DNA from: a virus
Taxonomy: Duplodnaviria > Heunggongvirae > Uroviricota > Caudoviricetes
Direction: 5' to 3' (one strand)
Length of the DNA: 64,000 nucleotides
IMG/VR virus record: IMGVR_UViG_3300044843_000700
Location: 1-64,000 of that record
Below, piece after piece: positions 1 to 64,000 of the stretch. How positions within the stretch are numbered: the stretch's first letter is position 1; each line of letters begins with the position of its first letter. Below the pieces are notes generated by a model. That model was not told the DNA's origin, did not search any database, and saw nothing but the letters and a program-made list of their open reading frames with translations. The position numbers and the translations under genes were made by a program.

Positions 1-155
1 AAGTAAGCCTTTGGGCGACCCTTAAGCACCTTCATTAAAGACTCGACTTCATCACGCTTATCAGTCTCATAATAGACCCTTCTTGAACGGTCGTAAATAA
101 GACAGCGCCCTATTCCATCAGAGGAAAACTGGCTGGATTGTATTTTGACAATCAT
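1..155 (-). CDS. hypothetical protein (partial; 3' end lies beyond left edge)
   Basis: Minus-strand frame opens with ATG near 155 (MIVKIQSSQFSSDGIGRCLIYDRS...) and reaches position 1 without a stop; absent from ORF track because it is truncated. Confidence 0.3.
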   Translation of the reverse strand, partial: MIVKIQSSQFSSDGIGRCLIYDRSRRVYYETDKRDEVESLMKVLKGRPKAY

Positions 156-181
156 AACTTAGCTTTTTATGTAGACCTGAA

Positions 182-400
182 TCAGCGGTCACTTCCTGCG
201 GGTTTAATGAGTCCCTGCTCTATCATTGCATTTGCTTGCCGGCCAAACCAGCCTTGGAGACGCCAAGCTAAACCTGTATCAACAAGATGTTGCCAAGCTG
301 CAAGTACTTTCTTTTCATCCTTTTCTTCGATGAAACCTTCGGCTATTCCTATAGCGGTGAAATCATCCCACGCTTTAGAGGTTGTGCTATTGGTGCTCAT
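182..400 (-). CDS. hypothetical protein
   Basis: 72-aa ORF co-directional with the neighbouring minus-strand genes, short overlap with next gene. Confidence 0.35.
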   Translation of the reverse strand: MSTNSTTSKAWDDFTAIGIAEGFIEEKDEKKVLAAWQHLVDTGLAWRLQGWFGRQANAMIEQGLIKPAGSDR

Positions 401-866
401 ACTTGTTGAGTTTAGTTACGAGCTCCGATATGGTAGCTCTGAGATTATTATTTGTCTTCTTTTCCTTCTCGAGTTGAGCGTTGAGTTGTTTGTATAGAGT
501 TTCACTTTTTACTTGCTTGCGTGCGTCACGATCCAGCTCTTGATTATAGTTGATCGTCATCTGCTTGATCTTATCTTCAAGCTCTTCAATGTAAGATTCT
601 TTTTCTCCCAGCTGTCTTTTAAGCTCTTTGAGCATGATGAAGTCTGGTATTTTCTCAGGTGGCGGAGCATCATCTCCTTCTCTTTTCCACCTTATCTGAA
701 GGCTTACCACATCTTTTTCTCGATAGAGCCATTGCTTAGCTCTTTTTACATCTTCTGTGGTATGTTTGTCCTTCACCGGGTACAAAACAAAACGAGCCCC
801 TTTAGGGCCCGTTATGTAAGATTCGTACTCGATCCTTGGATCAGTAAGCGTTTCTTCTAGTATCAT
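387..866 (-). CDS. coiled-coil protein
   Basis: 159 aa, heptad-rich charged sequence (ELEDKIKQMTINYNQELDRDARKQ...), fits operon spacing. Confidence 0.45.
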   Translation of the reverse strand: MILEETLTDPRIEYESYITGPKGARFVLYPVKDKHTTEDVKRAKQWLYREKDVVSLQIRWKREGDDAPPPEKIPDFIMLKELKRQLGEKESYIEELEDKIKQMTINYNQELDRDARKQVKSETLYKQLNAQLEKEKKTNNNLRATISELVTKLNKYEHQ

Positions 867-1174
867 GCTGGCTGCAGTTGTTCTGCTGCTTCCTTCTTAG
901 CTTCCTCCAAGAGTTTCTCTAGTTGCATTTCAAGCAACATGTCGTCTGTAACAACGATTCCAAAACGTCTCGCTGCAAAGTATTGGTAAGGGAAGCAGTC
1001 GTCAATGTTTAATTCCTGAAGCTTGTATCCAAGCATGCCTCCCTGAATGAGCATCTTTGTTACCTCTATAACGGTATACTCCTGACCATGCTTTACCCAC
1101 TTCGATGTAGGGATTCCATCCGGTCGGAATTTGTCATCTATACAGATGACCTTAAAGGGTACTTTGATCTCCAT
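863..1174 (-). CDS. hypothetical protein
   Basis: 103-aa ORF, 4-nt overlap with downstream gene. Confidence 0.4.
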   Translation of the reverse strand: MEIKVPFKVICIDDKFRPDGIPTSKWVKHGQEYTVIEVTKMLIQGGMLGYKLQELNIDDCFPYQYFAARRFGIVVTDDMLLEMQLEKLLEEAKKEAAEQLQPA

Positions 1175-1496
1175 CTTCTGGTGGTGTGTAACCTGGATTC
1201 CATTCCGGGTTTGTTGAATACTGTGCTACGAATTGATTTTTCTCCACAGCTGCTTGACGCAGTTCTTTGTGGTAAGTTTCTTCTGAGCGAGGATCTGTGG
1301 TTTCAGCAGGCTCTCCGAATGGTATCCATTCTTCGTCACACTGTCTTACTCCTACAAATAATCCGGTTGGATGTTGCTCAGTATAAAATTGCAGCCTTCT
1401 CTTGCTGCCATCTTGTTGGGGGATTTCTACTGATGTTACTGGCATAGCGCAAATATAAGGATTAATTAGACTTGACCTTCTTGTCACACCGAACAC
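1152..1496 (-). CDS. hypothetical protein
   Basis: 114-aa ORF in minus-strand gene train. Confidence 0.4.
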   Translation of the reverse strand: MFGVTRRSSLINPYICAMPVTSVEIPQQDGSKRRLQFYTEQHPTGLFVGVRQCDEEWIPFGEPAETTDPRSEETYHKELRQAAVEKNQFVAQYSTNPEWNPGYTPPEDGDQSTL

Positions 1497-1591
1497 ATTT
1501 CCAGGTTGGGACTCCGGTCTTTTTTCCGGAGCCCTTCATCATCTGGAATACGTGTAGTTCACCTGAAGGACAGTGTCTTTTGTCAAAACCT

Positions 1592-1807
1592 TCAAGAGCC
1601 TTTGCTAGAGCCCCTATTCCTTCCTTCTGATTCATGATGCAAATATAGTCTGTTTATGAATGCATCAGCTGCTCTAACGGCTTTGTCTGCCACCTTATCA
1701 TAATCGACATTACCTTGGTTATCTTTAAGGTTGATGTCCATAAGCATTGTGTCGTAGATTCGTTGAGCAGTTTCGTATCGGCGCTGATCTTTTAGTGAAT
1801 CCTCCAT
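1592..1807 (-). CDS. hypothetical protein
   Basis: 71-aa ORF; downstream stem-loop (ggactccgg..ccggagccc) near 1515-1545. Confidence 0.35.
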   Translation of the reverse strand: MEDSLKDQRRYETAQRIYDTMLMDINLKDNQGNVDYDKVADKAVRAADAFINRLYLHHESEGRNRGSSKGS

Positions 1808-2163
1808 ATGCGAGCGTTCACATAGTTACCCTGGTTATCCTTGAAGGTTTTCAGAGTGATTGCAAAATTCTTGGGGAATCTGCTGTCTTCCGCGATAAGA
1901 CGTCTCACACCTAATACAAGGTTTGATGCATCCGATGCTTTCTCAGCAATACTCTTAGGAATAAGAATAGAGACTTCTTTATCGACAGGAAGCTCTTTCA
2001 CTCGCTCAAGCAGCTGTTGAATATGCAAGCTTGATGAAGAGCGATTAGCTGTTAATACAACACCTGACTCAATCTCGAAAGGATTATCTCCGAGATCAGC
2101 CTTCTTTACAGCGACAGACTTTACTGGCTTTTTAGCCCCAGCAGGCTTTCTTCTGTTTGACAT
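1792..2163 (-). CDS. hypothetical protein (basic N-terminus)
   Basis: 123 aa, Lys/Arg-rich N-terminal 25 residues (MSNRRKPAGAKKPVKSVAVKK). Confidence 0.4.
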   Translation of the reverse strand: MSNRRKPAGAKKPVKSVAVKKADLGDNPFEIESGVVLTANRSSSSLHIQQLLERVKELPVDKEVSILIPKSIAEKASDASNLVLGVRRLIAEDSRFPKNFAITLKTFKDNQGNYVNARIWRIH

Positions 2164-2184
2164 AGCGATGATTTTTAGAAATTA

Positions 2185-2300
2185 GTACTACCGGCAGGAG
2201 TCGAACCTGCATGACCGTCGTCACCTGATCAAGGTCCTACCCTCAAGGAGTAGAGTCTTTATCCCTACGTACCACTCAGCTGAGCATTATTAGGTGCCGG
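2185..2300 (-). other. tRNA-like element (T-arm plus acceptor 3' strand; no complete cloverleaf resolved)
   Basis: Reverse complement carries GCAGG-TTCGACT-CCTGC followed by CGGTAGT, a canonical T-stem-loop plus acceptor 3' strand; a 6-bp CCGGCA/TGCCGG helix closes about 110 nt; no standard D or anticodon arm found by eye. Confidence 0.3.
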
Positions 2301-2354
2301 GAAGCACATGCCGCGCTTCAAAGTGGAGCGTCTGCCAATTCCGCCACGGTAGCT

Positions 2355-3452
2355 TTACCATTGCTGGTAAGAAATTTTGCTAGGATCTCTGTCTTCAAGA
2401 GCAGATTTGACCCACCTTTCATCAACAGTATCTCGATAGCATAGGATATGGATTGTTGCGACATCATCCGGATTTAATCTCAGCAATCTTCCGATTCTCT
2501 GAGAAGCTTTTCGCTCGTTTCCATAAGCATGCAGGATTATACCCTCTCTAAGATTAGGGATATTTACACCTTCATTCAACTGTAGTACAGCTGAGAGTCG
2601 GTTTATTTCTCCCTTCTTAAATAGGATGAGGTTATCCTCTGAATCAGGGTTACCGCTATGGTAACTGTGAGAACACAATCTGTCTGCTTGATCCTGCGTA
2701 TTAGCAAAGATTATGTGTTTGTCCGTTATTCGAGAGGCAATTTTTGCTGCTAGTACTTCCTTACTTGGAAAATCCATCATAGACTTCATCCTCATCACAC
2801 TCATGATTTGCTGTTCTTTTTTGTGAGCAGCTGCATCAAGTCTTTGACTCCAGTACTGATAAGTTGCAAGTTCAGACGTATACCATACTTTTCCTTTACG
2901 CTCTACACGCATAGTCTTGTTAGGATCTAGCGAGAGCATATGGATGATGATCTTGTAGTCGTTCAATACCTTATCACCTACTGCATCCTCCATCTCATAC
3001 TCATACACAATAGGGCAAAACTGGGAAACCATCTTGCCTTTTTCGGATTTCTCCCAACGAGGCGGTGTTCCTGTTAAACCTAAGATCTTGCCGGTATGAT
3101 TCCTCAACCATTCTTCGTGAGTATACAATAACGAGTGACATTCATCAAGGTAGACTACATCGTAATCGCTATCCTGTTTTGGAAGAGATAGGTAAGTAGT
3201 AAAGTGCATATGTGGTATAAGGTACTCATAGCCGTATTGTTTAGCCTGTTCTATCCACTCATCGTGTATAGAGATCTTCGGTGCAACAATCAAAAACTTG
3301 GAGTAGTCTGTGTAATTTTCAGCCATGTGCTTAATACCAAGTAAGGTTTTTCCAACACCCATTGATAAATACACACCGGCTCTTCGTAGAGGTAGTACTT
3401 TAGCAAGAGCTTCACCTTGTACGCGGGTTTTGATTTGGTCTCTTGTTTCCAT
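2355..3452 (-). CDS. superfamily-2 DEXH-box helicase
   Basis: Walker A SMGVGKT, Walker B VVYLDECH, motif III GLTGTP, motif VI QRIGRLLR in conserved order. Confidence 0.7.
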   Translation of the reverse strand: METRDQIKTRVQGEALAKVLPLRRAGVYLSMGVGKTLLGIKHMAENYTDYSKFLIVAPKISIHDEWIEQAKQYGYEYLIPHMHFTTYLSLPKQDSDYDVVYLDECHSLLYTHEEWLRNHTGKILGLTGTPPRWEKSEKGKMVSQFCPIVYEYEMEDAVGDKVLNDYKIIIHMLSLDPNKTMRVERKGKVWYTSELATYQYWSQRLDAAAHKKEQQIMSVMRMKSMMDFPSKEVLAAKIASRITDKHIIFANTQDQADRLCSHSYHSGNPDSEDNLILFKKGEINRLSAVLQLNEGVNIPNLREGIILHAYGNERKASQRIGRLLRLNPDDVATIHILCYRDTVDERWVKSALEDRDPSKISYQQW

Positions 3453-3463
3453 GCTATAGTTGT

Positions 3464-3802
3464 TTAGTAGATTCTCCTGAAGTATAGTTCAGTTGGCATA
3501 TAACCACCGAACACGAATTTGGTGACATCGCATAACCAGATCTCCTTAGGGAAATCTTTGTTACCATATGTCTTGTATATCGCTCCTCCTTCTTTTGGCG
3601 TATGCTCTTTTAGAGTGAGACGATAGAAATCATCGATTGGTGCTTGAGCTACTTTTAAAGATACCTTATCAGCTCCTAGAGCTAATGCATCCAAAAGTTT
3701 GTCAGCTCCGGCAACCATGGCCAGGTCAGCTTTGCTTCCTGTCCATTCAGGTAGGACGATGAACCATCCTGCTTTTTCCTTTTCAAAGTGTAGTGTTTTC
3801 AT
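3464..3802 (-). CDS. hypothetical protein
   Basis: 112-aa ORF abutting helicase gene. Confidence 0.4.
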   Translation of the reverse strand: MKTLHFEKEKAGWFIVLPEWTGSKADLAMVAGADKLLDALALGADKVSLKVAQAPIDDFYRLTLKEHTPKEGGAIYKTYGNKDFPKEIWLCDVTKFVFGGYMPTELYFRRIY

Positions 3803-4215
3803 GACTCTGCTTTTGGTGTCATATCTGCTACAGGCAATCCTAAAGCTTTGGCCAAAGAAATATCGATAAAAGCCGCTCCTTTATCGCAGACGTCTTCTGT
3901 AAATATTTCTCGAGCTTTGTCCATTCGCAGTACCCATTGATGGCCAGATCGCCAAGGATTATCTTTATCATCAGTCTTTTCTTCTATTACACCGATGATG
4001 AGAAATCCCTTGCTCATTAGGTCTTTACATTGATCGCAGGGTTCAGGAAGAAATCCGATCACCTTGCCATGCATTGCTTCTACCTTTTCAGCCATGGATA
4101 CAGTCAGCCTTGTATTCATCACAATTGGTCCATCATAAATGGTTCCGCATAGACGACAGGCTTCTTTGACTAAAGCTACTCCTAGTTCATTTTTCTTGCT
4201 CATAACTGTTGACAA
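3799..4215 (-). CDS. dCMP/cytidine-deaminase-like zinc-binding protein
   Basis: C-terminal PCDQCKDLM fits the deaminase P-C-x2-C-x3-[LIVM] zinc motif; upstream (M)AE in place of HAE; N-terminal CRLC; divergent. Confidence 0.4.
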   Translation of the reverse strand: MSTVMSKKNELGVALVKEACRLCGTIYDGPIVMNTRLTVSMAEKVEAMHGKVIGFLPEPCDQCKDLMSKGFLIIGVIEEKTDDKDNPWRSGHQWVLRMDKAREIFTEDVCDKGAAFIDISLAKALGLPVADMTPKAES

Positions 4216-4216
4216 A

Positions 4217-4519
4217 TTAGCCTGTGAATGCTTCCCGGCATTGTAGGAAGTCGAGCTCTATGACTCGATTGAATTGTTTGTACGCTGGTGTGAAACCGTA
4301 TACGTCATAGATCATAACGGTTGCTTGTTCTATTCTCTCACAGCCAAAGCCTCCGTCATTGACGGAGCGCTTAATGGCGTTGTGAGTTAATTTTAAAGCA
4401 GGTATAAAGACAGGCGTCATCGACACTGTACCTATCGCTCCACCCCAGGCTTTGATCAGGACTTCACCTCTGATCTCGTACCCTCGATGATCGAGAGATA
4501 TCTGTTTTAGCTTACCCAT
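4217..4519 (-). CDS. hypothetical protein
   Basis: 100-aa ORF, 2-nt spacing to neighbours. Confidence 0.35.
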   Translation of the reverse strand: MGKLKQISLDHRGYEIRGEVLIKAWGGAIGTVSMTPVFIPALKLTHNAIKRSVNDGGFGCERIEQATVMIYDVYGFTPAYKQFNRVIELDFLQCREAFTG

Positions 4520-4520
4520 G

Positions 4521-4742
4521 TTAGATTTTACTCACATTGGTAGCTTGATCACCTTTCTTTCCTTTGGTGACCTCGAAGGTTACACGATCTCCGGTTTTGA
4601 TGTCACCCTTACAATTTGTGATGTGCACAAATACTTCTGTTTGGGATGCGTCATCTGTGATGAAGCCGTAGCCTTTGTCTTCTTTGAAGAACTTTACTGT
4701 TCCAGTTTTCATTTGGTTAATGTTACTCTTGTCGATCGCCAA
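4521..4742 (-). CDS. cold-shock domain protein (CspA family)
   Basis: GTVKFFKEDKGYGFI (RNP1-like), VFVH (RNP2-like), 73 aa, full-length CSD match. Confidence 0.85.
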   Translation of the reverse strand: MAIDKSNINQMKTGTVKFFKEDKGYGFITDDASQTEVFVHITNCKGDIKTGDRVTFEVTKGKKGDQATNVSKI

Positions 4743-4792
4743 TAGTTATTCTGCAAGATCAGGACGATCGTTACTGTTCCTGCAGGTTGAGA

Positions 4793-5809
4793 TTAATTGA
4801 TGTTGCTCTCTATGCTCTCGCGAAGAGATTCGGCCATTGCTGTGTAGTTCTCACTTAAGAGATCATCAAATCGTCCTTTACACTTACCGTTTTTCTCAGA
4901 CCAGTTCATGTTTTCGATTATCTCCAGCTTTGGTTCAGTACCTTCACGATTGATCTTGTAGAAGATCTTAGACTCCTGGTTGTGGGTTTCAAAGCCTACC
5001 ATGAGTACTTCTATTCGATCTGGAGCTTCAGAGGGACGTGCAGTATCTTTGCGATAGTTGCCATTCTCATCAAGGACTTTATCCTTGTCTTCAATGGGCA
5101 CCACACGCATCCAGCCTTCAAAGGCTGTAGCAATCGCGATCACCTTGTGCTGCTTACTAAACTCGCGAAGGATTTCAGCAGCTTGCTCTTTACCTTCATC
5201 ATTTGTAAACAGTTGTCCGATACCGTTGATTATTCCAAACTTAGTTTTACCCTCGCTTCTCTCAAGTACAAACACGATAGGACGAATTTCTTTATGCTCT
5301 TGGAAGAATCCTTCTACAAAGCTTTGAATGTCCGCTCGAAATTGTGTCATGTCTTGGGCGAAGATTTCTTGTACCGTCTTCATTATACTTTTACTCTTTT
5401 TTCTGGCTTCTTTTGCCAGTCGCTTCTTTCGAAGCTCGTTAATACTTAGTTCAGCCATGAGAATGTTTTCATCGTCCGGAGACTTCAACATCATCTCAAA
5501 GTTTGTGCGTTCCTCATCTGTTATAATCTGAGCAGCATGCAGCTTCTCGATTTCTTTTGGTAACAAAATCCTGGCAGTTCTTGTATCACGTTTTATGTGG
5601 TCGTTGTAAACGAACTCATGAGTCTGACCAGCTCTTTTGCCGGTTGCAAACGTGTGCTTATACTTCCACTGATTTTTACCTTTGAGCCAACGCATGAGCT
5701 TTGTGTTGAGCAGAATCTCCAACTTTTGTGGGTCTCCGCCTACCATTTGAGATAACTTGGCTTTCATTACCTCATATTCATCACGAGCAATCTTGTCTTG
5801 AACATCCAT
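4793..5809 (-). CDS. hypothetical protein
   Basis: 338-aa ORF, no recognisable motif. Confidence 0.45.
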   Translation of the reverse strand: MDVQDKIARDEYEVMKAKLSQMVGGDPQKLEILLNTKLMRWLKGKNQWKYKHTFATGKRAGQTHEFVYNDHIKRDTRTARILLPKEIEKLHAAQIITDEERTNFEMMLKSPDDENILMAELSINELRKKRLAKEARKKSKSIMKTVQEIFAQDMTQFRADIQSFVEGFFQEHKEIRPIVFVLERSEGKTKFGIINGIGQLFTNDEGKEQAAEILREFSKQHKVIAIATAFEGWMRVVPIEDKDKVLDENGNYRKDTARPSEAPDRIEVLMVGFETHNQESKIFYKINREGTEPKLEIIENMNWSEKNGKCKGRFDDLLSENYTAMAESLRESIESNIN

Positions 5810-6108
5810 TAGTGACTCCTTTCTCTCCGTTGGAATTTACTAGGAGCTAATCCAGCCATAGCAGATATAGCCATGTAGATGTTTTCGTGATCAGGTGACT
5901 GAAGCATCTTTGATAGATTAGCTTTTTCTTCAGGTGTAATACGCTTTTCAAGTTCAAGCTTTACTAGCGCTTGCCCGATCCTTTCTCTATCGCGACGATT
6001 GCGTTGATAAACATTTGCCCAAATTTCAGGAGATCTACCAGGTACCCACTTAGTCTTCCAGAAGTTCTTCATGACCCTCTTTAGATAAGTCTTACTTGGA
6101 TACTCCAC
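5809..6108 (-). CDS. hypothetical protein
   Basis: 99-aa ORF, 1-nt overlap with upstream gene. Confidence 0.4.
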   Translation of the reverse strand: MEYPSKTYLKRVMKNFWKTKWVPGRSPEIWANVYQRNRRDRERIGQALVKLELEKRITPEEKANLSKMLQSPDHENIYMAISAMAGLAPSKFQRRERSH

Positions 6109-6412
6109 GCTTACCTCCTTTCAAGGCTTTCATGCACTTTTCTAGGTCTTCATAGACATAGTGAGTGTCATGGTGGACTTCCTGCTTAGGATGACCCACA
6201 ACGCTTAATACAGGTCGAATTTGACCGTTTACTCTTTCGTATGTGCGCACAGTAGCAACAAGCACACGACAGTTAAGATTTTCATCGATGTACTTGCGAT
6301 GAATAGCGTACATCTTGGAACCTATCTTAGGGAGTTCCTTCTTCTTGCTCATTCTGATTATGCTTTGATAATGAAAGCCCCATTTCCCGGGCTTCCTTCG
6401 GGTGTGTTTCAA
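6092..6412 (-). CDS. hypothetical protein
   Basis: 106-aa basic ORF. Confidence 0.35.
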   Translation of the reverse strand: MKHTRRKPGKWGFHYQSIIRMSKKKELPKIGSKMYAIHRKYIDENLNCRVLVATVRTYERVNGQIRPVLSVVGHPKQEVHHDTHYVYEDLEKCMKALKGGKRGVSK

Positions 6413-6770
6413 TCCACGTGTGACAACTGCGACACGCGGCTAACCAATATTTTTCGTCGAGGTAAAGACTTCCTGTACGACCAGCTTTGTGGTGAACATC
6501 GGTTGCATGTTGAGTACAGATTCCTAACAGATGAGCTTCACACATCGGATGCTTCAATAGAAACACCCTTCTCTTCTGAGAATATTCTGCTTCCTCTTTT
6601 ATGCGTTTTTGGGAACGATGAGGAAGCGCTTTCCGTTTCGCCGTTGGTTTAGGCTGAGTAGTAACTGAATGAGCACTCCAGCACTGCTTACAGTAACGCT
6701 TCCCCTGGTGATTTTTCCAAATCACCTTATCATTCCCGCAACCATCACACAGTTTCTTCTTTGCCTTCAT
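6327..6770 (-). CDS. HNH endonuclease
   Basis: CDGCGN...CKQCW zinc knuckle plus DVHHKAGRTGSLYLDEKYWLAACRSCHTWIE (HH...N/D...H core). Confidence 0.5.
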   Translation of the reverse strand: MKAKKKLCDGCGNDKVIWKNHQGKRYCKQCWSAHSVTTQPKPTAKRKALPHRSQKRIKEEAEYSQKRRVFLLKHPMCEAHLLGICTQHATDVHHKAGRTGSLYLDEKYWLAACRSCHTWIETHPKEAREMGLSLSKHNQNEQEEGTP

Positions 6771-6984
6771 CTTCTTTACTTGGTTCTTCTTCCTTCTTGT
6801 TGCCAGTTTTCTTGGCTACAAGAATTCCGTTGCGGAAGGTCTTGTTCAGCACTACAACGCTTGACCGAATCTCGGTTAGCTCATTGTCCTGCTTCATCAT
6901 TTGCTTGAGCAAATGCTCTTCCATTTCGTTTTCGGGGGTAAGCAGTAGCGATACGCCACCGTTCACCAAAAATTCTAATTGCAT
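6745..6984 (-). CDS. hypothetical protein
   Basis: 79-aa ORF; overlaps HNH gene 5' end, weaker call. Confidence 0.3.
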   Translation of the reverse strand: MQLEFLVNGGVSLLLTPENEMEEHLLKQMMKQDNELTEIRSSVVVLNKTFRNGILVAKKTGNKKEEEPSKEDEGKEETV

Positions 6985-7487
6985 ACTGGGTCCGGTTTGA
7001 GTTCGTAGAAATTGTGTGGAAGGATACCCTCATTAATGAGTTTATCCACTACCTGCCTCTTGTCAATCTTTAAGGCTTCGAGACTAATGCTGCACTTGAA
7101 TTCTGGATCTATGGTTGTACTCTCTACAAGAGACTTTGTGAGAGGACTCTTAGGAAAGTACTTGGTGAAAAAGTTGTTGGTGAATTGGTTAATGAGTTGT
7201 TGTTTCCAGACATTCAGCACAATTCGTGTCCTCTTGTGCACTTTCTTGATACGCGCTCTTTGGTCTTTGCGCATATCTTTGATCTCCGATTGCGTGTACA
7301 CACTCAATCCAAACAGGGCTCTGTGGTAGAGGAAATTTTGCCGGCTATTGAGATGATCATGCTCTATCTGCTGATACCTCTTACCGCGATATAGAGTTCC
7401 TTCTACCTGGTAGTCGCTTAGTCTACCTTGATAATCCGCCTTTCCAGGTGGCGGAAAAACCTGCTTTGATGGGTGTTTTTTTGTCAT
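6975..7487 (-). CDS. hypothetical protein
   Basis: 170-aa ORF. Confidence 0.4.
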   Translation of the reverse strand: MTKKHPSKQVFPPPGKADYQGRLSDYQVEGTLYRGKRYQQIEHDHLNSRQNFLYHRALFGLSVYTQSEIKDMRKDQRARIKKVHKRTRIVLNVWKQQLINQFTNNFFTKYFPKSPLTKSLVESTTIDPEFKCSISLEALKIDKRQVVDKLINEGILPHNFYELKPDPVCN

Positions 7488-7592
7488 AGGTGATGGTTTA
7501 ACTGATTCAACATTCGCAAAATTCTTTGTGGCGACAGAAAAAAAAGAGAGGCATAGGGGTGTTTAGTCCCTACGCCTCATCTTCTTATTCGA

Positions 7593-8108
7593 TTACAGCT
7601 TGTCGATAGACTCGCCTGAAGCTTTCTTTGCTTCAGCAAGTTCAGCATAAGCCGCTTTGATGGCATCGCCATTGTTGTGCTCGATGGTCTCATCGTGAGC
7701 GTTCACATTTAAGGTGTAGAACGACTTACGGTAGATTGGTTGACCGTCAAGGCAACATACTACTTTCGTTTCTCCAGCGATCTTGTAATCGCGTTCAGGA
7801 TCTTCAGTATTGAAGGGCTCAAAGCGCTCCTTTACGATGATCTTTCCTTCTACTTCCTGATCCTTAGACCAGCCAAACCCTTTCAGGTCAGCAATGGTAC
7901 CCGGGATAAGGGCAGAAACAGGTTTTCTACGAGCAAATCCGCGCTCGTCAATCACCATACGTGTTTGTTCAACACGAATGTGACCCCACTCAGGGTTGTT
8001 TTTTGATGGAACAATAACGTTCCCGGCCGCATCAGCGGTTACTCTTACTTTCGAGTTCATGGTAAATTGATTTTGTGAGTTGATTATTGAGAGCTGGCTT
8101 GGGTGCAT
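7593..8108 (-). CDS. hypothetical protein
   Basis: 171-aa ORF. Confidence 0.45.
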   Translation of the reverse strand: MHPSQLSIINSQNQFTMNSKVRVTADAAGNVIVPSKNNPEWGHIRVEQTRMVIDERGFARRKPVSALIPGTIADLKGFGWSKDQEVEGKIIVKERFEPFNTEDPERDYKIAGETKVVCCLDGQPIYRKSFYTLNVNAHDETIEHNNGDAIKAAYAELAEAKKASGESIDKL

Positions 8109-8174
8109 ATAAATGCAAAAGACCGGCAGCTCATCCGGTCTTATAATAGTTGTCGTTGTCAGGAAACGACGAGG

Positions 8175-8555
8175 CTATACTGGAGAATCATCAGGAAAGT
8201 CAGGGAACTCTTCTTCATAAGAAGGTTCTTCTGAACCAGAAGGCCCGAGTGGTTCGTCAAGCTCTGGCATATAGTCGATAGAAGGATCAATCTCTTCTTC
8301 GTCTTCTTCTGATGGTTTTTGTCTACGCTTTTTGATAGCGGAGCCGTGCCAAGGAGACGTCGGGTGGTCCCCGGCATTAACACTCATGAGGTATTGGATA
8401 TCCTGATCAGTAAGATCTAGATATTCTTCTACAGATAAGTGTATGATCTTGCCATTTGGTAGTTGATAGATCATGGTTCCCGTTGCAAATATAGCAAAGT
8501 TTGCGACACGGGCAAATGTTTTTTCAGGTGGTGAGTTGGAGTGCGAGTTGAGCAA
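8175..8555 (-). CDS. acidic protein with Asp/Glu/Pro-rich tail
   Basis: 126 aa; C-terminal 45 residues about 50 percent D/E (EEDEEEIDPSIDYMPELDEP...). Confidence 0.4.
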   Translation of the reverse strand: MLNSHSNSPPEKTFARVANFAIFATGTMIYQLPNGKIIHLSVEEYLDLTDQDIQYLMSVNAGDHPTSPWHGSAIKKRRQKPSEEDEEEIDPSIDYMPELDEPLGPSGSEEPSYEEEFPDFPDDSPV

Positions 8556-8745
8556 GGAGGATGATAGTAAGGACAGTCGCCCAGATTCTGAGCGTGCGGA
8601 TCTTTCTCTTAGTCTCTCTCATGTGATTTTCAACAATGGTAAACTTTCGATCCGTCATGTCCCGGTAGTCTGTGAATTTGTTCAGGTATACATAGCGTTT
8701 GTGCGCTTTACTTGAGCCTGAAGAATTTTCCTTCTCTTGTGACAT
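8524..8745 (-). CDS. small membrane-anchored protein
   Basis: 73 aa with C-terminal hydrophobic helix (IWATVLTIILLAQLALQL). Confidence 0.3.
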   Translation of the reverse strand: MSQEKENSSGSSKAHKRYVYLNKFTDYRDMTDRKFTIVENHMRETKRKIRTLRIWATVLTIILLAQLALQLTT

Positions 8746-8947
8746 AGTCGTTCTCTTTAAGTTCTTTAAGCAGTCGCTCTATTGTGCGCACTGATGTTCC
8801 AGCCTCTGCGGCCAGAGTGTTCATGGATGGATAGCACTTCCTTTCTTGGTCAGCATACTTTGACAGGATAGCGTATAATCCTTTTGCTCTTAGCGAGAGG
8901 TTCGGGTCGGATACGATATCGCTGTTTACGATGCCAAACTTTTCCAT
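8708..8947 (-). CDS. helix-turn-helix transcriptional regulator
   Basis: PSMNTLAAEAGTSVRTIERLLKELKENDYV resembles winged-HTH recognition segment. Confidence 0.45.
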   Translation of the reverse strand: MEKFGIVNSDIVSDPNLSLRAKGLYAILSKYADQERKCYPSMNTLAAEAGTSVRTIERLLKELKENDYVTREGKFFRLK

Positions 8948-8958
8948 GTTATCAGGTA

Positions 8959-9402
8959 TTATTGGTCAAGGGGATATTCGTCCACAGGAAATATTGCAGA
9001 TTCTTCTACATCTGTAGTGTCCTCTCCTTCTTTTCCTGAAGAGTCAAGATAAGTATACTTTACAGTGTACGGCTTCTCTTGAGTTTTGATGAGCTTGGTT
9101 ATCATACAGGTTATTCGACCTTGTTTGATCATACCAGCTTCCGTCATCTTTTCATCGTCTATTCTCCATGTATAGAGACTTGACTTGTTTACGAGTACCT
9201 TTTGCCCGACCTTGAATTTGAATTCATCTTTCAGTCCGCTGAAGGACTTGTACAGTTGTGAGAGACCCACTTCTGTCACCGACAAGTTGTCGACGATTAC
9301 TTGGGATATCAAGTCGGAGTGTTCAGAACCCAGCATCTTTTTTAGCTGGGTTCTGATTTGCTCCTTGTGAATCTTTACCTGTATGTAGTCTTTATTGCTC
9401 AC
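8959..9402 (-). CDS. hypothetical protein
   Basis: 147-aa ORF. Confidence 0.4.
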   Translation of the reverse strand: MSNKDYIQVKIHKEQIRTQLKKMLGSEHSDLISQVIVDNLSVTEVGLSQLYKSFSGLKDEFKFKVGQKVLVNKSSLYTWRIDDEKMTEAGMIKQGRITCMITKLIKTQEKPYTVKYTYLDSSGKEGEDTTDVEESAIFPVDEYPLDQ

Positions 9403-9802
9403 GTATAGGTATTTTACGGGTGTCCGTTCGTTCCAGCTTTAGCTTGCTAGCCCTCTGATCATATTTCAATGTAGCTGAGCTATTGCTAGCAAAGTCTACA
9501 TCAAACATGAATTCACCGGGTATTGCCTCAGGGACATATAAGTACTTAACCTTTCCGTCCTTTGAGGTAAACTTCAACACATAGCTTAGTGATGCTTCTA
9601 GTTTCACATTGAAGTACCTGTGACTTTTTACAGTCTCGGTTAGCTCCAGTGTGCTGTCTGAGTAAAGCAAGAACACTTCGCATTTAATGTTTCTTTCTGC
9701 AAGGTACTCACCGTCCAGAGTGAGAGATTTGACTGCAGTGGGTTCGTTAGCTACTGTAATCATACAGACTAACGAGAGCATGAGTGTAAACAGAGTTTTC
9801 AT
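9392..9802 (-). CDS. secreted protein (signal peptide)
   Basis: MKTLFTLMLSLVCMITVANE signal-like N-terminus; last gene of vWA-AAA-SPFH operon. Confidence 0.45.
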   Translation of the reverse strand: MKTLFTLMLSLVCMITVANEPTAVKSLTLDGEYLAERNIKCEVFLLYSDSTLELTETVKSHRYFNVKLEASLSYVLKFTSKDGKVKYLYVPEAIPGEFMFDVDFASNSSATLKYDQRASKLKLERTDTRKIPIREQ

Positions 9803-9848
9803 TTTGAGTTGATATTATCGGTCTTGTCATAGGCCGGACCGTTAGCCC

Positions 9849-10832
9849 TTACTTAACGTTGATCATAGGGGTACTATTCCCTAATACTGTTGTCGGTAGT
9901 TTTCCGTCCCAGGTTTGTGCTTTGATGTACTCTACATATAGAGCATTAAGCTCTTTCTGTTTGAGTCGCATGGCTTCGGCTACACCTCGGGCTTCGATAA
10001 TGTCTGCTTCTGCTTTACCGGATGCACGAATAACTGCTTGGGCTGAGTCACCTCTTGCTTCGGCAATCATCTTCTTAGCATTTGCTTCAGCAACCAGAGC
10101 TTCTTGCATTTTTGCTTGCGCTTGTTGTACAGCTTGAGTCTTCGCGTTAATAGCATCCTTCAATGCATCAGGCGGAACAATGTTTGTCCTAAGCTGACTT
10201 ACGATAAACCATTTCGATACACGCTTATTACACTCGGTTATGATAGCAGATTCAAACTCTTCTCGTTTGTTGAAGATATCATCTACCGTCCACCGGTTAG
10301 CTACATCGTTAACGGATCCAACAATCGCTGTCATCAACCATCCCTTTTCGATTCCTTTGATGTCCAATCGTAGTTCAGAGAACATATCTCCTACTGCATC
10401 GGCCTTCAATGAATAGTTAAAGGTCGGCTTAATGGTAGCTTGGAATCCACCTTTGGTTATCACAATCTGGTTATCGTATTCAATGTGTTGCTGAAAGGTA
10501 GGGAACTCATACAAGTTCTCCGTCCAGCTGTTGTATACAACCCATCCTGTTTTGTATGTGTAGTCGGATACACCGCGTTCATTACCGGTTAATTTTACCT
10601 TTATACCGATGTGTCCAGCATCTACCCTTTCAAGGGAATAAGGCTGAATCATTCCGGTCAGGAGTCCTACTACAACAATGGCGATCGGAGTAAACAACCA
10701 CTTTGGATTGAAAGGTCGGGTAACATCGCCGTAACGATCTTTTTGTTCCGGTCCGAACGCATTACTTCGTGTGGATACAAGCCATCCGGCAGCCACAACG
10801 ATTGAGAGCAGGATAATAATCAATGAGATCAT
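9849..10832 (-). CDS. SPFH/band-7 (stomatin/prohibitin/HflKC-like) membrane protein
   Basis: N-terminal TM helix then SPFH core and Ala/Glu-rich coiled coil AQAKMQEALVAEANAKKMIAEARGDSAQAVIRASGKAEADIIEARGVAEA. Confidence 0.6.
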   Translation of the reverse strand: MISLIIILLSIVVAAGWLVSTRSNAFGPEQKDRYGDVTRPFNPKWLFTPIAIVVVGLLTGMIQPYSLERVDAGHIGIKVKLTGNERGVSDYTYKTGWVVYNSWTENLYEFPTFQQHIEYDNQIVITKGGFQATIKPTFNYSLKADAVGDMFSELRLDIKGIEKGWLMTAIVGSVNDVANRWTVDDIFNKREEFESAIITECNKRVSKWFIVSQLRTNIVPPDALKDAINAKTQAVQQAQAKMQEALVAEANAKKMIAEARGDSAQAVIRASGKAEADIIEARGVAEAMRLKQKELNALYVEYIKAQTWDGKLPTTVLGNSTPMINVK

Positions 10833-10836
10833 GTGC

Positions 10837-11079
10837 TTAGATTTTGAGGATTTTGATTAATAACTTTACCGCGTATACCATTGCCAGCACATCTACCAAT
10901 AGAATAACTATGGTAGCAACTGTGGACAGGAACAATGGCATCTCCCTACTTACGCAGTATTCAAAGTAGAGCCCGTTCAGAACGATAACAATGATCGCTC
11001 CTACGAGAAATAAGAACACGTTTTTCATAGTGTAAAAAAGAGTATGGGCTAGCCTAATTGCCAGCCCATCCTCTTGCAA
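10837..11079 (-). CDS. small two-TM membrane protein (NfeD-like partner position)
   Basis: 80 aa, two hydrophobic helices; 4 nt upstream of SPFH gene as in nfeD-spfh operons. Confidence 0.4.
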   Translation of the reverse strand: MQEDGLAIRLAHTLFYTMKNVFLFLVGAIIVIVLNGLYFEYCVSREMPLFLSTVATIVILLVDVLAMVYAVKLLIKILKI

Positions 11080-11081
11080 TA

Positions 11082-12626
11082 TTAATTGGCTTTGACAGCC
11101 GCTCCATTCTTAGAAGCTGCTTCAGAAACATTCATGCTGGCGTTCTTAACCGTGATGGTCATGTCACCAGTACGTGGTTCTTCCACTTCTTCTTTCATCA
11201 GTTTCAAGTGATGCTTCATGGAATCAACTGCTGCTTTTACCAGGTCATCATTTACTGCGCCACGCTTCTTGCAGAGTTTAACTGCACGCTTAGCAATTTC
11301 AGCAACAACTGCACCAGGACAATCCGGAGTACGATCAGCAAGCACGTTGTAATCCAACACCTTTTCTGCATCCAATGGAGCCAGATAACGATGGTAGATT
11401 TCTGCAACGGCAACTTTGTCCGGGTTCTCAAAGTTCACCACAAGGTCAATACGACCTGGGCGGCGAAGAGCCGGGTTGATACGCTTCTCATGGTTGGTTG
11501 TAAAGATTACAGTAAGGTTGTTACCCTTAGTTTGTACACCATCCAGAGTATTCAGGATTTTGTTCATGTCAGCATCACGCTTGGTACCTGCACCGATTTC
11601 ATCCACGTCCTCAAGGAACACGATGCACGGCTGGTAATTCTTAGCTTGGCCAAGAAGCATGTGGAATACATCTGCATCTTTGCAGTAGAAGTACGCCATA
11701 CCTTTTGTAAGACCGGCTGAACCAATACGCATAGCTGTTTCTGTTTTACCGTTTCCATAACCACCTGAGAAAAGATAGCAACGCTTGCCATCTTCACCAA
11801 GATCGTCAATGATGAAGTTGCGAACAACAGTGTCCACGTCTTCATTCAATACAATCTTGTCGGATACCTTCATCTCGAAGATATCGAAATCCAAAGAGAT
11901 CTCACCCCATGGTGATGTCTGCTTTGTAACGGTGATTGCACGTCCGCGATAGATCGATTCGGTATCCAGGATCTTCTGGATCAGATCGAAAAATTCTTTT
12001 GCCTCATGAGCATAGCGCTTCTTCACAGTTGCGCTGATGTGGCTCGGTCCTACTTCGACCACTGCATCTTCCCAAACAGTTGCAGTGAACTGTCCGTAGA
12101 AACAGGTCTCAGTAATCTTCTTGCCGTCTTTGATGTCAACGACAATCTCAATGTCTGTAGGGCGCTGAGTACCGAAGAAGGTGTGCACAGTCTTACCTTG
12201 GATCCAACCAAAGTGACGTTCTGCAGCTTTCTTTACTGCAACAAGGACATCTCGCCAGTTCCATTCACCGAACATTCTGTCCACATTAATCACCTGTTCT
12301 TCGTCATCCCACTGACGCTTCAATTCCTTTGCTGCCTGCAACTTATTCATTGTGGCTGGAAGAATGATACGCTTAGTTCCAGTAGAGAACTCAGTCTCTG
12401 CTTGGTTCTTCTTGATTTCTTCCTCCATCATTTTGATGATGGCCTCATCGGCTGCTTTTTCACCGATAGTTGCAGCAAGCAGCGCGTGCGCTGGGTGCTT
12501 TCGCACTTGTTCAATTTTCATGCTTAGATTTTTAGATGGTTTTTCGAGGAACGAGACTTCCTTCAGAGCTTTGAGTTGTTCCTCTTTACTCAAAGATGAA
12601 AAACAAGAGAGCTGTGGTGAAGTCAC
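11082..12626 (-). CDS. AAA+ ATPase (classic clade) with about 280-aa N-terminal extension
   Basis: Walker A GGYGNGKTETA, Walker B CIVFLEDVDE, sensor-1 FTTN, second region of homology INPALRRPGRIDLVVNF. Confidence 0.8.
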   Translation of the reverse strand: MTSPQLSCFSSLSKEEQLKALKEVSFLEKPSKNLSMKIEQVRKHPAHALLAATIGEKAADEAIIKMMEEEIKKNQAETEFSTGTKRIILPATMNKLQAAKELKRQWDDEEQVINVDRMFGEWNWRDVLVAVKKAAERHFGWIQGKTVHTFFGTQRPTDIEIVVDIKDGKKITETCFYGQFTATVWEDAVVEVGPSHISATVKKRYAHEAKEFFDLIQKILDTESIYRGRAITVTKQTSPWGEISLDFDIFEMKVSDKIVLNEDVDTVVRNFIIDDLGEDGKRCYLFSGGYGNGKTETAMRIGSAGLTKGMAYFYCKDADVFHMLLGQAKNYQPCIVFLEDVDEIGAGTKRDADMNKILNTLDGVQTKGNNLTVIFTTNHEKRINPALRRPGRIDLVVNFENPDKVAVAEIYHRYLAPLDAEKVLDYNVLADRTPDCPGAVVAEIAKRAVKLCKKRGAVNDDLVKAAVDSMKHHLKLMKEEVEEPRTGDMTITVKNASMNVSEAASKNGAAVKAN

Positions 12627-12684
12627 AGCTCTCTCGCAATATCATGATATCCCTTCTGTTGCCAAGCGGGATAATACTCCGATC

Positions 12685-14082
12685 TTATTCAGTTACCTGG
12701 ATGAGTCTGTATCGATCAGTATTCACTGTATCCATCATCAGTTGTTCAGGAGAGTAGATCTCGCCTTTCAATACTGACTTCAAGATAGAGGGACTGAATC
12801 CGGATACAAGACCGATTCCTTTATCGCTCTTCTGTGCAGGAGAGTTGCCGATACGACCGTTTACATTCCAGAAGATGATTTCCGGCATCTTGTAACCAGC
12901 TGCCTGGTACTTCTGACGGATTACATCCAGGTTTGTACCTGATGCGCGGTATCTACAAGCTGAATCAAACTCCATATCAGAGATGATCAAGATCTTGGTA
13001 GGCATTTCGTCCTCAGAGATCTTCTCTCTGATTGCACTGTTGAGGATTAAGTCAAAGGTCGACTGCAGATTTGTGGTACCACCCCATGGAGCTTGATTCA
13101 ACTGACGCATCCTTTGAGCAAGTGACCCTTTCAGGTATTGCATCTCAGGTTTTTCAGAGAAAGTCAAGAAGGCATCTTTGAAGATACCTTTGTTACGCTC
13201 AGAGATATAAATCCCCAGTGCTACACTTACATCCATAGGCAATCCCATCATACTTCCAGATACATCACACACCGGAATGATGCGTTCTGTTGATCCTTCC
13301 ATATAATCTGGTAGGTTATTCCACTGTGCTTCGACTGCACGCTCATTCTCCCCATTATTAATTGCTTGATACAATTGATGAGGGAATAATACTGATGCGT
13401 TGATCTTAGCTTCACCTGAATGTACAGCCTCAATATACGCTTTCATACGTTCTTCATCGTGTTTGAAAAATGCCTTGCGGTATTTATTCATCGCGATAGA
13501 AGGTACTGCTTCGTACTTGATACCTTTCCATTCTCGGTTACACATCTGCGTTTCCACTACCTTAGTCATAGCCACTAGCTTCTTACGAAACTCCTTAGGT
13601 GTCATACCAAGATAACGATGCATGGCTACAAACCATGGACCTTTGCGCGGGAACCATTTGGCCAAGAGATTCGCATTAGAGGATTCCTCAAGAGAATGCT
13701 TCAACCAGTTAAGGTTATTCTCGTTTGGCTTCTCTATCGCGAACACATCCTTCCAATACCCAAACTCTGGTACATGTACCATTAGTTTGTCTGCGACCTC
13801 AGGATATTTATCCACAATGTGTCGCATGATTGTATGAAAGAATCGGCGCTCACCTGCACCACCACGGGCATCACGAGACCAGAATAAAATCTTGGCTGCG
13901 ATATCTGCATCTTGAGCATATGCTCTTTCGAAGATGGTGATGATAGACTTCTCGTCCATATTACGAGATGCTCCTGCAAGGAAGAACATATCGAGACAGA
14001 AGTTCAAGGAGGTCGAGTGAGTAACTGCTCCTTTATTTGTTGTAGCGTCATAGCTACGTGCTGCATTAACAAGTCTGCTCAT
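12685..14082 (-). CDS. von Willebrand factor A (MIDAS) domain protein, DUF2828/Ro60-like
   Basis: DVSGSM MIDAS motif followed by conserved T and D (ILIISDMEFD); helical N-terminal half; architecture resembles Ro60/Rsr (helical TROVE-like plus vWA). Confidence 0.55.
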   Translation of the reverse strand: MSRLVNAARSYDATTNKGAVTHSTSLNFCLDMFFLAGASRNMDEKSIITIFERAYAQDADIAAKILFWSRDARGGAGERRFFHTIMRHIVDKYPEVADKLMVHVPEFGYWKDVFAIEKPNENNLNWLKHSLEESSNANLLAKWFPRKGPWFVAMHRYLGMTPKEFRKKLVAMTKVVETQMCNREWKGIKYEAVPSIAMNKYRKAFFKHDEERMKAYIEAVHSGEAKINASVLFPHQLYQAINNGENERAVEAQWNNLPDYMEGSTERIIPVCDVSGSMMGLPMDVSVALGIYISERNKGIFKDAFLTFSEKPEMQYLKGSLAQRMRQLNQAPWGGTTNLQSTFDLILNSAIREKISEDEMPTKILIISDMEFDSACRYRASGTNLDVIRQKYQAAGYKMPEIIFWNVNGRIGNSPAQKSDKGIGLVSGFSPSILKSVLKGEIYSPEQLMMDTVNTDRYRLIQVTE

Positions 14083-14672
14083 TACGGCTTAGGTTTAATG
14101 GTTGTTACTTGAAGATTGAGGGAGAACCCACCACCTTTTCACGGGCGGTGGGGTTGACTACATAACAGGATACGGTACCCACCTTAGCTACTTGAGCAAA
14201 GGGTTCTCCCAGGTTTGCCCTTTCGGGCTCTCTGATTTTTAGTTTTCAGAGTGCTGATGTATCCATTATAGTCAATAGGTGCAGGATGCCACTAAGCCAT
14301 ATTTCAAATGGGTTTTTAGTGCTGCAAGCATCCTTTAAAAGGGGCGGACTCCACCGGGTTTGCTTAAAAGGCAAGTGGTTTGTATGTGCTGTTCGGAGTC
14401 CTTAAGAAGAGGCTGAGAGTGCCGAGTGAAGTACGAAACCTCACCCGACTTTTTCTCCCAGCAATTTCTCCTGGTTTAGACTTGACCACCTTGTGGTTGT
14501 TGTCACGGATCCAGGTATCCGGCAGCCTTCGCTCGAATGGCGTCTAGGCGGCTAAACTTCGTGCATTGCCGACACATAGTGTTTCGTCTTAATTTTCAAA
14601 GACTCATCAGGGCAACTTTAAGAATAGGGCCGGCCATCACTCCGGCCCTTTCTCAGCGAATGTTGATTTCAA

Positions 14673-15017
14673 TTATCCCTTACGTCCACCCAAGATAGCC
14701 TGAATAAAACGTGGAGGTTGGTGATCACGCTGCAGATTAGCTGTTATGTGTGATACATAGAACAACTCATTTGCATGGACGCACTCTTTACTTACGATAG
14801 CAAGCACTTCAACAATGTTTTCCGACTTGTGAAATACTTCGTGTGTAAGTTTGTGTAGGTGTTCAGCTCTCTCCGGAGAGATAGCTAAACTCTCAGTAAG
14901 ACTTCCGGTTTCTCTTTCGATCTCGATGACAATGAGACTACCTTTGTCTTGAGGTTCTACCTTAATGTATCTGGGACGCTTGAAGAGCGATTCCCAGAAT
15001 TTCTTGATCTTTTTCAT
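14673..15017 (-). CDS. hypothetical protein
   Basis: Track ORF 14673..15104 trimmed to internal ATG (MKKIKKFWESLF...) to avoid overlap with upstream gene. Confidence 0.35.
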   Translation of the reverse strand: MKKIKKFWESLFKRPRYIKVEPQDKGSLIVIEIERETGSLTESLAISPERAEHLHKLTHEVFHKSENIVEVLAIVSKECVHANELFYVSHITANLQRDHQPPRFIQAILGGRKG

Positions 15018-15036
15018 AGGCTTAGGTTCTGCGAAT

Positions 15037-15453
15037 TTACGCAACTTTTTTGAGACGACAATGATTAAGTGTGGTGTACGGTCGGTTGTTGAGAAAGTCT
15101 TCAACGCTTTTATCTTCTATGATCAAAGGCATTCTATGATGGAATGGTACAACTATACCTTGAGCGGGAGCTGTTATTACAGCGAACTCTGGAACATTGT
15201 TGTATAGTACTCCGATATAGAGATTGCTTTGATCATCTCGGATAAATTGCGCGTCCTTCTCCCAGAAAGAATCCACTGATAGGACACCTCTGTTAGCACT
15301 GATCTTCTTCCATACTGTGGGTATAGATTCAGATCTTACATTATACTGGGATCCATCGTTGAATCCCCAGATGCCGCTGGCTTTACCAAGCCTGGTCAGA
15401 AAGGCATGAATCTGACCCGGTGACATCTTACTGCCTTTTAATTTCACACACAT
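15037..15453 (-). CDS. compact SRAP (SOS-response-associated peptidase, YedK/HMCES-like) domain protein
   Basis: Starts M-C (Cys2 nucleophile position), YNV, FWEK, and ITAPAQGIVVPFHHRMPLII matching SRAP HxRMP[VL]I block; 138 aa is shorter than typical 200-230. Confidence 0.5.
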   Translation of the reverse strand: MCVKLKGSKMSPGQIHAFLTRLGKASGIWGFNDGSQYNVRSESIPTVWKKISANRGVLSVDSFWEKDAQFIRDDQSNLYIGVLYNNVPEFAVITAPAQGIVVPFHHRMPLIIEDKSVEDFLNNRPYTTLNHCRLKKVA

Positions 15454-15455
15454 GG

Positions 15456-15827
15456 TTACGAGTATTTGATCTCGGTTTCCATGAACGCCATCACCACATC
15501 CTTTTTATCTTTAGGAACTGGCTGAAGACGGACATAGATACTTTTAATCTTGCACTTGTGTTCTTTACAAGCTTTCTCGATGGTGTCTGCAATCCTTAGA
15601 GCGAGACATTCACAAGAAGTCATCGGTTGCTGAAACACTTTCTTTACAGCTTCATGAATCACCAGATGATCTATCACGAATCCTTGGTGGTCAAGCTTTG
15701 GTGCAACAGTAACACGAGTTTCGTAATCGTATACTTTATGACCGACAGCTTTACACTGATTACTGCTGGAGTGCCTTGCTCTACATCGTCCTTTGCGGTT
15801 GAGTGTTAGTTGTATCTGCTTTTTCAT
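15456..15827 (-). CDS. possible QueD/6-pyruvoyl-tetrahydropterin-synthase-like protein (weak)
   Basis: H...C-x3-GH followed by beta-strand-like YDYETRVTV and GFVIDH; degenerate relative to Cx3HGH. Confidence 0.25.
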   Translation of the reverse strand: MKKQIQLTLNRKGRCRARHSSSNQCKAVGHKVYDYETRVTVAPKLDHQGFVIDHLVIHEAVKKVFQQPMTSCECLALRIADTIEKACKEHKCKIKSIYVRLQPVPKDKKDVVMAFMETEIKYS

Positions 15828-15854
15828 GAGTTGAGGTTTGAGTTGGAGGAAGAC

Positions 15855-16379
15855 TTAGTTTTCATCATCGAATACAAGAGGCTCTTCCTTTTCCTCTTCT
15901 TCTTCCGGAAAGTTCAGGTCAACATCATCCAAGCTTTTCTCTTGCTTGTCTTCACCTCTGAGCTTGGCTTCCATCTGCTCAATCATCGCATTCATCTTTT
16001 CCTCGTAGATTTTTCCTACTTGTTTAAGGAAGGTTACCTCAGCTCCGATAACGTAGTTGCCATAAGCAAGCTCGTTAGGATGAACGCATATTTCGCTTAC
16101 GTCTACCATAGCTTTATGAATATTTTTATGCTTAAGGAGACTCTTCATAGCGAGTATTCGTATCTCTAAACTTCTTTCTTCCGGAATACCCAGAGCATCG
16201 TTTAGATTATCTGCACTCGGGTTGATTTCTTCTACAGGATATTCTCCTTCGTCCCATATAGGGTCTAATTCTTGCATGATGACAGTTTTGATTGTTAGTA
16301 AAAAGGACAGCGCCGGCATAACCATCACCATAATAGTTAGCCGGCGCGCCCAATAATTTAGAATGGTAGATCTTGCCAT
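15855..16379 (-). CDS. membrane protein with acidic C-terminus
   Basis: N-terminal TM (LTIMVMVMPALSFLL), C-terminal EEEEKEEPLVFDDEN. Confidence 0.4.
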   Translation of the reverse strand: MARSTILNYWARRLTIMVMVMPALSFLLTIKTVIMQELDPIWDEGEYPVEEINPSADNLNDALGIPEERSLEIRILAMKSLLKHKNIHKAMVDVSEICVHPNELAYGNYVIGAEVTFLKQVGKIYEEKMNAMIEQMEAKLRGEDKQEKSLDDVDLNFPEEEEEKEEPLVFDDEN

Positions 16380-17773
16380 TGATCTTCTTCTTTGTGCGCA
16401 TGTTCAACCGTCTTGTCATGAGGGTTGCGTATGGACAAGAAGAATTTATCAACGAGATCGTGTAGTTCTTGCGGTGCAGCTTCGTTACGGTATCCTCTTA
16501 GCTGAGCATTCCTGTAATCGTATAGGTTCTTACCTACTGTAACGCGTGCAACTTGAAGAGTATATCTCTTCTCGTTGTGTAGGATAGAAATGATTGCGCA
16601 TGATCCGGAGTTAATCTGACTACCGTATGTTGCCACACAGTGTTGTTGAATATCGGATTCTTCACGCAGTCTTTCTCTTGTAGTTATTAACTCCGAGTTA
16701 GGGATTGGCCACTTCTTGTACATCTTGAGGTAGTTCTTTGCTACCCTGATAGGACTAAGTTCTTTGCGGGCAATCTCTCTACTCATCTTCTGGTGTTCAT
16801 CTTCGATTCTGATCTTAGATCTTACAGCAAGACTTAGTTTTTTGCCAAGCTTGATGTGATCTTTTACCCAGTCTCGAATCAACCATGATGATGATGGATC
16901 ATTCAGCATGTATAAAGCCATCAGTCTATAGATAGCTTCACCTCTGTCATACCATCCGGAATCACCTTGGAATAATCCTCCAACAGTGGAGTCTTTAGAT
17001 TGGACAACCCACATGTTGAGTGTGGTTATCTCATTCTTATTGCGGAGTACACGAAGAACTTGATAGAGGGTGTAAGGTCGATATGCAGCACGAAGACGCT
17101 TAGGTATCTTAATACCCATACGTTTCTCGATTACTTCATACTCATTAGTTGTTCCCTCGTAGTATTTGAGTGTGATTGGTAGTGTGATGTCTTCTTCGTA
17201 CCGGTCCAGATCATATAACTTTTCAGCAAAAAGCTTTGTGAGTTTATCTGTCCCACTGCTTTCGCTAATCAAAGCTCCTGTTACAGGCATTACTTTAACC
17301 TTCATACTTTTCTTGTAAGGATGTATGAATGTGTAAAGCTTATCGCTGTAGCAGAAGATGGGACGATTCTTTTTTAGCGGGTAATACTTTCTAATCTTGT
17401 GATTGTAAGCCATACCTACTTCGAAGTCTGAGAGAGATATCTTTCCGGTGTACTTATCATATAGCACTGTCAAAAAGTGTTTGGTAACACGCTTAAACTG
17501 CCATGATGGTTCTGGTTGGAGAGAGATAGGATCTCTGAGATGTTCAGGAGTTACCTTGGTATCTGAGTGGTTCTCCTTAATCATCTTGATCTTCTCATCG
17601 TATTTAGAATCGGTAACAGTCTGATAGGTGTAAGTAATAACTTCGTCAGTCTCCGTCCTCTTATGTAGAGGATTTCTCATACCCTCAATCTTACGACATA
17701 TCCAGGCAAACAGCTCCATCCTTTTGGGATCAGGTGCTGTCTTAAGTATAGGTTTGAACATTGTGTTTTCCAT
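16358..17773 (-). CDS. PcfJ-like protein
   Basis: C-terminal RERLREESDIQQHCVATYGSQINSGSCAIISI matches PcfJ hallmark (L.EE...HCV..Y). Confidence 0.45.
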   Translation of the reverse strand: MENTMFKPILKTAPDPKRMELFAWICRKIEGMRNPLHKRTETDEVITYTYQTVTDSKYDEKIKMIKENHSDTKVTPEHLRDPISLQPEPSWQFKRVTKHFLTVLYDKYTGKISLSDFEVGMAYNHKIRKYYPLKKNRPIFCYSDKLYTFIHPYKKSMKVKVMPVTGALISESSGTDKLTKLFAEKLYDLDRYEEDITLPITLKYYEGTTNEYEVIEKRMGIKIPKRLRAAYRPYTLYQVLRVLRNKNEITTLNMWVVQSKDSTVGGLFQGDSGWYDRGEAIYRLMALYMLNDPSSSWLIRDWVKDHIKLGKKLSLAVRSKIRIEDEHQKMSREIARKELSPIRVAKNYLKMYKKWPIPNSELITTRERLREESDIQQHCVATYGSQINSGSCAIISILHNEKRYTLQVARVTVGKNLYDYRNAQLRGYRNEAAPQELHDLVDKFFLSIRNPHDKTVEHAHKEEDQWQDLPF

Positions 17774-17800
17774 AGAGTGCGGGTTGAGTTGGTAAAACTA

Positions 17801-18112
17801 TTACTTGATGTAAACACTCACCTCTTTCTTGCTCGGATTACTTACCTCGGTGATAAGAGCTCCTTTGTACTTAGCAAGTAAGTAGGTGTACAGTTCTAGA
17901 TAGCTAGGCTTAAGATCTTGTGATCCGAATCCTTGGGCGGAAGACATCTCTTTCTTGTAGTGTTCTTCCTTGAAGACGAAAAGCAATCGCTTCTCACCTT
18001 TCTTTGCAGGCTTTACCTTTGCTGCGGCATTGACCTGTTTCTTGAGTTTATCAATAAGTTTCACGGTGAATGGTTTAATGGTTAATTGAAAACCTGCTAT
18101 ACATACCTCCAC
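17801..18112 (-). CDS. hypothetical protein
   Basis: 103-aa ORF. Confidence 0.4.
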   Translation of the reverse strand: MEVCIAGFQLTIKPFTVKLIDKLKKQVNAAAKVKPAKKGEKRLLFVFKEEHYKKEMSSAQGFGSQDLKPSYLELYTYLLAKYKGALITEVSNPSKKEVSVYIK

Positions 18113-18927
18113 CCATGAGCATCACGACATCATGTGTTACAGGAGTATATCTATAGCAGGTGTAATCTCATAGGGAGTGTGATGAGTGAGGGCGGTTGCC
18201 CATCCCCTCCTCCCCAATGGGTATTGCCGGCTGTCATCCCGCTTTAGCCTGATCAGCTAACTGCGATGCACCAGCGGGGCTCTCACAGACTTCGTATCCA
18301 GCGATCGTCATCACCGGTAACACCGGCAATTATTTAATGATCTTTCCGTAGACAGCAGTCAGAATCTTCTATGTCCCTTATGGTTGAGCCTATGGTGATC
18401 ATGCGAACTTCCATTTTAAATAATTTACCACCGAAGACCAGTTATCGCCTAACGTCATTTTCACTGGTTCGGGAATGCTCTCCTTGCGGCATATTAGGCA
18501 TCCTCTGTGGTAAACTTATTCTTAATAATATCCACCACCTCAACAATATCGCTGAACTTCTTCACAAGACAGAGGCTAGCAGTGGTTCACTCGTCCGGCC
18601 AGAACTGCTCTAACCGGCTTCGGCTCGGCATCGTCAGCAGAATGTTTGTACGAGTCGGCATTACCCGAACCTTTTACGCATGTCTTACTTAATGGGGTTG
18701 CCGACGTGTCTACCTGCAGGTGAGTACCTCGGGTGTTTCCACGTACCTAGTGCGGACTCGTTCGATGTACCACAATGGTAACACTTACTTGAGTAACTGA
18801 CGTCACGACTTGTTGCTGAGCGAACCTAGACCGGTCGGCAATATCTTTGCCCGAGGGCGGACTTCGCTTTACGACTTACTACGCGTGCGACTTACTGCAG
18901 GCGAGCCGTGTCCTCGAGTGTTTCATG

Positions 18928-19164
18928 TTAAAGGTTTTGAACTCCGTGATCTGTGATACTGAAATCTCCACATATGATATCCGGACTGTTGCATCCGCAG
19001 TTATCATCGCTAGGTTCAAGATGCAAACAACCTTTCTCATCTATTGTATATGAGTCAGTATATGCGTGACGAGTGTGCTTACCGTAGCCGTATTGAATTT
19101 CGTATCGTTTCATCTTGCCCACACATCCTGTAAGGACAAGACACAAGATCAATAACTTTTTCAT
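18928..19164 (-). CDS. lipoprotein
   Basis: MKKLLILCLVLTGC lipobox, Cys-rich mature part. Confidence 0.5.
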   Translation of the reverse strand: MKKLLILCLVLTGCVGKMKRYEIQYGYGKHTRHAYTDSYTIDEKGCLHLEPSDDNCGCNSPDIICGDFSITDHGVQNL

Positions 19165-19598
19165 CGTTCAAGATGTAGTATTGCTGTGTTAGGTCCCGTG
19201 GTAAAGGTCAACTCAAGTACACTGGATGTTAATGTTCTTATGTAGTAGAGCGTACCAAATAGATCAAGATGTGTAGGTGTCGCCTTCCAATATGTTACTG
19301 CGTAGACACATGCCAATCCCTGATATCCATCTTTGTAGTTGTTACCTACAGTGGTATTAAGTGTGGTCATTAAGTCGAGTCTGCAGTTTACACTGTCAGT
19401 GCGTGTGATAATGCTTGTTGGAATAACATTCCCGGTACTGTCAAGCAGTGCTTCGTATGTTACAATCCATGAGCCAGACAAGCTAGTCTCAGTTGCATTC
19501 AGGGTACTTGTAGGCGTGGGAGTGGGTGTAGGTGCCGGCTCCTTATTACAAGCAGTAAGAGCCATGATGGCTAAGCTAAGTATGAGTATCTTTTTCAT
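19161..19598 (-). CDS. lipoprotein with Pro-Thr linker
   Basis: MKKILILSLAIMALTAC lipobox then PAPTPTPTPTSTLN linker. Confidence 0.55.
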   Translation of the reverse strand: MKKILILSLAIMALTACNKEPAPTPTPTPTSTLNATETSLSGSWIVTYEALLDSTGNVIPTSIITRTDSVNCRLDLMTTLNTTVGNNYKDGYQGLACVYAVTYWKATPTHLDLFGTLYYIRTLTSSVLELTFTTGPNTAILHLER

Positions 19599-19704
19599 AA
19601 TGATTTGAGTTAATGATTAGGTAAAAATGGCGCCCCGATCCTAGCCCAGGCGCCTGGTGAGGTTGCGACCCTCACGTCTTGACTCTTTTAGTGAGTCGGA
19701 TATC

Positions 19705-20430
19705 TTACTCAGGTAGATCATCTATGGGTGTTTTACCCATGAGGATATCAAGCATACCACCCAGACCCATTTGGGTTTTGAATTCAGCTTGTCTTCTAAT
19801 CTCCCTGATAATGGTGGTCTGTACAATTTCCGTTGTAGCAGGTGTATTCTCAGCGTCTATGTATTCCTGATAACGATCAGCAAATAAGAGCAACTGGTTT
19901 TCCATCTGCTCGGTGAGCATCATCACATGATTTACGTCATGTACTGCCGGGTTTTGTGCATCACCATGGTGATTACAATCAAATCCGAATACTACGAATC
20001 CTTCAGGTGATACCGATAAGTCAGCGACATACGCTTTCTTAATGGCCATTTTCTTTTCAATGTACTGCATTGGATCAGAGCCCTTATCCTTTTCCCATTC
20101 AGCATAGAAGTTTGCTATTGCGTCACGGTATCTTTTGGATATGTTCTCTTGATCAGGCACGCCTTCCAATTCACAGTATGTAATGTTACCATGGATGGCA
20201 AGACTGTTAAGTCCTGGTGCATCATATGAACCCCACCAATCTTTTGGTACTGAGTTCTTTGGTAGTATTACATATCCACATAGGTGTGATTCAGGCATAA
20301 ATCTGCGGTGCATTTCAATCAGGTCAGGTGGTAATCCCTCGGGCATTTTGTGCTCGATCTTTATAACACACCTGTTCTTATATACCCACTTCTCGTGTGG
20401 ATATGTAAAAGGATAGAAGTCGTATTCCAT
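19705..20430 (-). CDS. hypothetical protein
   Basis: Track ORF 19705..20487 trimmed to MEYDFYPF start to remove overlap. Confidence 0.45.
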   Translation of the reverse strand: MEYDFYPFTYPHEKWVYKNRCVIKIEHKMPEGLPPDLIEMHRRFMPESHLCGYVILPKNSVPKDWWGSYDAPGLNSLAIHGNITYCELEGVPDQENISKRYRDAIANFYAEWEKDKGSDPMQYIEKKMAIKKAYVADLSVSPEGFVVFGFDCNHHGDAQNPAVHDVNHVMMLTEQMENQLLLFADRYQEYIDAENTPATTEIVQTTIIREIRRQAEFKTQMGLGGMLDILMGKTPIDDLPE

Positions 20431-20444
20431 AGGATTAAGATTAG

Positions 20445-20786
20445 TTAACCCTCTATTCCCCGAGGCAGGTACCCTTTGTCTTCCCAATACTTGATCAGGT
20501 TGAAGTAAGGCTTCATTATTTCGAGGTAGATATCAAACTTTTCACCGTTTTTAGACATCATGCCGCAGTCGGCCTTCATCTTATCTCTTACTTGGTTCCA
20601 AGTTTTAGCTTTGCTTTCGGAGATATCCCATCCGATACGGTCAAACCAGTTGGTCGCAGTAAGTCCATCTTCTGGCTTAGCATACCACTTAGGGTCAATA
20701 GGTCTGTCCCAGAAATGTGCAGCTTCTTCATCGAGCTGCTTCATGGTGATTGCTTCACCTTCTTTGTTTACAATTTGGAATGCCAT
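20445..20786 (-). CDS. hypothetical protein
   Basis: 113-aa ORF. Confidence 0.45.
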   Translation of the reverse strand: MAFQIVNKEGEAITMKQLDEEAAHFWDRPIDPKWYAKPEDGLTATNWFDRIGWDISESKAKTWNQVRDKMKADCGMMSKNGEKFDIYLEIMKPYFNLIKYWEDKGYLPRGIEG

Positions 20787-20807
20787 ATGAGTTGGTGTTT
20801 GAGTTGG

Positions 20808-21116
20808 TTAAAGCTCTTTCATTTTTTCATCGAGTATTGCCCGGGCCACATGAACATTCTCTGAGTCCTCAGATCTGATCATTTGTATGAGCCGGCGGAA
20901 CTCGTCGTTAGTAAAGAACTGGTTCATTGATTTAGTACACAGCTCTAGTCTGAGGAAAGCATTATACCTGGTCTGTAACCAGTATTCTGCAGCTGAGTTC
21001 TGAATAAGTATACCAGCCGGGTCACCATCCGGATCTTGAAGATCTTTCATGGCTAGTAGACCAGTGATTATAATTCTCAGTTCTTCTCTCAATTGAAGAT
21101 ACTCGGTCATCTGCAA
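20808..21116 (-). CDS. hypothetical protein
   Basis: 102-aa ORF. Confidence 0.4.
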   Translation of the reverse strand: MQMTEYLQLREELRIIITGLLAMKDLQDPDGDPAGILIQNSAAEYWLQTRYNAFLRLELCTKSMNQFFTNDEFRRLIQMIRSEDSENVHVARAILDEKMKEL

Positions 21117-21544
21117 CCTCCTTTTGGGTGGTTGAACTCTCGGTTCTTAAGCTTAGTCCAGAAGCTGAGCCAGATCTTACGACTAGCCTTTTTTCTTGGT
21201 ACACGCGCAATAGGTGGTAAGTAATACCAGTTCTGAGTATGACACTTCGGACAGTTATGACCAAAGTCAATTTTGTTATTGGTTTGATATTCGCCATGGC
21301 TTTCACCACGTAGTAGTGTGCGATGGAAGTTGCAGTTAGCGCATATGATCCCGCCGGTATTGTAATGACCTTGAGACTCACTACCCCATTCGCAAAACGC
21401 TATCCGGCTTGTACGCCTTTTGGTTTTTGTGATTCTGATTATCGGTTTCATACGCGTTAGTTTAATTGGTTGCCCCTCTGCATTCATATGTAATAGCTTG
21501 TTATCAAGCGAGTGTTCCGACGTAGTGCTGATCGGTAAGCTCAT
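21107..21544 (-). CDS. zinc-finger protein
   Basis: CANCNFH ... FGHNCPKCH Cys/His clusters. Confidence 0.4.
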   Translation of the reverse strand: MSLPISTTSEHSLDNKLLHMNAEGQPIKLTRMKPIIRITKTKRRTSRIAFCEWGSESQGHYNTGGIICANCNFHRTLLRGESHGEYQTNNKIDFGHNCPKCHTQNWYYLPPIARVPRKKASRKIWLSFWTKLKNREFNHPKGGCR

Positions 21545-21639
21545 GGATATTACAGATGTCCGGCCTTGGGAACCGGTTTATGATGCATTAGCAACCCTGG
21601 CTTAGTTACCAGGATTGTACAGTGTTTTGACTGGTGTAC

Positions 21640-21879
21640 CTAATCACCCTCTTCACCTCTATGTAAATAAAAGTGGTACCATAATCCCATCGCGAAGTAT
21701 AGAGCACTGAACGCGACGAGTAGGATGGGGATATCCTGTCTCCATGCAAGGTAATGTACGTGAGCCAGATCCCCCGCGGGAAACATCAGTAACCAGAAGC
21801 CTATGGCACCCATCTCATATAAAAAGATGGGGATCATCGCCCCTATCATGAGGCTGAGGATTTTTCTTGTCGGTTTCAT
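21640..21879 (-). CDS. small membrane protein
   Basis: 79 aa, two hydrophobic helices. Confidence 0.4.
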   Translation of the reverse strand: MKPTRKILSLMIGAMIPIFLYEMGAIGFWLLMFPAGDLAHVHYLAWRQDIPILLVAFSALYFAMGLWYHFYLHRGEEGD

Positions 21880-22042
21880 GGTGCGGGTTATTGAGTTGGT
21901 TCTTGAGATGTTCTTCTTCTTGCCACTGGGCGTTGACCCTGGCGTAGTAGTCCATAAGCCACATAGGCATACCGGACTCAGAGACTTCCTTCAGGTATCT
22001 CTCATGCTCTTCTATAAGAGCGTCATCAGCTGAGTGAGTCAT
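21815..22042 (-). CDS. hypothetical protein
   Basis: 75-aa ORF overlapping neighbour; weak. Confidence 0.3.
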   Translation of the reverse strand: MTHSADDALIEEHERYLKEVSESGMPMWLMDYYARVNAQWQEEEHLKNQLNNPHHETDKKNPQPHDRGDDPHLFI

Positions 22043-22293
22043 GATACTAAGGCTTTATTGTACTTGGCTATAAGATTAGCCTCGTGGTTATCGATGTAGT
22101 TCTTGGCTTTGTCCAACAGCTCGTCTGAGGTTATCCAGTTGAAACCCTGACCGCGGAGATACAAGCTCTTCTGACCTCCCGGAGACGTCTTGTTAGGCTT
22201 AGTCTTGATAATATGATACCAGAAACCATTATTGGTAACAGCTCTCAACCTTATGGTATAGCCTTTATACTGATGAAAGGATTCTGTTATCAT
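22039..22293 (-). CDS. hypothetical protein
   Basis: 84-aa ORF. Confidence 0.4.
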   Translation of the reverse strand: MITESFHQYKGYTIRLRAVTNNGFWYHIIKTKPNKTSPGGQKSLYLRGQGFNWITSDELLDKAKNYIDNHEANLIAKYNKALVS

Positions 22294-22489
22294 AAGCAGT
22301 AACGTTTATGGTGGTGATAGTTATATAGTGCGAGGTCGTCGTCTGTCTTAGCGACAAATTTGACGGTGTTTTGAAGGTGGAGAAAGGAGTGGGAGTTTAA
22401 TACCCACTCACATTCTCTCTCATCTTCAATGGTTTACGAGTTGGTGTGCTCGATTTTGCGACAATTTTGTCGGACTTTTACCCTTGTCG

Positions 22490-22529
22490 GGAAAGAAAAA
22501 GAGCCACCAAGATCTCTCAAGGTGGCTCT
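22490..22529 (-). terminator. rho-independent terminator for paralog A gene
   Basis: agagccacc...ggtggctct stem with A-run on plus strand (T-run on minus) immediately 3' of gene end at 22551. Confidence 0.5.
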
Positions 22530-22550
22530 TATAAGCTAATCAGCCTGCTT

Positions 22551-22937
22551 TTACAGCTTGCTGATGTCCTCACCTTTCGGTTCGGCCTTCGCTTCAACAG
22601 CTGTGCTCTTTGCACCGCCACCAAGCAATTGCTCAGCAGCCATACGAGCCAACTGGTCACCGAAGTTACCACCGTACTGTGCAGCCAAGCTTGCAGCCTG
22701 GTCAAACGCAGACATGTCAGGTACAACTTTACCGTTGGTGGTGATAATCAGGTTTCCTGATTGTCCTACGCAACGAGTTGTGAACCACAACGGTGTTCCG
22801 GTTACTTCATCCGTACGGTGATTGTCACCTTGGGCTTTTGCGAACGCCTCGAGTTGCTCTTGGGTTCCACTTACAGCATACACAAACACTGTGTTGCCAT
22901 TTTTGCTCTTGTACGAGCGGATCAACTTGATTTTCAT
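22551..22937 (-). CDS. hypothetical protein, paralog A of tandem pair
   Basis: Track ORF 22551..22964 trimmed to MKIKLIRSYKSKNGNTVFVY; about 70 percent identical to product of 23873..24254. Confidence 0.55.
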   Translation of the reverse strand: MKIKLIRSYKSKNGNTVFVYAVSGTQEQLEAFAKAQGDNHRTDEVTGTPLWFTTRCVGQSGNLIITTNGKVVPDMSAFDQAASLAAQYGGNFGDQLARMAAEQLLGGGAKSTAVEAKAEPKGEDISKL

Positions 22938-23399
22938 CTTGAGTTGGATTTTTGGGTTAAACATTATGTCTCACATATCTCCATATCCTGACTATGGAGC
23001 CAATGTGTCCTGAGAAAAGGGGGTTGGTAGGAGCTTAAAGGTGTTAATAAGTGAGCGAGAATGCCGGCTCAAGACAAGAGTTACTGACATGTCTTGCACT
23101 TCTCAACGTTCTCGCGTTAATAACTCATGGCATCATGAGATAGTCAGGCCGTACCGGACGACTCTCAGTCATGCCTAAAAGTTCTAAGGAGAAGGGGGTT
23201 GGGAAGAGATCGAGTACTGAGCAAATGCTTTTCCGACAAATTTGTCGGTTGATAAGTGAGCGGGAAGGCTTCTATATGGCAGAATCACAGGCACTTAGGC
23301 GTGTTCATTTCTCGCCTAACAATACCAGTAAAGAGTAGTATAGTATATAGTAGTAAGCTAAGAGTAGTAAGCTAAGCTTATAGATTGGCGAAGGAGGGG

Positions 23400-23702
23400 T
23401 TATTTCTTGGATGATTTCCCGTTCTTGCCGTTACGAGCGCGATTAGTTGAGCGGCTTTCCTGGACCAGTTTACCGGACTTGGTGTGGCTTAAGTCTTTCT
23501 TATCGCCATAACCCGCATCGTTTTTCCGGCGGTTAACCTTGTTGAGTTCCTCACGATAGTTCTTACGTTCGGTGGTTGCGTGGTACTTCTTGTTGTACTC
23601 ATTCTTTTTAGCGCGTGCTTCAGGATGAGAAGCAAAGTACTTAGCTGATGCAGATGTTCCTGTGGACTTGCCTGCGTTCTTGTTGCGTGTTGATTTAGCC
23701 AT
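23400..23702 (-). CDS. highly basic hydrophilic protein
   Basis: Track ORF 23400..23792 probably starts at internal MAKSTRNKNAGKS; Lys/Arg/Asn-rich (KNYREELNKVNRRKNDAGYGDKK). Confidence 0.4.
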   Translation of the reverse strand: MAKSTRNKNAGKSTGTSASAKYFASHPEARAKKNEYNKKYHATTERKNYREELNKVNRRKNDAGYGDKKDLSHTKSGKLVQESRSTNRARNGKNGKSSKK

Positions 23703-23829
23703 GACACAAAGATATGAAGAAATGGGGTTGGTTGAGTGGTGAGTCAGGAGACAGACAGAAGCGAGGATGATAGTAAAAACTTTCTTTCTCACCGACAGGA
23801 CAGCTCTGTTGGTAGGAGATCTTTGATGA

Positions 23830-23863
23830 AGAAAAAAGAAAAGACACCCGATTAAGGGTGTCT
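23830..23863 (-). terminator. rho-independent terminator for paralog B gene
   Basis: agacaccc-gatta-gggtgtct hairpin with A-run on plus strand before it, 3' of gene end 23873. Confidence 0.5.
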
Positions 23864-23872
23864 TCTCGTGGG

Positions 23873-24254
23873 TTAGAACTGCTCTTCAGGTGCGTCCTGA
23901 GGTGTGTTCTGTGGTACGCTGGCTGTGTTGCCGCGATGTCCCAGCAATTGCTCTGCTGCGGCTTTGGCAAGCTGGTCGCCCAAGTTACCGCCGTATTGCT
24001 TGGCAAGGCTGGCTGCCTGGTCGAAGGCGCTCATGTCGGGAACGACCTTACCGTTCGTGGTAATGATGAGTTCGCCCGTATTACCGATGCAACGTGTGGT
24101 GAACCAAAGCGGCTTACCTGTTGTTTCGTCGGTACGATGGTTGTCGCCCTGTGCCTTGGCAAACGCTTCAAGTTCGTCTGCTTTGCCTGATACGCCGTAT
24201 ACGAATACGGTGTTACCGTTCTTGCTCTTGTAAGAGCGCATAAGTGTTGCTTTC
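23873..24254 (-). CDS. hypothetical protein, paralog B of tandem pair
   Basis: Track ORF uses TTG start; ATG start gives MKATLMRSYKSKNGNTVFVYGVSG...; paralog of 22551..22937. Confidence 0.55.
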
Positions 24255-24497
24255 ATGATGATTGGATTTAGATGGTTAAACAATATTTGTTACCCAAAGG
24301 GGGTTGTTCTTGTGTATTGGATGAAGCGATGGCATGTGCGTTGGGCTGAGCGTTCCTGCAGTAATCAGTGCGAGCGGCTCGTGTCCCAAACTTAAGACAG
24401 CTGAGAGCTCCTCGTTATAGAGGAGCGTCCCAGTGTCATTATCCATCACCTGATAATCGGAAGGATAAAGGGTAGAGCTGTTGCCCTACCCAGTGTA

Positions 24498-24764
24498 CTA
24501 CTTACAGTACTTTTGCCTGAAGGCTTCTTCAGTAAGCCTTTGTTGATGCCACATTCTTTCCCGACTGTTCTCACTCCAGTGAGTGGATGTCTTCTCACGA
24601 CCAAAGATGATCATGGCGAATGCGATACCACCAACGATTCCAAGCGCTACCATGGTCTCCTTTACTCCGAAGTACCAGATAGATAACTCGATGCCTGCAG
24701 ATGCAACTGCAGCTACCAGCAAGGTCACGAGTAACACCTTGCTTACATTACTTGTCTTCTTCAT
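24498..24764 (-). CDS. small membrane protein
   Basis: 88 aa, two TM helices. Confidence 0.4.
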   Translation of the reverse strand: MKKTSNVSKVLLVTLLVAAVASAGIELSIWYFGVKETMVALGIVGGIAFAMIIFGREKTSTHWSENSRERMWHQQRLTEEAFRQKYCK

Positions 24765-24819
24765 GGTGATGTGTATTTATAATCAATAAGGGGTTGGCTC
24801 AGATAAAAAGAGAACGGGA

Positions 24820-25119
24820 TTAATTCCCGTCCTCCTCAAAGCGCCTTCTCTCGCGATACTGTCTCGCTGCTTCGCTGATCTCAAATAGCTCACGAGCTAT
24901 GTTGATCACGTTCATGCGGAATCGGATCGCTTCCCCTACACGTCGTAGTACTTCGCTCAGTGTGTGCACATCTGAGTCATAGAGCATATCGAACTCTTCG
25001 GTATCGATATTGCGACCAAGTAATAGCCTGTTGGCTTTGTTGATGTCTGTGATCATGCAGACCTTGGTCTTCTTCTCATCGCTGAGAACATAGGTTGGAT
25101 CAATAAGAGTTGTTGTCAT
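24820..25119 (-). CDS. hypothetical protein
   Basis: 99-aa ORF preceded by AAGGGGTTG motif. Confidence 0.4.
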   Translation of the reverse strand: MTTTLIDPTYVLSDEKKTKVCMITDINKANRLLLGRNIDTEEFDMLYDSDVHTLSEVLRRVGEAIRFRMNVINIARELFEISEAARQYRERRRFEEDGN

Positions 25120-25172
25120 GGTGATGGTTATTTGAGATGATTAAGGGGTTGACTAATGAAGAGAACCAGGCA

Positions 25173-25475
25173 CTAAGCCTGGCTCTCGATTACTCTGCTT
25201 GCTTTCTCTATGGCAAGCTTAGCTCTTTGTCTTTGTTCAACGCGGTAAAGCAATTGTGCAAGTCCAGCATTCTGATGTGCTATGAACACGATGTGTGCAT
25301 GCGTTCTGGCCTTATTGAACATGACAGTTAGGTCATTCATGTATGGACGAAGCTCGTTATCTGTGAGCATTCTGTCTGCAAGCTCTGCTGTGTAGCGCAG
25401 CTTTGCGTGAACATGTGTACCTATAGAATGGATACCATATCTCATGGTACGCATTTGGTCAAAGGATATTCTCAT
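25173..25475 (-). CDS. hypothetical protein
   Basis: 100-aa ORF preceded by AAGGGGGTTG motif. Confidence 0.4.
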   Translation of the reverse strand: MRISFDQMRTMRYGIHSIGTHVHAKLRYTAELADRMLTDNELRPYMNDLTVMFNKARTHAHIVFIAHQNAGLAQLLYRVEQRQRAKLAIEKASRVIESQA

Positions 25476-25557
25476 GGTGATGGATTTTGTCCCGAAGGGG
25501 GTTGAACATGTGAAACATGGAAAAGAAAAGCCAGACCCTTTGGCCTGGCTTATTCTC

Positions 25558-25806
25558 TTAACAGTTGTAGTGCTGTCTGTACAAGGCTACCTCGCGATGC
25601 TCGATGGCCAATACTGGTATCTTGCCGACAGGCGCATTGGTCTTGACCTGGATGATATCGCTTGGCACGATGTCACTCACGTGGTCAAACACTCTCTTTA
25701 CTACGTTACCATTACGGTAAGTAACTGTCTCGGTTTTCTTACGCTGACCGTTAACGTTTTCGATTGCTACGATGCTGTTCATGGTGATGGTATTAAGGTT
25801 AAACAT
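25558..25806 (-). CDS. hypothetical protein
   Basis: 82-aa ORF, motif 10 nt upstream of ATG; terminator-like hairpin 25529-25550. Confidence 0.4.
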   Translation of the reverse strand: MFNLNTITMNSIVAIENVNGQRKKTETVTYRNGNVVKRVFDHVSDIVPSDIIQVKTNAPVGKIPVLAIEHREVALYRQHYNC

Positions 25807-26282
25807 TTACAGGCTAAAGGGGGTTGACTGCCGTATATACTCGTGTTCCCGAGGTGCATCAGTCAATGTATAATCAAGCACAGGCCTCGTGCGTTGGACA
25901 TCACAAGACATGACCAAGACAAGGATGACCAAGACCATCCAGATGTTCTCATCCCATCAAGCCACAAGAAACATTCTCCTGTAAGAATTCTTTTTCCTCG
26001 TGTCCCATGAAATCAGATTTGGTCTGGCAAGCACCCCGGGGTACCCCCGCTTTCCAAACACCGAGGGGGGTTGATTGAGGGGCCCTCCTCACACTCCCGA
26101 ACATGCACTGGTCCTGTATCCCGAGAAAAATTTTGTCCCTACTCTTGCACATTAAGATCTTATGCTTATCTTTGTGCCATGAGACAATCGCTACTCTTTA
26201 GTTATTGCTGGTTATCGCCTAAGGGTGATCCGGGTAACTATTGAAGTAATGTCTCGTATTGAGGTTAAGCATTATGGAACAA

Positions 26283-26314
26283 AGCCCGGAGTAATATCCG
26301 GGCTTTTTCTTTTT
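26283..26314 (+). terminator. terminator-like hairpin abutting first tRNA
   Basis: agcccgga-gtaata-tccgggct followed by TTTTTCTTTT; tRNA-Phe begins at next base. Confidence 0.4.
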
Positions 26315-26387
26315 GGAGCTATAGCAAAGACGGTCTATGCGTGGGACTGAAAATCCTGAGATCCTGGTTCGATACCAGGTGGCTCCA
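26315..26387 (+). tRNA. tRNA-Phe (GAA)
   Basis: Cloverleaf by hand: acceptor GGAGCTA/TGGCTCC, anticodon loop CTGAAAA, T-arm CCTGG-TTCGATA-CCAGG. Confidence 0.8.
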
Positions 26388-26393
26388 CTGATT

Positions 26394-26477
26394 GGGAACT
26401 GATAGTCGTTTTGGATACGGCAGCCGGACTGTAAATTCGGTCTCTTCGGGGGAGTGGTTCGAGTCCACCAGGTCCCA
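26394..26477 (+). tRNA. tRNA-Tyr (GTA), type II
   Basis: Anticodon arm CCGGA-CTGTAAA-TTCGG, long variable arm, T-loop TTCGAGT, discriminator A; acceptor has one A.G mismatch, D-arm irregular. Confidence 0.5.
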
Positions 26478-26483
26478 CAACAT

Positions 26484-26577
26484 GGAAAGTGAAGCAGTGG
26501 CATTGGAGCCGCGACCGGTCTTGAAAACCGGGTGTCGGGTGATAAACTTGACTGGGGGTCGGGTCCTCCGCTTTCCG
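26484..26577 (+). tRNA. tRNA-Ser (TGA), type II, CCA encoded
   Basis: Acceptor GGAAAGT/GCTTTCC, anticodon arm CCGGT-CTTGAAA-ACCGG, discriminator G then CCA; layout parallels E. coli Ser-TGA. Confidence 0.6.
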
Positions 26578-26581
26578 CCAT

Positions 26582-26654
26582 ACATGAGTAGCTCAGTCGG
26601 TAGAGCTCTGGTCTCCAAAACCAGTGGTCGGAGGTTCGAACCCTTCCTCATGTG
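26582..26654 (+). tRNA. tRNA-Trp (CCA)
   Basis: Perfect acceptor ACATGAG/CTCATGT, D-stem GCTC/GAGC, anticodon arm CTGGT-CTCCAAA-ACCAG, T-loop TTCGAAC. Confidence 0.8.
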
Positions 26655-26736
26655 CAAAATGTTTCCCTCATTAATGAGGGAAACAAAGTATAACTATCTG
26701 AGCGTTATTTTACTTTAACGCCTGAAAGTAAAATAA

Positions 26737-26809
26737 GGTACCGTGGATGAGCGGTTTAGTCCTCAGTCTGCAAAACTCGAGTACGCGTGTTCGAATCACG
26801 CCGGTACCT
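26737..26809 (+). tRNA. tRNA-Cys (GCA)
   Basis: Perfect acceptor GGTACCG/CGGTACC, T-arm GCGTG-TTCGAAT-CACGC, anticodon loop CTGCAAA; one C.C mismatch in anticodon stem. Confidence 0.6.
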
Positions 26810-26814
26810 CTTCC

Positions 26815-26898
26815 GGAAAGTAAACCTACCTGGGTAGGAGCAGCCTGCTAAGCTGTCTGGTCGCAGTAGCGACTGTGGATCAGGGCCACTGCTTTCCG
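26815..26898 (+). tRNA. tRNA-Ser (GCT), type II
   Basis: Same acceptor as Ser-TGA (GGAAAGT/GCTTTCC, disc G), anticodon arm GCAGC-CTGCTAA-GCTGT, variable hairpin GTCGC-agta-GCGAC; atypical T-loop. Confidence 0.5.
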
Positions 26899-26906
26899 CA
26901 ACATAT

Positions 26907-26985
26907 GCCCTCTTGGCGAAATTTGGTAGACGCGCTAGACTTAGGATCTAGTCTTCGGGTGAGAGTTCGAGTCTCTCAGAGGGTA
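26907..26985 (+). tRNA. tRNA-Leu (TAG), CCA encoded, 9-nt variable arm
   Basis: Acceptor GCCCTCT/AGAGGGT, anticodon arm CTAGA-CTTAGGA-TCTAG, T-arm GAGAG-TTCGAGT-CTCTC, disc A, CCA follows. Confidence 0.75.
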
Positions 26986-27063
26986 CCATGTGTTACTTTT
27001 ATGTAACACGTTTAACACATTGATGAGATACAAAATTGGTTGTGTCTCACCGATGAGTTATAA

Positions 27064-27138
27064 ACTCCAGTGGCGAAACTGGTAAACGCAACAGACTTAA
27101 GATCTGTACCGCTGCCGGTTCGAGTCCGGCCTGGAGTA
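27064..27138 (+). tRNA. tRNA-Leu (TAA) with class-I-like 6-nt variable loop
   Basis: Perfect acceptor ACTCCAG/CTGGAGT, D-stem GCGA/ACGC, anticodon arm ACAGA-CTTAAGA-TCTGT, T-arm GCCGG-TTCGAGT-CCGGC, disc A. Confidence 0.6.
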
Positions 27139-27342
27139 CAACATGTATAGAAAATCGAAAAAAGTTTGCATGTAGTGTTGCACATGTAAACTTTCTTTGT
27201 ATATTTGTAGCGCAAATGAGAAATATACAACATACGGCCCAGATGAATATTGTGCGCAAAGGCGATGAACCGTCTTGCCCGCAGGCTTGTTTTGTTGTAT
27301 CGATCATGTAATAGTTCATAACTGTCGAATACAAATAGGAGA

Positions 27343-27370
27343 AGCCTCGGGATAACACCGGGGCTTTTTC
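27343..27370 (+). terminator. terminator-like hairpin preceding second tRNA sub-cluster
   Basis: agcctcgg-gataaca-ccggggct then TTTTT; tRNA-Pro starts about 10 nt later. Confidence 0.4.
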
Positions 27371-27380
27371 ATTTTAACCC

Positions 27381-27453
27381 CGGGATGTAGTTCAGTTGGT
27401 AGAACGCGTGCTTTGGGAGCATGAGGTCGTAGGTTCGAGTCCTGCTATCCCGA
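27381..27453 (+). tRNA. tRNA-Pro (TGG)
   Basis: Acceptor CGGGATG/TATCCCG, D-stem GTTC/GAAC, anticodon arm CGTGC-TTTGGGA-GCATG, T-loop TTCGAGT. Confidence 0.8.
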
Positions 27454-27503
27454 CTAACAGATACGGAATTGGCCGCCACAAACTGTAAAGAAAAGGGTCA
27501 CTA

Positions 27504-27578
27504 GGGGTGCGGAGCTCGGTCCGGTCGAGCAGCTGCTTTGCAAGCAGAAGGTCGTGGGTTCAAATCCCACCCATTCCA
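27504..27578 (+). tRNA. tRNA-Ala (TGC)
   Basis: Anticodon loop TTTGCAA, variable AGGTC, T-arm GTGGG-TTCAAAT-CCCAC; acceptor GGGGTGC/CCATTCC gives G3.U70 (Ala identity) but C7.C66 mismatch and one extra nt before D-stem. Confidence 0.5.
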
Positions 27579-27691
27579 CAAGTTGAAACAACTCCTGTAG
27601 TCCAGAAGCGGGAGGATGAGGAACGGTTAAAGGCCGTGTGCTATGCTGGGCGTAGTGTAAGTTCTGAAAAAGCCTCATCAGTGTTGATACT

Positions 27692-27765
27692 GCGAGTGTA
27701 GCTCAATTGGCTAGAGTACCTGCCTTCCAAGCAGGAAGTTGTGAGTTCGAGCCTCACCACTCGCT
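27692..27765 (+). tRNA. tRNA-Gly (TCC)
   Basis: Perfect acceptor GCGAGTG/CACTCGC, anticodon arm CCTGC-CTTCCAA-GCAGG, T-arm GTGAG-TTCGAGC-CTCAC. Confidence 0.85.
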
Positions 27766-27770
27766 CTAAT

Positions 27771-27847
27771 GGTCTATGGGTCTGCTTGGTTGTGGACGCC
27801 TCCCTGTCACGGAGGATATCAGGTCGGTTCGACTCCGACATAGACCG
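27771..27847 (+). tRNA. tRNA-Asp (GTC)
   Basis: Acceptor GGTCTAT/ATAGACC, anticodon arm CCTCC-CTGTCAC-GGAGG, T-arm GTCGG-TTCGACT-CCGAC. Confidence 0.8.
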
Positions 27848-27851
27848 CAAT

Positions 27852-27924
27852 GGACTGTGAGCTCGGTTGGCTGAGCGGCACCCTGTTAAGGTGAGGGTCA
27901 TAGGTTCGATTCCTATACAGTCCG
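27852..27924 (+). tRNA. tRNA-Asn (GTT)
   Basis: Acceptor GGACTGT/ACAGTCC, anticodon loop CTGTTAA, T-arm ATAGG-TTCGATT-CCTAT; G27.A43 mismatch. Confidence 0.8.
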
Positions 27925-27931
27925 CAAACAT

Positions 27932-28003
27932 TGACATGTAGCTCAGAGGTAGAGCATCCGCCTGATACGCGGGAGGTCGTAGGTTCAATCCCTGCCATGT
28001 CAA
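27932..28003 (+). tRNA. tRNA-Ile (GAT)
   Basis: Acceptor TGACATG/CATGTCA, anticodon arm TCCGC-CTGATAC-GCGGG, T-loop TTCAATC. Confidence 0.8.
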
Positions 28004-28010
28004 CTAAAAT

Positions 28011-28085
28011 AGGAGTATAGCTCAGTTGGTTCAGAGCACTTGCCTTACAAGCAAGATGTCCATGGTTCGAATCCATGTACTCCTA
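28011..28085 (+). tRNA. tRNA-Val (TAC), CCA encoded
   Basis: Acceptor AGGAGTA/TACTCCT, anticodon arm CTTGC-CTTACAA-GCAAG, T-arm CATGG-TTCGAAT-CCATG, then A-CCA. Confidence 0.85.
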
Positions 28086-28164
28086 CCACGAAGATTATGT
28101 ACAACTTGTTTAAGATACGTAGGAAGAAGAAAAGCAGATCTAAGAGATCAGCATGATAATCTAT

Positions 28165-28237
28165 TCCCTCGTAGCAAACCGGTTGTAGGCAGCAGACTTT
28201 TAATCTGCGGGGCTGGGTTCGACTCCCAGCGGGGGAA
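28165..28237 (+). tRNA. tRNA-Lys (TTT)
   Basis: Acceptor TCCCTCG/CGGGGGA, anticodon arm GCAGA-CTTTTAA-TCTGC, T-arm CTGGG-TTCGACT-CCCAG. Confidence 0.8.
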
Positions 28238-28245
28238 CTGTAAGC

Positions 28246-28317
28246 GCCCCTGTAGCTCAATGGAAGAGCAAGAGACTTCTAAGCTCAAGGTTACCAGTTC
28301 GAGTCTGGTCAGGGGTT
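28246..28317 (+). tRNA. tRNA-Arg (TCT), CCA encoded
   Basis: Acceptor GCCCCTG/CAGGGGT, D-stem GCTC/GAGC, anticodon loop CTTCTAA with weak 3-bp stem, T-arm ACCAG-TTCGAGT-CTGGT. Confidence 0.6.
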
Positions 28318-28326
28318 CCAAGTAAT

Positions 28327-28400
28327 AGGCCCTTAGCTCAGCTGGTCAGAGCAGTACTCTTATAAGGTAAAGGTCACTGGTTCAAACCCGGTAGGGCCTA
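28327..28400 (+). tRNA. tRNA-Ile (TAT), AUA-decoding
   Basis: Perfect acceptor AGGCCCT/AGGGCCT disc A, D-stem GCTC/GAGC, anticodon loop CTTATAA (TAT), T-arm ACTGG-TTCAAAC-CCGGT; G27.A43 mismatch. Confidence 0.65.
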
Positions 28401-28408
28401 CAAAATAT

Positions 28409-28482
28409 AGCGGGGTGGACTGGAGTGGTTCCAGCTCGGTCTCATAAGCCGAACGACGTGGGTTCGAATCCCTCTCCCGCTA
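28409..28482 (+). tRNA. tRNA-Met (CAT) (elongator or Ile2-lysidine type not resolved)
   Basis: Acceptor AGCGGGG/TCCCGCT disc A, D-stem CTGG/CCAG, anticodon arm TCGGT-CTCATAA-GCCGA, T-loop TTCGAAT with one T.T in T-stem. Confidence 0.6.
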
Positions 28483-28547
28483 CAAATGAGTGGTAATGAC
28501 GCCTGACAAAGGAGGGATATAGTACCAGGTTACCTCGCACTCATTAT

Positions 28548-28620
28548 GTCCCGGTCATCTAGTGGTCCAGGATACTTCCCTTTCACGGAAGTCACACGGG
28601 TTCAAATCCCGTCCGGGATA
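28548..28620 (+). tRNA. tRNA-Glu (TTC)
   Basis: Acceptor GTCCCGG/CCGGGAT, anticodon arm CTTCC-CTTTCAC-GGAAG, T-arm ACGGG-TTCAAAT-CCCGT; Glu-type D-arm. Confidence 0.85.
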
Positions 28621-28628
28621 CAATATTA

Positions 28629-28702
28629 GCCCGAGTAGCTCAGCAGGTTAGAGCTACTGTTTTGTAAACAGAGGGTCGGCGGTTCGATTCCGTCCTCGGG
28701 CT
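28629..28702 (+). tRNA. tRNA-Thr (TGT)
   Basis: Perfect acceptor GCCCGAG/CTCGGGC, anticodon loop TTTGTAA, T-arm GGCGG-TTCGATT-CCGTC; A27.A43 mismatch. Confidence 0.8.
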
Positions 28703-28704
28703 CT

Positions 28705-28777
28705 GTGGCCGTAGTTCAAATGGTGGAACGTCTGCTTGTGGCGCAGAAGGTTGCGGGTTCAAGTCTCGCCGGTCACC
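28705..28777 (+). tRNA. tRNA-His (GTG), CCA encoded
   Basis: Acceptor GTGGCCG/CGGTCAC disc C then CCA, anticodon arm TCTGC-TTGTGGC-GCAGA, T-arm GCGGG-TTCAAGT-CTCGC; starts 2 nt after tRNA-Thr. Confidence 0.8.
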
Positions 28778-28784
28778 CCAATTA

Positions 28785-28856
28785 GGCCCCGTGGCGCAGC
28801 GGAAGCGCTTCTGAATACGGATCAGATGGTCGGGAGTTCGAATCTCTCCGGGGTCT
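28785..28856 (+). tRNA. tRNA-Arg (ACG)
   Basis: Acceptor GGCCCCG/CGGGGTC, D-stem GCGC/GCGC, anticodon arm TCTGA-ATACGGA-TCAGA, T-arm GGGAG-TTCGAAT-CTCTC. Confidence 0.85.
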
Positions 28857-28865
28857 CTAAAATAA

Positions 28866-28936
28866 TGCCCGGTCGTCTAGCGGCAGGACATCTGGTTTTG
28901 GACCAGAGAACGGACGTTCGAATCGTTCCCGGGCAA
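28866..28936 (+). tRNA. tRNA-Gln (TTG)
   Basis: Acceptor TGCCCGG/CCGGGCA, anticodon arm TCTGG-TTTTGGA-CCAGA, T-arm GGACG-TTCGAAT-CGTTC. Confidence 0.8.
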
Positions 28937-28992
28937 CAAAAATTTGGCGAAGTGATGATAATTGCGTATATTAAGATAAACACAGTTATCAC

Positions 28993-30966
28993 ATGGACGT
29001 TGTAAATTTCCCCGCAATACTTGCTCAGTTTGGTTTACTAAAGAGCGGTGATATTGTAACAAAAGATGACCTGCTTCTTATCGGTAAGAAGGTAAACAAT
29101 CAACGTGACGGAAGCCAGTATCAAGAGCTTGCTATTACACTTGAGGAGCTTATGAAGCTTGCTTTCTGCAGTATCAGTTTGGAGAAACGAGTAGAATTTG
29201 GTCCTACAATTTTCTTTGATCATCCTACTGGAACAGGTGATACTGTTTTTGACACCATCAGTCCGGCTGTAAGAATTACCAGAGATCCTTTATGTGGAGC
29301 TGGATGTCTTTACAACTTGGCTGCAGGTGAAATATGTTGTAACGGTAGCACTACTCCAGGAGGATCTCCTGTAAATACAGAGTGGTTCTGGGTACAAAAT
29401 CCAGGTACATATGATTATACACAAGCTCCAAATGAGACTTATCGTCCTTTAATTGATGTTGCTCAAAATGACTGGCCTTGTGGAGGCATGGTCTGTGCTC
29501 CAGGTCTTCAGATGATCATGCACGATATGGTTACAGATGATTACTGGATCATTGATTTTCTTACATGGGAATCTGGCGGTGGCGGGGGATTTTCATGGAA
29601 CAGACGCAAATTAACTATTCTCTGTGACGGATGCATTCATTTCGCTGATGGATCTGTACAATGTACAGCACCTGGTACACCGGCCATTAATGCCACAGAT
29701 CTTTATGTAGATCAAAACTTCGGTGATGATTCTACAGCTTTACCTAATCGTTTCGATCGTCCTTATAAAACTCTCAATGCTGCTTTAACTGCAGCTGTTG
29801 CTCCAGCTACTGTTTACGTTCGTCCCGGTACATACGAGGAGTTTGGCGTAAAACTCTTTAGCGGAGTAAACATGTACTTTGAACCAGGAGTTGTTTTACG
29901 AAACACTATTCTTCAAGATACAGGTAGTGATGTGACAACAGGTATTTATGGGCACATGGATATGACAGAAGGTTCTTACATGAACCTTACTGGTGGAAGT
30001 AACATTAAGTGGGAATTCAACACAGTTAATACTACCAACACTTTCCTTGTATGTAATCCTGGTGCTGGAAAAACTCTTACTATAGATATTCATGGTAAGA
30101 GTGTAAACACCGCAGGTAACTTCGGTTTCGGAGCTACTTTCCGCGGAAGCACTTTCGGTACACTTACCATTGATGACTCCTTCCGTTCTTCTGCGATACT
30201 CGCTACAATATTTTTCCGTTCTGGATCTGCTCAGTACAGCGGAAATGTTACAATCAACTGTCCTAAGATTTATCTGTCAGGAGCAGGAACAGCTAAGAGT
30301 GTTGTGATTGTAAATGAAGGTGTAACTGATGATGCCGTAGTAAATATCTACGGAGATCTGATCAACCTTAACTCCAATGTCGGTGCTTACAATGCGGGAT
30401 TATATTGCCGAAGAGGTAAAACCACTCTTTATGGTAATATCAACTATGAAGCAGATGGTGGTATTGGTGTAATCGTAGACGGTGGTTTCTTTGTAGGAAC
30501 CGGTTATGTAAAGATCTATGGTGACATCATCATGAAAAGACAAACTGCAGTATTTGCTTCTCATCGAGATGTACCTCTCTTTGTACAAGGAGGTTTCATT
30601 AAAGGAGCAGATATAGGATCTTATGGAAAAGCTGTTGTAATTATCGGCGCAAGTTTACCAGGATTACCAGGTATGCCTAATGTATGGACTTACTTCAAAG
30701 ATTGCCGTATTATCCAAATGGAAGTAGGTGCAGAGATTGTAAATCTTACCGGTAATGGACCTACAGATTACAAGATCTTAGCTTATAACACAGAGTTCCT
30801 TTATGACAAACCAGGTTTCCCGGATACAGTAGTATCTGCAGGTGGACCTCGTACACCAGGTTTTGTAAATTGTACATCCAATGCTGCACTAGGTGCGGGT
30901 ATTACTGATCACTTTGTACCAAGCGGCTTTACAACAGTTCCAACCTTAATCATCCCAGAGTTCTAA
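28993..30966 (+). CDS. virion protein with beta-helix-like repeats (tailspike/fibre candidate)
   Basis: 657 aa; Gly/Asn/Val-rich repeats (NVGAYNAGLYCRRGKTTLYGNINYEADGGIGVIVDGGFFVGTGYVKIYGDII) typical of parallel beta-helix; first gene after tRNA array with promoter motif at 28959. Confidence 0.45.
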   Translation: MDVVNFPAILAQFGLLKSGDIVTKDDLLLIGKKVNNQRDGSQYQELAITLEELMKLAFCSISLEKRVEFGPTIFFDHPTGTGDTVFDTISPAVRITRDPLCGAGCLYNLAAGEICCNGSTTPGGSPVNTEWFWVQNPGTYDYTQAPNETYRPLIDVAQNDWPCGGMVCAPGLQMIMHDMVTDDYWIIDFLTWESGGGGGFSWNRRKLTILCDGCIHFADGSVQCTAPGTPAINATDLYVDQNFGDDSTALPNRFDRPYKTLNAALTAAVAPATVYVRPGTYEEFGVKLFSGVNMYFEPGVVLRNTILQDTGSDVTTGIYGHMDMTEGSYMNLTGGSNIKWEFNTVNTTNTFLVCNPGAGKTLTIDIHGKSVNTAGNFGFGATFRGSTFGTLTIDDSFRSSAILATIFFRSGSAQYSGNVTINCPKIYLSGAGTAKSVVIVNEGVTDDAVVNIYGDLINLNSNVGAYNAGLYCRRGKTTLYGNINYEADGGIGVIVDGGFFVGTGYVKIYGDIIMKRQTAVFASHRDVPLFVQGGFIKGADIGSYGKAVVIIGASLPGLPGMPNVWTYFKDCRIIQMEVGAEIVNLTGNGPTDYKILAYNTEFLYDKPGFPDTVVSAGGPRTPGFVNCTSNAALGAGITDHFVPSGFTTVPTLIIPEF

Positions 30967-30967
30967 T

Positions 30968-31306
30968 ATGAAGACAACAGCATACGGATCACTCAACCCC
31001 ACTGCAGATCGTTTTATGACTGTAGCTTATACGCCTCAACAAGGTCCAACTAAGCTTGTGTACCTTAAGAGAGCAGATCTTAGCCAAGGGGATCAGATCA
31101 TCTATGATGATTTTGAAGCGCTATTTACCGGACACGCTAGTGTGGAGATTGCAAACACATCTGCAGGTATGGACATCGACTTTACTTCGAATGCCCAGCT
31201 TTTACCTACTCCAGCTTTGAGTCTTGACTACAACACAATGAGTATTGAAGATGAATCTGCTGTGTCATTGTTTATTAACCTTGTATCAATAACACCTGAA
31301 GCATGA
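30968..31306 (+). CDS. hypothetical protein
   Basis: 112-aa ORF 2 nt after previous gene. Confidence 0.4.
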   Translation: MKTTAYGSLNPTADRFMTVAYTPQQGPTKLVYLKRADLSQGDQIIYDDFEALFTGHASVEIANTSAGMDIDFTSNAQLLPTPALSLDYNTMSIEDESAVSLFINLVSITPEA

Positions 31307-32205
31307 GCAAAGGAATGCTAAATAACCCAGCTGGGCCGCGTAATAATTTCGGTTACCAGATAAGCGCTCTACAATTATTGGGAGCGATTTCTGCATCTGT
31401 AGCACCTCCTGGAGGTCTAGCTACTGAAGCTACAGCTTTGAATATCCTTTCTGCCATTCAAAGTGGTCAGGAGTTTGAGCAAAACATTGTAGTAGATCTT
31501 GGTGGTGCAGGCTGCCCTAACAACTGCCCTACCTACTTGATGGTGCGTATCTGGAATACAGTTACACACACGTTCGATCCTCCGATTTACTACGACGCCT
31601 CTGGTGCAGTAGTTGTACCAGTGGGACCGGTGGAGCTTGTTAATCCTCAGTTTGTGCTGAATAATATCTTGGCACAAGTTACAGCGATTAATGCAGATCT
31701 TGATGTGGCACTGAGCACGCGTGCAAGTGAGTTGACCCTTCTTGCAACTAACGCATTGCTGACTACTTTAAACAGTACTGTAGCTACCGAAGCTACCTTG
31801 CAACTGGTTCTTGGATCTATCACTGCAGGTAATGCTGCACAAGCAACTGCTGCAAATCAGGCCGCACAGAATATCATTCTTACAGCAATATCTTCTGCTT
31901 TGGATGTTGCTCTTTCTACGAGAGCCTCTGAAGCTACTCTTGCTGCTTTCAGTAACAAGTACACGAATGTTTCTCGAGTACCTTCTGTGGTAAACATTGG
32001 AACTAACGTTGCAGGTAATACTGTAGCAGGTGTACAATCTGTAAGCTTGCGTTTCATCGGAACTAACGGTACACTTAATGGTGTGAACATGCCAAACGGA
32101 TCGATCGTTTCTTTCAGTTCAAAAGCCGGAGATACTGTAGGGGCAATACCATACAATTCTCCAACATCTGCAGGCGGTCGTTTAATCATAACTTATTTGA
32201 CATAA
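31303..32205 (+). CDS. fibre-like structural protein with internal repeats
   Basis: Repeated LDVALSTRASE(L/A)TL segments and Ala/Thr/Asn-rich low-complexity typical of tail fibres. Confidence 0.45.
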   Translation: MSKGMLNNPAGPRNNFGYQISALQLLGAISASVAPPGGLATEATALNILSAIQSGQEFEQNIVVDLGGAGCPNNCPTYLMVRIWNTVTHTFDPPIYYDASGAVVVPVGPVELVNPQFVLNNILAQVTAINADLDVALSTRASELTLLATNALLTTLNSTVATEATLQLVLGSITAGNAAQATAANQAAQNIILTAISSALDVALSTRASEATLAAFSNKYTNVSRVPSVVNIGTNVAGNTVAGVQSVSLRFIGTNGTLNGVNMPNGSIVSFSSKAGDTVGAIPYNSPTSAGGRLIITYLT

Positions 32206-32206
32206 C

Positions 32207-32815
32207 ATGGGAGCAGAACAAGGAATAGCTTTAACCGGTGAGCAAATAGATGCTCTTTATGCTGCCAATAATCCTGGCGCTAGCAATCCTTTTGCTACCC
32301 TAGCTGATATCGTTGCAAGTAGCAACAATCTTAAATCTGAGTATCTTTTTCCTGTTGGGGCTTCGTACGCTAAAAATGGTGTACAAGCTATGTCTGACTT
32401 TGTAAACATACCTTTTCCTGTAAATCCTGGAGTGGTAGATGGTCGTTCAAGAAAGATCCAGATTATTACTACCTATGACAAGCTTAACAATGGTAACTCT
32501 ACTATAAACTTCAGAGTTCTTTGTGGAGGTCTTGTTTTAGGGTTTATTCCTTTCACTACTGGTGTAGGAATAATTTCTGGGCGCTTTCTCATATTTGAGC
32601 TTGATATGACCTTTAGTGCTGCAAATACTCAAAGAGCTCTTTGTCGTTTGTATAACCAAAATGCTACAGCAGAGACTAATCGTCAAACTATTCTAGGCAA
32701 TGGAGTCTGGGATAAGACGATTGCCAATAATATACAGTTTCAATGGGAGACCATAACTGGAGCTGGAATTAATCATCAGTTATCTGTACATCAAGTAACA
32801 AGTATATTGATATGA
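32207..32815 (+). CDS. hypothetical structural protein
   Basis: 202-aa ORF, translationally coupled to neighbours. Confidence 0.4.
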   Translation: MGAEQGIALTGEQIDALYAANNPGASNPFATLADIVASSNNLKSEYLFPVGASYAKNGVQAMSDFVNIPFPVNPGVVDGRSRKIQIITTYDKLNNGNSTINFRVLCGGLVLGFIPFTTGVGIISGRFLIFELDMTFSAANTQRALCRLYNQNATAETNRQTILGNGVWDKTIANNIQFQWETITGAGINHQLSVHQVTSILI

Positions 32816-33165
32816 CACTACAAGAGCTAAAAGAAATACGCTATAACGAGATCGATGAAACATCTCGAACAATCATCGATCAAGGATTTGTCTTTGACAG
32901 TAAGACATTTTCTATGTCATTGACTGCGCAAATCAACTGGAGTAATATACTCCTTATTCCGGATGACGTTTTCCCAGTGCCGATTTCAACGAAAGATCAA
33001 AGCATTTACTACTTGAGCCTTGCTAATCGTCAAGCTTTTTATTTGACAGCAATGAATGCCAAGACTACCCCGCTCTTTTCAGGAAGCGCTCTTAAAGAGC
33101 AAATCCGATTGTGTCAAGATGAAGCATGTGTGAATGCTGTAGTAGATAACAGATACCAACTATAA
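32812..33165 (+). CDS. hypothetical protein
   Basis: 117-aa ORF with 4-nt overlap. Confidence 0.4.
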   Translation: MTLQELKEIRYNEIDETSRTIIDQGFVFDSKTFSMSLTAQINWSNILLIPDDVFPVPISTKDQSIYYLSLANRQAFYLTAMNAKTTPLFSGSALKEQIRLCQDEACVNAVVDNRYQL

Positions 33166-33186
33166 CAAGAGCGTTAATTAGTATGT

Positions 33187-33618
33187 ATGAATGCAGCGGA
33201 TCTAACATTCGGGATCAAAGATGTAGTGGGAATTGTCCTAGCCGTATTGGCAGTAGTCGGATTTCTCTATGCTTTAAAGCGCACTGCAGAGAAAGCCAAC
33301 GAGCAAACATCTGCTGTGAAGAAAGAACTTGATGACTACAAAAAGTCTGTTGAGGAGAAATTCCTGCACGCCAAGAATAGTAAAAAAGCCAATATACAGA
33401 TGATCATGGATACCATCAAGACCAATAAAGAAGAAGTCGAGAAGAAGGAGAACCAGATCTATGCCCGGATGAATGAAGTTCGAGAAGAGCAAAAACTTGC
33501 ACACGATAAGCTTTCAGACAAAATTGATAGCGTTGTAACAATGCAGCAGACTATGAATACTTCTCTTGCAGAGCTTACCGGTTTCCTTAAAGGTAAACGC
33601 AATGATGAGCATAGATAA
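33187..33618 (+). CDS. membrane protein with coiled coil (holin/spanin-like candidate)
   Basis: N-terminal TM helix VVGIVLAVLAVVGFLYAL then charged coiled coil; adjacent to peptidase candidate. Confidence 0.35.
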   Translation: MNAADLTFGIKDVVGIVLAVLAVVGFLYALKRTAEKANEQTSAVKKELDDYKKSVEEKFLHAKNSKKANIQMIMDTIKTNKEEVEKKENQIYARMNEVREEQKLAHDKLSDKIDSVVTMQQTMNTSLAELTGFLKGKRNDEHR

Positions 33619-34192
33619 CGCAATGTACATTGAAGATCTGGATGTTCTTCATGTACACTCTCCTTTCAACTGGAAAAAGCCGCAAAGATATTTAGCAGCT
33701 GCTATCCGGTTTATGCAAAAGCTTCGTTATGGACCAGAAGCTGCATACTATTCCCACACAGCTATTGCTGTTTGGCACGGATCAGAGCTTTATGTTTACG
33801 AAGCAGATCCGGAAATAAAGAAGACCAAGTTCGAAGACTGGGTCATGGATAAAGAACTTTGCATCACTTGCATTCCTGGTAAGTTCTATGTTAATCATGG
33901 AACACAGAGTAAAGAAGAGCTGAAGACTATAATCAAGTCGAAGCTCGGTCTGAGATATGACTACTTTTCTTTGGTATTCTACCAGATTTTGCTTATATTA
34001 TCAGGTAAGTGGTACGGAACTAAGAACAGTAACTCGTTCTATTGCTCAGAGTTTACCAGCTGGATTATGTACGTAGGTACAGGCCTCTTGGAAAACTGGT
34101 ACAGCATGAGTCCAGCAAGATCATACCGGTTTTACCGAGATATGAGTTGGATCTGCTACAAAGGTAAAGGTTCCGATCTACTTGAAAAGTAA
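33602..34192 (+). CDS. permuted papain-like (NlpC/P60-superfamily, YiiX/C92-like) cysteine peptidase; endolysin candidate
   Basis: His-before-Cys order: YYSHTAIAVWHGSELYVYEA ... NSFYCSEFTSW; start moved to ATG 33602 (MMSIDNAMY) from track TTG-type start 33566. Confidence 0.45.
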   Translation: MMSIDNAMYIEDLDVLHVHSPFNWKKPQRYLAAAIRFMQKLRYGPEAAYYSHTAIAVWHGSELYVYEADPEIKKTKFEDWVMDKELCITCIPGKFYVNHGTQSKEELKTIIKSKLGLRYDYFSLVFYQILLILSGKWYGTKNSNSFYCSEFTSWIMYVGTGLLENWYSMSPARSYRFYRDMSWICYKGKGSDLLEK

Positions 34193-34856
34193 ACAACAAA
34201 TCATGGCAGCACAAGACAAATTGATCCCTACAGCGCTTCTTTTGGCTAACAACCTTAAGGGAACACGCTATTCTACAGGAGGGACCTATAAGCTTCCCGC
34301 AAAGAAAGCCAGCAAGTATCAGAATCCGTATACGGATGCTGTAGAATTCTTCGCTGATGTTTATCAGAGAGAGCTTTTGATTGCTAATCAGCTAGAGGGA
34401 ACAACTCCTCCGGCCAGTGAAGTATTCTCTAAACAGTACACGCCTAATCAGAACAATCGTTCTCTTACACTAGGCATGGTAGTTGCTTTCAGTGAAGCTG
34501 AATGGGAAGAGCTGCAGATTGCCATTTCTCGCTCCTTCAATATCGTTTACCCATTTGACCAAGTTGGTCCATGGAGTAAGCCTGAAATTAATGGTTACAA
34601 AGCTTTGATGGGAACATTCTGGGACGATTCAACAGAGCTTAAAGCTGCCGATGGAACCACTCTGGATACAGGTTTAACTCCTGGAGCAGAATGGGCCGAA
34701 GCATGGAATACTCTTCGAGTTCCTTATGACAAGGCTCAGGGCATAAATACACCTTTCATAGCACCAATTCTTCGTCCTGCCACAGGACAGCATTATTACT
34801 ACCGATTCACAGGCCCTCGTCGCTGGTTCGGTTTTGTAGGCTATAACCTTCAATAA
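34182..34856 (+). CDS. hypothetical protein
   Basis: 224-aa ORF followed by strong terminator. Confidence 0.4.
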   Translation: MKSKQQIMAAQDKLIPTALLLANNLKGTRYSTGGTYKLPAKKASKYQNPYTDAVEFFADVYQRELLIANQLEGTTPPASEVFSKQYTPNQNNRSLTLGMVVAFSEAEWEELQIAISRSFNIVYPFDQVGPWSKPEINGYKALMGTFWDDSTELKAADGTTLDTGLTPGAEWAEAWNTLRVPYDKAQGINTPFIAPILRPATGQHYYYRFTGPRRWFGFVGYNLQ

Positions 34857-34884
34857 GAGCTCTTTGCCTCCTCAATATCCCTAG

Positions 34885-34914
34885 GGGATCGGATCATCCG
34901 GTCCCTTTTTTTTT
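34885..34914 (+). terminator. rho-independent terminator
   Basis: gggatcgg-atcat-ccggtccc followed by nine T. Confidence 0.6.
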
Positions 34915-34991
34915 CTCCTGTCGGTAAGTAAATGGTGCAAGTTTAAACTTTTATGCGTACATTCGCGTTAGTTTAACCAACATAATCAGTC

Positions 34992-35288
34992 ATGTCAGAA
35001 ACCAACCAACAAGACAGAGAACCTACGGAAGCTGAGTTGAAGGCTTACCGGGAGAAAATGATTCAGTACTACAAAGAGCAGATTCCTTTGCTCAAGTCTC
35101 AGAAAGAATATGAGACTCTCCTTGCTGATATCGAAGAAGCACGAGCTAAGCGTGTCACCATGACAATGCGTATTGCTCAAATCATGGCCGGTCCGCCTCA
35201 ACCTAAGGAAGAGGAAAGACCTAATCCGCCAGACCCAGCTTCGGAAGAAGAACGTCCTACTCGTCAACTTAGAAAGGAGGAAGCATGA
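34992..35288 (+). CDS. coiled-coil / Pro-rich small protein
   Basis: 98 aa; EAELKAYREKMIQYYKEQ then PPQPKEEERPNPPDPASEEERP. Confidence 0.4.
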   Translation: MSETNQQDREPTEAELKAYREKMIQYYKEQIPLLKSQKEYETLLADIEEARAKRVTMTMRIAQIMAGPPQPKEEERPNPPDPASEEERPTRQLRKEEA

Positions 35289-35887
35289 AAAAGGAAGATT
35301 TCACCTATGCTAAAGTAAAAGCCTCTGTAGAGAAAGCGGGCTTTAAGTTCTTCACCGGGAACATGAACGTTAACATGATCGGTGTACGTTCTAAGAATCG
35401 CAAAGTTGACAACTGGGATGACTTCTTTATTCTATGTTGGCAAGAGAACGGTAAGAACATGATCTGGGTAAATGATCAGTTTACTACGGATCCTGGTATT
35501 TACTACATGCAGCAGAAGCTTCTTAATCCAGCCGGTTGTGGTATTCTTGCCCGCGGACAATATCGTGGAGTATGGAAGATCGGAAAGCACGGTGCAGCCC
35601 AATACGAAGCCTTCGTTCAAACTGGTAACAAAGTCAAGCTTTACCGCGACCGCAACAAGGACAACATAATGGACTTTGATCCTAAGTCTATCATGGAAGG
35701 TTTCTTTGGAGTGAACCAGCACCATGGATACGATTCTGTGAATGTGAAGAACAATAGTGCTGCGTGTCAAGTACACCGATACAAAAAGGATCTGGCTTAT
35801 GTCCTATCCATAGCCAAAAAGAATACAGCAGCAGGAAATGGTGACAGCTTCACCTACACTCTGCTTGAAGAAGGAGTAGATTTTTAA
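35285..35887 (+). CDS. hypothetical protein (possible cell-wall hydrolase; unresolved)
   Basis: 200 aa; conserved-looking Cys (PAGCGILARGQY) and His (VNQHHGYD); no family assigned. Confidence 0.4.
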   Translation: MKKEDFTYAKVKASVEKAGFKFFTGNMNVNMIGVRSKNRKVDNWDDFFILCWQENGKNMIWVNDQFTTDPGIYYMQQKLLNPAGCGILARGQYRGVWKIGKHGAAQYEAFVQTGNKVKLYRDRNKDNIMDFDPKSIMEGFFGVNQHHGYDSVNVKNNSAACQVHRYKKDLAYVLSIAKKNTAAGNGDSFTYTLLEEGVDF

Positions 35888-35898
35888 ACCAACAAACC

Positions 35899-36270
35899 AT
35901 GGCAAAGGTTAACCTCGTAGAAAAGCGGGCTAGGCTTTCTCTATGGGACATAGTTAAGTTCCAGCTGATCACTCATTGCTACCTAACAAAGGCGGCATTG
36001 AGCGAATCACAGCTGGACTGTTTGACACTACTCGCTGTAAAAGGTGAGTATGACCTGACAGAGTTCTGTACTTTGGCTAGTACTGAAGGTATCTTCAAGA
36101 CTACTCAGACTGTACGAAACTGTCTGGTGAAAATGGAGAATGAAGGGTTCATCGTCAAGGAAGGGAAGAACAAGAAGAGAATAATGGTTCATCCTGATTT
36201 GAAGATTCAAGCTACTGGAAACGTACTTTTAGACTGTAAGTTTGTGCATGTTGAACCCCAAGAAGCCTAA
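35899..36270 (+). CDS. hypothetical protein
   Basis: 123-aa ORF. Confidence 0.4.
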   Translation: MAKVNLVEKRARLSLWDIVKFQLITHCYLTKAALSESQLDCLTLLAVKGEYDLTEFCTLASTEGIFKTTQTVRNCLVKMENEGFIVKEGKNKKRIMVHPDLKIQATGNVLLDCKFVHVEPQEA

Positions 36271-36661
36271 AGAGTGTGTCAAGCAAACGGCAGAAGCCTT
36301 AGGTGCAGATGAGAATCTTGTACAAGATATCGTCGACTTCTATTGGAAAGAAGTTCGTAAAGCTCTAAGTGATCTGCGTGGCCCAAGAGTAGAAGTAGCA
36401 AACTTTGGGACTTTCCGGATAAAAAGCTGGAAGCTCCAAGAAGCAAAAGATGATTATCAGAAAGTGCTTACTAAGCATAATCCTGAAAAGATGACATTTC
36501 AAAGACATGCTGTGAGAGCAGAGGTCGAACAACGAATGGAGCAAATATCAAAGATGCAAAAAATGGTTGAAGATGATCGATGTCGCAAGCAGCAGATAAA
36601 AGAAAAACGCAATGCTGAAGAATCTAGGAGAAATACTCAAACACCGGAAGCAGATTCTTGA
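36248..36661 (+). CDS. hypothetical charged protein
   Basis: Track ORF starts at TTG 36242; first ATG 36248; Lys/Glu-rich C-terminus. Confidence 0.4.
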   Translation: MLNPKKPKECVKQTAEALGADENLVQDIVDFYWKEVRKALSDLRGPRVEVANFGTFRIKSWKLQEAKDDYQKVLTKHNPEKMTFQRHAVRAEVEQRMEQISKMQKMVEDDRCRKQQIKEKRNAEESRRNTQTPEADS

Positions 36662-36947
36662 GGGAGTGAGCAACTCTATGTTCAAGAAAGATCATGTGGA
36701 AAAGATCGCCAAGGAGCGACTTGAAATATGTTCCAAGTGCCCTCTTATCGACAATGAGGGAAGCAAATGTATGGTGCCAGGAACACAACCTTGTTGTTCC
36801 GCCTGCGGATGCAAACTCGCGTTTAAAACGCGATCTCTATCTTCAGAATGTGCTCATCCAGATGGACCTAAGTGGCCAGCTATTTTGGAGCAAGATGAAG
36901 AAGATAAACTGTACAAGGAGATAGATTACAAACCTGATGGAGAATGA
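36612..36947 (+). CDS. cysteine-rich zinc-binding protein
   Basis: CSKCPLIDNEGSKCMVPGTQPCCSACGCKLAF; 8 Cys in 35 residues. Confidence 0.35.
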   Translation: MLKNLGEILKHRKQILEGVSNSMFKKDHVEKIAKERLEICSKCPLIDNEGSKCMVPGTQPCCSACGCKLAFKTRSLSSECAHPDGPKWPAILEQDEEDKLYKEIDYKPDGE

Positions 36948-37186
36948 ATGGATGGTCTACATACATGTTAGCTACTCACGGTGTTTTTGTAAAAGATCCA
37001 ACCAGGACAATCTCCATAGTGATGCCTGAGCCATCTAGAGCTGATATCACCTTAGAAGCTCTCGAAAAGCTTGTTAGTAAAAATCGTATAACAAGTATAG
37101 AACATCAAGATCTGTTGAAGATGATAAAGTCTCCTGATGAAGAAAACTTGACCATAGCAGAAATTATAATAGAGACCAAGATATGA
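36944..37186 (+). CDS. hypothetical protein
   Basis: 80-aa ORF with 4-nt overlaps. Confidence 0.35.
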   Translation: MNGWSTYMLATHGVFVKDPTRTISIVMPEPSRADITLEALEKLVSKNRITSIEHQDLLKMIKSPDEENLTIAEIIIETKI

Positions 37187-37401
37187 GCTTTCAGAAATGT
37201 CCAGTATGCAATGGAACAGGCCTAGATCCTAGTCCAGGTACTTTTAATACCTTACCTGTATGTCCTACTTGCAGAGGCGCCAGGATAATCAATGAGCTGA
37301 GCGGTTTACCGCCAGCTTGTTACATGTCAACTCAAAAACCAACTCAAGATGTCAGTAATATTTCAAGCGAAGGATCACAGCTACAAGAGCATAAATCCTG
37401 A
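37183..37401 (+). CDS. zinc-ribbon protein (CxxCxGxG-type)
   Basis: CPVCNGTG ... CPTCRG DnaJ-like zinc finger repeats. Confidence 0.35.
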   Translation: MSFQKCPVCNGTGLDPSPGTFNTLPVCPTCRGARIINELSGLPPACYMSTQKPTQDVSNISSEGSQLQEHKS

Positions 37402-38182
37402 AGAAAACATAGACTGGATGAGTGTTACCTCATTCGTAAGTCTCTTTAAACCTAAGTTTGATGCAGCAGCTCAAGCTGTAAAATCAGCTCGTAATCCTAA
37501 ATCTAAGTGGTATAAACTACCTGTTGAAGAGATTGTAGCTGCTTGGGAGTCGGAAGGAAAACGAGCAACCGACTTAGGTACATGGTATCATGATCAACGT
37601 GAAAAAGACATAAGCTCTCATCTTACCATTCAGAGAGCCGGTGTAGAAATCCCTATCATAAAACCCATCTATAATGGAGAACTCAAGATGGCTCCAGAAC
37701 AGAGACTGGTAGAGGGTATTTATCCAGAGCATTTTGTTTACCTGAAATCTGCAGGTATATGTGGTCAATCCGACCGGGTAGAAGTTGTCAAGTCTACGGT
37801 AGACATTATCGATTACAAGACTAACAAGGAGATAAAACTGAAGAGCTTCAAGAACTTTGAGGGAATATCTCAAAAGATGTTAGGTCCTTGTGCTCACTTG
37901 GATGACTGCAACTATTACCACTATGCCTTACAGCTTAGTGTATACATGTACATTATCATAAAGCATAATCCTCAACTTAAGCCCGGGAAACTTACACTGC
38001 ACCACGTTATATTCGAGGAAGAAGGTCTAGACAAATATGGTTATCCTATCGCCAAGAAAGACAATCAGGGTAACCCCATTGTAAAGGAGATCTTCCCGTA
38101 CGATGTACCTTATCTTAAATCAGAGGTGATAGCTATGATCAATTGGCTACACGAGAATCGTCCAACACTCAAAACTAAATAA
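37349..38182 (+). CDS. PD-(D/E)XK nuclease (RecB/Cas4-like exonuclease fold)
   Basis: GQSDRVEVV ... DIIDYKTNK (D...E/D-x-K) and downstream QLSVYMY (QxxxY) motif characteristic of RecB-family nucleases. Confidence 0.5.
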   Translation: MSVIFQAKDHSYKSINPEENIDWMSVTSFVSLFKPKFDAAAQAVKSARNPKSKWYKLPVEEIVAAWESEGKRATDLGTWYHDQREKDISSHLTIQRAGVEIPIIKPIYNGELKMAPEQRLVEGIYPEHFVYLKSAGICGQSDRVEVVKSTVDIIDYKTNKEIKLKSFKNFEGISQKMLGPCAHLDDCNYYHYALQLSVYMYIIIKHNPQLKPGKLTLHHVIFEEEGLDKYGYPIAKKDNQGNPIVKEIFPYDVPYLKSEVIAMINWLHENRPTLKTK

Positions 38183-38184
38183 CC

Positions 38185-38466
38185 ATGGTAAAGAACAAGT
38201 ACAATGTTCCGCTAAAGATGTGGAGAAAGTTCAAGGAGCACAAAGCTCTTTACAACGACATAATGGATCAGATGATTCCCAACCAGAGTCTGACCACTCA
38301 TCCCAAGACGCCTAAGATTCCGGATGGTCAGTGGACTACTATCTGTCACAACGCTGCAGTTTATGCTATCTGGGCTCTACAGAAACAACCTCTCAAAAAA
38401 GGAGACACTGTTGAGCACTTGAACATGAAAACAGGTAAGACTATAAAACTGAGCAAAGCAAAATGA
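38185..38466 (+). CDS. hypothetical protein
   Basis: 93-aa ORF. Confidence 0.4.
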   Translation: MVKNKYNVPLKMWRKFKEHKALYNDIMDQMIPNQSLTTHPKTPKIPDGQWTTICHNAAVYAIWALQKQPLKKGDTVEHLNMKTGKTIKLSKAK

Positions 38467-38897
38467 GCAACGACGATTATCAACAACAACAGTTCTTCAA
38501 GATGGATAAAACACACGCGCTAAACTTTCTCATCAAGGAGCTTGCGGATGATAAGCTCATAAAGACGAATGATATCAGAGATGGATATCACTCTTTTGGT
38601 GAACTGTATGATCACCGGATTACTCTCTATGTTGCTTTGTGTAAAATGCTTTGCGATGTAGGAGAAGCATCTCGTGTATGGAAATCTCAGTGGCACTCGG
38701 ATGGCACAAGATTCCCGGATTGGTTTATCTTAGGTATCGATGAGGAGCCTGGTAAACAGATCACGTATCATCTTCCTATGAGCTATTGGGATAAGACCAG
38801 CTTTGTAAAGGCTAGAGATCTTGCTCCGTCGTGGGACGGTCATACATCTGAAGAGGTTCTTCAAAGGATTAACGCTTTAGTAGCTCTAAAATCATGA
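38463..38897 (+). CDS. hypothetical protein
   Basis: 144-aa ORF. Confidence 0.4.
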   Translation: MSNDDYQQQQFFKMDKTHALNFLIKELADDKLIKTNDIRDGYHSFGELYDHRITLYVALCKMLCDVGEASRVWKSQWHSDGTRFPDWFILGIDEEPGKQITYHLPMSYWDKTSFVKARDLAPSWDGHTSEEVLQRINALVALKS

Positions 38898-39406
38898 TAA
38901 GATTATTTGACGTGCAGGATGATAAGCTTGTTCCAACGGAACACTGTTATGCCTTGAGCTTTCTCAAGAACATAATGGATGCTTATCCGGATACTTACAT
39001 AGAGGTCTACAAGTATTTGTTCTACATGACATGTCCTAATCCGGATGCCAATCCTTTCTTCAATGTTCCTGACGAAGACAAGGAAGATATCATATTGCAA
39101 GAGATAAAGGCTGACTTCTCTACAGAAGATGACTTGATCGTTATTGCTAAGGAGAGATGTCGACAGTTGTATGAGACACCTACTGTTAGAGCTTATAACG
39201 GTATGGCCAAGATGATGGATCGATTAGCTCGATACATGGAAACTACTCCTATTACTCACGGTCGAGATGGTAACATCAACTCATTGGTCGCCGCCGCCAA
39301 AAATTTCGAGGGTATCAGACTCTCGTTTAAAGGGGTGTACAAAGACCTACAAGAAGAACAAAAGACTCACACAAGAGGTGGTGCCGGTTTAGCATATGAT
39401 CAATAA
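38894..39406 (+). CDS. hypothetical protein (terminase small subunit candidate by position)
   Basis: 170-aa ORF overlapping the start of the large-terminase gene; position-only inference. Confidence 0.3.
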   Translation: MIRLFDVQDDKLVPTEHCYALSFLKNIMDAYPDTYIEVYKYLFYMTCPNPDANPFFNVPDEDKEDIILQEIKADFSTEDDLIVIAKERCRQLYETPTVRAYNGMAKMMDRLARYMETTPITHGRDGNINSLVAAAKNFEGIRLSFKGVYKDLQEEQKTHTRGGAGLAYDQ

Positions 39407-41603
39407 TTCTTACATAGAGGTTCCTACTTGGAAAGATGGTGAGTGGGTAGAACCTACTCTCTTTGAAACCCGCGAGGAGTTTAGACTCTTTGTGCGATCC
39501 TGCTTTAAAGAGCCAGGTCAATATGGATTTGACGAGACGAGTTTCCTCTTCAATGAAGAGGGTCGTCGGTATAATCGACAAGGCTTCTATTGCGCAGCAC
39601 CCTTCCGTAGTAAAGATTTCGTCAAGTACTGGGACGATCAAAAGACTAAATGTAGAAAAGGTGTGATATTTCGTAACGGAGACAAGGTTTGGTATCTCAC
39701 TAGAGATTACTACATGTGGATCAACTTTCTCCCGATCAACAACAAGGAGACTAGAAGATTCGACTTTCCGGATGTACGTGATGCACAGTATCACATGGCC
39801 TTGTATGAAATTCTTGCCGAGCTGAACTATCTCCACTGTGCTATCTTAAAGAAACGTCAGATTGCCTCTTCATACTTTCACTGTGCTAAACTCATAAATC
39901 AAATCTGGTTCGAGGAGACACCTATTCTTAAGATGGGCGCGTCTTTAAAAGACTATGTGAACGAGAAAGGCTCTTGGAAGTTCTTGAATGAGTACTCGTC
40001 ATTCTTAAATGAACACACCGCCTGGTACAGACCTATGAATCCAGGTAAGGTTGGTATGTGGCAGCAACAGATTGAAGAAACAGACACTCGAGGTAGGAAA
40101 TACATGAAGGGTTTGAAAGGTGTGCTTTCAATGGTAACCTTTGAGAAAGATGCCACATCTGGTGTTGGTGGTCCATGTACTTACTTCTTCCACGAGGAAG
40201 CTGGTATCGCACCTAAGATGGATACCACAGTAGAGTTCCTTTTCCCTGCGCTTCAATCTGGACACATTACTACTGGAACTTTCATTGCTGCAGGATCTGT
40301 GGGTGACCTTGATCAATGTCAACCTTTGAAAGAGATGGTTCTTAAACCGGGAGCGAATAGTATATATGCCGTGGAGTCAAATCTCCTGGATCATGAAGGG
40401 ACTGTAGGGCTCACCGGATTGTTTATTCCAGAGCAATGGTCTATGCCTCCATATATAGATCAGTATGGTAACTCTCTTGTTGAAGAAGCTGTAAAGGCCA
40501 TCGATCTAGAACGTGAAAAGTGGAAGAGAGATCTCTCACCAGAAAAGTACCAGCTTCGTATCTCCCAGCATCCAAAGAATATTGCTGAAGCATTTGCCTA
40601 CAGAAAAGTATCCAAGTTCCCACTTAACCTGGTTGGTGCTCAAAAAAGACGTATCCTCGACAAGGAATACCCTATTGAGTTTTTAGATCTACAGCGAGAT
40701 GAGCACGGTAAGATCCAAGCCAAAATAAGCAATAAGCTGCCGATCATAGAATTCCCTATTACGAAAGACATTGAGGATAAAACAGGTGTAATCGTAGTTT
40801 ACGAAAGACCTGATCCTACTGCTCCATGGGGAACGTATTATGCTTCTGTCGATCCGGTTTCAGAAGGTAAGACCACTACGTCAGAATCTCTTTGCTCGAT
40901 ATACGTGTACAAGAATCCGATCGAAGTTACCCGGATAAACGGTGATCAGACAGAAACGTTTGTTGAACATGATGGAATCGTTGCTTCTTGGTGTGGCCGA
41001 TTTGATGATATCAATAAGACTCATGAGCGCCTCGAGATGCTTATCGAGTGGTATAATGCCTGGACTATTGTCGAGAACAACGTCAGTCATTTCATCCGAC
41101 ACATGATTTCAAGACGTCTTCAGCGATACCTTGTACCAAAAAGCCAGATCGCCTTTTTGAAAGACCTTGGTGCCAATACCAACGTGTTTCAAGATTACGG
41201 CTGGAAGAACACCGGGACTCTCTTCAAGAATCATATGCTCAGCTATTTGATTGAGTACTTAAAGGAAGAGATCGATGTGGAAACCAAGGAAGATGGGACT
41301 ATCGTCAAAAGAAAGTATGGTATCGAAAGAATACCGGATATCATGGCCATGGTTGAGATGGAGCATTACGATGACGACGTCAACGTTGACCGTTTGGTAT
41401 CTTTGGCAGCCCTAATCGCTTTTGCTAAAGTGCAACAAGCAAACCGGGGTTACCGTAAACGCGTGGATAACGTGAGCAAGAAACCCTTGGAAAAGTCCCA
41501 GAATTTGTTTAAATTACCTAGTAGCCCTTTCCGGCATATCGGAGGGAGCTCGGCGAGTTCAGGAAAGAGACCACCTAGGAACCCGTTTAAAAACATCAGA
41601 TAA
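39396..41603 (+). CDS. terminase large subunit
   Basis: C-terminal RNaseH-like nuclease start YYASVDPVSEGKTTTSESLCSIYVY; N-terminal ATPase with deviant P-loop region KKRQIASSY and Walker-B-like YFFHEEAG; located directly upstream of portal candidate. Confidence 0.5.
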   Translation: MINNSYIEVPTWKDGEWVEPTLFETREEFRLFVRSCFKEPGQYGFDETSFLFNEEGRRYNRQGFYCAAPFRSKDFVKYWDDQKTKCRKGVIFRNGDKVWYLTRDYYMWINFLPINNKETRRFDFPDVRDAQYHMALYEILAELNYLHCAILKKRQIASSYFHCAKLINQIWFEETPILKMGASLKDYVNEKGSWKFLNEYSSFLNEHTAWYRPMNPGKVGMWQQQIEETDTRGRKYMKGLKGVLSMVTFEKDATSGVGGPCTYFFHEEAGIAPKMDTTVEFLFPALQSGHITTGTFIAAGSVGDLDQCQPLKEMVLKPGANSIYAVESNLLDHEGTVGLTGLFIPEQWSMPPYIDQYGNSLVEEAVKAIDLEREKWKRDLSPEKYQLRISQHPKNIAEAFAYRKVSKFPLNLVGAQKRRILDKEYPIEFLDLQRDEHGKIQAKISNKLPIIEFPITKDIEDKTGVIVVYERPDPTAPWGTYYASVDPVSEGKTTTSESLCSIYVYKNPIEVTRINGDQTETFVEHDGIVASWCGRFDDINKTHERLEMLIEWYNAWTIVENNVSHFIRHMISRRLQRYLVPKSQIAFLKDLGANTNVFQDYGWKNTGTLFKNHMLSYLIEYLKEEIDVETKEDGTIVKRKYGIERIPDIMAMVEMEHYDDDVNVDRLVSLAALIAFAKVQQANRGYRKRVDNVSKKPLEKSQNLFKLPSSPFRHIGGSSASSGKRPPRNPFKNIR

Positions 41604-41608
41604 GAGCC

Positions 41609-44380
41609 ATGAAAGTATTAAATGCGATGCAGTTAAAGGCTGGAGCCAAGGCGGAATACAACCGCATGGGCTCTATTACTCAGCCTATTCAGTTTCTTCC
41701 GAGAAAAGAGAAGGATGATGAGTGGACCGCCTGGAACATGGACTGGCTGGAATGGCAAGGTCTTAAGCAAATCCGTCGAAACGCTCGCCGGTTAATGAAG
41801 AACTACAAGCTGGCCAAAGGTATCATCGATAAGACAGACTACATTGTTGAGCAGGATAACGAGATGCGAGAGATCGTAGATACTCTTATCGAAGAAGATT
41901 TCAGTGCCTTAGAGCTTAAGTTCTACCCAATCATCCCCAATGTCATCAATGTCCTTACTGCGGAGTTTGCCAAGCGTAATTCACGAGTAACCTTCAGAGG
42001 TGTTGATGAATACACCTACAACGAAAAGATGGAACTGAAAAGACAGGCCATCGAAAACGTTCTTTTACAAGATGCTCAAAACAAGCTTATTACTAAGATG
42101 ATTGAGCAAGGAGCTGATCCTAATGATCCGGAGATTCAGCAGCATATGCAACAGCAAATGGCTCCTGAAAATCTGAAGTCGCTCCCAGAGATCCAGAGCT
42201 TTTTTGATAAAAGCTATCGTAGTCTTTGCGAGCAATGGGCTGCCCATCAACACAAGATTGATGAAGAGCGCTTTAAAATGGACGAGCTTGAAGAACGCGG
42301 TTTTCGCGATAGCTTAATCACCGATCGTGAGTTCTGGCATTTCAGAATGGGCGAAGATGATTATGAGGTCGAGTTATGGAATCCGGTTCTAACCTTTTAT
42401 CACAAGTCTCCTGACATCCGCTATATCTCCCAAGGAAACTGGGTAGGTAAGATTGAGATGATGACTGTGGCTGATGTAATCGACAAGTATGGTTACTTGA
42501 TGACACAAGAACAGCTTGAGTCTCTTGAAGCTATTTATCCGGTAAGATCTGCAGGATATCCTCTACAAGGATACCAGAATGACGGATCCTACTACGATGC
42601 TACCAAGACACATGAATGGAATACCAACATGCCTGGTCTTGCTTATCGTCAGTTTGTTTCCATGTATGACAACTTCGTGTATAACGGAGGGGATATCATC
42701 AACTGGATTCTCGGAGAGTCGGAAGACTATTTCGACATGGGTATGGCTTTCATGTTACGCGTTACTACCGCTTATTGGAAGTCTCAGCGTAAGGTTGGTC
42801 ACCTAACTAAGATTACAGAAAACGGAGAAACTATCACAGATATTGTTGATGAGAGTTATCGTATTACGGATAAGCCTTTGTACAACAATACTCTGATCAA
42901 GAATAAGAATAAGGATACCCTTGTTTTCGGTGAGCATATCGATTGGATATGGATCAATCAAACATGGGGTGGAGTAAAAATTGGACCTAACCATCCAAGC
43001 TTCTGGGGTATGAATAACCCCGGAGGAGTTAATCCGATGTACCTCGGTATTAACCAGAACAAGATTGGTCCTCTCAAGTTCCAGTTTAAAGGAGACAACA
43101 CCCTTTACGGATGTAAACTGCCTGTTGAGGGATCTGTTTTTTCCGATCGTAATACTCGTTCTACGGCTCTTGTAGACCTGATGAAGCCTTATCAGATTGG
43201 GTACAACATAGTAAACAACCAGATTGCGGATATCCTGGTGGATGAGTTGGGGACCGTAATTCTGTTGGATCAGAACGCGCTACCCCGCCATTCACTGGGT
43301 GAAGATTGGGGTAAGAACAACCTGGCCAAGGCGTACGTAGCAATGAAGAATTTCCAGATGTTGCCTCTGGATACCTCGATCACTAATACAGAAAACGCTC
43401 TTAACTTCCAGCATTTCCAAACCCTTAACCTGGAACAGACACAGCGTATGATGTCAAGGATCCAGTTGGCAAATTACTTCAAGCAACAGGCCTTTGAAAC
43501 CATTGGTATAACACCACAGCGTTTGGGTCAACAGATCGGTCAAACTGAAACGGCTAAAGGTATAGAACAAGCCATTGCCGGTTCTTATGCTCAGACCGAA
43601 ATGTACTTCATTCAGCACAGTGATTATTTGATGCCTCGTGTTCATCAAATGAGAACTGACCTTGCTCAGTATTATCACTCGAAGAAACCTTCACTTCGTC
43701 TGCAGTACATGACCACTAAAGATGAGCAGGTAAACTTTGCCATCAATGGTACAGATCTTCTACTGCGAGATGTAAACGTTTATTGTACAACCAAAGCTAA
43801 TCATCGTGCTGTAATCGAGCAGATGAAGCAACTCGCTATTGGTAATAACACCTCAGGTGCTACCATTTATGACCTAGGAAATATTATCCAGTCTGATTCA
43901 TTATCTGAGCTTACTACTGTTCTTAAAGAGACAGAGCGCAAAGCTACTGCTCAACGTCAAGAACAAATGCAGCATGAAGAGAAGATGAAGCAAATGGAAG
44001 CTGAGCAGCGTAGTAAAGAGAAGCAGATGGAGCTTGATCATGATGCTCTGGAAGCTGAAAAAGACCGTCGTAAGGATATCCTTGTGGCCGAGATTCGAGC
44101 TGCTGGTTATGGTGCTATGCAAGACATCAATCAAAACATGCAGAGCGATTTCCGCGATACCATGGATGATATCCGGAAGCGAGATGAGTTCCAGCAAGTG
44201 ATGAACTTTGATCAAAGCAAGGAAACGATGAAACAGCAGCAACATCGTGAAAAGATGGATCTTGAAAGAGAAAAGCTTCAGGCACAGAAAGATATGAAGC
44301 AGATGGATGTAGATATTGCTCGCACCAATAAGAACAAATATGACGCAGGCAAGAAAGCAAGTGACAAGAAAAAGAGTTGA
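41609..44380 (+). CDS. portal protein candidate
   Basis: 923 aa immediately after TerL; long charged coiled-coil C-terminal tail (EEKMKQMEAEQRSKEKQMELDHDALEAEKDRRKD). Confidence 0.45.
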   Translation: MKVLNAMQLKAGAKAEYNRMGSITQPIQFLPRKEKDDEWTAWNMDWLEWQGLKQIRRNARRLMKNYKLAKGIIDKTDYIVEQDNEMREIVDTLIEEDFSALELKFYPIIPNVINVLTAEFAKRNSRVTFRGVDEYTYNEKMELKRQAIENVLLQDAQNKLITKMIEQGADPNDPEIQQHMQQQMAPENLKSLPEIQSFFDKSYRSLCEQWAAHQHKIDEERFKMDELEERGFRDSLITDREFWHFRMGEDDYEVELWNPVLTFYHKSPDIRYISQGNWVGKIEMMTVADVIDKYGYLMTQEQLESLEAIYPVRSAGYPLQGYQNDGSYYDATKTHEWNTNMPGLAYRQFVSMYDNFVYNGGDIINWILGESEDYFDMGMAFMLRVTTAYWKSQRKVGHLTKITENGETITDIVDESYRITDKPLYNNTLIKNKNKDTLVFGEHIDWIWINQTWGGVKIGPNHPSFWGMNNPGGVNPMYLGINQNKIGPLKFQFKGDNTLYGCKLPVEGSVFSDRNTRSTALVDLMKPYQIGYNIVNNQIADILVDELGTVILLDQNALPRHSLGEDWGKNNLAKAYVAMKNFQMLPLDTSITNTENALNFQHFQTLNLEQTQRMMSRIQLANYFKQQAFETIGITPQRLGQQIGQTETAKGIEQAIAGSYAQTEMYFIQHSDYLMPRVHQMRTDLAQYYHSKKPSLRLQYMTTKDEQVNFAINGTDLLLRDVNVYCTTKANHRAVIEQMKQLAIGNNTSGATIYDLGNIIQSDSLSELTTVLKETERKATAQRQEQMQHEEKMKQMEAEQRSKEKQMELDHDALEAEKDRRKDILVAEIRAAGYGAMQDINQNMQSDFRDTMDDIRKRDEFQQVMNFDQSKETMKQQQHREKMDLEREKLQAQKDMKQMDVDIARTNKNKYDAGKKASDKKKS

Positions 44381-44498
44381 TAGTCATATAGTGCGCCAAA
44401 TCTTGCGTCTAAAGCTTTAAGGTGTAAACGTATAGAGTTTAAAAACGTATTTTTGCGTATATTATAATGTCAGTCAGACAATAACCAACCAACAGATT

Positions 44499-45770
44499 AT
44501 GCCAGATAATAACGAGAACGGTACAACAACCGTAACAACCGTGGATGTCGACATTAACGACATCTTAGGTACACCAGGAGCCGAGCAAGTAATGTTGCCT
44601 GGCAACGATGGAAAGAAGCCGGTTGAAAAACCAAGCATCTTTACAGCGAAACCTGTAGACATGTCGTTCCTTGACAATGATGATGACGATGATCAAGGCG
44701 GGACCGGAGGTAATGATGACCCAGATCCTGATAAAGGAGATCCTGAAAAGGACAAGGGTAATCCCAATCCGAATCCCGACATTGACCTGAGCGATCTTGA
44801 TAATCCGGAAGGAGATAAAGGAGGTCGTCCTAAGATGGATAAGAATGCTATGATCGAGCTTACAAAACAGCTCATCGAAAGCAAACAGCTTATCCCTTTT
44901 GATGATGACAAGCCGATCGAGAAGTACACTGTGCAAGACTTTAAAGAGCTCTTCGAAGCCAACATGACTGAAAAAGAACGTAAGCTCCGCGAAGAAGTGC
45001 CATTGGAATTCTTCGATAACCTTCCTGAAGAGCTTCAAGTAGCTGCTAAGTATTATGCAGATGGTGGAACAGATTTCAAAACCTTGTTCCGTACATTGGC
45101 CCAGGTAGAAGAAGTACGCCAGTTGGATCCTCAACGTGAGAACGATCAGGAACAGATTGTACGTGCTTACCTTCACGCAACCCAGTTTGGTACCTCTGAA
45201 GAAATTGAAGAGGAGATTAACAGCTGGAAAGACCGTGATGAACTAGGAGCAAAAGCTCAAAAGTTCAAGCCAAAGTTGGATGCAATGCAACAACAAATTG
45301 TAGGCCGCCAGCTACAACAGCAAGAAAATCTGCGTAAGCAACAACAGCAGCAAGCAAAGATGTACATGGATAACGTGTACAAAGTACTTGAACCAGGCGA
45401 ATTGAACGGCCTGAAGCTCGACAAAAAGACCCAAAGCATGTTATATGCCGGTCTAGTTCAACCAAACTACCCTTCGATCTCGGGTAGACCTACCAATCTC
45501 CTTGGACATCTTCTAGAGAAACATCAGTATGTAGAACCTAACCATGCGTTAATCGCAGAGGCTCTATGGCTGTTGTCTGATCCAGAAGGTTACCGTAATA
45601 AGGTAAGAGAGAATGGTAAAAAAGATGCGACTGAGAAAGCAGTACGAATGCTGAAATCAGAAGAGGCTAAGAAAGCCGGTTCTTCTGTAGTGTCAGATGA
45701 TGACGATGAAACAGCAAAGCGTGCAGGACAGAAGCTTCAGAGACCGAGCCAAAACTTTTTCAAGCGATAA
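44499..45770 (+). CDS. scaffolding-like acidic coiled-coil protein
   Basis: N-terminal poly-Asp/Gly/Pro low complexity, Gln-rich coiled coil; between portal and capsid candidates; promoter motif at 44450. Confidence 0.35.
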   Translation: MPDNNENGTTTVTTVDVDINDILGTPGAEQVMLPGNDGKKPVEKPSIFTAKPVDMSFLDNDDDDDQGGTGGNDDPDPDKGDPEKDKGNPNPNPDIDLSDLDNPEGDKGGRPKMDKNAMIELTKQLIESKQLIPFDDDKPIEKYTVQDFKELFEANMTEKERKLREEVPLEFFDNLPEELQVAAKYYADGGTDFKTLFRTLAQVEEVRQLDPQRENDQEQIVRAYLHATQFGTSEEIEEEINSWKDRDELGAKAQKFKPKLDAMQQQIVGRQLQQQENLRKQQQQQAKMYMDNVYKVLEPGELNGLKLDKKTQSMLYAGLVQPNYPSISGRPTNLLGHLLEKHQYVEPNHALIAEALWLLSDPEGYRNKVRENGKKDATEKAVRMLKSEEAKKAGSSVVSDDDDETAKRAGQKLQRPSQNFFKR

Positions 45771-45799
45771 CCATAAATAACAATCAAATCTAATCACAC

Positions 45800-47425
45800 A
45801 TGAGCACTCCAGTTTTAAACAATGGTCTCTTCTTACGTGACACGAACTACCAGGCTAGTTCTCACGTAGACAGCTACCACTTGGTGAACATGCTGAAAGA
45901 TGCAGAGCCTATGGACCTTGGTCCGGTGGACATCTGGGCTATGACCCAGAAGGTAGAAATGCCTCTGTACCAGCTGTCATCTTTTGGTGGTAAAAACATC
46001 ATCATGGTTGACAATGCCCGCGGTGAGTACAAATGGCAAACTCCGGTAAGCCAGGATCTTCCGTACATCATCGAAGACATTGAGCCGAACAACGCCCAAA
46101 AAGGTATTGACGGTACAACCTTCAAAATCAAAATCAACCGTCGTGAGTTTGGTCACGGTGATATTATCACCTACGACAAGTACAACGGTTGTGAAATGTA
46201 CATCACTGCTGATGACATCCTTCCTTTGGGAGACGGTTTTGTCTACACAGTTCAGTTGGTGAACAATGACAACTACAAGTTCCTTGACAACAAGTACCTT
46301 GCAAACGGTACTAAGATTTTCCGCAAAGGTTCTGCCCGCGGAGAATACGGGGAGCGTTTCTCTGACATCACAACCCGTGCAGGGTTCCGTGAGTTCTACA
46401 ACTTCGTAGGAGGTTCTGAAGCTCACGTTCACTACAGCGTTTCTAGCCGCGCAGACCTTATGGCTCGTGGTGGTATGAAGGCTGATGGTACAGTTCCGGT
46501 AACTGAGATCTGGCGTAACTTCGACAAGAGCCTAGATCCATCAATTGCGACCATTGAACAAATGGCTTCTAAGATGGGTAAAGACTACGTGAAGCGTGCC
46601 ATGGCTAATGGTACCTTGACTCGTACATTCCTTACTACGATGGAAGCTGCCCACCTTACCAAGATTGCCACTGACATCGAAACCTACTTGATGTGGGGTC
46701 ATGGTGGTCGCGTTAAGCAAGACGGTCCGGATGATATCCGTATGTCTGTGGGTCTTTGGAAACAGCTGGACAACTCGTTCAAGCGTGTGTACAACAAGAG
46801 CTCGTTCAACCTTGAGTTGTTCCGTGCTGAGCTGTACAACTTCTACGCTGGTCGTGTGGAGTTCCAGGGTCCAGATCCTAAGCGTCAGCTTATTGTTCAA
46901 ACTGGTATGGGTGGTATGCGTCTTGTTAACGAGGCCATCAAGAAAGAAGCAGCTAACTCCGGTCTTGTTATCCAAGCTGCTCAAAACAACGGTATCGGAG
47001 CTATCTCAGGTCAAGGTATGGATCTTGGTTTCGGATTTGCTTACACCAGCTACGTAATTCCGTTCCTTGCGAACGTGAAGTTCGTGCTGAACCCAGCATT
47101 CGACAACCTTCATACTAACGACATCGAGAACCCGATCATCGATGGTAACCCGCTGTCTTCTTACAGCTTTGTTATCTTCGATATCACTGACACTGGAAAC
47201 GACAACATCTTCATGTTGAAGCTTGCTTGGGATAACCAGTTGAAGTGGTGGTATCAAAACGGAACCATGGACTACATGGGACGTACTCAAGGATTCCAGT
47301 CTTCTGGACAATTCAACGGGTACCGTGTATACATGACCCAAACGATGCCGGCAATCTGGGTAAAAGACCCAACCAAGGTGTTGAAAATCGTGATGAGAAA
47401 CCCAATTACGGGTGGATCATTCTAA
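45800..47425 (+). CDS. major capsid protein candidate
   Basis: 541 aa, follows scaffold-like gene, leader CTAATCACACATG identical to that of 50282, strong hairpin terminator after stop. Confidence 0.4.
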   Translation: MSTPVLNNGLFLRDTNYQASSHVDSYHLVNMLKDAEPMDLGPVDIWAMTQKVEMPLYQLSSFGGKNIIMVDNARGEYKWQTPVSQDLPYIIEDIEPNNAQKGIDGTTFKIKINRREFGHGDIITYDKYNGCEMYITADDILPLGDGFVYTVQLVNNDNYKFLDNKYLANGTKIFRKGSARGEYGERFSDITTRAGFREFYNFVGGSEAHVHYSVSSRADLMARGGMKADGTVPVTEIWRNFDKSLDPSIATIEQMASKMGKDYVKRAMANGTLTRTFLTTMEAAHLTKIATDIETYLMWGHGGRVKQDGPDDIRMSVGLWKQLDNSFKRVYNKSSFNLELFRAELYNFYAGRVEFQGPDPKRQLIVQTGMGGMRLVNEAIKKEAANSGLVIQAAQNNGIGAISGQGMDLGFGFAYTSYVIPFLANVKFVLNPAFDNLHTNDIENPIIDGNPLSSYSFVIFDITDTGNDNIFMLKLAWDNQLKWWYQNGTMDYMGRTQGFQSSGQFNGYRVYMTQTMPAIWVKDPTKVLKIVMRNPITGGSF

Positions 47426-47435
47426 TACCCGCGCC

Positions 47436-47463
47436 GAGAGAGGGGTTTTTGAATCCCTCTCTC
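47436..47463 (+). terminator. hairpin terminator/attenuator after capsid candidate
   Basis: gagagagggg-tttttgaat-ccctctctc perfect stem 11 nt after stop codon. Confidence 0.5.
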
Positions 47464-47475
47464 AATGGTGCACAT

Positions 47476-47528
47476 GCCTAGATGGTTACTTGAAATAGAG
47501 TCGCGATAGGTTCGATCCTGATCTAGGC
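47476..47528 (+). other. tRNA-like mini-helix (8-bp stem enclosing T-loop-like GGTTCGATCC)
   Basis: GCCTAGAT ... ATCTAGGC perfect stem with internal AGGTTCGATCCT; too short (53 nt) for a tRNA. Confidence 0.3.
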
Positions 47529-47559
47529 GCAATGTCACACAAACCAACAAAACCAACGT

Positions 47560-48576
47560 ATGAGTAAGATTACTATGACAGAAGTTCCTACGGTCTCAGA
47601 CCAAGGGAAGATCGCAATTAGACCGTTCTTTGACCCGAATGTGGAAAACCTAGGCCTTCAGAATTACCAGATGGTAGTTTACGAAGGAGTTTTTCATGAG
47701 GAACAACTCGCCTGTATCGAGATGAATGGTACTAAGCGCTACATCACCGGATTGAATCCTTTCGCTCCTGATGTGAAAGTCCTTCCTCAGGAAGAACGTG
47801 AAGCTCGTATCAACGAGATAAACAGAAAGGTTGCCCAACTTGAGGCTGAGCTTAATGCCAATATCCTTGATCCTAAGGATCCGGATTTCTGGAATAAGGT
47901 GAAGCTGCTTCGTCCAGATAACTATGATTTCTGGGAGAAGATTACAATCCGCTGCGGTAATCAACCGGTTCCTCTTGATCCGGAACATAACCCTTGGGAT
48001 ATGATCAAGGTGTGCGCTATCGAAGCTGGAGGATTTTCAATTGTAGCTAAAAGCTACGAGGATGCCCGAAGCAGAGCTGTTGCTCCTAAGTTTTACCTGG
48101 ATAAGGATATCCATACTGTGGCTACCAAGACTGAAGTTAAGAAACTTCGCAACAAGGCCCTTTCAGAACTTGAGAAGATGTTCAAGAACAATCAGAACAA
48201 GCTTATGTATGTGGCTAAGGTGGTTGATGGAAACAGCGTTCAGTACAAGAAGTCTACTCCAAATGATGTGATCTATGACAACATGGATCGATTCATCACA
48301 GGAGAAGGTGTTGAGAAAAACTTGCGTAGAGCGGCCGAACAATTCTTGGCAGCTGCGGAACTTGACATCGAGACTTTAAAGCTGAAAGCTCTTATCCGAG
48401 ATGCAAGCTTCTACAAGTTGATTGCTCCTAAATCTGATGGTATGATTTATCACATGAATACCATGAGTATGATGGGTCGCAATTCACACGAATGCTTGGA
48501 GTACCTGAAGAATCCTATGAATGATAAGGTTCTTGCAGAACTCTTAAGTGTAGTAGAGGCCTACTGGAAGAAATAA
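47560..48576 (+). CDS. hypothetical structural protein
   Basis: 338-aa ORF preceded by AACCAACA leader. Confidence 0.45.
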   Translation: MSKITMTEVPTVSDQGKIAIRPFFDPNVENLGLQNYQMVVYEGVFHEEQLACIEMNGTKRYITGLNPFAPDVKVLPQEEREARINEINRKVAQLEAELNANILDPKDPDFWNKVKLLRPDNYDFWEKITIRCGNQPVPLDPEHNPWDMIKVCAIEAGGFSIVAKSYEDARSRAVAPKFYLDKDIHTVATKTEVKKLRNKALSELEKMFKNNQNKLMYVAKVVDGNSVQYKKSTPNDVIYDNMDRFITGEGVEKNLRRAAEQFLAAAELDIETLKLKALIRDASFYKLIAPKSDGMIYHMNTMSMMGRNSHECLEYLKNPMNDKVLAELLSVVEAYWKK

Positions 48577-48592
48577 CATAAAACACGATACC

Positions 48593-48757
48593 ATGGCTGG
48601 AAATATGAAGAACAGCAATAAGTGTCCAGAGGTTGTACAAAACCCGACACGCTACAAAGGAGGAATGAACAAAGCTCCTGAAGTTGTACAAAATCCAACG
48701 CGCTACACCGGTGGCTTAAACAAAGCTGCTTGCGATGTGCCAAAGAAAAACAAGTAA
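48593..48757 (+). CDS. small protein with tandem 17-aa repeat (not in ORF track)
   Basis: MAGNMKNSNKC-PEVVQNPTRYKGGMNKA-PEVVQNPTRYTGGLNKA-ACDVPKKNK; 54 aa, below track cutoff. Confidence 0.3.
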   Translation: MAGNMKNSNKCPEVVQNPTRYKGGMNKAPEVVQNPTRYTGGLNKAACDVPKKNK

Positions 48758-48776
48758 CCACTAAAACCAACATATC

Positions 48777-48953
48777 ATGGGAACAAAAAAGAAGATGGCC
48801 ATGGGCGGTGAAAAACCTGCCTCAAAATCCACAACAAAAACAGAAACTCGTGCGGACGAAAAACGCGCTGCAGCTTCTATGGGAAAACGTAAAACTGGAG
48901 GATCTGCTGCTCCAGTGTCTTACAAAAAAGGCGGATCTACCAAGAAAAAGTAA
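48777..48953 (+). CDS. small highly basic protein (not in ORF track)
   Basis: MGTKKKMAMGGEKPASKSTTKTETRADEKRAASMGKRKTGGSAAPVSYKKGGSTKKK; AACCAACAT leader; track ORF 48730..48969 in another frame is probably spurious. Confidence 0.3.
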   Translation: MGTKKKMAMGGEKPASKSTTKTETRADEKRAAASMGKRKTGGSAAPVSYKKGGSTKKK

Positions 48954-48961
48954 TCTGAAGG

Positions 48962-49666
48962 ATGGATAACAACACCATATTCCTAAAGGTTAAGCAACGT
49001 CTTAACAAACTTGCCAGCAACGATTATGATAATATCGAATGCTGGCAAGTTGTTGAGGCTTTTAACAAAGGCCAAGTAGAGTGGTGTCGTAGAAACCTTC
49101 ATGGTACTAACATTAAGCAAGAGGGAGACGAACAATCTAAAAGAAGGATTGATGATCTTCAGAGACTACTGAAGCCTCTTCCTTTAGTGATGACAGATCG
49201 TCAACTCTTTTATGAATCTCCTGCTCTTCCCGGAGATTACATGGAGTGGAAAAGGATCTCAGCTCAAGCTGTAAATCCTTGCTGCGATAAGCCTCGCCGA
49301 ATAATCATCTACCTCGCCGAAGAAGCAAACGTAGATGAGTTACTTCGAGATAAGAACAAGCAGCCTAGTTACGAATGGGGAGAGACTTTTTGTACACTCA
49401 TTGATAACAAGATCCGCATCTATACTGATGGTAAATTTGCGGTAGCGAATACTGAGTTGTACTATTACCGTCAACCAGTGAGAATCCAGATGCTAAATTG
49501 CGTGGATCCTTATACTCAACAGACAAGTACTGTAGATATTCCATGTGAGTTTAAAGACGACATGGTAGAGGTATTCATCGATGAAGCCGTTAAGATTATC
49601 GCCGGAGATATCGAATCGTTGAACCAGATGCAAAGAGCATCTCAATCTGTAGAACAGAATAACTAA
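48962..49666 (+). CDS. hypothetical structural protein
   Basis: 234-aa ORF. Confidence 0.45.
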   Translation: MDNNTIFLKVKQRLNKLASNDYDNIECWQVVEAFNKGQVEWCRRNLHGTNIKQEGDEQSKRRIDDLQRLLKPLPLVMTDRQLFYESPALPGDYMEWKRISAQAVNPCCDKPRRIIIYLAEEANVDELLRDKNKQPSYEWGETFCTLIDNKIRIYTDGKFAVANTELYYYRQPVRIQMLNCVDPYTQQTSTVDIPCEFKDDMVEVFIDEAVKIIAGDIESLNQMQRASQSVEQNN

Positions 49667-50199
49667 TGGAAGCACTAAAGCGCCCTGTACGTAAATCTCG
49701 TAACCCGCTTTTAAGCGAGGCGAGTGAGAAACTTCTCAACTTTCGAATAGAGCAAGAGGAAGCTTCTGCTCGTTTATACTTGGCAATGTCTATGTGCCTG
49801 AATAATGAGGGTTATACCGGTGCTGCTAAGTTGTGGAAAAAATATTCTGACGAGGAAATGGCTCATGCTGACTGGGCCCGTAATTATCTTCTGGCTATGG
49901 GTGTAACACCGGCAACCCCTATGTTACAGAAGCCGAAGACAGAATTTCCAGGATGCTTGGCTGAAATTATCAAAGACAGCTTTGAGCATGAGATCATTGT
50001 TACCAAGCAGATAAAAGCTTTGGCAGCTGACGCTTTCAAGCAAGCAGATCACATGTTGTATGAATTAGCTCTTTCTTACCTGAAAGAACAGGTAGAGGAG
50101 CATGACAAAACCCAAACTTGGCTCGATAAGCTTATGACTTTCGGATCTGATCCGTTGGCTTTACGCTTACTTGATAACGAGATGGGAGAAGGATTGTAA
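49666..50199 (+). CDS. ferritin-like four-helix-bundle (diiron-carboxylate-type) protein
   Basis: Spaced E / ExxH pattern: EQEEASARLY, DEEMAHADW, FEHEIIV, EQVEEHDK. Confidence 0.5.
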   Translation: MEALKRPVRKSRNPLLSEASEKLLNFRIEQEEASARLYLAMSMCLNNEGYTGAAKLWKKYSDEEMAHADWARNYLLAMGVTPATPMLQKPKTEFPGCLAEIIKDSFEHEIIVTKQIKALAADAFKQADHMLYELALSYLKEQVEEHDKTQTWLDKLMTFGSDPLALRLLDNEMGEGL

Positions 50200-50281
50200 A
50201 AAAATCTGCAGGGTCTTGCACAAGTGACAAGATTTTGCTATATTATAGTAGTTTGTTTGTAACCTTAAAACCTAATCACAC

Positions 50282-51613
50282 ATGGCGTATTTTAATCATG
50301 CCTTTACCAAGCGCTTCTTAGGAACGCAGGTAACCGGAGCTGGGGCCGGTCAAAACCCAAACGTCAACATGACTAATGGTTTTATCACAGTAGCAGGGAT
50401 TCCATCTTCTGCACTTGGTAACACTGTTGGTGCGGCCAACACGATTTATGGACCAGGATCCTATGGATTCTTTGATCCTAAGACGTATCAGTCTGTTGAT
50501 TTGACCTTCGCGTCAAACAATGCTTGTTGCCCTCTTGTTCTTGCTTCAGGTTCCCTGTTGGCAAATGACAAGATCGGACCTTTCCACGGTGGCTACAAAG
50601 AGTCCAACAAGTCGAAAATCATCAACCCTAAGTACATCAGTAAGGCGTACGTAGTGGAAGAGTGTGCTCCTCAGCAGTCTGTGACTTCTATCGGAAACAC
50701 TCCGTACACTCAAACTCTTTCTCCAGCAGATCCTCTTTGCTGCAAAGAGTTCCTTTGTGACGAGACTTACTACCTTCGCATTGACGTGAAGGGATCTCCA
50801 GCTCTGCGTTACCTGAATCACCAGGCTTACCAGACTGTGATGGCGTACACCGGATGCTGTACAGGTCCTACACCTACACCGGTTGATTCAACTTTAGTAA
50901 TGATCCAGTGGGCTCAAGCTATCGTTGAAAACCAGTACTTGACTCCATTCTTGTTCCCAATCGTTTATGACGAAGCTGGAACAGCATGGTTCCCACCAAA
51001 CAGTACTGTTGACCCACAAGGTAACGCTATTACACCTGCACAATGGTGGAGTGCATATGTGTCTCCAGGACACACTGCAAATGCATGTGCTGGTCTTCGT
51101 CTTTTCGGAGCTTACGTAGAAACAAAGTTTGGAAACTGCTCTTTCCAACTGACTGACTTCTTCGAAAAAGAGCCAGTGTTGATCTACGCATCTCTTGTAG
51201 ATTACAACGGAGATCCTTGCGTGTTCGAAGGTCTTTGCGTATACCAAGAGTGTCGCGGTCTTCAGGGAATGGGCTTCGGAGAGCAAGTTGTTCGCGACTT
51301 GATTCTTTCTGAGTCTTACCTGCAAAACTTCTTCGCGACTGATATTCGTATCCGTGAAATCACCCAAGGTGACCAGATCTTGAACTCTGTAAACCGTAAC
51401 GCGCTTTACACTCGTTACTTCATCCTTCACAATGTTCCTCGTTTGAACAACCCAACAGGTGTGTTCGATAACGACCAGTACATGTTGGAGATTATCTCAA
51501 CCGGCCGTAACGCTGCTCTTGAGACATTCCTTACAACATGGCTCGGAAACTGTGCGAACTGTGTGACATTGGATGTGTATGATTGCACACCATGTAACGT
51601 AGTTCCTATCTAA
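50282..51613 (+). CDS. major structural protein candidate (second abundant virion protein)
   Basis: 443 aa, promoter motif at 50233, same CTAATCACACATG leader as 45800, strong terminator 51637-51672. Confidence 0.45.
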   Translation: MAYFNHAFTKRFLGTQVTGAGAGQNPNVNMTNGFITVAGIPSSALGNTVGAANTIYGPGSYGFFDPKTYQSVDLTFASNNACCPLVLASGSLLANDKIGPFHGGYKESNKSKIINPKYISKAYVVEECAPQQSVTSIGNTPYTQTLSPADPLCCKEFLCDETYYLRIDVKGSPALRYLNHQAYQTVMAYTGCCTGPTPTPVDSTLVMIQWAQAIVENQYLTPFLFPIVYDEAGTAWFPPNSTVDPQGNAITPAQWWSAYVSPGHTANACAGLRLFGAYVETKFGNCSFQLTDFFEKEPVLIYASLVDYNGDPCVFEGLCVYQECRGLQGMGFGEQVVRDLILSESYLQNFFATDIRIREITQGDQILNSVNRNALYTRYFILHNVPRLNNPTGVFDNDQYMLEIISTGRNAALETFLTTWLGNCANCVTLDVYDCTPCNVVPI

Positions 51614-51636
51614 GGAGCATCTTACCTCAAAAATAC

Positions 51637-51672
51637 GGGAGAGTGAGAGTTTATCTCTCCTCTCCCTTTTTT
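51637..51672 (+). terminator. rho-independent terminator
   Basis: gggagagtgagag-tttat-ctctcctctccc then TTTTTT. Confidence 0.6.
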
Positions 51673-51699
51673 GTTTATTAACGTCTACAATAGATAATA

Positions 51700-52251
51700 A
51701 TGGCACAACACTCCTTAAGTCTTGAAGCACCGGATACAATGAATAAGTGTATCCTCCGTATTGTAGACACAAGCGTTTACAACGGTCAGGTGCAAGTTGC
51801 GTGTCCTGTTCTTCAGGTCACTTTACCAGGCTTTAACCGACCCGTGACTTTTGATGAATCAATTATCCAACCGGGATTCATCGTAAATTTGACAGCATGT
51901 GATCTAGAGATTCAGACTGCTCAGTGTGGTACTGTCTTCAGTGATCTTCCGGATGGAATATACATCATCAAATACAGTGTATCACCAAATGATCTCGTTT
52001 ACGTAGAGTATAATCATCTTCGCATGACTAAGGCTATGTGGAGATATTACAATATTCTTTGTGATTTGGATGTAGCTGCATGCGATCCTCCAGCTGAGAA
52101 AAAAGAAAAGCTTAAGCAGCTGAACATGATTCGTATGTATCTTGATGCTGCAAAGGCGCAGGTTGAGTTTTGTCACCAGCCTCAAAAAGGTATGGAGCTC
52201 TTTAACTATGCAGTAAAGCTCCTTGATAAGATGACTTGTAAATCATGCTAG
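51700..52251 (+). CDS. hypothetical protein
   Basis: 183-aa ORF. Confidence 0.4.
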   Translation: MAQHSLSLEAPDTMNKCILRIVDTSVYNGQVQVACPVLQVTLPGFNRPVTFDESIIQPGFIVNLTACDLEIQTAQCGTVFSDLPDGIYIIKYSVSPNDLVYVEYNHLRMTKAMWRYYNILCDLDVAACDPPAEKKEKLKQLNMIRMYLDAAKAQVEFCHQPQKGMELFNYAVKLLDKMTCKSC

Positions 52252-52269
52252 TAACCAACAAACCAACAT

Positions 52270-52485
52270 ATGACTTGTCCTAATTGTAATGCTACATTAT
52301 CTTGCGGGTGTCAATCTCGCAGAGCCTCAGATGGTAAAACCGTTTGCTCAAACTGTCTTGCTTCTTATGAGGCCAAGATTGGTAAAACTGCACCATCTAC
52401 TACGCCGGTTCAAGCTCCAAAACAACAGGTAGCTCCCAGCAATGTTTCCGTGAAATATATTCCACCTCATAATCGCTTACCTTAA
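52270..52485 (+). CDS. small Cys-rich protein
   Basis: MTCPNCNATLSCGCQSRRASDGKTVCSNC; AACCAACA leader. Confidence 0.35.
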   Translation: MTCPNCNATLSCGCQSRRASDGKTVCSNCLASYEAKIGKTAPSTTPVQAPKQQVAPSNVSVKYIPPHNRLP

Positions 52486-54467
52486 TGGCTATAGCTAAGA
52501 CATATACCGTTGGTGATAATGGCGGAGTCAGAAGACTCGATGACTTTACTGGTCCTTGGGTAGATGTTCCTGTCACAAACTCACTACCTCTTTCCGGAGC
52601 ACTATTCGACGTGGAAACGGATCCTAATGACGGAGACAAAGTTTTCGTTGTTGGAGATGGTTTTTTCCAGGCCGGCCTATACGGTATTTATGTCTCTACC
52701 GATGGAGGTGCCTCATGGTACGTTCCCGGTGGAAACTATAGTTTAAACCAAAATGTAGGTGGCACTTATCGTTGGTGGGAAGTATTTGTACTCGACTCCA
52801 ATAACATCTTCGTTGTAGGGGATAACGGATACCTTGCAGTAAGTACAGATGGAGGTTTAACCTTCAACTTATCTACTCAAGTTCCGCCTCTGCAGGAATG
52901 CGCGGGATGTCCACCACAACTACCTCCGCTTTTCAGCGTGCATTTTATTACGCCACTTATAGGAGTAGTAGGTGCCAGAGAACATGTGTTGATCACATAT
53001 GATGCCGGGGTGACTTGGACTGTGCTCAATGGAGGAAACTTCATAGTGGGTCCTAGCGGAAATGCTCAAGGGATGGTAGGTATTCATATATCTGCTGATC
53101 AACAAACAATTGTTGCCTGCGGCCGAGGAAGAATGTTCCAGTCTACAGATGCTGGTAATACCTTCAATGAAGTATTTGATTGGGTACGCAACGGTAGACA
53201 TCTTACCTGGATTAATGATAACGAGTTGTGGGGATTTGGTGCCAGCGACATGATAATTAAAAGTGTCGATGGAGGAGCCAATTGGACCGTTCTTTCACCC
53301 TTTTTAGTAGGGGGACCTAATCACTTTGGTGGTCACTTCTACCAGAATCAGAACGGTTTCTTCTCTACCAATGCTAACGTTCTTTCTACCAACAATGGTG
53401 CAGCTTCTGGAACATTTTCGGAAACTTCTCCTTATGGTATAAACGCTATATGGACTTGGTTCAGAGCTCCTATTTGCTATGTCTTAACAGACTGTTCTGG
53501 AGCGCTTGCTCCCCTTCTTTTGGATTGGGAACTTCTAGATCCTTTTGTAGGACAAGTTGTGCAGATTCCAGCTCTTTATGGTAATACATGTTGGACGGTA
53601 ACTCTGGCCCCAGATTGCCAAGGAGCAACTGTTATTGACTCTGATGCGCAGATTATTGGTTTTGCGGATTGCCTATCTTGCAATCCTCCTCAATGCTACA
53701 GCGTCGTTGAGTGTACAGGAGTAATTCCGCCATTCAACAGTAATGATCCTAGTCTTGCCGGTTTTGCCGGTGAGGTAGTTGAAATCTGTATTACTACCCA
53801 AGGTGTCACAAATTGCTATTGTTTCACCATTACAGCCATAGGTCCTTGCTTGGATGGTGTTCTTTTACCATCCGGATGGGAGATCCAAAACTGTGTTGAA
53901 GATTGTAACGCATGTCTTCCTCCGCCTCCTCCGCCTTTTGAGCTACATCCTAGAAGGATAAAACCGGGTTACTATACTCCAGGCTGTCCTCCAGAATACA
54001 CAGAAAAGATCAGCTGTAAATTTGCTGAACAGATGTATGACGAGATGGTGGCCAAGAGGTATGGAATAACCATTTGCTGCGATCATGATCCTGATACCTG
54101 GATAATCAAGAAGCAGATTCTTGACCTGAAAGCTATCTATGATCCAGACTTGTGTAAGTGTTTCTTACAACAATGTTGTCCTCCTACTTGTGTTGAAGCA
54201 ACAATCCAAGTATTCAATCCTGTTACCTGTACAGCGCCTAATGCTGTATCAGCAAGTTTACTCCCGGTATGTACCTGCTATCAGATTACAGCGCCTGAAG
54301 GTAATCCTTGCCGAGTTCGATACGTGGATTGCAATGGTGTGAACTCTTCAGTTACTATTCCTTCTGGAGCTACTGTAGCAGTTTGCTCTCAGATTTATCC
54401 TTACTCTATCCAGTGCACTCCTATTATAGTGCAAGGTGCTGAGTGTGTAAATGGAGCATGTCCATAA
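52485..54467 (+). CDS. BNR/Asp-box repeat beta-propeller protein with Cys-rich C-terminal domain
   Basis: Five S/T-x-D-x-G-x-(T/S)-(W/F) repeats: STDGGASWY, STDGGLTFN, TYDAGVTWT, STDAGNTFN, SVDGGANWT; about 40 Cys in C-terminal half. Confidence 0.55.
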   Translation: MAIAKTYTVGDNGGVRRLDDFTGPWVDVPVTNSLPLSGALFDVETDPNDGDKVFVVGDGFFQAGLYGIYVSTDGGASWYVPGGNYSLNQNVGGTYRWWEVFVLDSNNIFVVGDNGYLAVSTDGGLTFNLSTQVPPLQECAGCPPQLPPLFSVHFITPLIGVVGAREHVLITYDAGVTWTVLNGGNFIVGPSGNAQGMVGIHISADQQTIVACGRGRMFQSTDAGNTFNEVFDWVRNGRHLTWINDNELWGFGASDMIIKSVDGGANWTVLSPFLVGGPNHFGGHFYQNQNGFFSTNANVLSTNNGAASGTFSETSPYGINAIWTWFRAPICYVLTDCSGALAPLLLDWELLDPFVGQVVQIPALYGNTCWTVTLAPDCQGATVIDSDAQIIGFADCLSCNPPQCYSVVECTGVIPPFNSNDPSLAGFAGEVVEICITTQGVTNCYCFTITAIGPCLDGVLLPSGWEIQNCVEDCNACLPPPPPPFELHPRRIKPGYYTPGCPPEYTEKISCKFAEQMYDEMVAKRYGITICCDHDPDTWIIKKQILDLKAIYDPDLCKCFLQQCCPPTCVEATIQVFNPVTCTAPNAVSASLLPVCTCYQITAPEGNPCRVRYVDCNGVNSSVTIPSGATVAVCSQIYPYSIQCTPIIVQGAECVNGACP

Positions 54468-54520
54468 GATATTTGGACATCTCCTGAAAATTGTGTATAT
54501 TAAACAAGAACGCGACTACA

Positions 54521-56065
54521 ATGAAGCCAATAAACGCCGACGACCCAACATGTAATCCGATCAGCTCCAACTGCGTGATCTGGCAAGGTCCTGATATTCC
54601 GTGTATCAAACTTTGTAAAGGTGACACTGTTAGCGTAGTTGTTTACAAGCTGGCCACAGAATTATGCAAGCTTCTCGAGCAGACTAATGTCTCAGCTTAT
54701 GATTTATCTTGCCTTCAACTTGTTGGTTGTACACCGGCTACTTTTCAAGAGCTCATCCAACTTCTTATAAGCAGGATATGTGAGCTTGAGAATTGTGTGT
54801 TTGAACCTTGTGCACCAGGTTGCCAAGGAAGAGTATGTCGAGTTACTAGCGGAGGAGGATCCGGATCGGCCGGATGTCCTGACTGTGTAGTAAACGTATG
54901 TTCTCACTTCTACTACACCAACCAGGCTGGAGATACTGTTACTACAATGCAGTTAACAGACTATGTTCAAGCTATTGGTAATCGTGTATGTCAGCTTATT
55001 GATCAGATAGCTACTATTAATGCTATCTTACAGAATCATGAGCAGCGTATCACCACCTTAGAAAATACTCCTCCTCCAACATTCACTTTACCTCAAGTAA
55101 CTCCTGTTTGTGTACTTCCTAGTGCACCTACAGATATGAACATTGTCTTGGCCGCTTTAGAGCAACAGTTTTGTGCTTTAATCGGAGCAACAGGAGGACC
55201 TAACGATATTTATGCTGCAATTCTTGCTCAATGTGCAGGATTAACTGGATCTCCTCAATTAGGTGGATCAGGTTCTATGGGTAGCCTACCAGGTTGGAAC
55301 AATACTGTTCAGAACTTGGCTAATGCCATAAACAACATATGGCTTACTATTTGTGACTTGAGAGCTGCGGTTACTAATATTCAGACTAACTGCTGTCCAT
55401 CCGGATGTAGCGGTATCAGTTTATCTATGACTGCCCAGCTTAACGGAGACACATTGACTGTATGGTTCAGCGGAACTATTCCTGTAGGATTCTCTCAATG
55501 TCCTCCTTCAGGTCTTACTAATTTTACAATCTCAGATCAGAGTGGTAATAGCATCATTGTTACCGGAGATATTGTAACAGCGCTTAACTCTTTGCCTGGT
55601 ATCTCTTGGAATCTTTCAGCTTCTCCTCTGAATCTTTCAGATAATCTTACTGTAACAGCTACACCTTGCTTGACAGATGGTATTTCTACTTGCCAGTACA
55701 CATACACAGAGGTTCTTGCTAATCAAACAGCATGTCCTGTTATGACGTACAATGCGACAGATACTCAGATCGCGTATAGCGGAGCCATCCTTGCTGCAGG
55801 TACAGGTGTTACATATACTGTAGAAGTATGGGATGCTTTAGGGTTAACTTTAATCCAGAGCCAATCTACACTTGTTACAGTACCACCAGTGTTCAACTTG
55901 CTTGGAACTTTCACCGGATTAAATCCGAGCACTTCTTACAAGGTAAGAGTGGTGATTACTCCTTCTGCAGGAACACCTACTTCATGCCCATTTGCTACGG
56001 TTACCACCTTAGCACCGGCATGTCCTCCTCCAACTAATGTTGTACCTTCAATCGTAATATCATAA
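54521..56065 (+). CDS. Cys-rich structural protein
   Basis: Track ORF begins at TTG 54491; ATG 54521 (MKPINADD) sits 16 nt after promoter motif 54488-54505. Confidence 0.45.
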   Translation: MKPINADDPTCNPISSNCVIWQGPDIPCIKLCKGDTVSVVVYKLATELCKLLEQTNVSAYDLSCLQLVGCTPATFQELIQLLISRICELENCVFEPCAPGCQGRVCRVTSGGGSGSAGCPDCVVNVCSHFYYTNQAGDTVTTMQLTDYVQAIGNRVCQLIDQIATINAILQNHEQRITTLENTPPPTFTLPQVTPVCVLPSAPTDMNIVLAALEQQFCALIGATGGPNDIYAAILAQCAGLTGSPQLGGSGSMGSLPGWNNTVQNLANAINNIWLTICDLRAAVTNIQTNCCPSGCSGISLSMTAQLNGDTLTVWFSGTIPVGFSQCPPSGLTNFTISDQSGNSIIVTGDIVTALNSLPGISWNLSASPLNLSDNLTVTATPCLTDGISTCQYTYTEVLANQTACPVMTYNATDTQIAYSGAILAAGTGVTYTVEVWDALGLTLIQSQSTLVTVPPVFNLLGTFTGLNPSTSYKVRVVITPSAGTPTSCPFATVTTLAPACPPPTNVVPSIVIS

Positions 56066-56610
56066 TGAGCGAGTGCAAAACATGCGGATGTAAGAGTAAA
56101 CCTTGTGGTTGTGAAGATCATGCTTTGACCACAAATACTCCTTGTGCCCAGGATACTCCAGAGTGTCCTAATCCAGATCCTTGTCCAGAAACATTTTCGG
56201 ACTGCTGTATCGTGCATGCAAACGATACCATCTTGGATCTCGATATAAAGCAAGGAGATCGTCTCTGTGATATTTTGCAGAAGTTCACACTACTTTTTAC
56301 CAATCCTGGATGCATTTTACCGGGATCACCTTGCATGTCTGTTTTGGGTCTAATCTCAACACTGATTACCTCAACAACAGTGAAGCTTAAGTGGGCACCA
56401 TCTTCTACCGCGATATCTTATATCGTAGAGTATAAGCCGGCAACTTCTATGTCTTGGACACTGAATCCACCTGTAGCTCCCTCTACTAATCCGGTAGATA
56501 CTATCGGAGGATTAACCCCGAATACAGAGTATGATATCCGTGTTGCTTCAATCTGCAACGCAGGAACATGTTACTCTGTAACTATTCGAGTAAAGACTAA
56601 AAACGTATAA
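56065..56610 (+). CDS. fibronectin type III domain protein with Cys-rich N-terminus
   Basis: TVKLKWAPSSTAISYIVEYKP...GGLTPNTEYDIRVASICNAGTCYSVTIRVKT matches FN3 consensus (W..Y.V.Y...L.P.T.Y...V). Confidence 0.5.
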   Translation: MSECKTCGCKSKPCGCEDHALTTNTPCAQDTPECPNPDPCPETFSDCCIVHANDTILDLDIKQGDRLCDILQKFTLLFTNPGCILPGSPCMSVLGLISTLITSTTVKLKWAPSSTAISYIVEYKPATSMSWTLNPPVAPSTNPVDTIGGLTPNTEYDIRVASICNAGTCYSVTIRVKTKNV

Positions 56611-56620
56611 ACCAATAAAG

Positions 56621-57841
56621 ATGGCACCAGTACCTGCAGTTATCCAAGTCAATTTCACCAGTAACTATCCTATCGGATGTCACCGTGTATATTACCGCGT
56701 CCAAGGATCCGGTTTACCATATGCACAGGTTACGGTGAATTGCGCACCTTTTGTACCACCAGGATCTCAAGCTTGCGTGGCAAACATTCCTATTACGGTA
56801 GACAACGAAAGTTGTGATCCTGTTACATATGAAGGATATGTTCAACCATGCTGCGAAGCAGATGGTTCTCCTAATAATCAGGTACCATTTACTGTGACCT
56901 TCACGCCTAACCCTGTTTGTCAACCGGTTCAGCTGGTTTGTAACAATGTGGGTATCCAGTCAGTGAGTCTGATTGCTCCTAACTTTGGAGGATCCGGATA
57001 TGATCCAATAAATCCCCCTGCAGTTAATCTTGTTGGTGGCGGCGGATCAGGAGCTATAATCAACGCTGTTGTGGGTAATACAGGAGCCGATGGATTCTCT
57101 GTTACCAACGGCGGAGGCGGTTATACCGACGGATCTTACACAGCTTTACCTACAAGTAACTTGACCGGTGTGGGAGTAGGTCTTCTAGTAAATCTTGTTA
57201 TCGCAGGAGGAGTTATCATCAGTGCAACATTATCTGCACCTACCTCGGCCGGTTCCGGATATGTTATTGGTGATACTTTCACTGTAACAGATCCTTCTAT
57301 TGGAGGCGGAGCAGGACTGATTCTGACAGTTGGTTCAGTAAATACCGGAAAAGTTATCTACTTCACAGTAGTTAACCCAGGTTTTGGATACTCCGGAACA
57401 CCTACTGTAAATGTGGATCCTTCTCCTGGAGTAGGATTCCCTCCAGTGAACGCTAACGCTCAAGCTCTGCTTGCAGTATGCCCAGAGTTTAACGGAGGAA
57501 ATAACTGCGATGGCACACCTAAAGGAATCATTCCTCCACAGTTTGCTGGAACAACTTTTGAACTTTGTTACATAGGAGGAGTTGCTGGTATCCCGGCCAT
57601 TCCTGATGAATATAGCGTTGGCCCAGGTGTAGAATGCTGCTATGATTGCAGAACACATACTATCGGGTTCAAAAATTCTCAAGGTACCTTGACTTATACA
57701 GATTGCAACACTATGCAAACTACCACTGTAAACTTCAACAGTATCAGTGATCCGCACGTAATCTGTGCGGTTGTAGGATCCATCGCAATAAGAAATGCTG
57801 ATATGCCAAGCATAACTGTAACAGTTGGTGCTGACTGCTAA
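56621..57841 (+). CDS. Gly-rich structural protein
   Basis: 406 aa with GGGGSGAIINAVVGNTGADG-type stretches and paired Cys. Confidence 0.45.
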   Translation: MAPVPAVIQVNFTSNYPIGCHRVYYRVQGSGLPYAQVTVNCAPFVPPGSQACVANIPITVDNESCDPVTYEGYVQPCCEADGSPNNQVPFTVTFTPNPVCQPVQLVCNNVGIQSVSLIAPNFGGSGYDPINPPAVNLVGGGGSGAIINAVVGNTGADGFSVTNGGGGYTDGSYTALPTSNLTGVGVGLLVNLVIAGGVIISATLSAPTSAGSGYVIGDTFTVTDPSIGGGAGLILTVGSVNTGKVIYFTVVNPGFGYSGTPTVNVDPSPGVGFPPVNANAQALLAVCPEFNGGNNCDGTPKGIIPPQFAGTTFELCYIGGVAGIPAIPDEYSVGPGVECCYDCRTHTIGFKNSQGTLTYTDCNTMQTTTVNFNSISDPHVICAVVGSIAIRNADMPSITVTVGADC

Positions 57842-57989
57842 AGATTGTCATAGTTTAGTTGGTTTACTGTGACTGACAAGCAAGGGCCTCGGGGAAACTC
57901 GGGGCTCTTGTGCATTATCTTGGTCACTAAACCTAGAATGTTTATTTTTACACCTGAGAAATTTTTCGTATATTATATCAGGCCTGCGT

Positions 57990-58583
57990 ATGATCACCAC
58001 AATTAAAGCTCCAGATAGGAAAGCTCCACGCTTTAGAGAGACCACTATAGGTCTCTTAAACAAGGATGTACTCTCTTCTTTCAGAGAAAAGCATCCGGAA
58101 TACTCTGCTGTATCTGATGATCAGCTCAAGAAGATAATCGAAACATTCAACGGATTCCTGTGGCAGGCCGCTATTGATAACCGGGATGGCATCGAATTAC
58201 CTGAAGGGCTTGGTAATGTTTTCGTAGGATCTTGTAAGACTCCTCGAAGAGAAAACATAGACCATAACAGATCTACAAAGCATGGAGTTAGAGTGATCAA
58301 TCGCAACCTAGCTACAGATGGTTATCTGGCCAAGGTATTTTACACCAACCACGAAGCTAAGTATAAGTTCCGTTTCCGGAAACTTTGGCGCTTCAAAGGC
58401 GTAAGACAATTCACGAAACAAGTCTCTGTTACATACAAAGACGAATGGCCAAGGTACATTGTAGTGGAAGATTTTCAACGCATATCTAATCTTGTCCGTA
58501 AGCACAAGAGAAATGCGATGCATGAGAAACTCATCGCTCAAGATGTAGTACCTCAAACGTATAACGAATTTGACATGGATTAA
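57990..58583 (+). CDS. hypothetical protein
   Basis: 197-aa ORF 9-15 nt downstream of promoter motif 57959-57981. Confidence 0.45.
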   Translation: MITTIKAPDRKAPRFRETTIGLLNKDVLSSFREKHPEYSAVSDDQLKKIIETFNGFLWQAAIDNRDGIELPEGLGNVFVGSCKTPRRENIDHNRSTKHGVRVINRNLATDGYLAKVFYTNHEAKYKFRFRKLWRFKGVRQFTKQVSVTYKDEWPRYIVVEDFQRISNLVRKHKRNAMHEKLIAQDVVPQTYNEFDMD

Positions 58584-59253
58584 GATGACAACAATAGGTG
58601 ATAGCATATCTCGAGTGAGAAACGTTCTCAAGGCTGTAAAGGAAGATCCTTTTATGACCGATCGCTTTATTGCGAGTATCATTCTCAAGTACGCGAAGCT
58701 TTTGATTAAGCGTCAGGATGATCAGAACAGGATCATGCGTTATCAGAGTCTCTTCGAAGTTTTACCTTGTGTAGAACTTGTAGAAGTCGATAAGGTAGAG
58801 GCATGCTGTTCAGGTATAAAATCCAAGTGCATTATTCGCAGAACAAAGGATAAGTTACCTCCGGTATTGGAAGGAGCATACGGTCCTTTATTTCGTACGA
58901 TAAGCTCTATCGATGGAGAAGAAGAATTGTTCCGTACATATCCTTCTACTTATGTAGCGATGACTCGTACGACTAATTTCAAGTACAACAAGAACAGATA
59001 CTACTGGTATCTTGATGGTCACTTGTACTTTCCGAATATCGAATGGGATGCTGTACGTGTTGAAGGATTGTGGGATGGTGATGTGAATTACCTGAAGTGT
59101 GATGCGGATGAGTGCACTCCTATACAAGATCAAGCGATGCGTATTCCTGAATACTTATTCGCCGAAATAGAACAAATGGCTCTTAAGGAGATCTTGACAT
59201 CTGGTCAAGTACCTTCTGATGGAGCAGATAACCAGCAAAACGTGCTTAGATAA
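58570..59253 (+). CDS. hypothetical protein
   Basis: 227-aa ORF, overlapping start. Confidence 0.45.
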   Translation: MTWIKMTTIGDSISRVRNVLKAVKEDPFMTDRFIASIILKYAKLLIKRQDDQNRIMRYQSLFEVLPCVELVEVDKVEACCSGIKSKCIIRRTKDKLPPVLEGAYGPLFRTISSIDGEEELFRTYPSTYVAMTRTTNFKYNKNRYYWYLDGHLYFPNIEWDAVRVEGLWDGDVNYLKCDADECTPIQDQAMRIPEYLFAEIEQMALKEILTSGQVPSDGADNQQNVLR

Positions 59254-60314
59254 TGAGCTACAACTATACACTAAAATATCGAACATTCGAGCAGTTGCTT
59301 GAAGAGATTCACGTGGACTTCCAGAACTACAACCTGGAGTCTTTTATCGAGCCTCATCAGCTGATAAAAGTAGCTAAGCGTGTTAACTACGACCTTGGCT
59401 TGAGAATATTTCAGACCAAGGAAGCTATCCTTGAAGTAGAGAAAGGGAGAGTAAAACTCCCGGATGACTTCTATGTGCTCAACTTTGCTTTGATTTGTGA
59501 TGAGTATACTGTTCAGCAAGCAATGCCTCAGGGTACTTGGATTGAAGAAAGACCTCTGGTACCTCAATATCAATCTCAGCCTGGTACCATAAATACTTGC
59601 GAGGCTCCTACAGTAAATTGTCAGAAGTGTACACCTAATCCATGCCAGTGTCAACAATCTTGTTGCCCGCCGGCAAATACGGATCCTTGTGCAGGATTAG
59701 AGTTCAATCCTAACGCTCCTTATGGAGATTACTGCAACAAACCAAGAGTGTTCTTGAACTGTAAGAACGAGTGTTACGAGTTAGTGCAGATTGTAAAAAG
59801 CGAGACTCGTACTTACAAGCGTCTTTTCCAGGTGAGGATAATCAATAACCCTCAGACGATCGATTGTGATTGTCCAAACTTATATTGGAACAGCGAGTTT
59901 GTTGCATGGATCAAAGGCAACTACATCTACACAAACTTTGACTGTGGTAAGCTTTACATCAATTATCAAGGAATGATGGAAGATGAAGATGGTAATCTTC
60001 TTGTTCCGGACCATGATATGATCAATGAGTATTACGAGTATGCTTTCAAGCAAAGAATTCTCGAGAACTTGATCATGAATGACGAACCTCAAGCTGCAGC
60101 TAAACTTCAGCTTATTGAACAAAGATATCGTGCAGCGCGTAATTATGCGTTGTCCATTGTGAATACTCCAAACTGGTCTGAGTTTAAGCAGGTGTGGGAA
60201 ACTAATCGCAGAGCTCAGTATGCAAAATACTATAACATGTTCAAGAGTTACCCTTGGAGTCAGTGGAATCCGGGTAATCTTGCAGCTGTTGTACCAAATC
60301 AGTTCTACAGATAA
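59253..60314 (+). CDS. hypothetical structural protein with Cys-rich insert
   Basis: CEAPTVNCQKCTPNPCQCQQSCCPPANTDPCAG; ATG overlaps previous stop. Confidence 0.45.
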   Translation: MSYNYTLKYRTFEQLLEEIHVDFQNYNLESFIEPHQLIKVAKRVNYDLGLRIFQTKEAILEVEKGRVKLPDDFYVLNFALICDEYTVQQAMPQGTWIEERPLVPQYQSQPGTINTCEAPTVNCQKCTPNPCQCQQSCCPPANTDPCAGLEFNPNAPYGDYCNKPRVFLNCKNECYELVQIVKSETRTYKRLFQVRIINNPQTIDCDCPNLYWNSEFVAWIKGNYIYTNFDCGKLYINYQGMMEDEDGNLLVPDHDMINEYYEYAFKQRILENLIMNDEPQAAAKLQLIEQRYRAARNYALSIVNTPNWSEFKQVWETNRRAQYAKYYNMFKSYPWSQWNPGNLAAVVPNQFYR

Positions 60315-63300
60315 TGGCAGGTAATCTTCAAAATACATCCAGTCAGGATCCGCGTCGCTTTGATAAAGAGCTGAACGAGGACGTTAACGACTTTCACTTA
60401 CCACCTGATTCGTGGACGCAGGCCCGCAACGCGATCAACAACTCTGTTACAGGTGACTTAGGTAAACTCGGTAACGAACCTTCGAATCTGTTCTGTACTC
60501 AAGCACCGTATCCTGTAATTGGAGCTATCCACCTTCAAGGTGACGAATGGGTCATTTTCTCTACTGACGATGTAAACTCCGAGATAGGTAAATTTAAGGA
60601 GGGTCTTTGTCAGTATACTACTATTGTGAACGATCCTTGCTTAGCTTTTGATAGAGCTTTTCTTATCAAGGGTGTTTCTCGTTCAACAAGTGACTGTACA
60701 TTCAAGATATACTGGGATGATGGAAAGAATCCTTCCCGAGTAATGGACATTAATGCTGTGCCATGGATTCAGATTTGTACTGATGAAAACGGTGTGGTTA
60801 TTCCTGGTCCTCCCGGTTATGATCCTGTAGGATGTATCACTTGCGTGGATACTACACAGCTGAATTGTGATGAAATAAGACTTGCTCGTCTCGTTACACA
60901 ACCTTGTTTTCATATCGAGAAAGGCGTAAGCGGGGGAACATTACCAAACGGTTCCTACTTCGCAGTAATAGCTTACACTATAGCTGGTCAGAAGATCACA
61001 GATTACTCTACACCGTCTAACCTTCAGGCTTTATTCGATCATGAAAACATTGCAGGATCCATTGACATCATCATCGATAACATGGATCCAGACTATGACG
61101 AGTTCGAGCTGGTATTGGTATCCATCATCAATCAGCAAACCGTTGCAAGAAAGGTGGGTATATACAGTACCCAGCAAAGAAGAATCACCTTGGACATCAT
61201 CGATTCCAGATGGCCTTCAGTACCTATTGAGAACATCCCAATAATGACGCCTGTCTTCGAGCGTACTGATGCTATGTATTCTGTGAATGATTACTTGATT
61301 CGTGTTGGTCCTCGTACGAAGTTCGACTTCAATTATCAGCCTATAGCCAATCAGATTGTTGCTAAATGGGTTGCTGTTGAATATCAACAAGGATATTACC
61401 AACGTGGGGGTACCAATACCGGTTACATGCGGGATGAGGTATACTCATTCTTTATTCGTTGGGTCTATGATACCGGTGACAAATCTGCTTCTTACCACAT
61501 TCCGGGACGCCCGGCTTTTGCTGGTGAACAAGCTTTTGTTGTAACAGATGCTTTACCTGAAGAAATCGCAGGAGGCTTTAACTACAGATGGGTTGTTGAA
61601 AATACAGCTACCTTAACTTCTGTAGCTACTACAGCTCTTCCTGATGGAGGAGTTCAGATTGCTGAAGGTTATATGGGATACTGGGAATCTACAGAAGAGT
61701 ATCCGGATAATTCTGCAGCTATTTGGAATGCGAATGATCCTTCTCATCCGTGGACCGCTCCAGTACTTCCTCCTTATCCAGGAACAAATCCTACAGCTAA
61801 TGGGGATTACGATCTTTGTGGTGAGAAGATTCGCCATCACAGATTTCCTGATAACTACTTAGGTGGTACTAACCCTATCACTAATCACTTCACAGGTTCT
61901 TCTCCAAACTTTGGAGGTAATCCTGCCATAAGAGTAATGGGTGTAAAATTTGAGAACATCCAGGCTCCTTTAGATAATCAAGGTAATCCTATTCCGGGAA
62001 TCGTGGGATATGAAATCCTTCGAGGAACGCGCCAAGGAAATCGTACAGTTATTGCCAAAGGTGTAGTGAGCAACATGGGTAAATACACCATCGAAAGCGG
62101 ATCTCCTCGCCAAGGATTGTATGCTAACTACCCTTACAACGACCTTAATGTCGATCCTTTCTTATCAGCTACTCAGACGCAATCAGTAACCTACTTCTTA
62201 GGTATACCGGTTAGCTCTGAGAATTATACTCCTATAGGAAACTTTGCTCAGGATCTGTATACCTTCCATTCACCAGACACAAACTTCTCTAAGCCTTTCT
62301 TATCTGGTAAAGAGTTTAAGGTTTATGAAGAGTTTCGTGGGACTGCTATAGGTAAGTTCGAGTATTCTGAGAAACATCCTAAAGCCAAGGTAATATCCAA
62401 TGTTGCTTTCTTGGTCTCAGCTATTTCCGGTATAGGTATCGCTTCTGTAGCTATGAATGGTGAGCGCAGAATCCATAGATCTTTACCGGTAAATAGCCCT
62501 TTCCTTGATACAGGAATCTTTGCAGGCCCTGCTGGAGCAGGAAGCCAAGGTTGGACATTTGCTTCAGGTCCCATTTGGGCCGCAGGTTTAGCTGCAGTAA
62601 ACGTAATGAATCCAGTTATTACTGGTGTAGATAACTCTTTCTATGATATCGGTGGTGCCCAGATTCTACAAAATATTTTAGGTGTAGGTACCGGAGCGTA
62701 TTATTCAGCGATCGGTACTGCCGCAGCTACAGCAGGAGCTTTCCCGGGTAACTTTGGATTTGCTAAAACATACGAGACAGTACAAGGAGCTTATGATGAA
62801 ATTCCTTTAGTACTGCGTGTTGCCCAAGGTATCCCGACTTTCGTTTCATATTGGTCTCAAGGCTTTGATGCTACCATGGAGCTTATTCGCTCTATGATAC
62901 GCTTCAGAGATTTTGCTCTGAAGTATAACTCCTCATGTCTTTATGCTAGTTCTGCTCCGGCTCCAGCACCTGGTGATCGAAGAAGATCTATCGTTGAACA
63001 GAGTTATGTGAGTCCTCAGATTACTGACTTTGGTACTAACTACAGGATTAACAACTTGTATCGTTCAAATACAGTAGTTTTACAGACAAACGCTAATATC
63101 GCTTATCCATCTGGTACTGATAATACTCGTCAGCTGGCTACATCTCCTGTAGCAAACTTGGAAGAAATTGGTCAGTGGAACCCGTTAACACCAAAGCTAC
63201 TTAATCCTACTAAGAGAGGCTTTGCCACAAGTTCTGCATGTTACTATGTAGGCTATAAGCAAAGACTGCGTAATCAATATGGCCAGGTAGATGGTATCAT

Positions 63301-64000
63301 TCAGGTACCTATTTCTACTTGTGTAAACGAAACCGCTCAAACTTCTTCGCCTGTTCTTTTTGGTGGCGATATTTACATCGGCCGCTACACTGAGAAGAAT
63401 ACATTCTTCTACTTCTATGACTGGTTATATGATCAACCAGACGGATACGAGTTTGACTACTTGTCTCATCGCATGCTTCCGTTTCCACGTTACTGGTTAA
63501 ACAGTCAGAAGTTTGAATCTACAGATGCGTTAACCGGTTTGACAAATCCGATTAACTTACTGTGGCCACCAAACTGGGTGAACTTCTTGCCAAATCAGAT
63601 GTTTGCTCTTGATGGCTACGATAACTCTGGCTTATCTGGTATTTTTGCATCCTTCACCTTCGCGGTAAAGTATGCGTACTTCTACCTGTTCAACTCTGGA
63701 GTTAAGGACTTCTTTGTGGAAACAGAGATTAACGTTGATCTTCGTGACTGGGGAGAACTTGATTCGCAAAAGCACTTCCCTATCCTAGATGAGAAGACCC
63801 TTTTTGATACCGCTATAATCAAGTCTGGAAACTACTACAAGTATGATCCAAGCTTGGGTATTTCACGCACATACCTGAACTATGTAGGCTGGGGTAATAC
63901 TCAGACTAGAGATTATGATCCTCTATTATCTGAGACATGTTATCAGTACAGTCCTAATCGAGTTATCTATTCTCTTCCTGCACAATTTGAAGGTAAGAGA
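60314..64000 (+). CDS. large structural protein (tail/baseplate candidate), 3' end beyond window
   Basis: ATG overlapping stop of 59253 gene (ATAATGG); verified open for at least 230 codons (MAGNLQNTSSQDPRRFDKELNEDVNDFHLPPDSWTQARNAINNSVTGDLGK...); no same-strand ORFs listed in this frame to the window end, consistent with a truncated ORF omitted from the track; frame and start uncertain by 1 nt. Confidence 0.45.
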   Translation, partial: MAGNLQNTSSQDPRRFDKELNEDVNDFHLPPDSWTQARNAINNSVTGDLGKLGNEPSNLFCTQAPYPVIGAIHLQGDEWVIFSTDDVNSEIGKFKEGLCQYTTIVNDPCLAFDRAFLIKGVSRSTSDCTFKIYWDDGKNPSRVMDINAVPWIQICTDENGVVIPGPPGYDPVGCITCVDTTQLNCDEIRLARLVTQPCFHIEKGVSGGTLPNGSYFAVIAYTIAGQKITDYSTPSNLQALFDHENIAGSIDIIIDNMDPDYDEFELVLVSIINQQTVARKVGIYSTQQRRITLDIIDSRWPSVPIENIPIMTPVFERTDAMYSVNDYLIRVGPRTKFDFNYQPIANQIVAKWVAVEYQQGYYQRGGTNTGYMRDEVYSFFIRWVYDTGDKSASYHIPGRPAFAGEQAFVVTDALPEEIAGGFNYRWVVENTATLTSVATTALPDGGVQIAEGYMGYWESTEEYPDNSAAIWNANDPSHPWTAPVLPPYPGTNPTANGDYDLCGEKIRHHRFPDNYLGGTNPITNHFTGSSPNFGGNPAIRVMGVKFENIQAPLDNQGNPIPGIVGYEILRGTRQGNRTVIAKGVVSNMGKYTIESGSPRQGLYANYPYNDLNVDPFLSATQTQSVTYFLGIPVSSENYTPIGNFAQDLYTFHSPDTNFSKPFLSGKEFKVYEEFRGTAIGKFEYSEKHPKAKVISNVAFLVSAISGIGIASVAMNGERRIHRSLPVNSPFLDTGIFAGPAGAGSQGWTFASGPIWAAGLAAVNVMNPVITGVDNSFYDIGGAQILQNILGVGTGAYYSAIGTAAATAGAFPGNFGFAKTYETVQGAYDEIPLVLRVAQGIPTFVSYWSQGFDATMELIRSMIRFRDFALKYNSSCLYASSAPAPAPGDRRRSIVEQSYVSPQITDFGTNYRINNLYRSNTVVLQTNANIAYPSGTDNTRQLATSPVANLEEIGQWNPLTPKLLNPTKRGFATSSACYYVGYKQRLRNQYGQVDGIIQVPISTCVNETAQTSSPVLFGGDIYIGRYTEKNTFFYFYDWLYDQPDGYEFDYLSHRMLPFPRYWLNSQKFESTDALTGLTNPINLLWPPNWVNFLPNQMFALDGYDNSGLSGIFASFTFAVKYAYFYLFNSGVKDFFVETEINVDLRDWGELDSQKHFPILDEKTLFDTAIIKSGNYYKYDPSLGISRTYLNYVGWGNTQTRDYDPLLSETCYQYSPNRVIYSLPAQFEGKR

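What the first reader, a model, noticed from the sequence alone, without database searches (positions are those of the whole stretch)
26283..28936. Array of 24 tRNA genes in 2.65 kb, decoding all 20 amino acids
By-hand folding gives Phe, Tyr, Ser(TGA), Trp, Cys, Ser(GCT), Leu(TAG), Leu(TAA), Pro, Ala, Gly, Asp, Asn, Ile(GAT), Val, Lys, Arg(TCT), Ile(TAT), Met, Glu, Thr, His, Arg(ACG), Gln. Several encode CCA. Several share a 27:43 mismatch in the anticodon stem, which looks lineage-specific. A complete amino-acid set in one phage array is unusual and implies strong codon-usage divergence from the host or a broad host range.
Basis: seen in the sequence. Interest (0 to 1): 0.6.

Follow-up and report, generated by a model that had tools for sequence, protein, structure and literature searches.

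The report
Self-regulating phage tRNA gene array
A crAss-like phage carries one tRNA gene for every codon box (24 in all), and each of its two tRNA blocks sits behind a tiny "test" reading frame spelled with exactly the codons those tRNAs read, followed by a terminator. This looks like a switch that makes phage tRNAs only when the cell runs short of them.

Summary
There are 24 tRNA genes on the + strand at 26315-28936, covering all 20 amino acids. Twenty-two are canonical. Ala(TGC) and Ser(GCT) are atypical but are supported by conservation and compensatory changes in related phages. Five encode CCA. The 27:43 mismatches are real but not lineage-specific.

The host genome is a divergent crAss-like phage. 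Large and complete tRNA arrays are already known in phages, crAss-like ones included, so the array alone is a new member of a known kind.

The array is two units. Each has a Bacteroidota-type promoter-like motif, a short leader ORF, and a terminator hairpin that abuts the first tRNA.
- Leader 1 has ten consecutive codons that use all 8 tRNAs of block 1.
- Leader 2 uses all 16 tRNAs of block 2 in its first 19 codons.
- Monte Carlo probabilities are at or below 5e-7 for each.

The codon composition, though not the order, is conserved in distant relatives. A segment inside each leader ORF is complementary to the terminator's 5' arm, and this pairing covaries across relatives.

This is the architecture of trp/his-type ribosome-mediated attenuation, applied here to tRNA genes. 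Caulobacter phiCbK-group phages have the same design. I found no published description. Function is inferred, not shown.

The parts
26145..26174 (+). Promoter-like motif P1: TTGCAC-N16-TAtcTTTG (Bacteroidota -33/-7 type)
   Evidence: TTG-N19-TAnnTTTG occurs 4 times in the window against 0.88 expected. Two of the four precede the two leaders. The motif is conserved in relatives. Function is inferred.
26179..26244 (+). Leader ORF 1, MRQSLLFSYCWLSPKGDPGNY*. Codons 4-13 (TCG CTA CTC TTT AGT TAT TGC TGG TTA TCG) use all 8 tRNAs of block 1.
   Evidence: Monte Carlo P < 5e-7. The same composition occurs in L007, L022, L016, L011, L021 and L027, in a different order in L021.
26224..26236 (+). Leader 1 segment 2 (GGUGAUCCGGGUA), which can pair with the 5' arm of terminator 1 (antiterminator)
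   Evidence: It is the best upstream partner of the arm: -13.4 kcal/mol, and 3 of 200 shuffled arms do as well. The pairing forms when a ribosome is placed on the regulatory codons.
26281..26314 (+). Terminator-like hairpin plus T-run, ending 1 nt before tRNA-Phe
   Evidence: Conserved with compensatory changes in L016, L011 and L021.
26315..26387 (+). tRNA-Phe(GAA)
26394..26477 (+). tRNA-Tyr(GTA), class II
26484..26580 (+). tRNA-Ser(TGA), CCA encoded
26582..26654 (+). tRNA-Trp(CCA)
26737..26809 (+). tRNA-Cys(GCA)
26815..26898 (+). tRNA-Ser(GCT), non-canonical: 5-bp D stem with a 4-nt loop, and T loop AUCAGGG
26907..26988 (+). tRNA-Leu(TAG), CCA encoded, short variable arm
27064..27138 (+). 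tRNA-Leu(TAA), 6-nt variable region (class I-like)
27161..27194 (+). 13-bp hairpin with a T-rich tail after block 1, overlapping the -33 part of P2
27178..27207 (+). Promoter-like motif P2: TTGCAC-N16-TAtaTTTG
27216..27311 (+). Leader ORF 2, MRNIQHTAQMNIVRKGDEPSCPQACFVVSIM*. Its first 19 codons use all 16 tRNAs of block 2, including AGA and CGC for the two Arg tRNAs and ATA and ATT for the two Ile tRNAs.
   Evidence: P = 5e-7. Window against L022: codons 1-19 show 5 synonymous and 0 non-synonymous changes. L021 has the same composition in a different order.
27277..27289 (+). Leader 2 segment 2 (GCCCGCAGGCUUG, codons 21-25), complementary to the 5' arm of terminator 2 (antiterminator)
   Evidence: It covaries: L022 has AGAGGCUCUU/AAGAGCCUCU and L021 has GGAGGCC/GGCCUCC.
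27338..27375 (+). Terminator-like hairpin (13 bp) plus T-run, ending 5 nt before tRNA-Pro
27381..27453 (+). tRNA-Pro(TGG)
   Evidence: Eight compensatory pairs against the sister array.
27504..27578 (+). tRNA-Ala(TGC): G3:U70 present, C7xC66 mismatch, 3-nt linker between acceptor and D stems
27615..27679 (+). Conserved structured RNA that is not a tRNA: a 7-bp closing stem and two hairpins
   Evidence: Nine pairs with compensatory changes against L021. No Rfam match.
27692..27765 (+). tRNA-Gly(TCC)
27771..27847 (+). tRNA-Asp(GTC)
27852..27924 (+). tRNA-Asn(GTT)
27932..28003 (+). tRNA-Ile(GAT)
28011..28088 (+). tRNA-Val(TAC), CCA encoded
28165..28237 (+). tRNA-Lys(TTT)
28246..28320 (+). tRNA-Arg(TCT), CCA encoded
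28327..28400 (+). tRNA-Ile(TAT). Its orthologue in L021 has anticodon CAT.
28409..28482 (+). tRNA-Met(CAT), elongator-like, with an atypical D arm
   Evidence: (31.8 bits)
28548..28620 (+). tRNA-Glu(TTC)
28629..28702 (+). tRNA-Thr(TGT)
28705..28780 (+). tRNA-His(GTG): C73 and CCA encoded, T at position -1
28785..28856 (+). tRNA-Arg(ACG)
28866..28936 (+). tRNA-Gln(TTG)

Best explanation
**What it is.** The locus is a complete, non-redundant set of 24 tRNA genes in a divergent crAss-like phage. It is split into two transcription units: block 1 with 8 tRNAs (Phe to Leu-TAA) and block 2 with 16 tRNAs (Pro to Gln).

**Proposed control.** Each unit is controlled by a ribosome-mediated transcription attenuator.
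1. Host RNA polymerase starts at a Bacteroidota-type promoter and transcribes a nearly leaderless short ORF.
2. The first part of that ORF is a check-list of codons, at least one for each tRNA encoded downstream.
3. If every one of those charged tRNAs is plentiful, the ribosome runs on over the distal part of the ORF. That part would otherwise pair with the 5' arm of the terminator. The terminator then forms and transcription stops just before the first tRNA gene.
Scarcity could come from host shut-off or from tRNA-cleaving defence nucleases.
5. The antiterminator pairing then forms, polymerase reads through, and the tRNA block is made.
6. The phage tRNAs are processed by host RNase P and 3' nucleases, given CCA where it is missing (19 of 24), and modified and charged by host enzymes. 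They restore translation and shut the switch again.

**Shown here:**
- the tRNA genes and their structure-preserving evolution;
- the leader ORFs and their codon content;
- the hairpins and alternative pairings, and their conservation and covariation.

**Inferred, not shown:** promoter use, translation of the leaders, termination and readthrough, and the physiological trigger.
For: **Array**
- establish the 24 tRNAs.
- Searches show compensatory evolution.
- One search shows one tRNA per codon box, with probability below 5e-7.

**Leaders**
- Leader 1 has a run of 10 codons covering all 8 block-1 tRNAs. Leader 2 has 19 codons covering all 16 block-2 tRNAs.
- Monte Carlo probabilities are below 5e-7 and 5e-7.
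- The split is exact: leader-1 codons match block 1 and leader-2 codons match block 2.
- Composition is conserved but order is permuted in L021, whose neighbouring protein is only 36% identical.
- In L022, the check-list part shows only synonymous changes, while the distal part changes freely yet keeps its complementarity to the terminator.

**RNA structure**
- The terminators abut the first tRNA of each block and are conserved with covariation.
- The best partner of the terminator's 5' arm lies at codons 21-27 of leader 2 in the window, L022, L016 and L021, with three different sequences.
- Folding with a ribosome mask switches the antiterminator on for regulatory codons and off for distal codons.

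**Promoters and host**
- Promoter-like motifs sit in front of both leaders.
- Shine-Dalgarno motifs are essentially absent: 5 of 60 genes against a 12% background. This is consistent with a Bacteroidota host.

**Independent replication in phiCbK-group Caulobacter phages**
- In CcrRogue gp083, 42 of 44 residues come from the 7 amino acids of the 13 downstream tRNAs (P = 2.7e-12), and the cognate codon of each tRNA is present.
- A second leader, QFVQIQVV, lies before Phe, Val, Ile and Gln tRNAs. Its antiterminator is -26.6 against -27.4 kcal/mol for the terminator.
- Three other phage arrays lack such leaders.

**Fit to the known mechanism**
- The layout matches the published definition of ribosome-mediated attenuation (PMC1183508).
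Against: - No expression data exist. Translation of the leaders, the transcription start sites and termination are all unverified.
- In leader 2, a ribosome sitting at the stop codon would not cover the key antiterminator segment in the simple mask model. The switch therefore depends on kinetic coupling, which cannot be computed here.
- The leader-1 antiterminator is weak or not significant in L011 and L021.
- Deletion derivatives L011 and L027 keep leader 1 with its full check-list although most block-1 tRNA genes are gone. Either the leader also serves another purpose, such as gating downstream late genes or sensing host tRNAs, or the deletions are recent.
- L021's leader 2 contains one block-1 codon, CTA.
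- TAnnTTTG on its own is not enriched in the window.
- Transcription-translation coupling in Bacteroidota is not established (my own knowledge).
- The host is unknown.
Confidence: 0.65

Rival explanations
1. Codon-usage compensation or host-range extension. The tRNAs supply codons that the host decodes poorly. The short ORFs and hairpins are incidental insulators.
For: - This is the classical explanation for phage tRNAs (PMC10264068 calls it the most widely accepted).
- AUA, AGA and CUA codons are used appreciably.
- Relatives that lost most of the array exist, so it is accessory.
Against: - The set is one tRNA per box regardless of codon frequency.
- Structural genes are not enriched for cognate codons.
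- It does not explain why leader codons list exactly the tRNAs of the adjacent block in two phage lineages.
- It does not explain the covarying antiterminator.
Confidence: 0.12
2. The leaders are general sensors of translation or amino-acid status that time the rightward (late or structural) transcription unit. The tRNAs are merely its first cargo, and the switch is not a feedback on tRNA supply.
For: - The array lies at the head of the + strand block, in the same orientation as the structural genes. No terminator is seen between tRNA-Gln and the 657-aa gene.
- L011 and L027 keep leader 1 after losing most of the tRNAs.
Against: - A general sensor does not need the exact split of codons between the two leaders to match the two blocks.
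- It also does not need codon-level matching to individual isoacceptors. Examples are AGA and CGC or ATA and ATT in this phage, and TTG, CTG and CTC or TCG, TCC and AGC in CcrRogue.
- In L016, four of the five residue changes in the leaders remove codons of lost tRNAs.
Confidence: 0.15
3. The short ORFs encode small functional peptides, or are not translated at all. The hairpins are plain terminators or processing signals, and the codon match is a by-product.
For: - phiCbK-group records annotate gp083 simply as a hypothetical protein, with a separate terminator feature.
- Part of leader 1 is invariant at the DNA level in four relatives, which could reflect an RNA or DNA role.
Against: - Peptide order is not conserved while composition is (L021).
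- Probabilities are 5e-7 or lower and 2.7e-12.
- In L022 the check-list part shows only synonymous changes.
- A terminator 1-5 nt before a tRNA, with no promoter in between, would silence the block unless it is read through.
Confidence: 0.05

Closest known systems
Leader-peptide (ribosome-mediated) attenuators of amino-acid biosynthesis operons: trpL, hisL, leuL, thrL, pheL, ilvL
   Same: - A short leader ORF with 'regulatory' codons.
- An intrinsic terminator in front of the first regulated gene.
- A mutually exclusive antiterminator that involves the distal leader region. Stalling at the regulatory codons favours readthrough (definition in PMC1183508).
- Leader 1 even shows a trp-like 1:2 / 2:3 / 3:4 layout.
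- Multivalent leaders, such as ilvL with Ile, Leu and Val, are a precedent for more than one amino acid (my own knowledge).
   Different: - The regulated genes here are tRNAs, not biosynthetic enzymes.
- The regulatory codons are not a run of one amino acid but a list of up to 16 different tRNAs, one or two codons each.
- The element is phage-encoded.
- The leader mRNA is nearly leaderless, and the presumed host phylum lacks Shine-Dalgarno use.
- No Rfam leader family matches; the best hits have E of about 0.8-1.
Phage tRNA gene clusters: T5-like, phiCbK-like, mycobacteriophages, Cellulophaga phages (survey in PMC6409571)
   Same: A dense, same-strand cluster of at least 15 tRNAs. The density is 9.2 per kb, within the published 2-10 per kb range. 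All 20 isotypes are present, as in 8 surveyed clusters.
   Different: This array has exactly one gene per codon box with no duplicates. The T5-like and CcrRogue arrays I examined are redundant and incomplete. It contains no interspersed protein genes, and it is in a crAss-like genome.
tRNA complements of crAss-like phages (1-34 tRNAs; the zeta phage Lera has 26, including two suppressors)
   Same: A crAss-like genome with a large tRNA block next to a module boundary (PMC10136315, PMC12386605).
   Different: There is no suppressor tRNA and no stop-codon recoding here. G+C is 43%. TerL is only about 25% identical to that of known crAss-like phages.
Cyanobacterial L-array of tRNA genes induced by translational stress (Anabaena, PMC8421152)
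   Same: A supernumerary tRNA array that is silent by default and switched on when translation is impaired. This is the same physiological logic.
   Different: It is chromosomal, not phage-borne. No leader, attenuator or terminator is mentioned in that paper.
T-box riboswitches
   Same: A cis-acting leader RNA that couples tRNA charging status to a terminator/antiterminator choice.
   Different: T-boxes bind uncharged tRNA directly, need no translation, and control aaRS or amino-acid genes, mainly in Firmicutes. There is no Rfam T-box hit here.
Phage tRNAs as counter-defence against tRNA-cleaving immunity (PMC10264068, PMC11555353, PMC11464382)
   Same: Phage tRNAs replace depleted host tRNAs. 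A demand sensor would suit that role.
   Different: No nuclease or target is known for this host. The anticodon loops look canonical. This role could not be tested.

Membership tests
tRNA genes (Rfam RF00005 / cloverleaf) | Score at or above the family gathering threshold, or detection by ARAGORN at default settings | tested here: met
   Twenty are at or above 29 bits. ARAGORN at default finds 22 plus a mis-folded call over Ala. Ala is called correctly when isolated. Ser(GCT) passes only at a relaxed threshold, so this feature alone is inconclusive for that one gene.
tRNA genes (Rfam RF00005 / cloverleaf) | Base pairs of the cloverleaf maintained through compensatory changes in relatives | tested here: met
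   Against L007: 23 double changes, 6 wobble-preserving single changes and 0 disruptive substitutions. Against L021: 102 double changes and 24 single changes; the 23 'broken' pairs are mostly alignment problems in Trp, Leu-TAG, His and Glu.
tRNA genes (Rfam RF00005 / cloverleaf) | Identity elements that fit the anticodon | tested here: met
   G3:U70 in Ala; G73 in both Ser, Trp, Asp and Asn; U73 in Cys and Gly; A73 in Phe, Tyr, Leu, Pro, Ile, Val, Lys and Met; C73 in His. Assignments use E. coli identity rules from my own knowledge. Exceptions: His lacks an encoded G-1, and both Arg tRNAs have U73.
Viral tRNA gene cluster (PMC6409571 criteria) | At least 15 tRNA genes at a density of at least 2 per kb | tested here: met
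   24 genes in 2,622 bases, or 9.2 per kb.
crAss-like phages (Crassvirales and relatives) | crAss-type major capsid, portal, large terminase, ring and muzzle proteins | tested here: met
   Pfam Crass_capsid at 111 bits against a cut-off of 27. PHROG terminase and portal hits. CrAss_Ring_1, CrAss_Ring_2 and crAss_MUZ on the same phage contig. All TerL tblastn hits are to crAss-like or Bacteroidota phages at about 25% identity. Formal placement by phylogeny was not done.
Ribosome-mediated transcription attenuator | Short leader ORF upstream of the regulated genes, containing codons cognate to the operon's product | tested here: met
   All 8 and all 16 downstream tRNAs are represented; P is 5e-7 or lower.
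Ribosome-mediated transcription attenuator | Intrinsic terminator between the leader ORF and the first regulated gene | tested here: met
   Hairpin plus T-run at 26281-26314 and 27338-27375. Conserved with covariation. Sequence evidence only.
Ribosome-mediated transcription attenuator | Mutually exclusive antiterminator whose formation depends on ribosome position | tested here: met
   The signal is clear for leader 2 in the window, L022, L016 and L021. It is also clear for leader 1 in the window and L016. It is weak for leader 1 in L011 and L021.
Ribosome-mediated transcription attenuator | Leader is translated, and termination or readthrough responds to charged-tRNA supply in vivo | not testable with these tools
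   Needs Term-seq, ribosome profiling or reporter assays.
Suppressor-tRNA / stop-codon recoding system of crAss-like phages | Suppressor tRNA (CTA, TCA or TTA anticodon) and in-frame stop codons in late genes | tested here: not met
   No suppressor tRNA. Long uninterrupted ORFs in the standard bacterial code (table 11); stop-codon counts are TAA 53, TGA 15 and TAG 7.
T-box or another known riboswitch / leader RNA family | Match to an Rfam cis-regulatory model | tested here: not met
   Only sub-threshold hits to Thr_leader and Trp_leader, at 20-21 bits and E of 0.8-1.
Anti-defence phage tRNA (evading anticodon nucleases) | Phage isoacceptor of a host tRNA targeted by a defence nuclease, with changes that block cleavage | not testable with these tools
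   The host and its nucleases are unknown. The anticodon loops are canonical by E. coli standards.

The most novel reading that the evidence does not exclude
Phages of at least two unrelated lineages regulate their tRNA gene blocks with leader-peptide attenuators. The lineages are this crAss-like clade and the Caulobacter phiCbK group. The leader ORF in each is a codon-by-codon inventory of the tRNAs encoded downstream. This would be a self-correcting 'tRNA homeostat'. It senses a shortage of any listed charged tRNA, for example after host shut-off or cleavage by tRNA-targeting immunity, and answers by transcribing exactly those tRNAs. It would be the first case of tRNA genes controlled by ribosome-mediated attenuation. 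It would also be direct genetic evidence of what phage tRNAs are for.
Probability: 0.55. Interest if true: 0.9.

Novelty: new variant of a known kind. Interest (0 to 1): 0.82.

Why it matters
Why phages carry tRNA genes has been argued for about fifty years. The candidates are codon compensation, host shut-off and evasion of tRNA-cleaving defences.

A leader that lists the tRNAs of its own operon, in front of a terminator, is a design statement. It says the phage makes these tRNAs when translation of those very codons slows down.

If confirmed, three things follow:
- It extends classical attenuation to a new class of regulated genes and to multi-tRNA sensing.
- It gives a simple sequence signature for finding regulated tRNA arrays in other phages.
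- It makes the question experimentally tractable, because the same design occurs in the culturable phiCbK/Caulobacter system.

The minimal 24-anticodon set, with its compact promoter-leader-terminator modules, may also interest people building minimal translation systems.

Tried and rejected
**Readings rejected**
- **ARAGORN's tRNA-Arg(ccg) at 27491-27579.** Rejected: its 'anticodon' changes to ctg in sister phages while the Ala(TGC) fold is invariant.
- **27:43 mismatches as a lineage marker.** Rejected: a T5-like phage has the same frequency.
- **Suppressor tRNAs or recoding.** None.
- **A codon-usage match between tRNAs and late genes.** None.
- **A 'kissing-loop' elbow in Ser(GCT).** Downgraded: G18, G19, U55 and C56 equivalents are retained, so only T54 and A58 and the D-arm geometry deviate.
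- **The CAT tRNA as an initiator.** Rejected for the window: it has A1:U72 and only two G:C pairs at 29-31/39-41. L021's orthologue does have the GGG/CCC feature.

**Searches that led nowhere**
- **Host identification.** Two genome-contig scans found nothing: a Ser(GCT) pattern and the 657-aa protein family. Sample accessions are not in the paper library. There is no close DNA relative among deposited phages.
- **General enrichment of TAnnTTTG.** None. Only the extended motif in front of the two leaders stands out.
- **tRNA-processing or tRNA-modifying enzymes** among 20 large ORFs of the window. None found.
- **Further tRNAs.** None elsewhere in the window or in about 10 kb beyond each end.

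**Methods that failed**
- **A generic enrichment scan for leaders** was too weak for large blocks and mis-defined the blocks. I replaced it with direct tabulation.
- **The count of structure pairs on the leader alignment** was not run. MAFFT shifts the 3' arm by one column in L021 and L022, so I used per-sequence folds and duplex energies instead.

Full report
**1. The observation**

ARAGORN finds 23 tRNA genes at 26315-28937, all on the + strand, and none elsewhere in the 64-kb window. Rfam's tRNA model scores 20 of them above its gathering threshold.

- **The 'Ala' gene.** ARAGORN reports it as an 89-nt 'Arg(ccg)' with a poor fold. In sister phages the same call becomes 'Gln(ctg)', because the only substitution falls in that pseudo-anticodon. 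Where the upstream sequence is missing, ARAGORN calls tRNA-Ala(tgc). That fold (27504-27578) has the G3:U70 alanine determinant, a C7xC66 mismatch and a 3-nt linker before the D stem.
- **Ser(GCT), 26815-26898.** It appears only at a relaxed threshold. Its minimum-energy fold is a cloverleaf. It is 100% conserved while its flanks diverge. In a distant relative its acceptor and variable arms are rewritten with pairing kept, while its odd D arm and T loop (AUCAGGG) stay invariant.

So 24 tRNA genes is correct.

Other checks on the observation:
- Five genes encode CCA.
- Position 27:43 is mismatched in 5 of 24 tRNAs and is G-U in 4. A T5-like phage has 5 mismatches in 21, so this is a general property of that position, not a lineage marker.

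**2. What genome this is**

- The window encodes a crAss-type major capsid protein (Pfam Crass_capsid, 111 bits), portal and large terminase.
- The same phage contig carries crAss ring and muzzle proteins.
- TerL matches only crAss-like and other Bacteroidota phages, at about 25% identity.
- No deposited phage is close at the DNA level.
- The source contigs are 111-122 kb.
- Genes lack Shine-Dalgarno motifs: 5 of 60, against a 12% background. That fits a Bacteroidota host, but no host could be identified.
- The standard code is used and there are no suppressor tRNAs.

**3. The set and its evolution**

The 24 anticodons fill each of the 24 codon boxes exactly once. None of 2,000,000 random draws reproduced this.

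If U34 reads all four codons of a box, only CGG is uncovered, and CGG is the rarest Arg codon here. The single CAT tRNA is elongator-like, so the host initiator tRNA is still needed.

The array is old and under selection:
- A sister phage has the same 24 genes in the same order (its neighbouring protein is 93% identical). tRNAs are 95% identical against 73% for spacers and 87% for the adjacent gene. There are 23 compensatory pair changes and no disruptive substitution.
- A distant relative, L021, keeps the synteny with 102 compensatory changes (its neighbouring protein is 36% identical). At the slot of Ile(TAT) it has an orthologue with a CAT anticodon.
- Three relatives are deletion derivatives with chimeric or decayed tRNAs: L016, L011 (a Trp/Arg-ACG fusion) and L027.

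Large tRNA complements are already known in crAss-like phages: 1-34 tRNAs (PMC10136315) and 26 in a zeta phage (PMC12386605). Complete 20-isotype clusters are known in other viruses (PMC6409571). The array by itself is therefore a new member of a known kind.

**4. What the codon-usage idea predicts and what is seen**

The phage uses all 61 sense codons with mild bias (GC3 0.42). In four-fold boxes it prefers NNT, which is not the Watson-Crick cognate of the U34 tRNAs.

Structural genes are not enriched for cognate codons: 0.416 against 0.460 in the other gene block. A uniform, one-per-box set is not what selective codon compensation predicts.

**5. The control regions**

The array is two blocks.
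- Block 1: Phe, Tyr, Ser, Trp, Cys, Ser, Leu, Leu. These are the amino acids of the UNN row of the code.
- Block 2: the other sixteen tRNAs.

Each block is preceded by the same module.

*a) A promoter-like motif.* TTGCAC-N16-TAnnTTTG lies at 26145-26174 and 27178-27207. The pattern TTG-N19-TAnnTTTG occurs 4 times in the window against 0.88 expected. Two of those four are these sites, and they are conserved in relatives. That this is the Bacteroides -33/-7 consensus is from my own knowledge.

*b) A short ORF starting ATGAGA, 4-8 nt after the motif.*

*c) A hairpin plus T-run that ends 1-5 nt before the first tRNA*. With no room for a promoter after the hairpin, the tRNAs can only be transcribed by reading through it.

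**6. The leader ORFs are check-lists**

| Leader | Peptide | Check-list codons | tRNAs covered |
|---|---|---|---|
| 1 (26179-26244) | MRQSLLFSYCWLSPKGDPGNY | codons 4-13: TCG CTA CTC TTT AGT TAT TGC TGG TTA TCG | all 8 of block 1, nothing else |
| 2 (27216-27311) | MRNIQHTAQMNIVRKGDEP... | first 19 codons | all 16 of block 2 |

Leader 2 includes AGA and CGC for the two Arg tRNAs, ATA and ATT for the two Ile tRNAs, and an internal ATG.

With the phage's own codon usage, the leader-2 property has probability 5e-7. The leader-1 property did not occur in 2,000,000 trials.

Comparative evidence:
- In L021 both leaders keep the composition in a different order...LLLSYCSFWLL... and MRQLQHIAQPINTMEKGVDR....
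- Between the window and L022, the 19 check-list codons differ by five synonymous changes and no replacement. Nine of the next twelve codons change.
- In the decayed array L016, four of the five residue changes in the two leaders remove codons of lost or decayed tRNAs. TCG becomes TTG and TTA (Ser-TGA is a pseudogene), GCC becomes GTT (Ala lost), and GAA becomes AAA (Glu lost).

**7. Terminator and antiterminator**

Before the terminator's 3' arm is made, its 5' arm pairs with a segment inside the distal leader ORF.

In leader 2 that partner always lies at codons 21-27, with three unrelated sequences:

| Relative | Segment in ORF | Terminator 5' arm |
|---|---|---|
| window | GCCCGCAGGCUU | AAGCCUCGG |
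| L022 | AGAGGCUCUU | AAGAGCCUCU |
| L021 | GGAGGCC | GGCCUCC |

The energies are close to those of the terminator, and the pairings beat shuffled arms (0-9 of 200 do as well).

I then folded the nascent RNA with a ribosome-sized mask. It is disrupted when the ribosome is on codons 18-28.

Leader 1 has a trp-like layout. The check-list pairs with segment 2 (UCCGGGU), which can instead pair with the terminator arm (GCCCGGA). The signal is weaker in L011 and L021.

These are the defining parts of ribosome-mediated attenuation (PMC1183508).

**8. Independent replication**

While using Caulobacter phage CcrRogue as a control, I found the same design there.

- **gp083** is annotated as a hypothetical protein. 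In it, 42 of 44 residues come from {A, L, S, H, T, K, P}, against a background of 0.46 (P = 2.7e-12). Those are the amino acids of the 13 tRNAs that follow: Pro x2, Thr, Lys x2, Leu x3, His, Ala, Ser x3.
  - Its codons include the cognate codon of every one of those isoacceptors.
  - A terminator abuts tRNA-Pro, and it is annotated as such in the phiCbK record.
  - The property holds in phiCbK and Ccr10.
- **A second leader** (...YRQFVQIQVV...) precedes Phe, Val, Ile and Gln tRNAs. Its antiterminator is -26.6 against -27.4 kcal/mol for the terminator.

T5-like, Gordonia GMA2 and Erwinia Hena1 arrays show nothing comparable.

**9. Interpretation**

The best reading is a demand-driven switch. 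The antiterminator then forms, and the block that encodes exactly those tRNAs is transcribed. Plentiful tRNAs let the ribosome run on, and the terminator forms.

This favours the view that phage tRNAs back up a failing host tRNA pool, whether from shut-off or from tRNA-targeting defence (PMC10264068, PMC11555353). It argues against static codon compensation. The logic resembles the stress-induced cyanobacterial tRNA array (PMC8421152), for which no attenuator is described.

Four full-text searches found no report of leader-peptide control of tRNA genes. That library is incomplete, so prior description cannot be excluded.

**10. Caveats**

- Everything about function is inferred from sequence.
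- Promoter use, translation of near-leaderless ORFs, coupling in Bacteroidota and actual termination are untested.
- In leader 2, a ribosome parked at the stop codon would not mask the key segment in my simple model. Timing therefore matters.
- L011 and L027 retain leader 1 without most block-1 tRNAs. The leader may also gate downstream genes, or the deletions may be recent.
- The host is unknown.

**11. Verdict**

The attached check-list attenuators are a new variant of a classical mechanism. They recur in a culturable model phage and make an old question testable.

Noticed in passing
window 27615-27679; L021 about 3017-3085: A conserved structured RNA of about 65 nt that is not a tRNA. It has a 7-bp closing stem, two hairpins, the conserved motifs GGUUAAAG and GUUYUGAAAAAG, and 9 pairs with compensatory changes against L021. 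It lies between Ala and Gly here but between Gly and Asp in L021. No Rfam match.
   Followed up: partly
window 27454-27503: The Pro-to-Ala spacer and tRNA-Ala itself are almost invariant even in the distant relative L021, although tRNA-Pro next to them is 31% diverged. This is unexplained.
   Followed up: partly
window 26815-26898: tRNA-Ser(GCT) has a 5-bp D stem with a 4-nt loop and the T loop AUCAGGG (A54 and G58 instead of T54 and A58). Both arms are strictly conserved across the clade. Both Ser tRNAs share the acceptor stem GGAAAGU.
   Followed up: partly
window 28327-28400 vs L021 4127-4200: The AUA-reading tRNA has anticodon TAT in this phage but CAT in the orthologous slot of L021. CAT presumably needs lysidine, so the lineage has switched between TilS-independent and TilS-dependent decoding.
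   Followed up: partly
window 28704-28780: tRNA-His has C73 and an encoded CCA but T, not G, at position -1. A T5-like phage tRNA-His has the same arrangement.
   Followed up: partly
window, position 74 of all 24 tRNAs: Every tRNA is followed by C at position 74, although only 5 encode CCA; the rest read CAA, CTA, CTG or CTT. Position -1 is T in most of them, 15 of the 23 ARAGORN calls, and in no real gene is it G.
   Followed up: no
window 27064-27138 and 26907-26985: tRNA-Leu(TAA) has only a 6-nt variable region (class I-like), and tRNA-Leu(TAG) has a shortened 8-nt one. A T5-like phage also annotates a 77-nt Leu(TAA).
   Followed up: no
window 26655-26736 and 26986-27063: Spacers with very stable hairpins (z = -6.6 and -7.0). 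The first, a 76-nt pair of palindromes, is absent from sister phage L007 but present in L016, so it behaves like an insertion/deletion.
   Followed up: partly
L016, L011 (2195-2300), L027 (8620-8700): Three relatives are deletion derivatives produced by recombination between tRNA genes. The results are a Trp-5'/Arg(ACG)-3' chimera in L011, a Phe/His-like chimera in L027, and pseudogenised Tyr and Ser plus Ala and Glu/Gln chimeras in L016. L016 might in part be an assembly artefact.
   Followed up: partly
L021 about 3335-3655: An HNH-endonuclease-like ORF (motif ...CANCHREEH) is inserted between tRNA-Asp and tRNA-Asn in the distant relative. It is absent from the window.
   Followed up: no
window 12685-14082 (-): A 465-aa protein with DUF2828 and DUF7788 domains (PHROG 850, 'RNA-binding protein'). 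It is possibly TROVE/Ro60-like, which is my own recollection. Weak Rfam YrlA (Y RNA-like) hits fall inside the tRNA array, probably because YrlA contains a tRNA-like domain.
   Followed up: no
L023 12270-12623 (just left of the window); window 49666-50199; window 9849-10832 (-): The phage also encodes a Tad2-like (anti-defence family) protein, a ferritin-like protein and an SPFH/Band 7 protein.
   Followed up: no
L020 (CcrRogue) 7121-7372 and 9025-9190; L029 (phiCbK) 1527-1756; L028 (Ccr10) 1527-1787: phiCbK-group Caulobacter phages have the same 'check-list leader plus terminator' modules in front of their tRNA blocks. A further candidate lies before tRNA-Glu and tRNA-Asp (L020 6422, MTHLLTRYEREATGLDTTTA) but is less clear.
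   Followed up: partly
window 26315-27138: Block 1 groups exactly the amino acids of the UNN row of the genetic code (Phe, Leu, Ser, Tyr, Cys, Trp) together with their second codon boxes, CUN and AGY.
   Followed up: no
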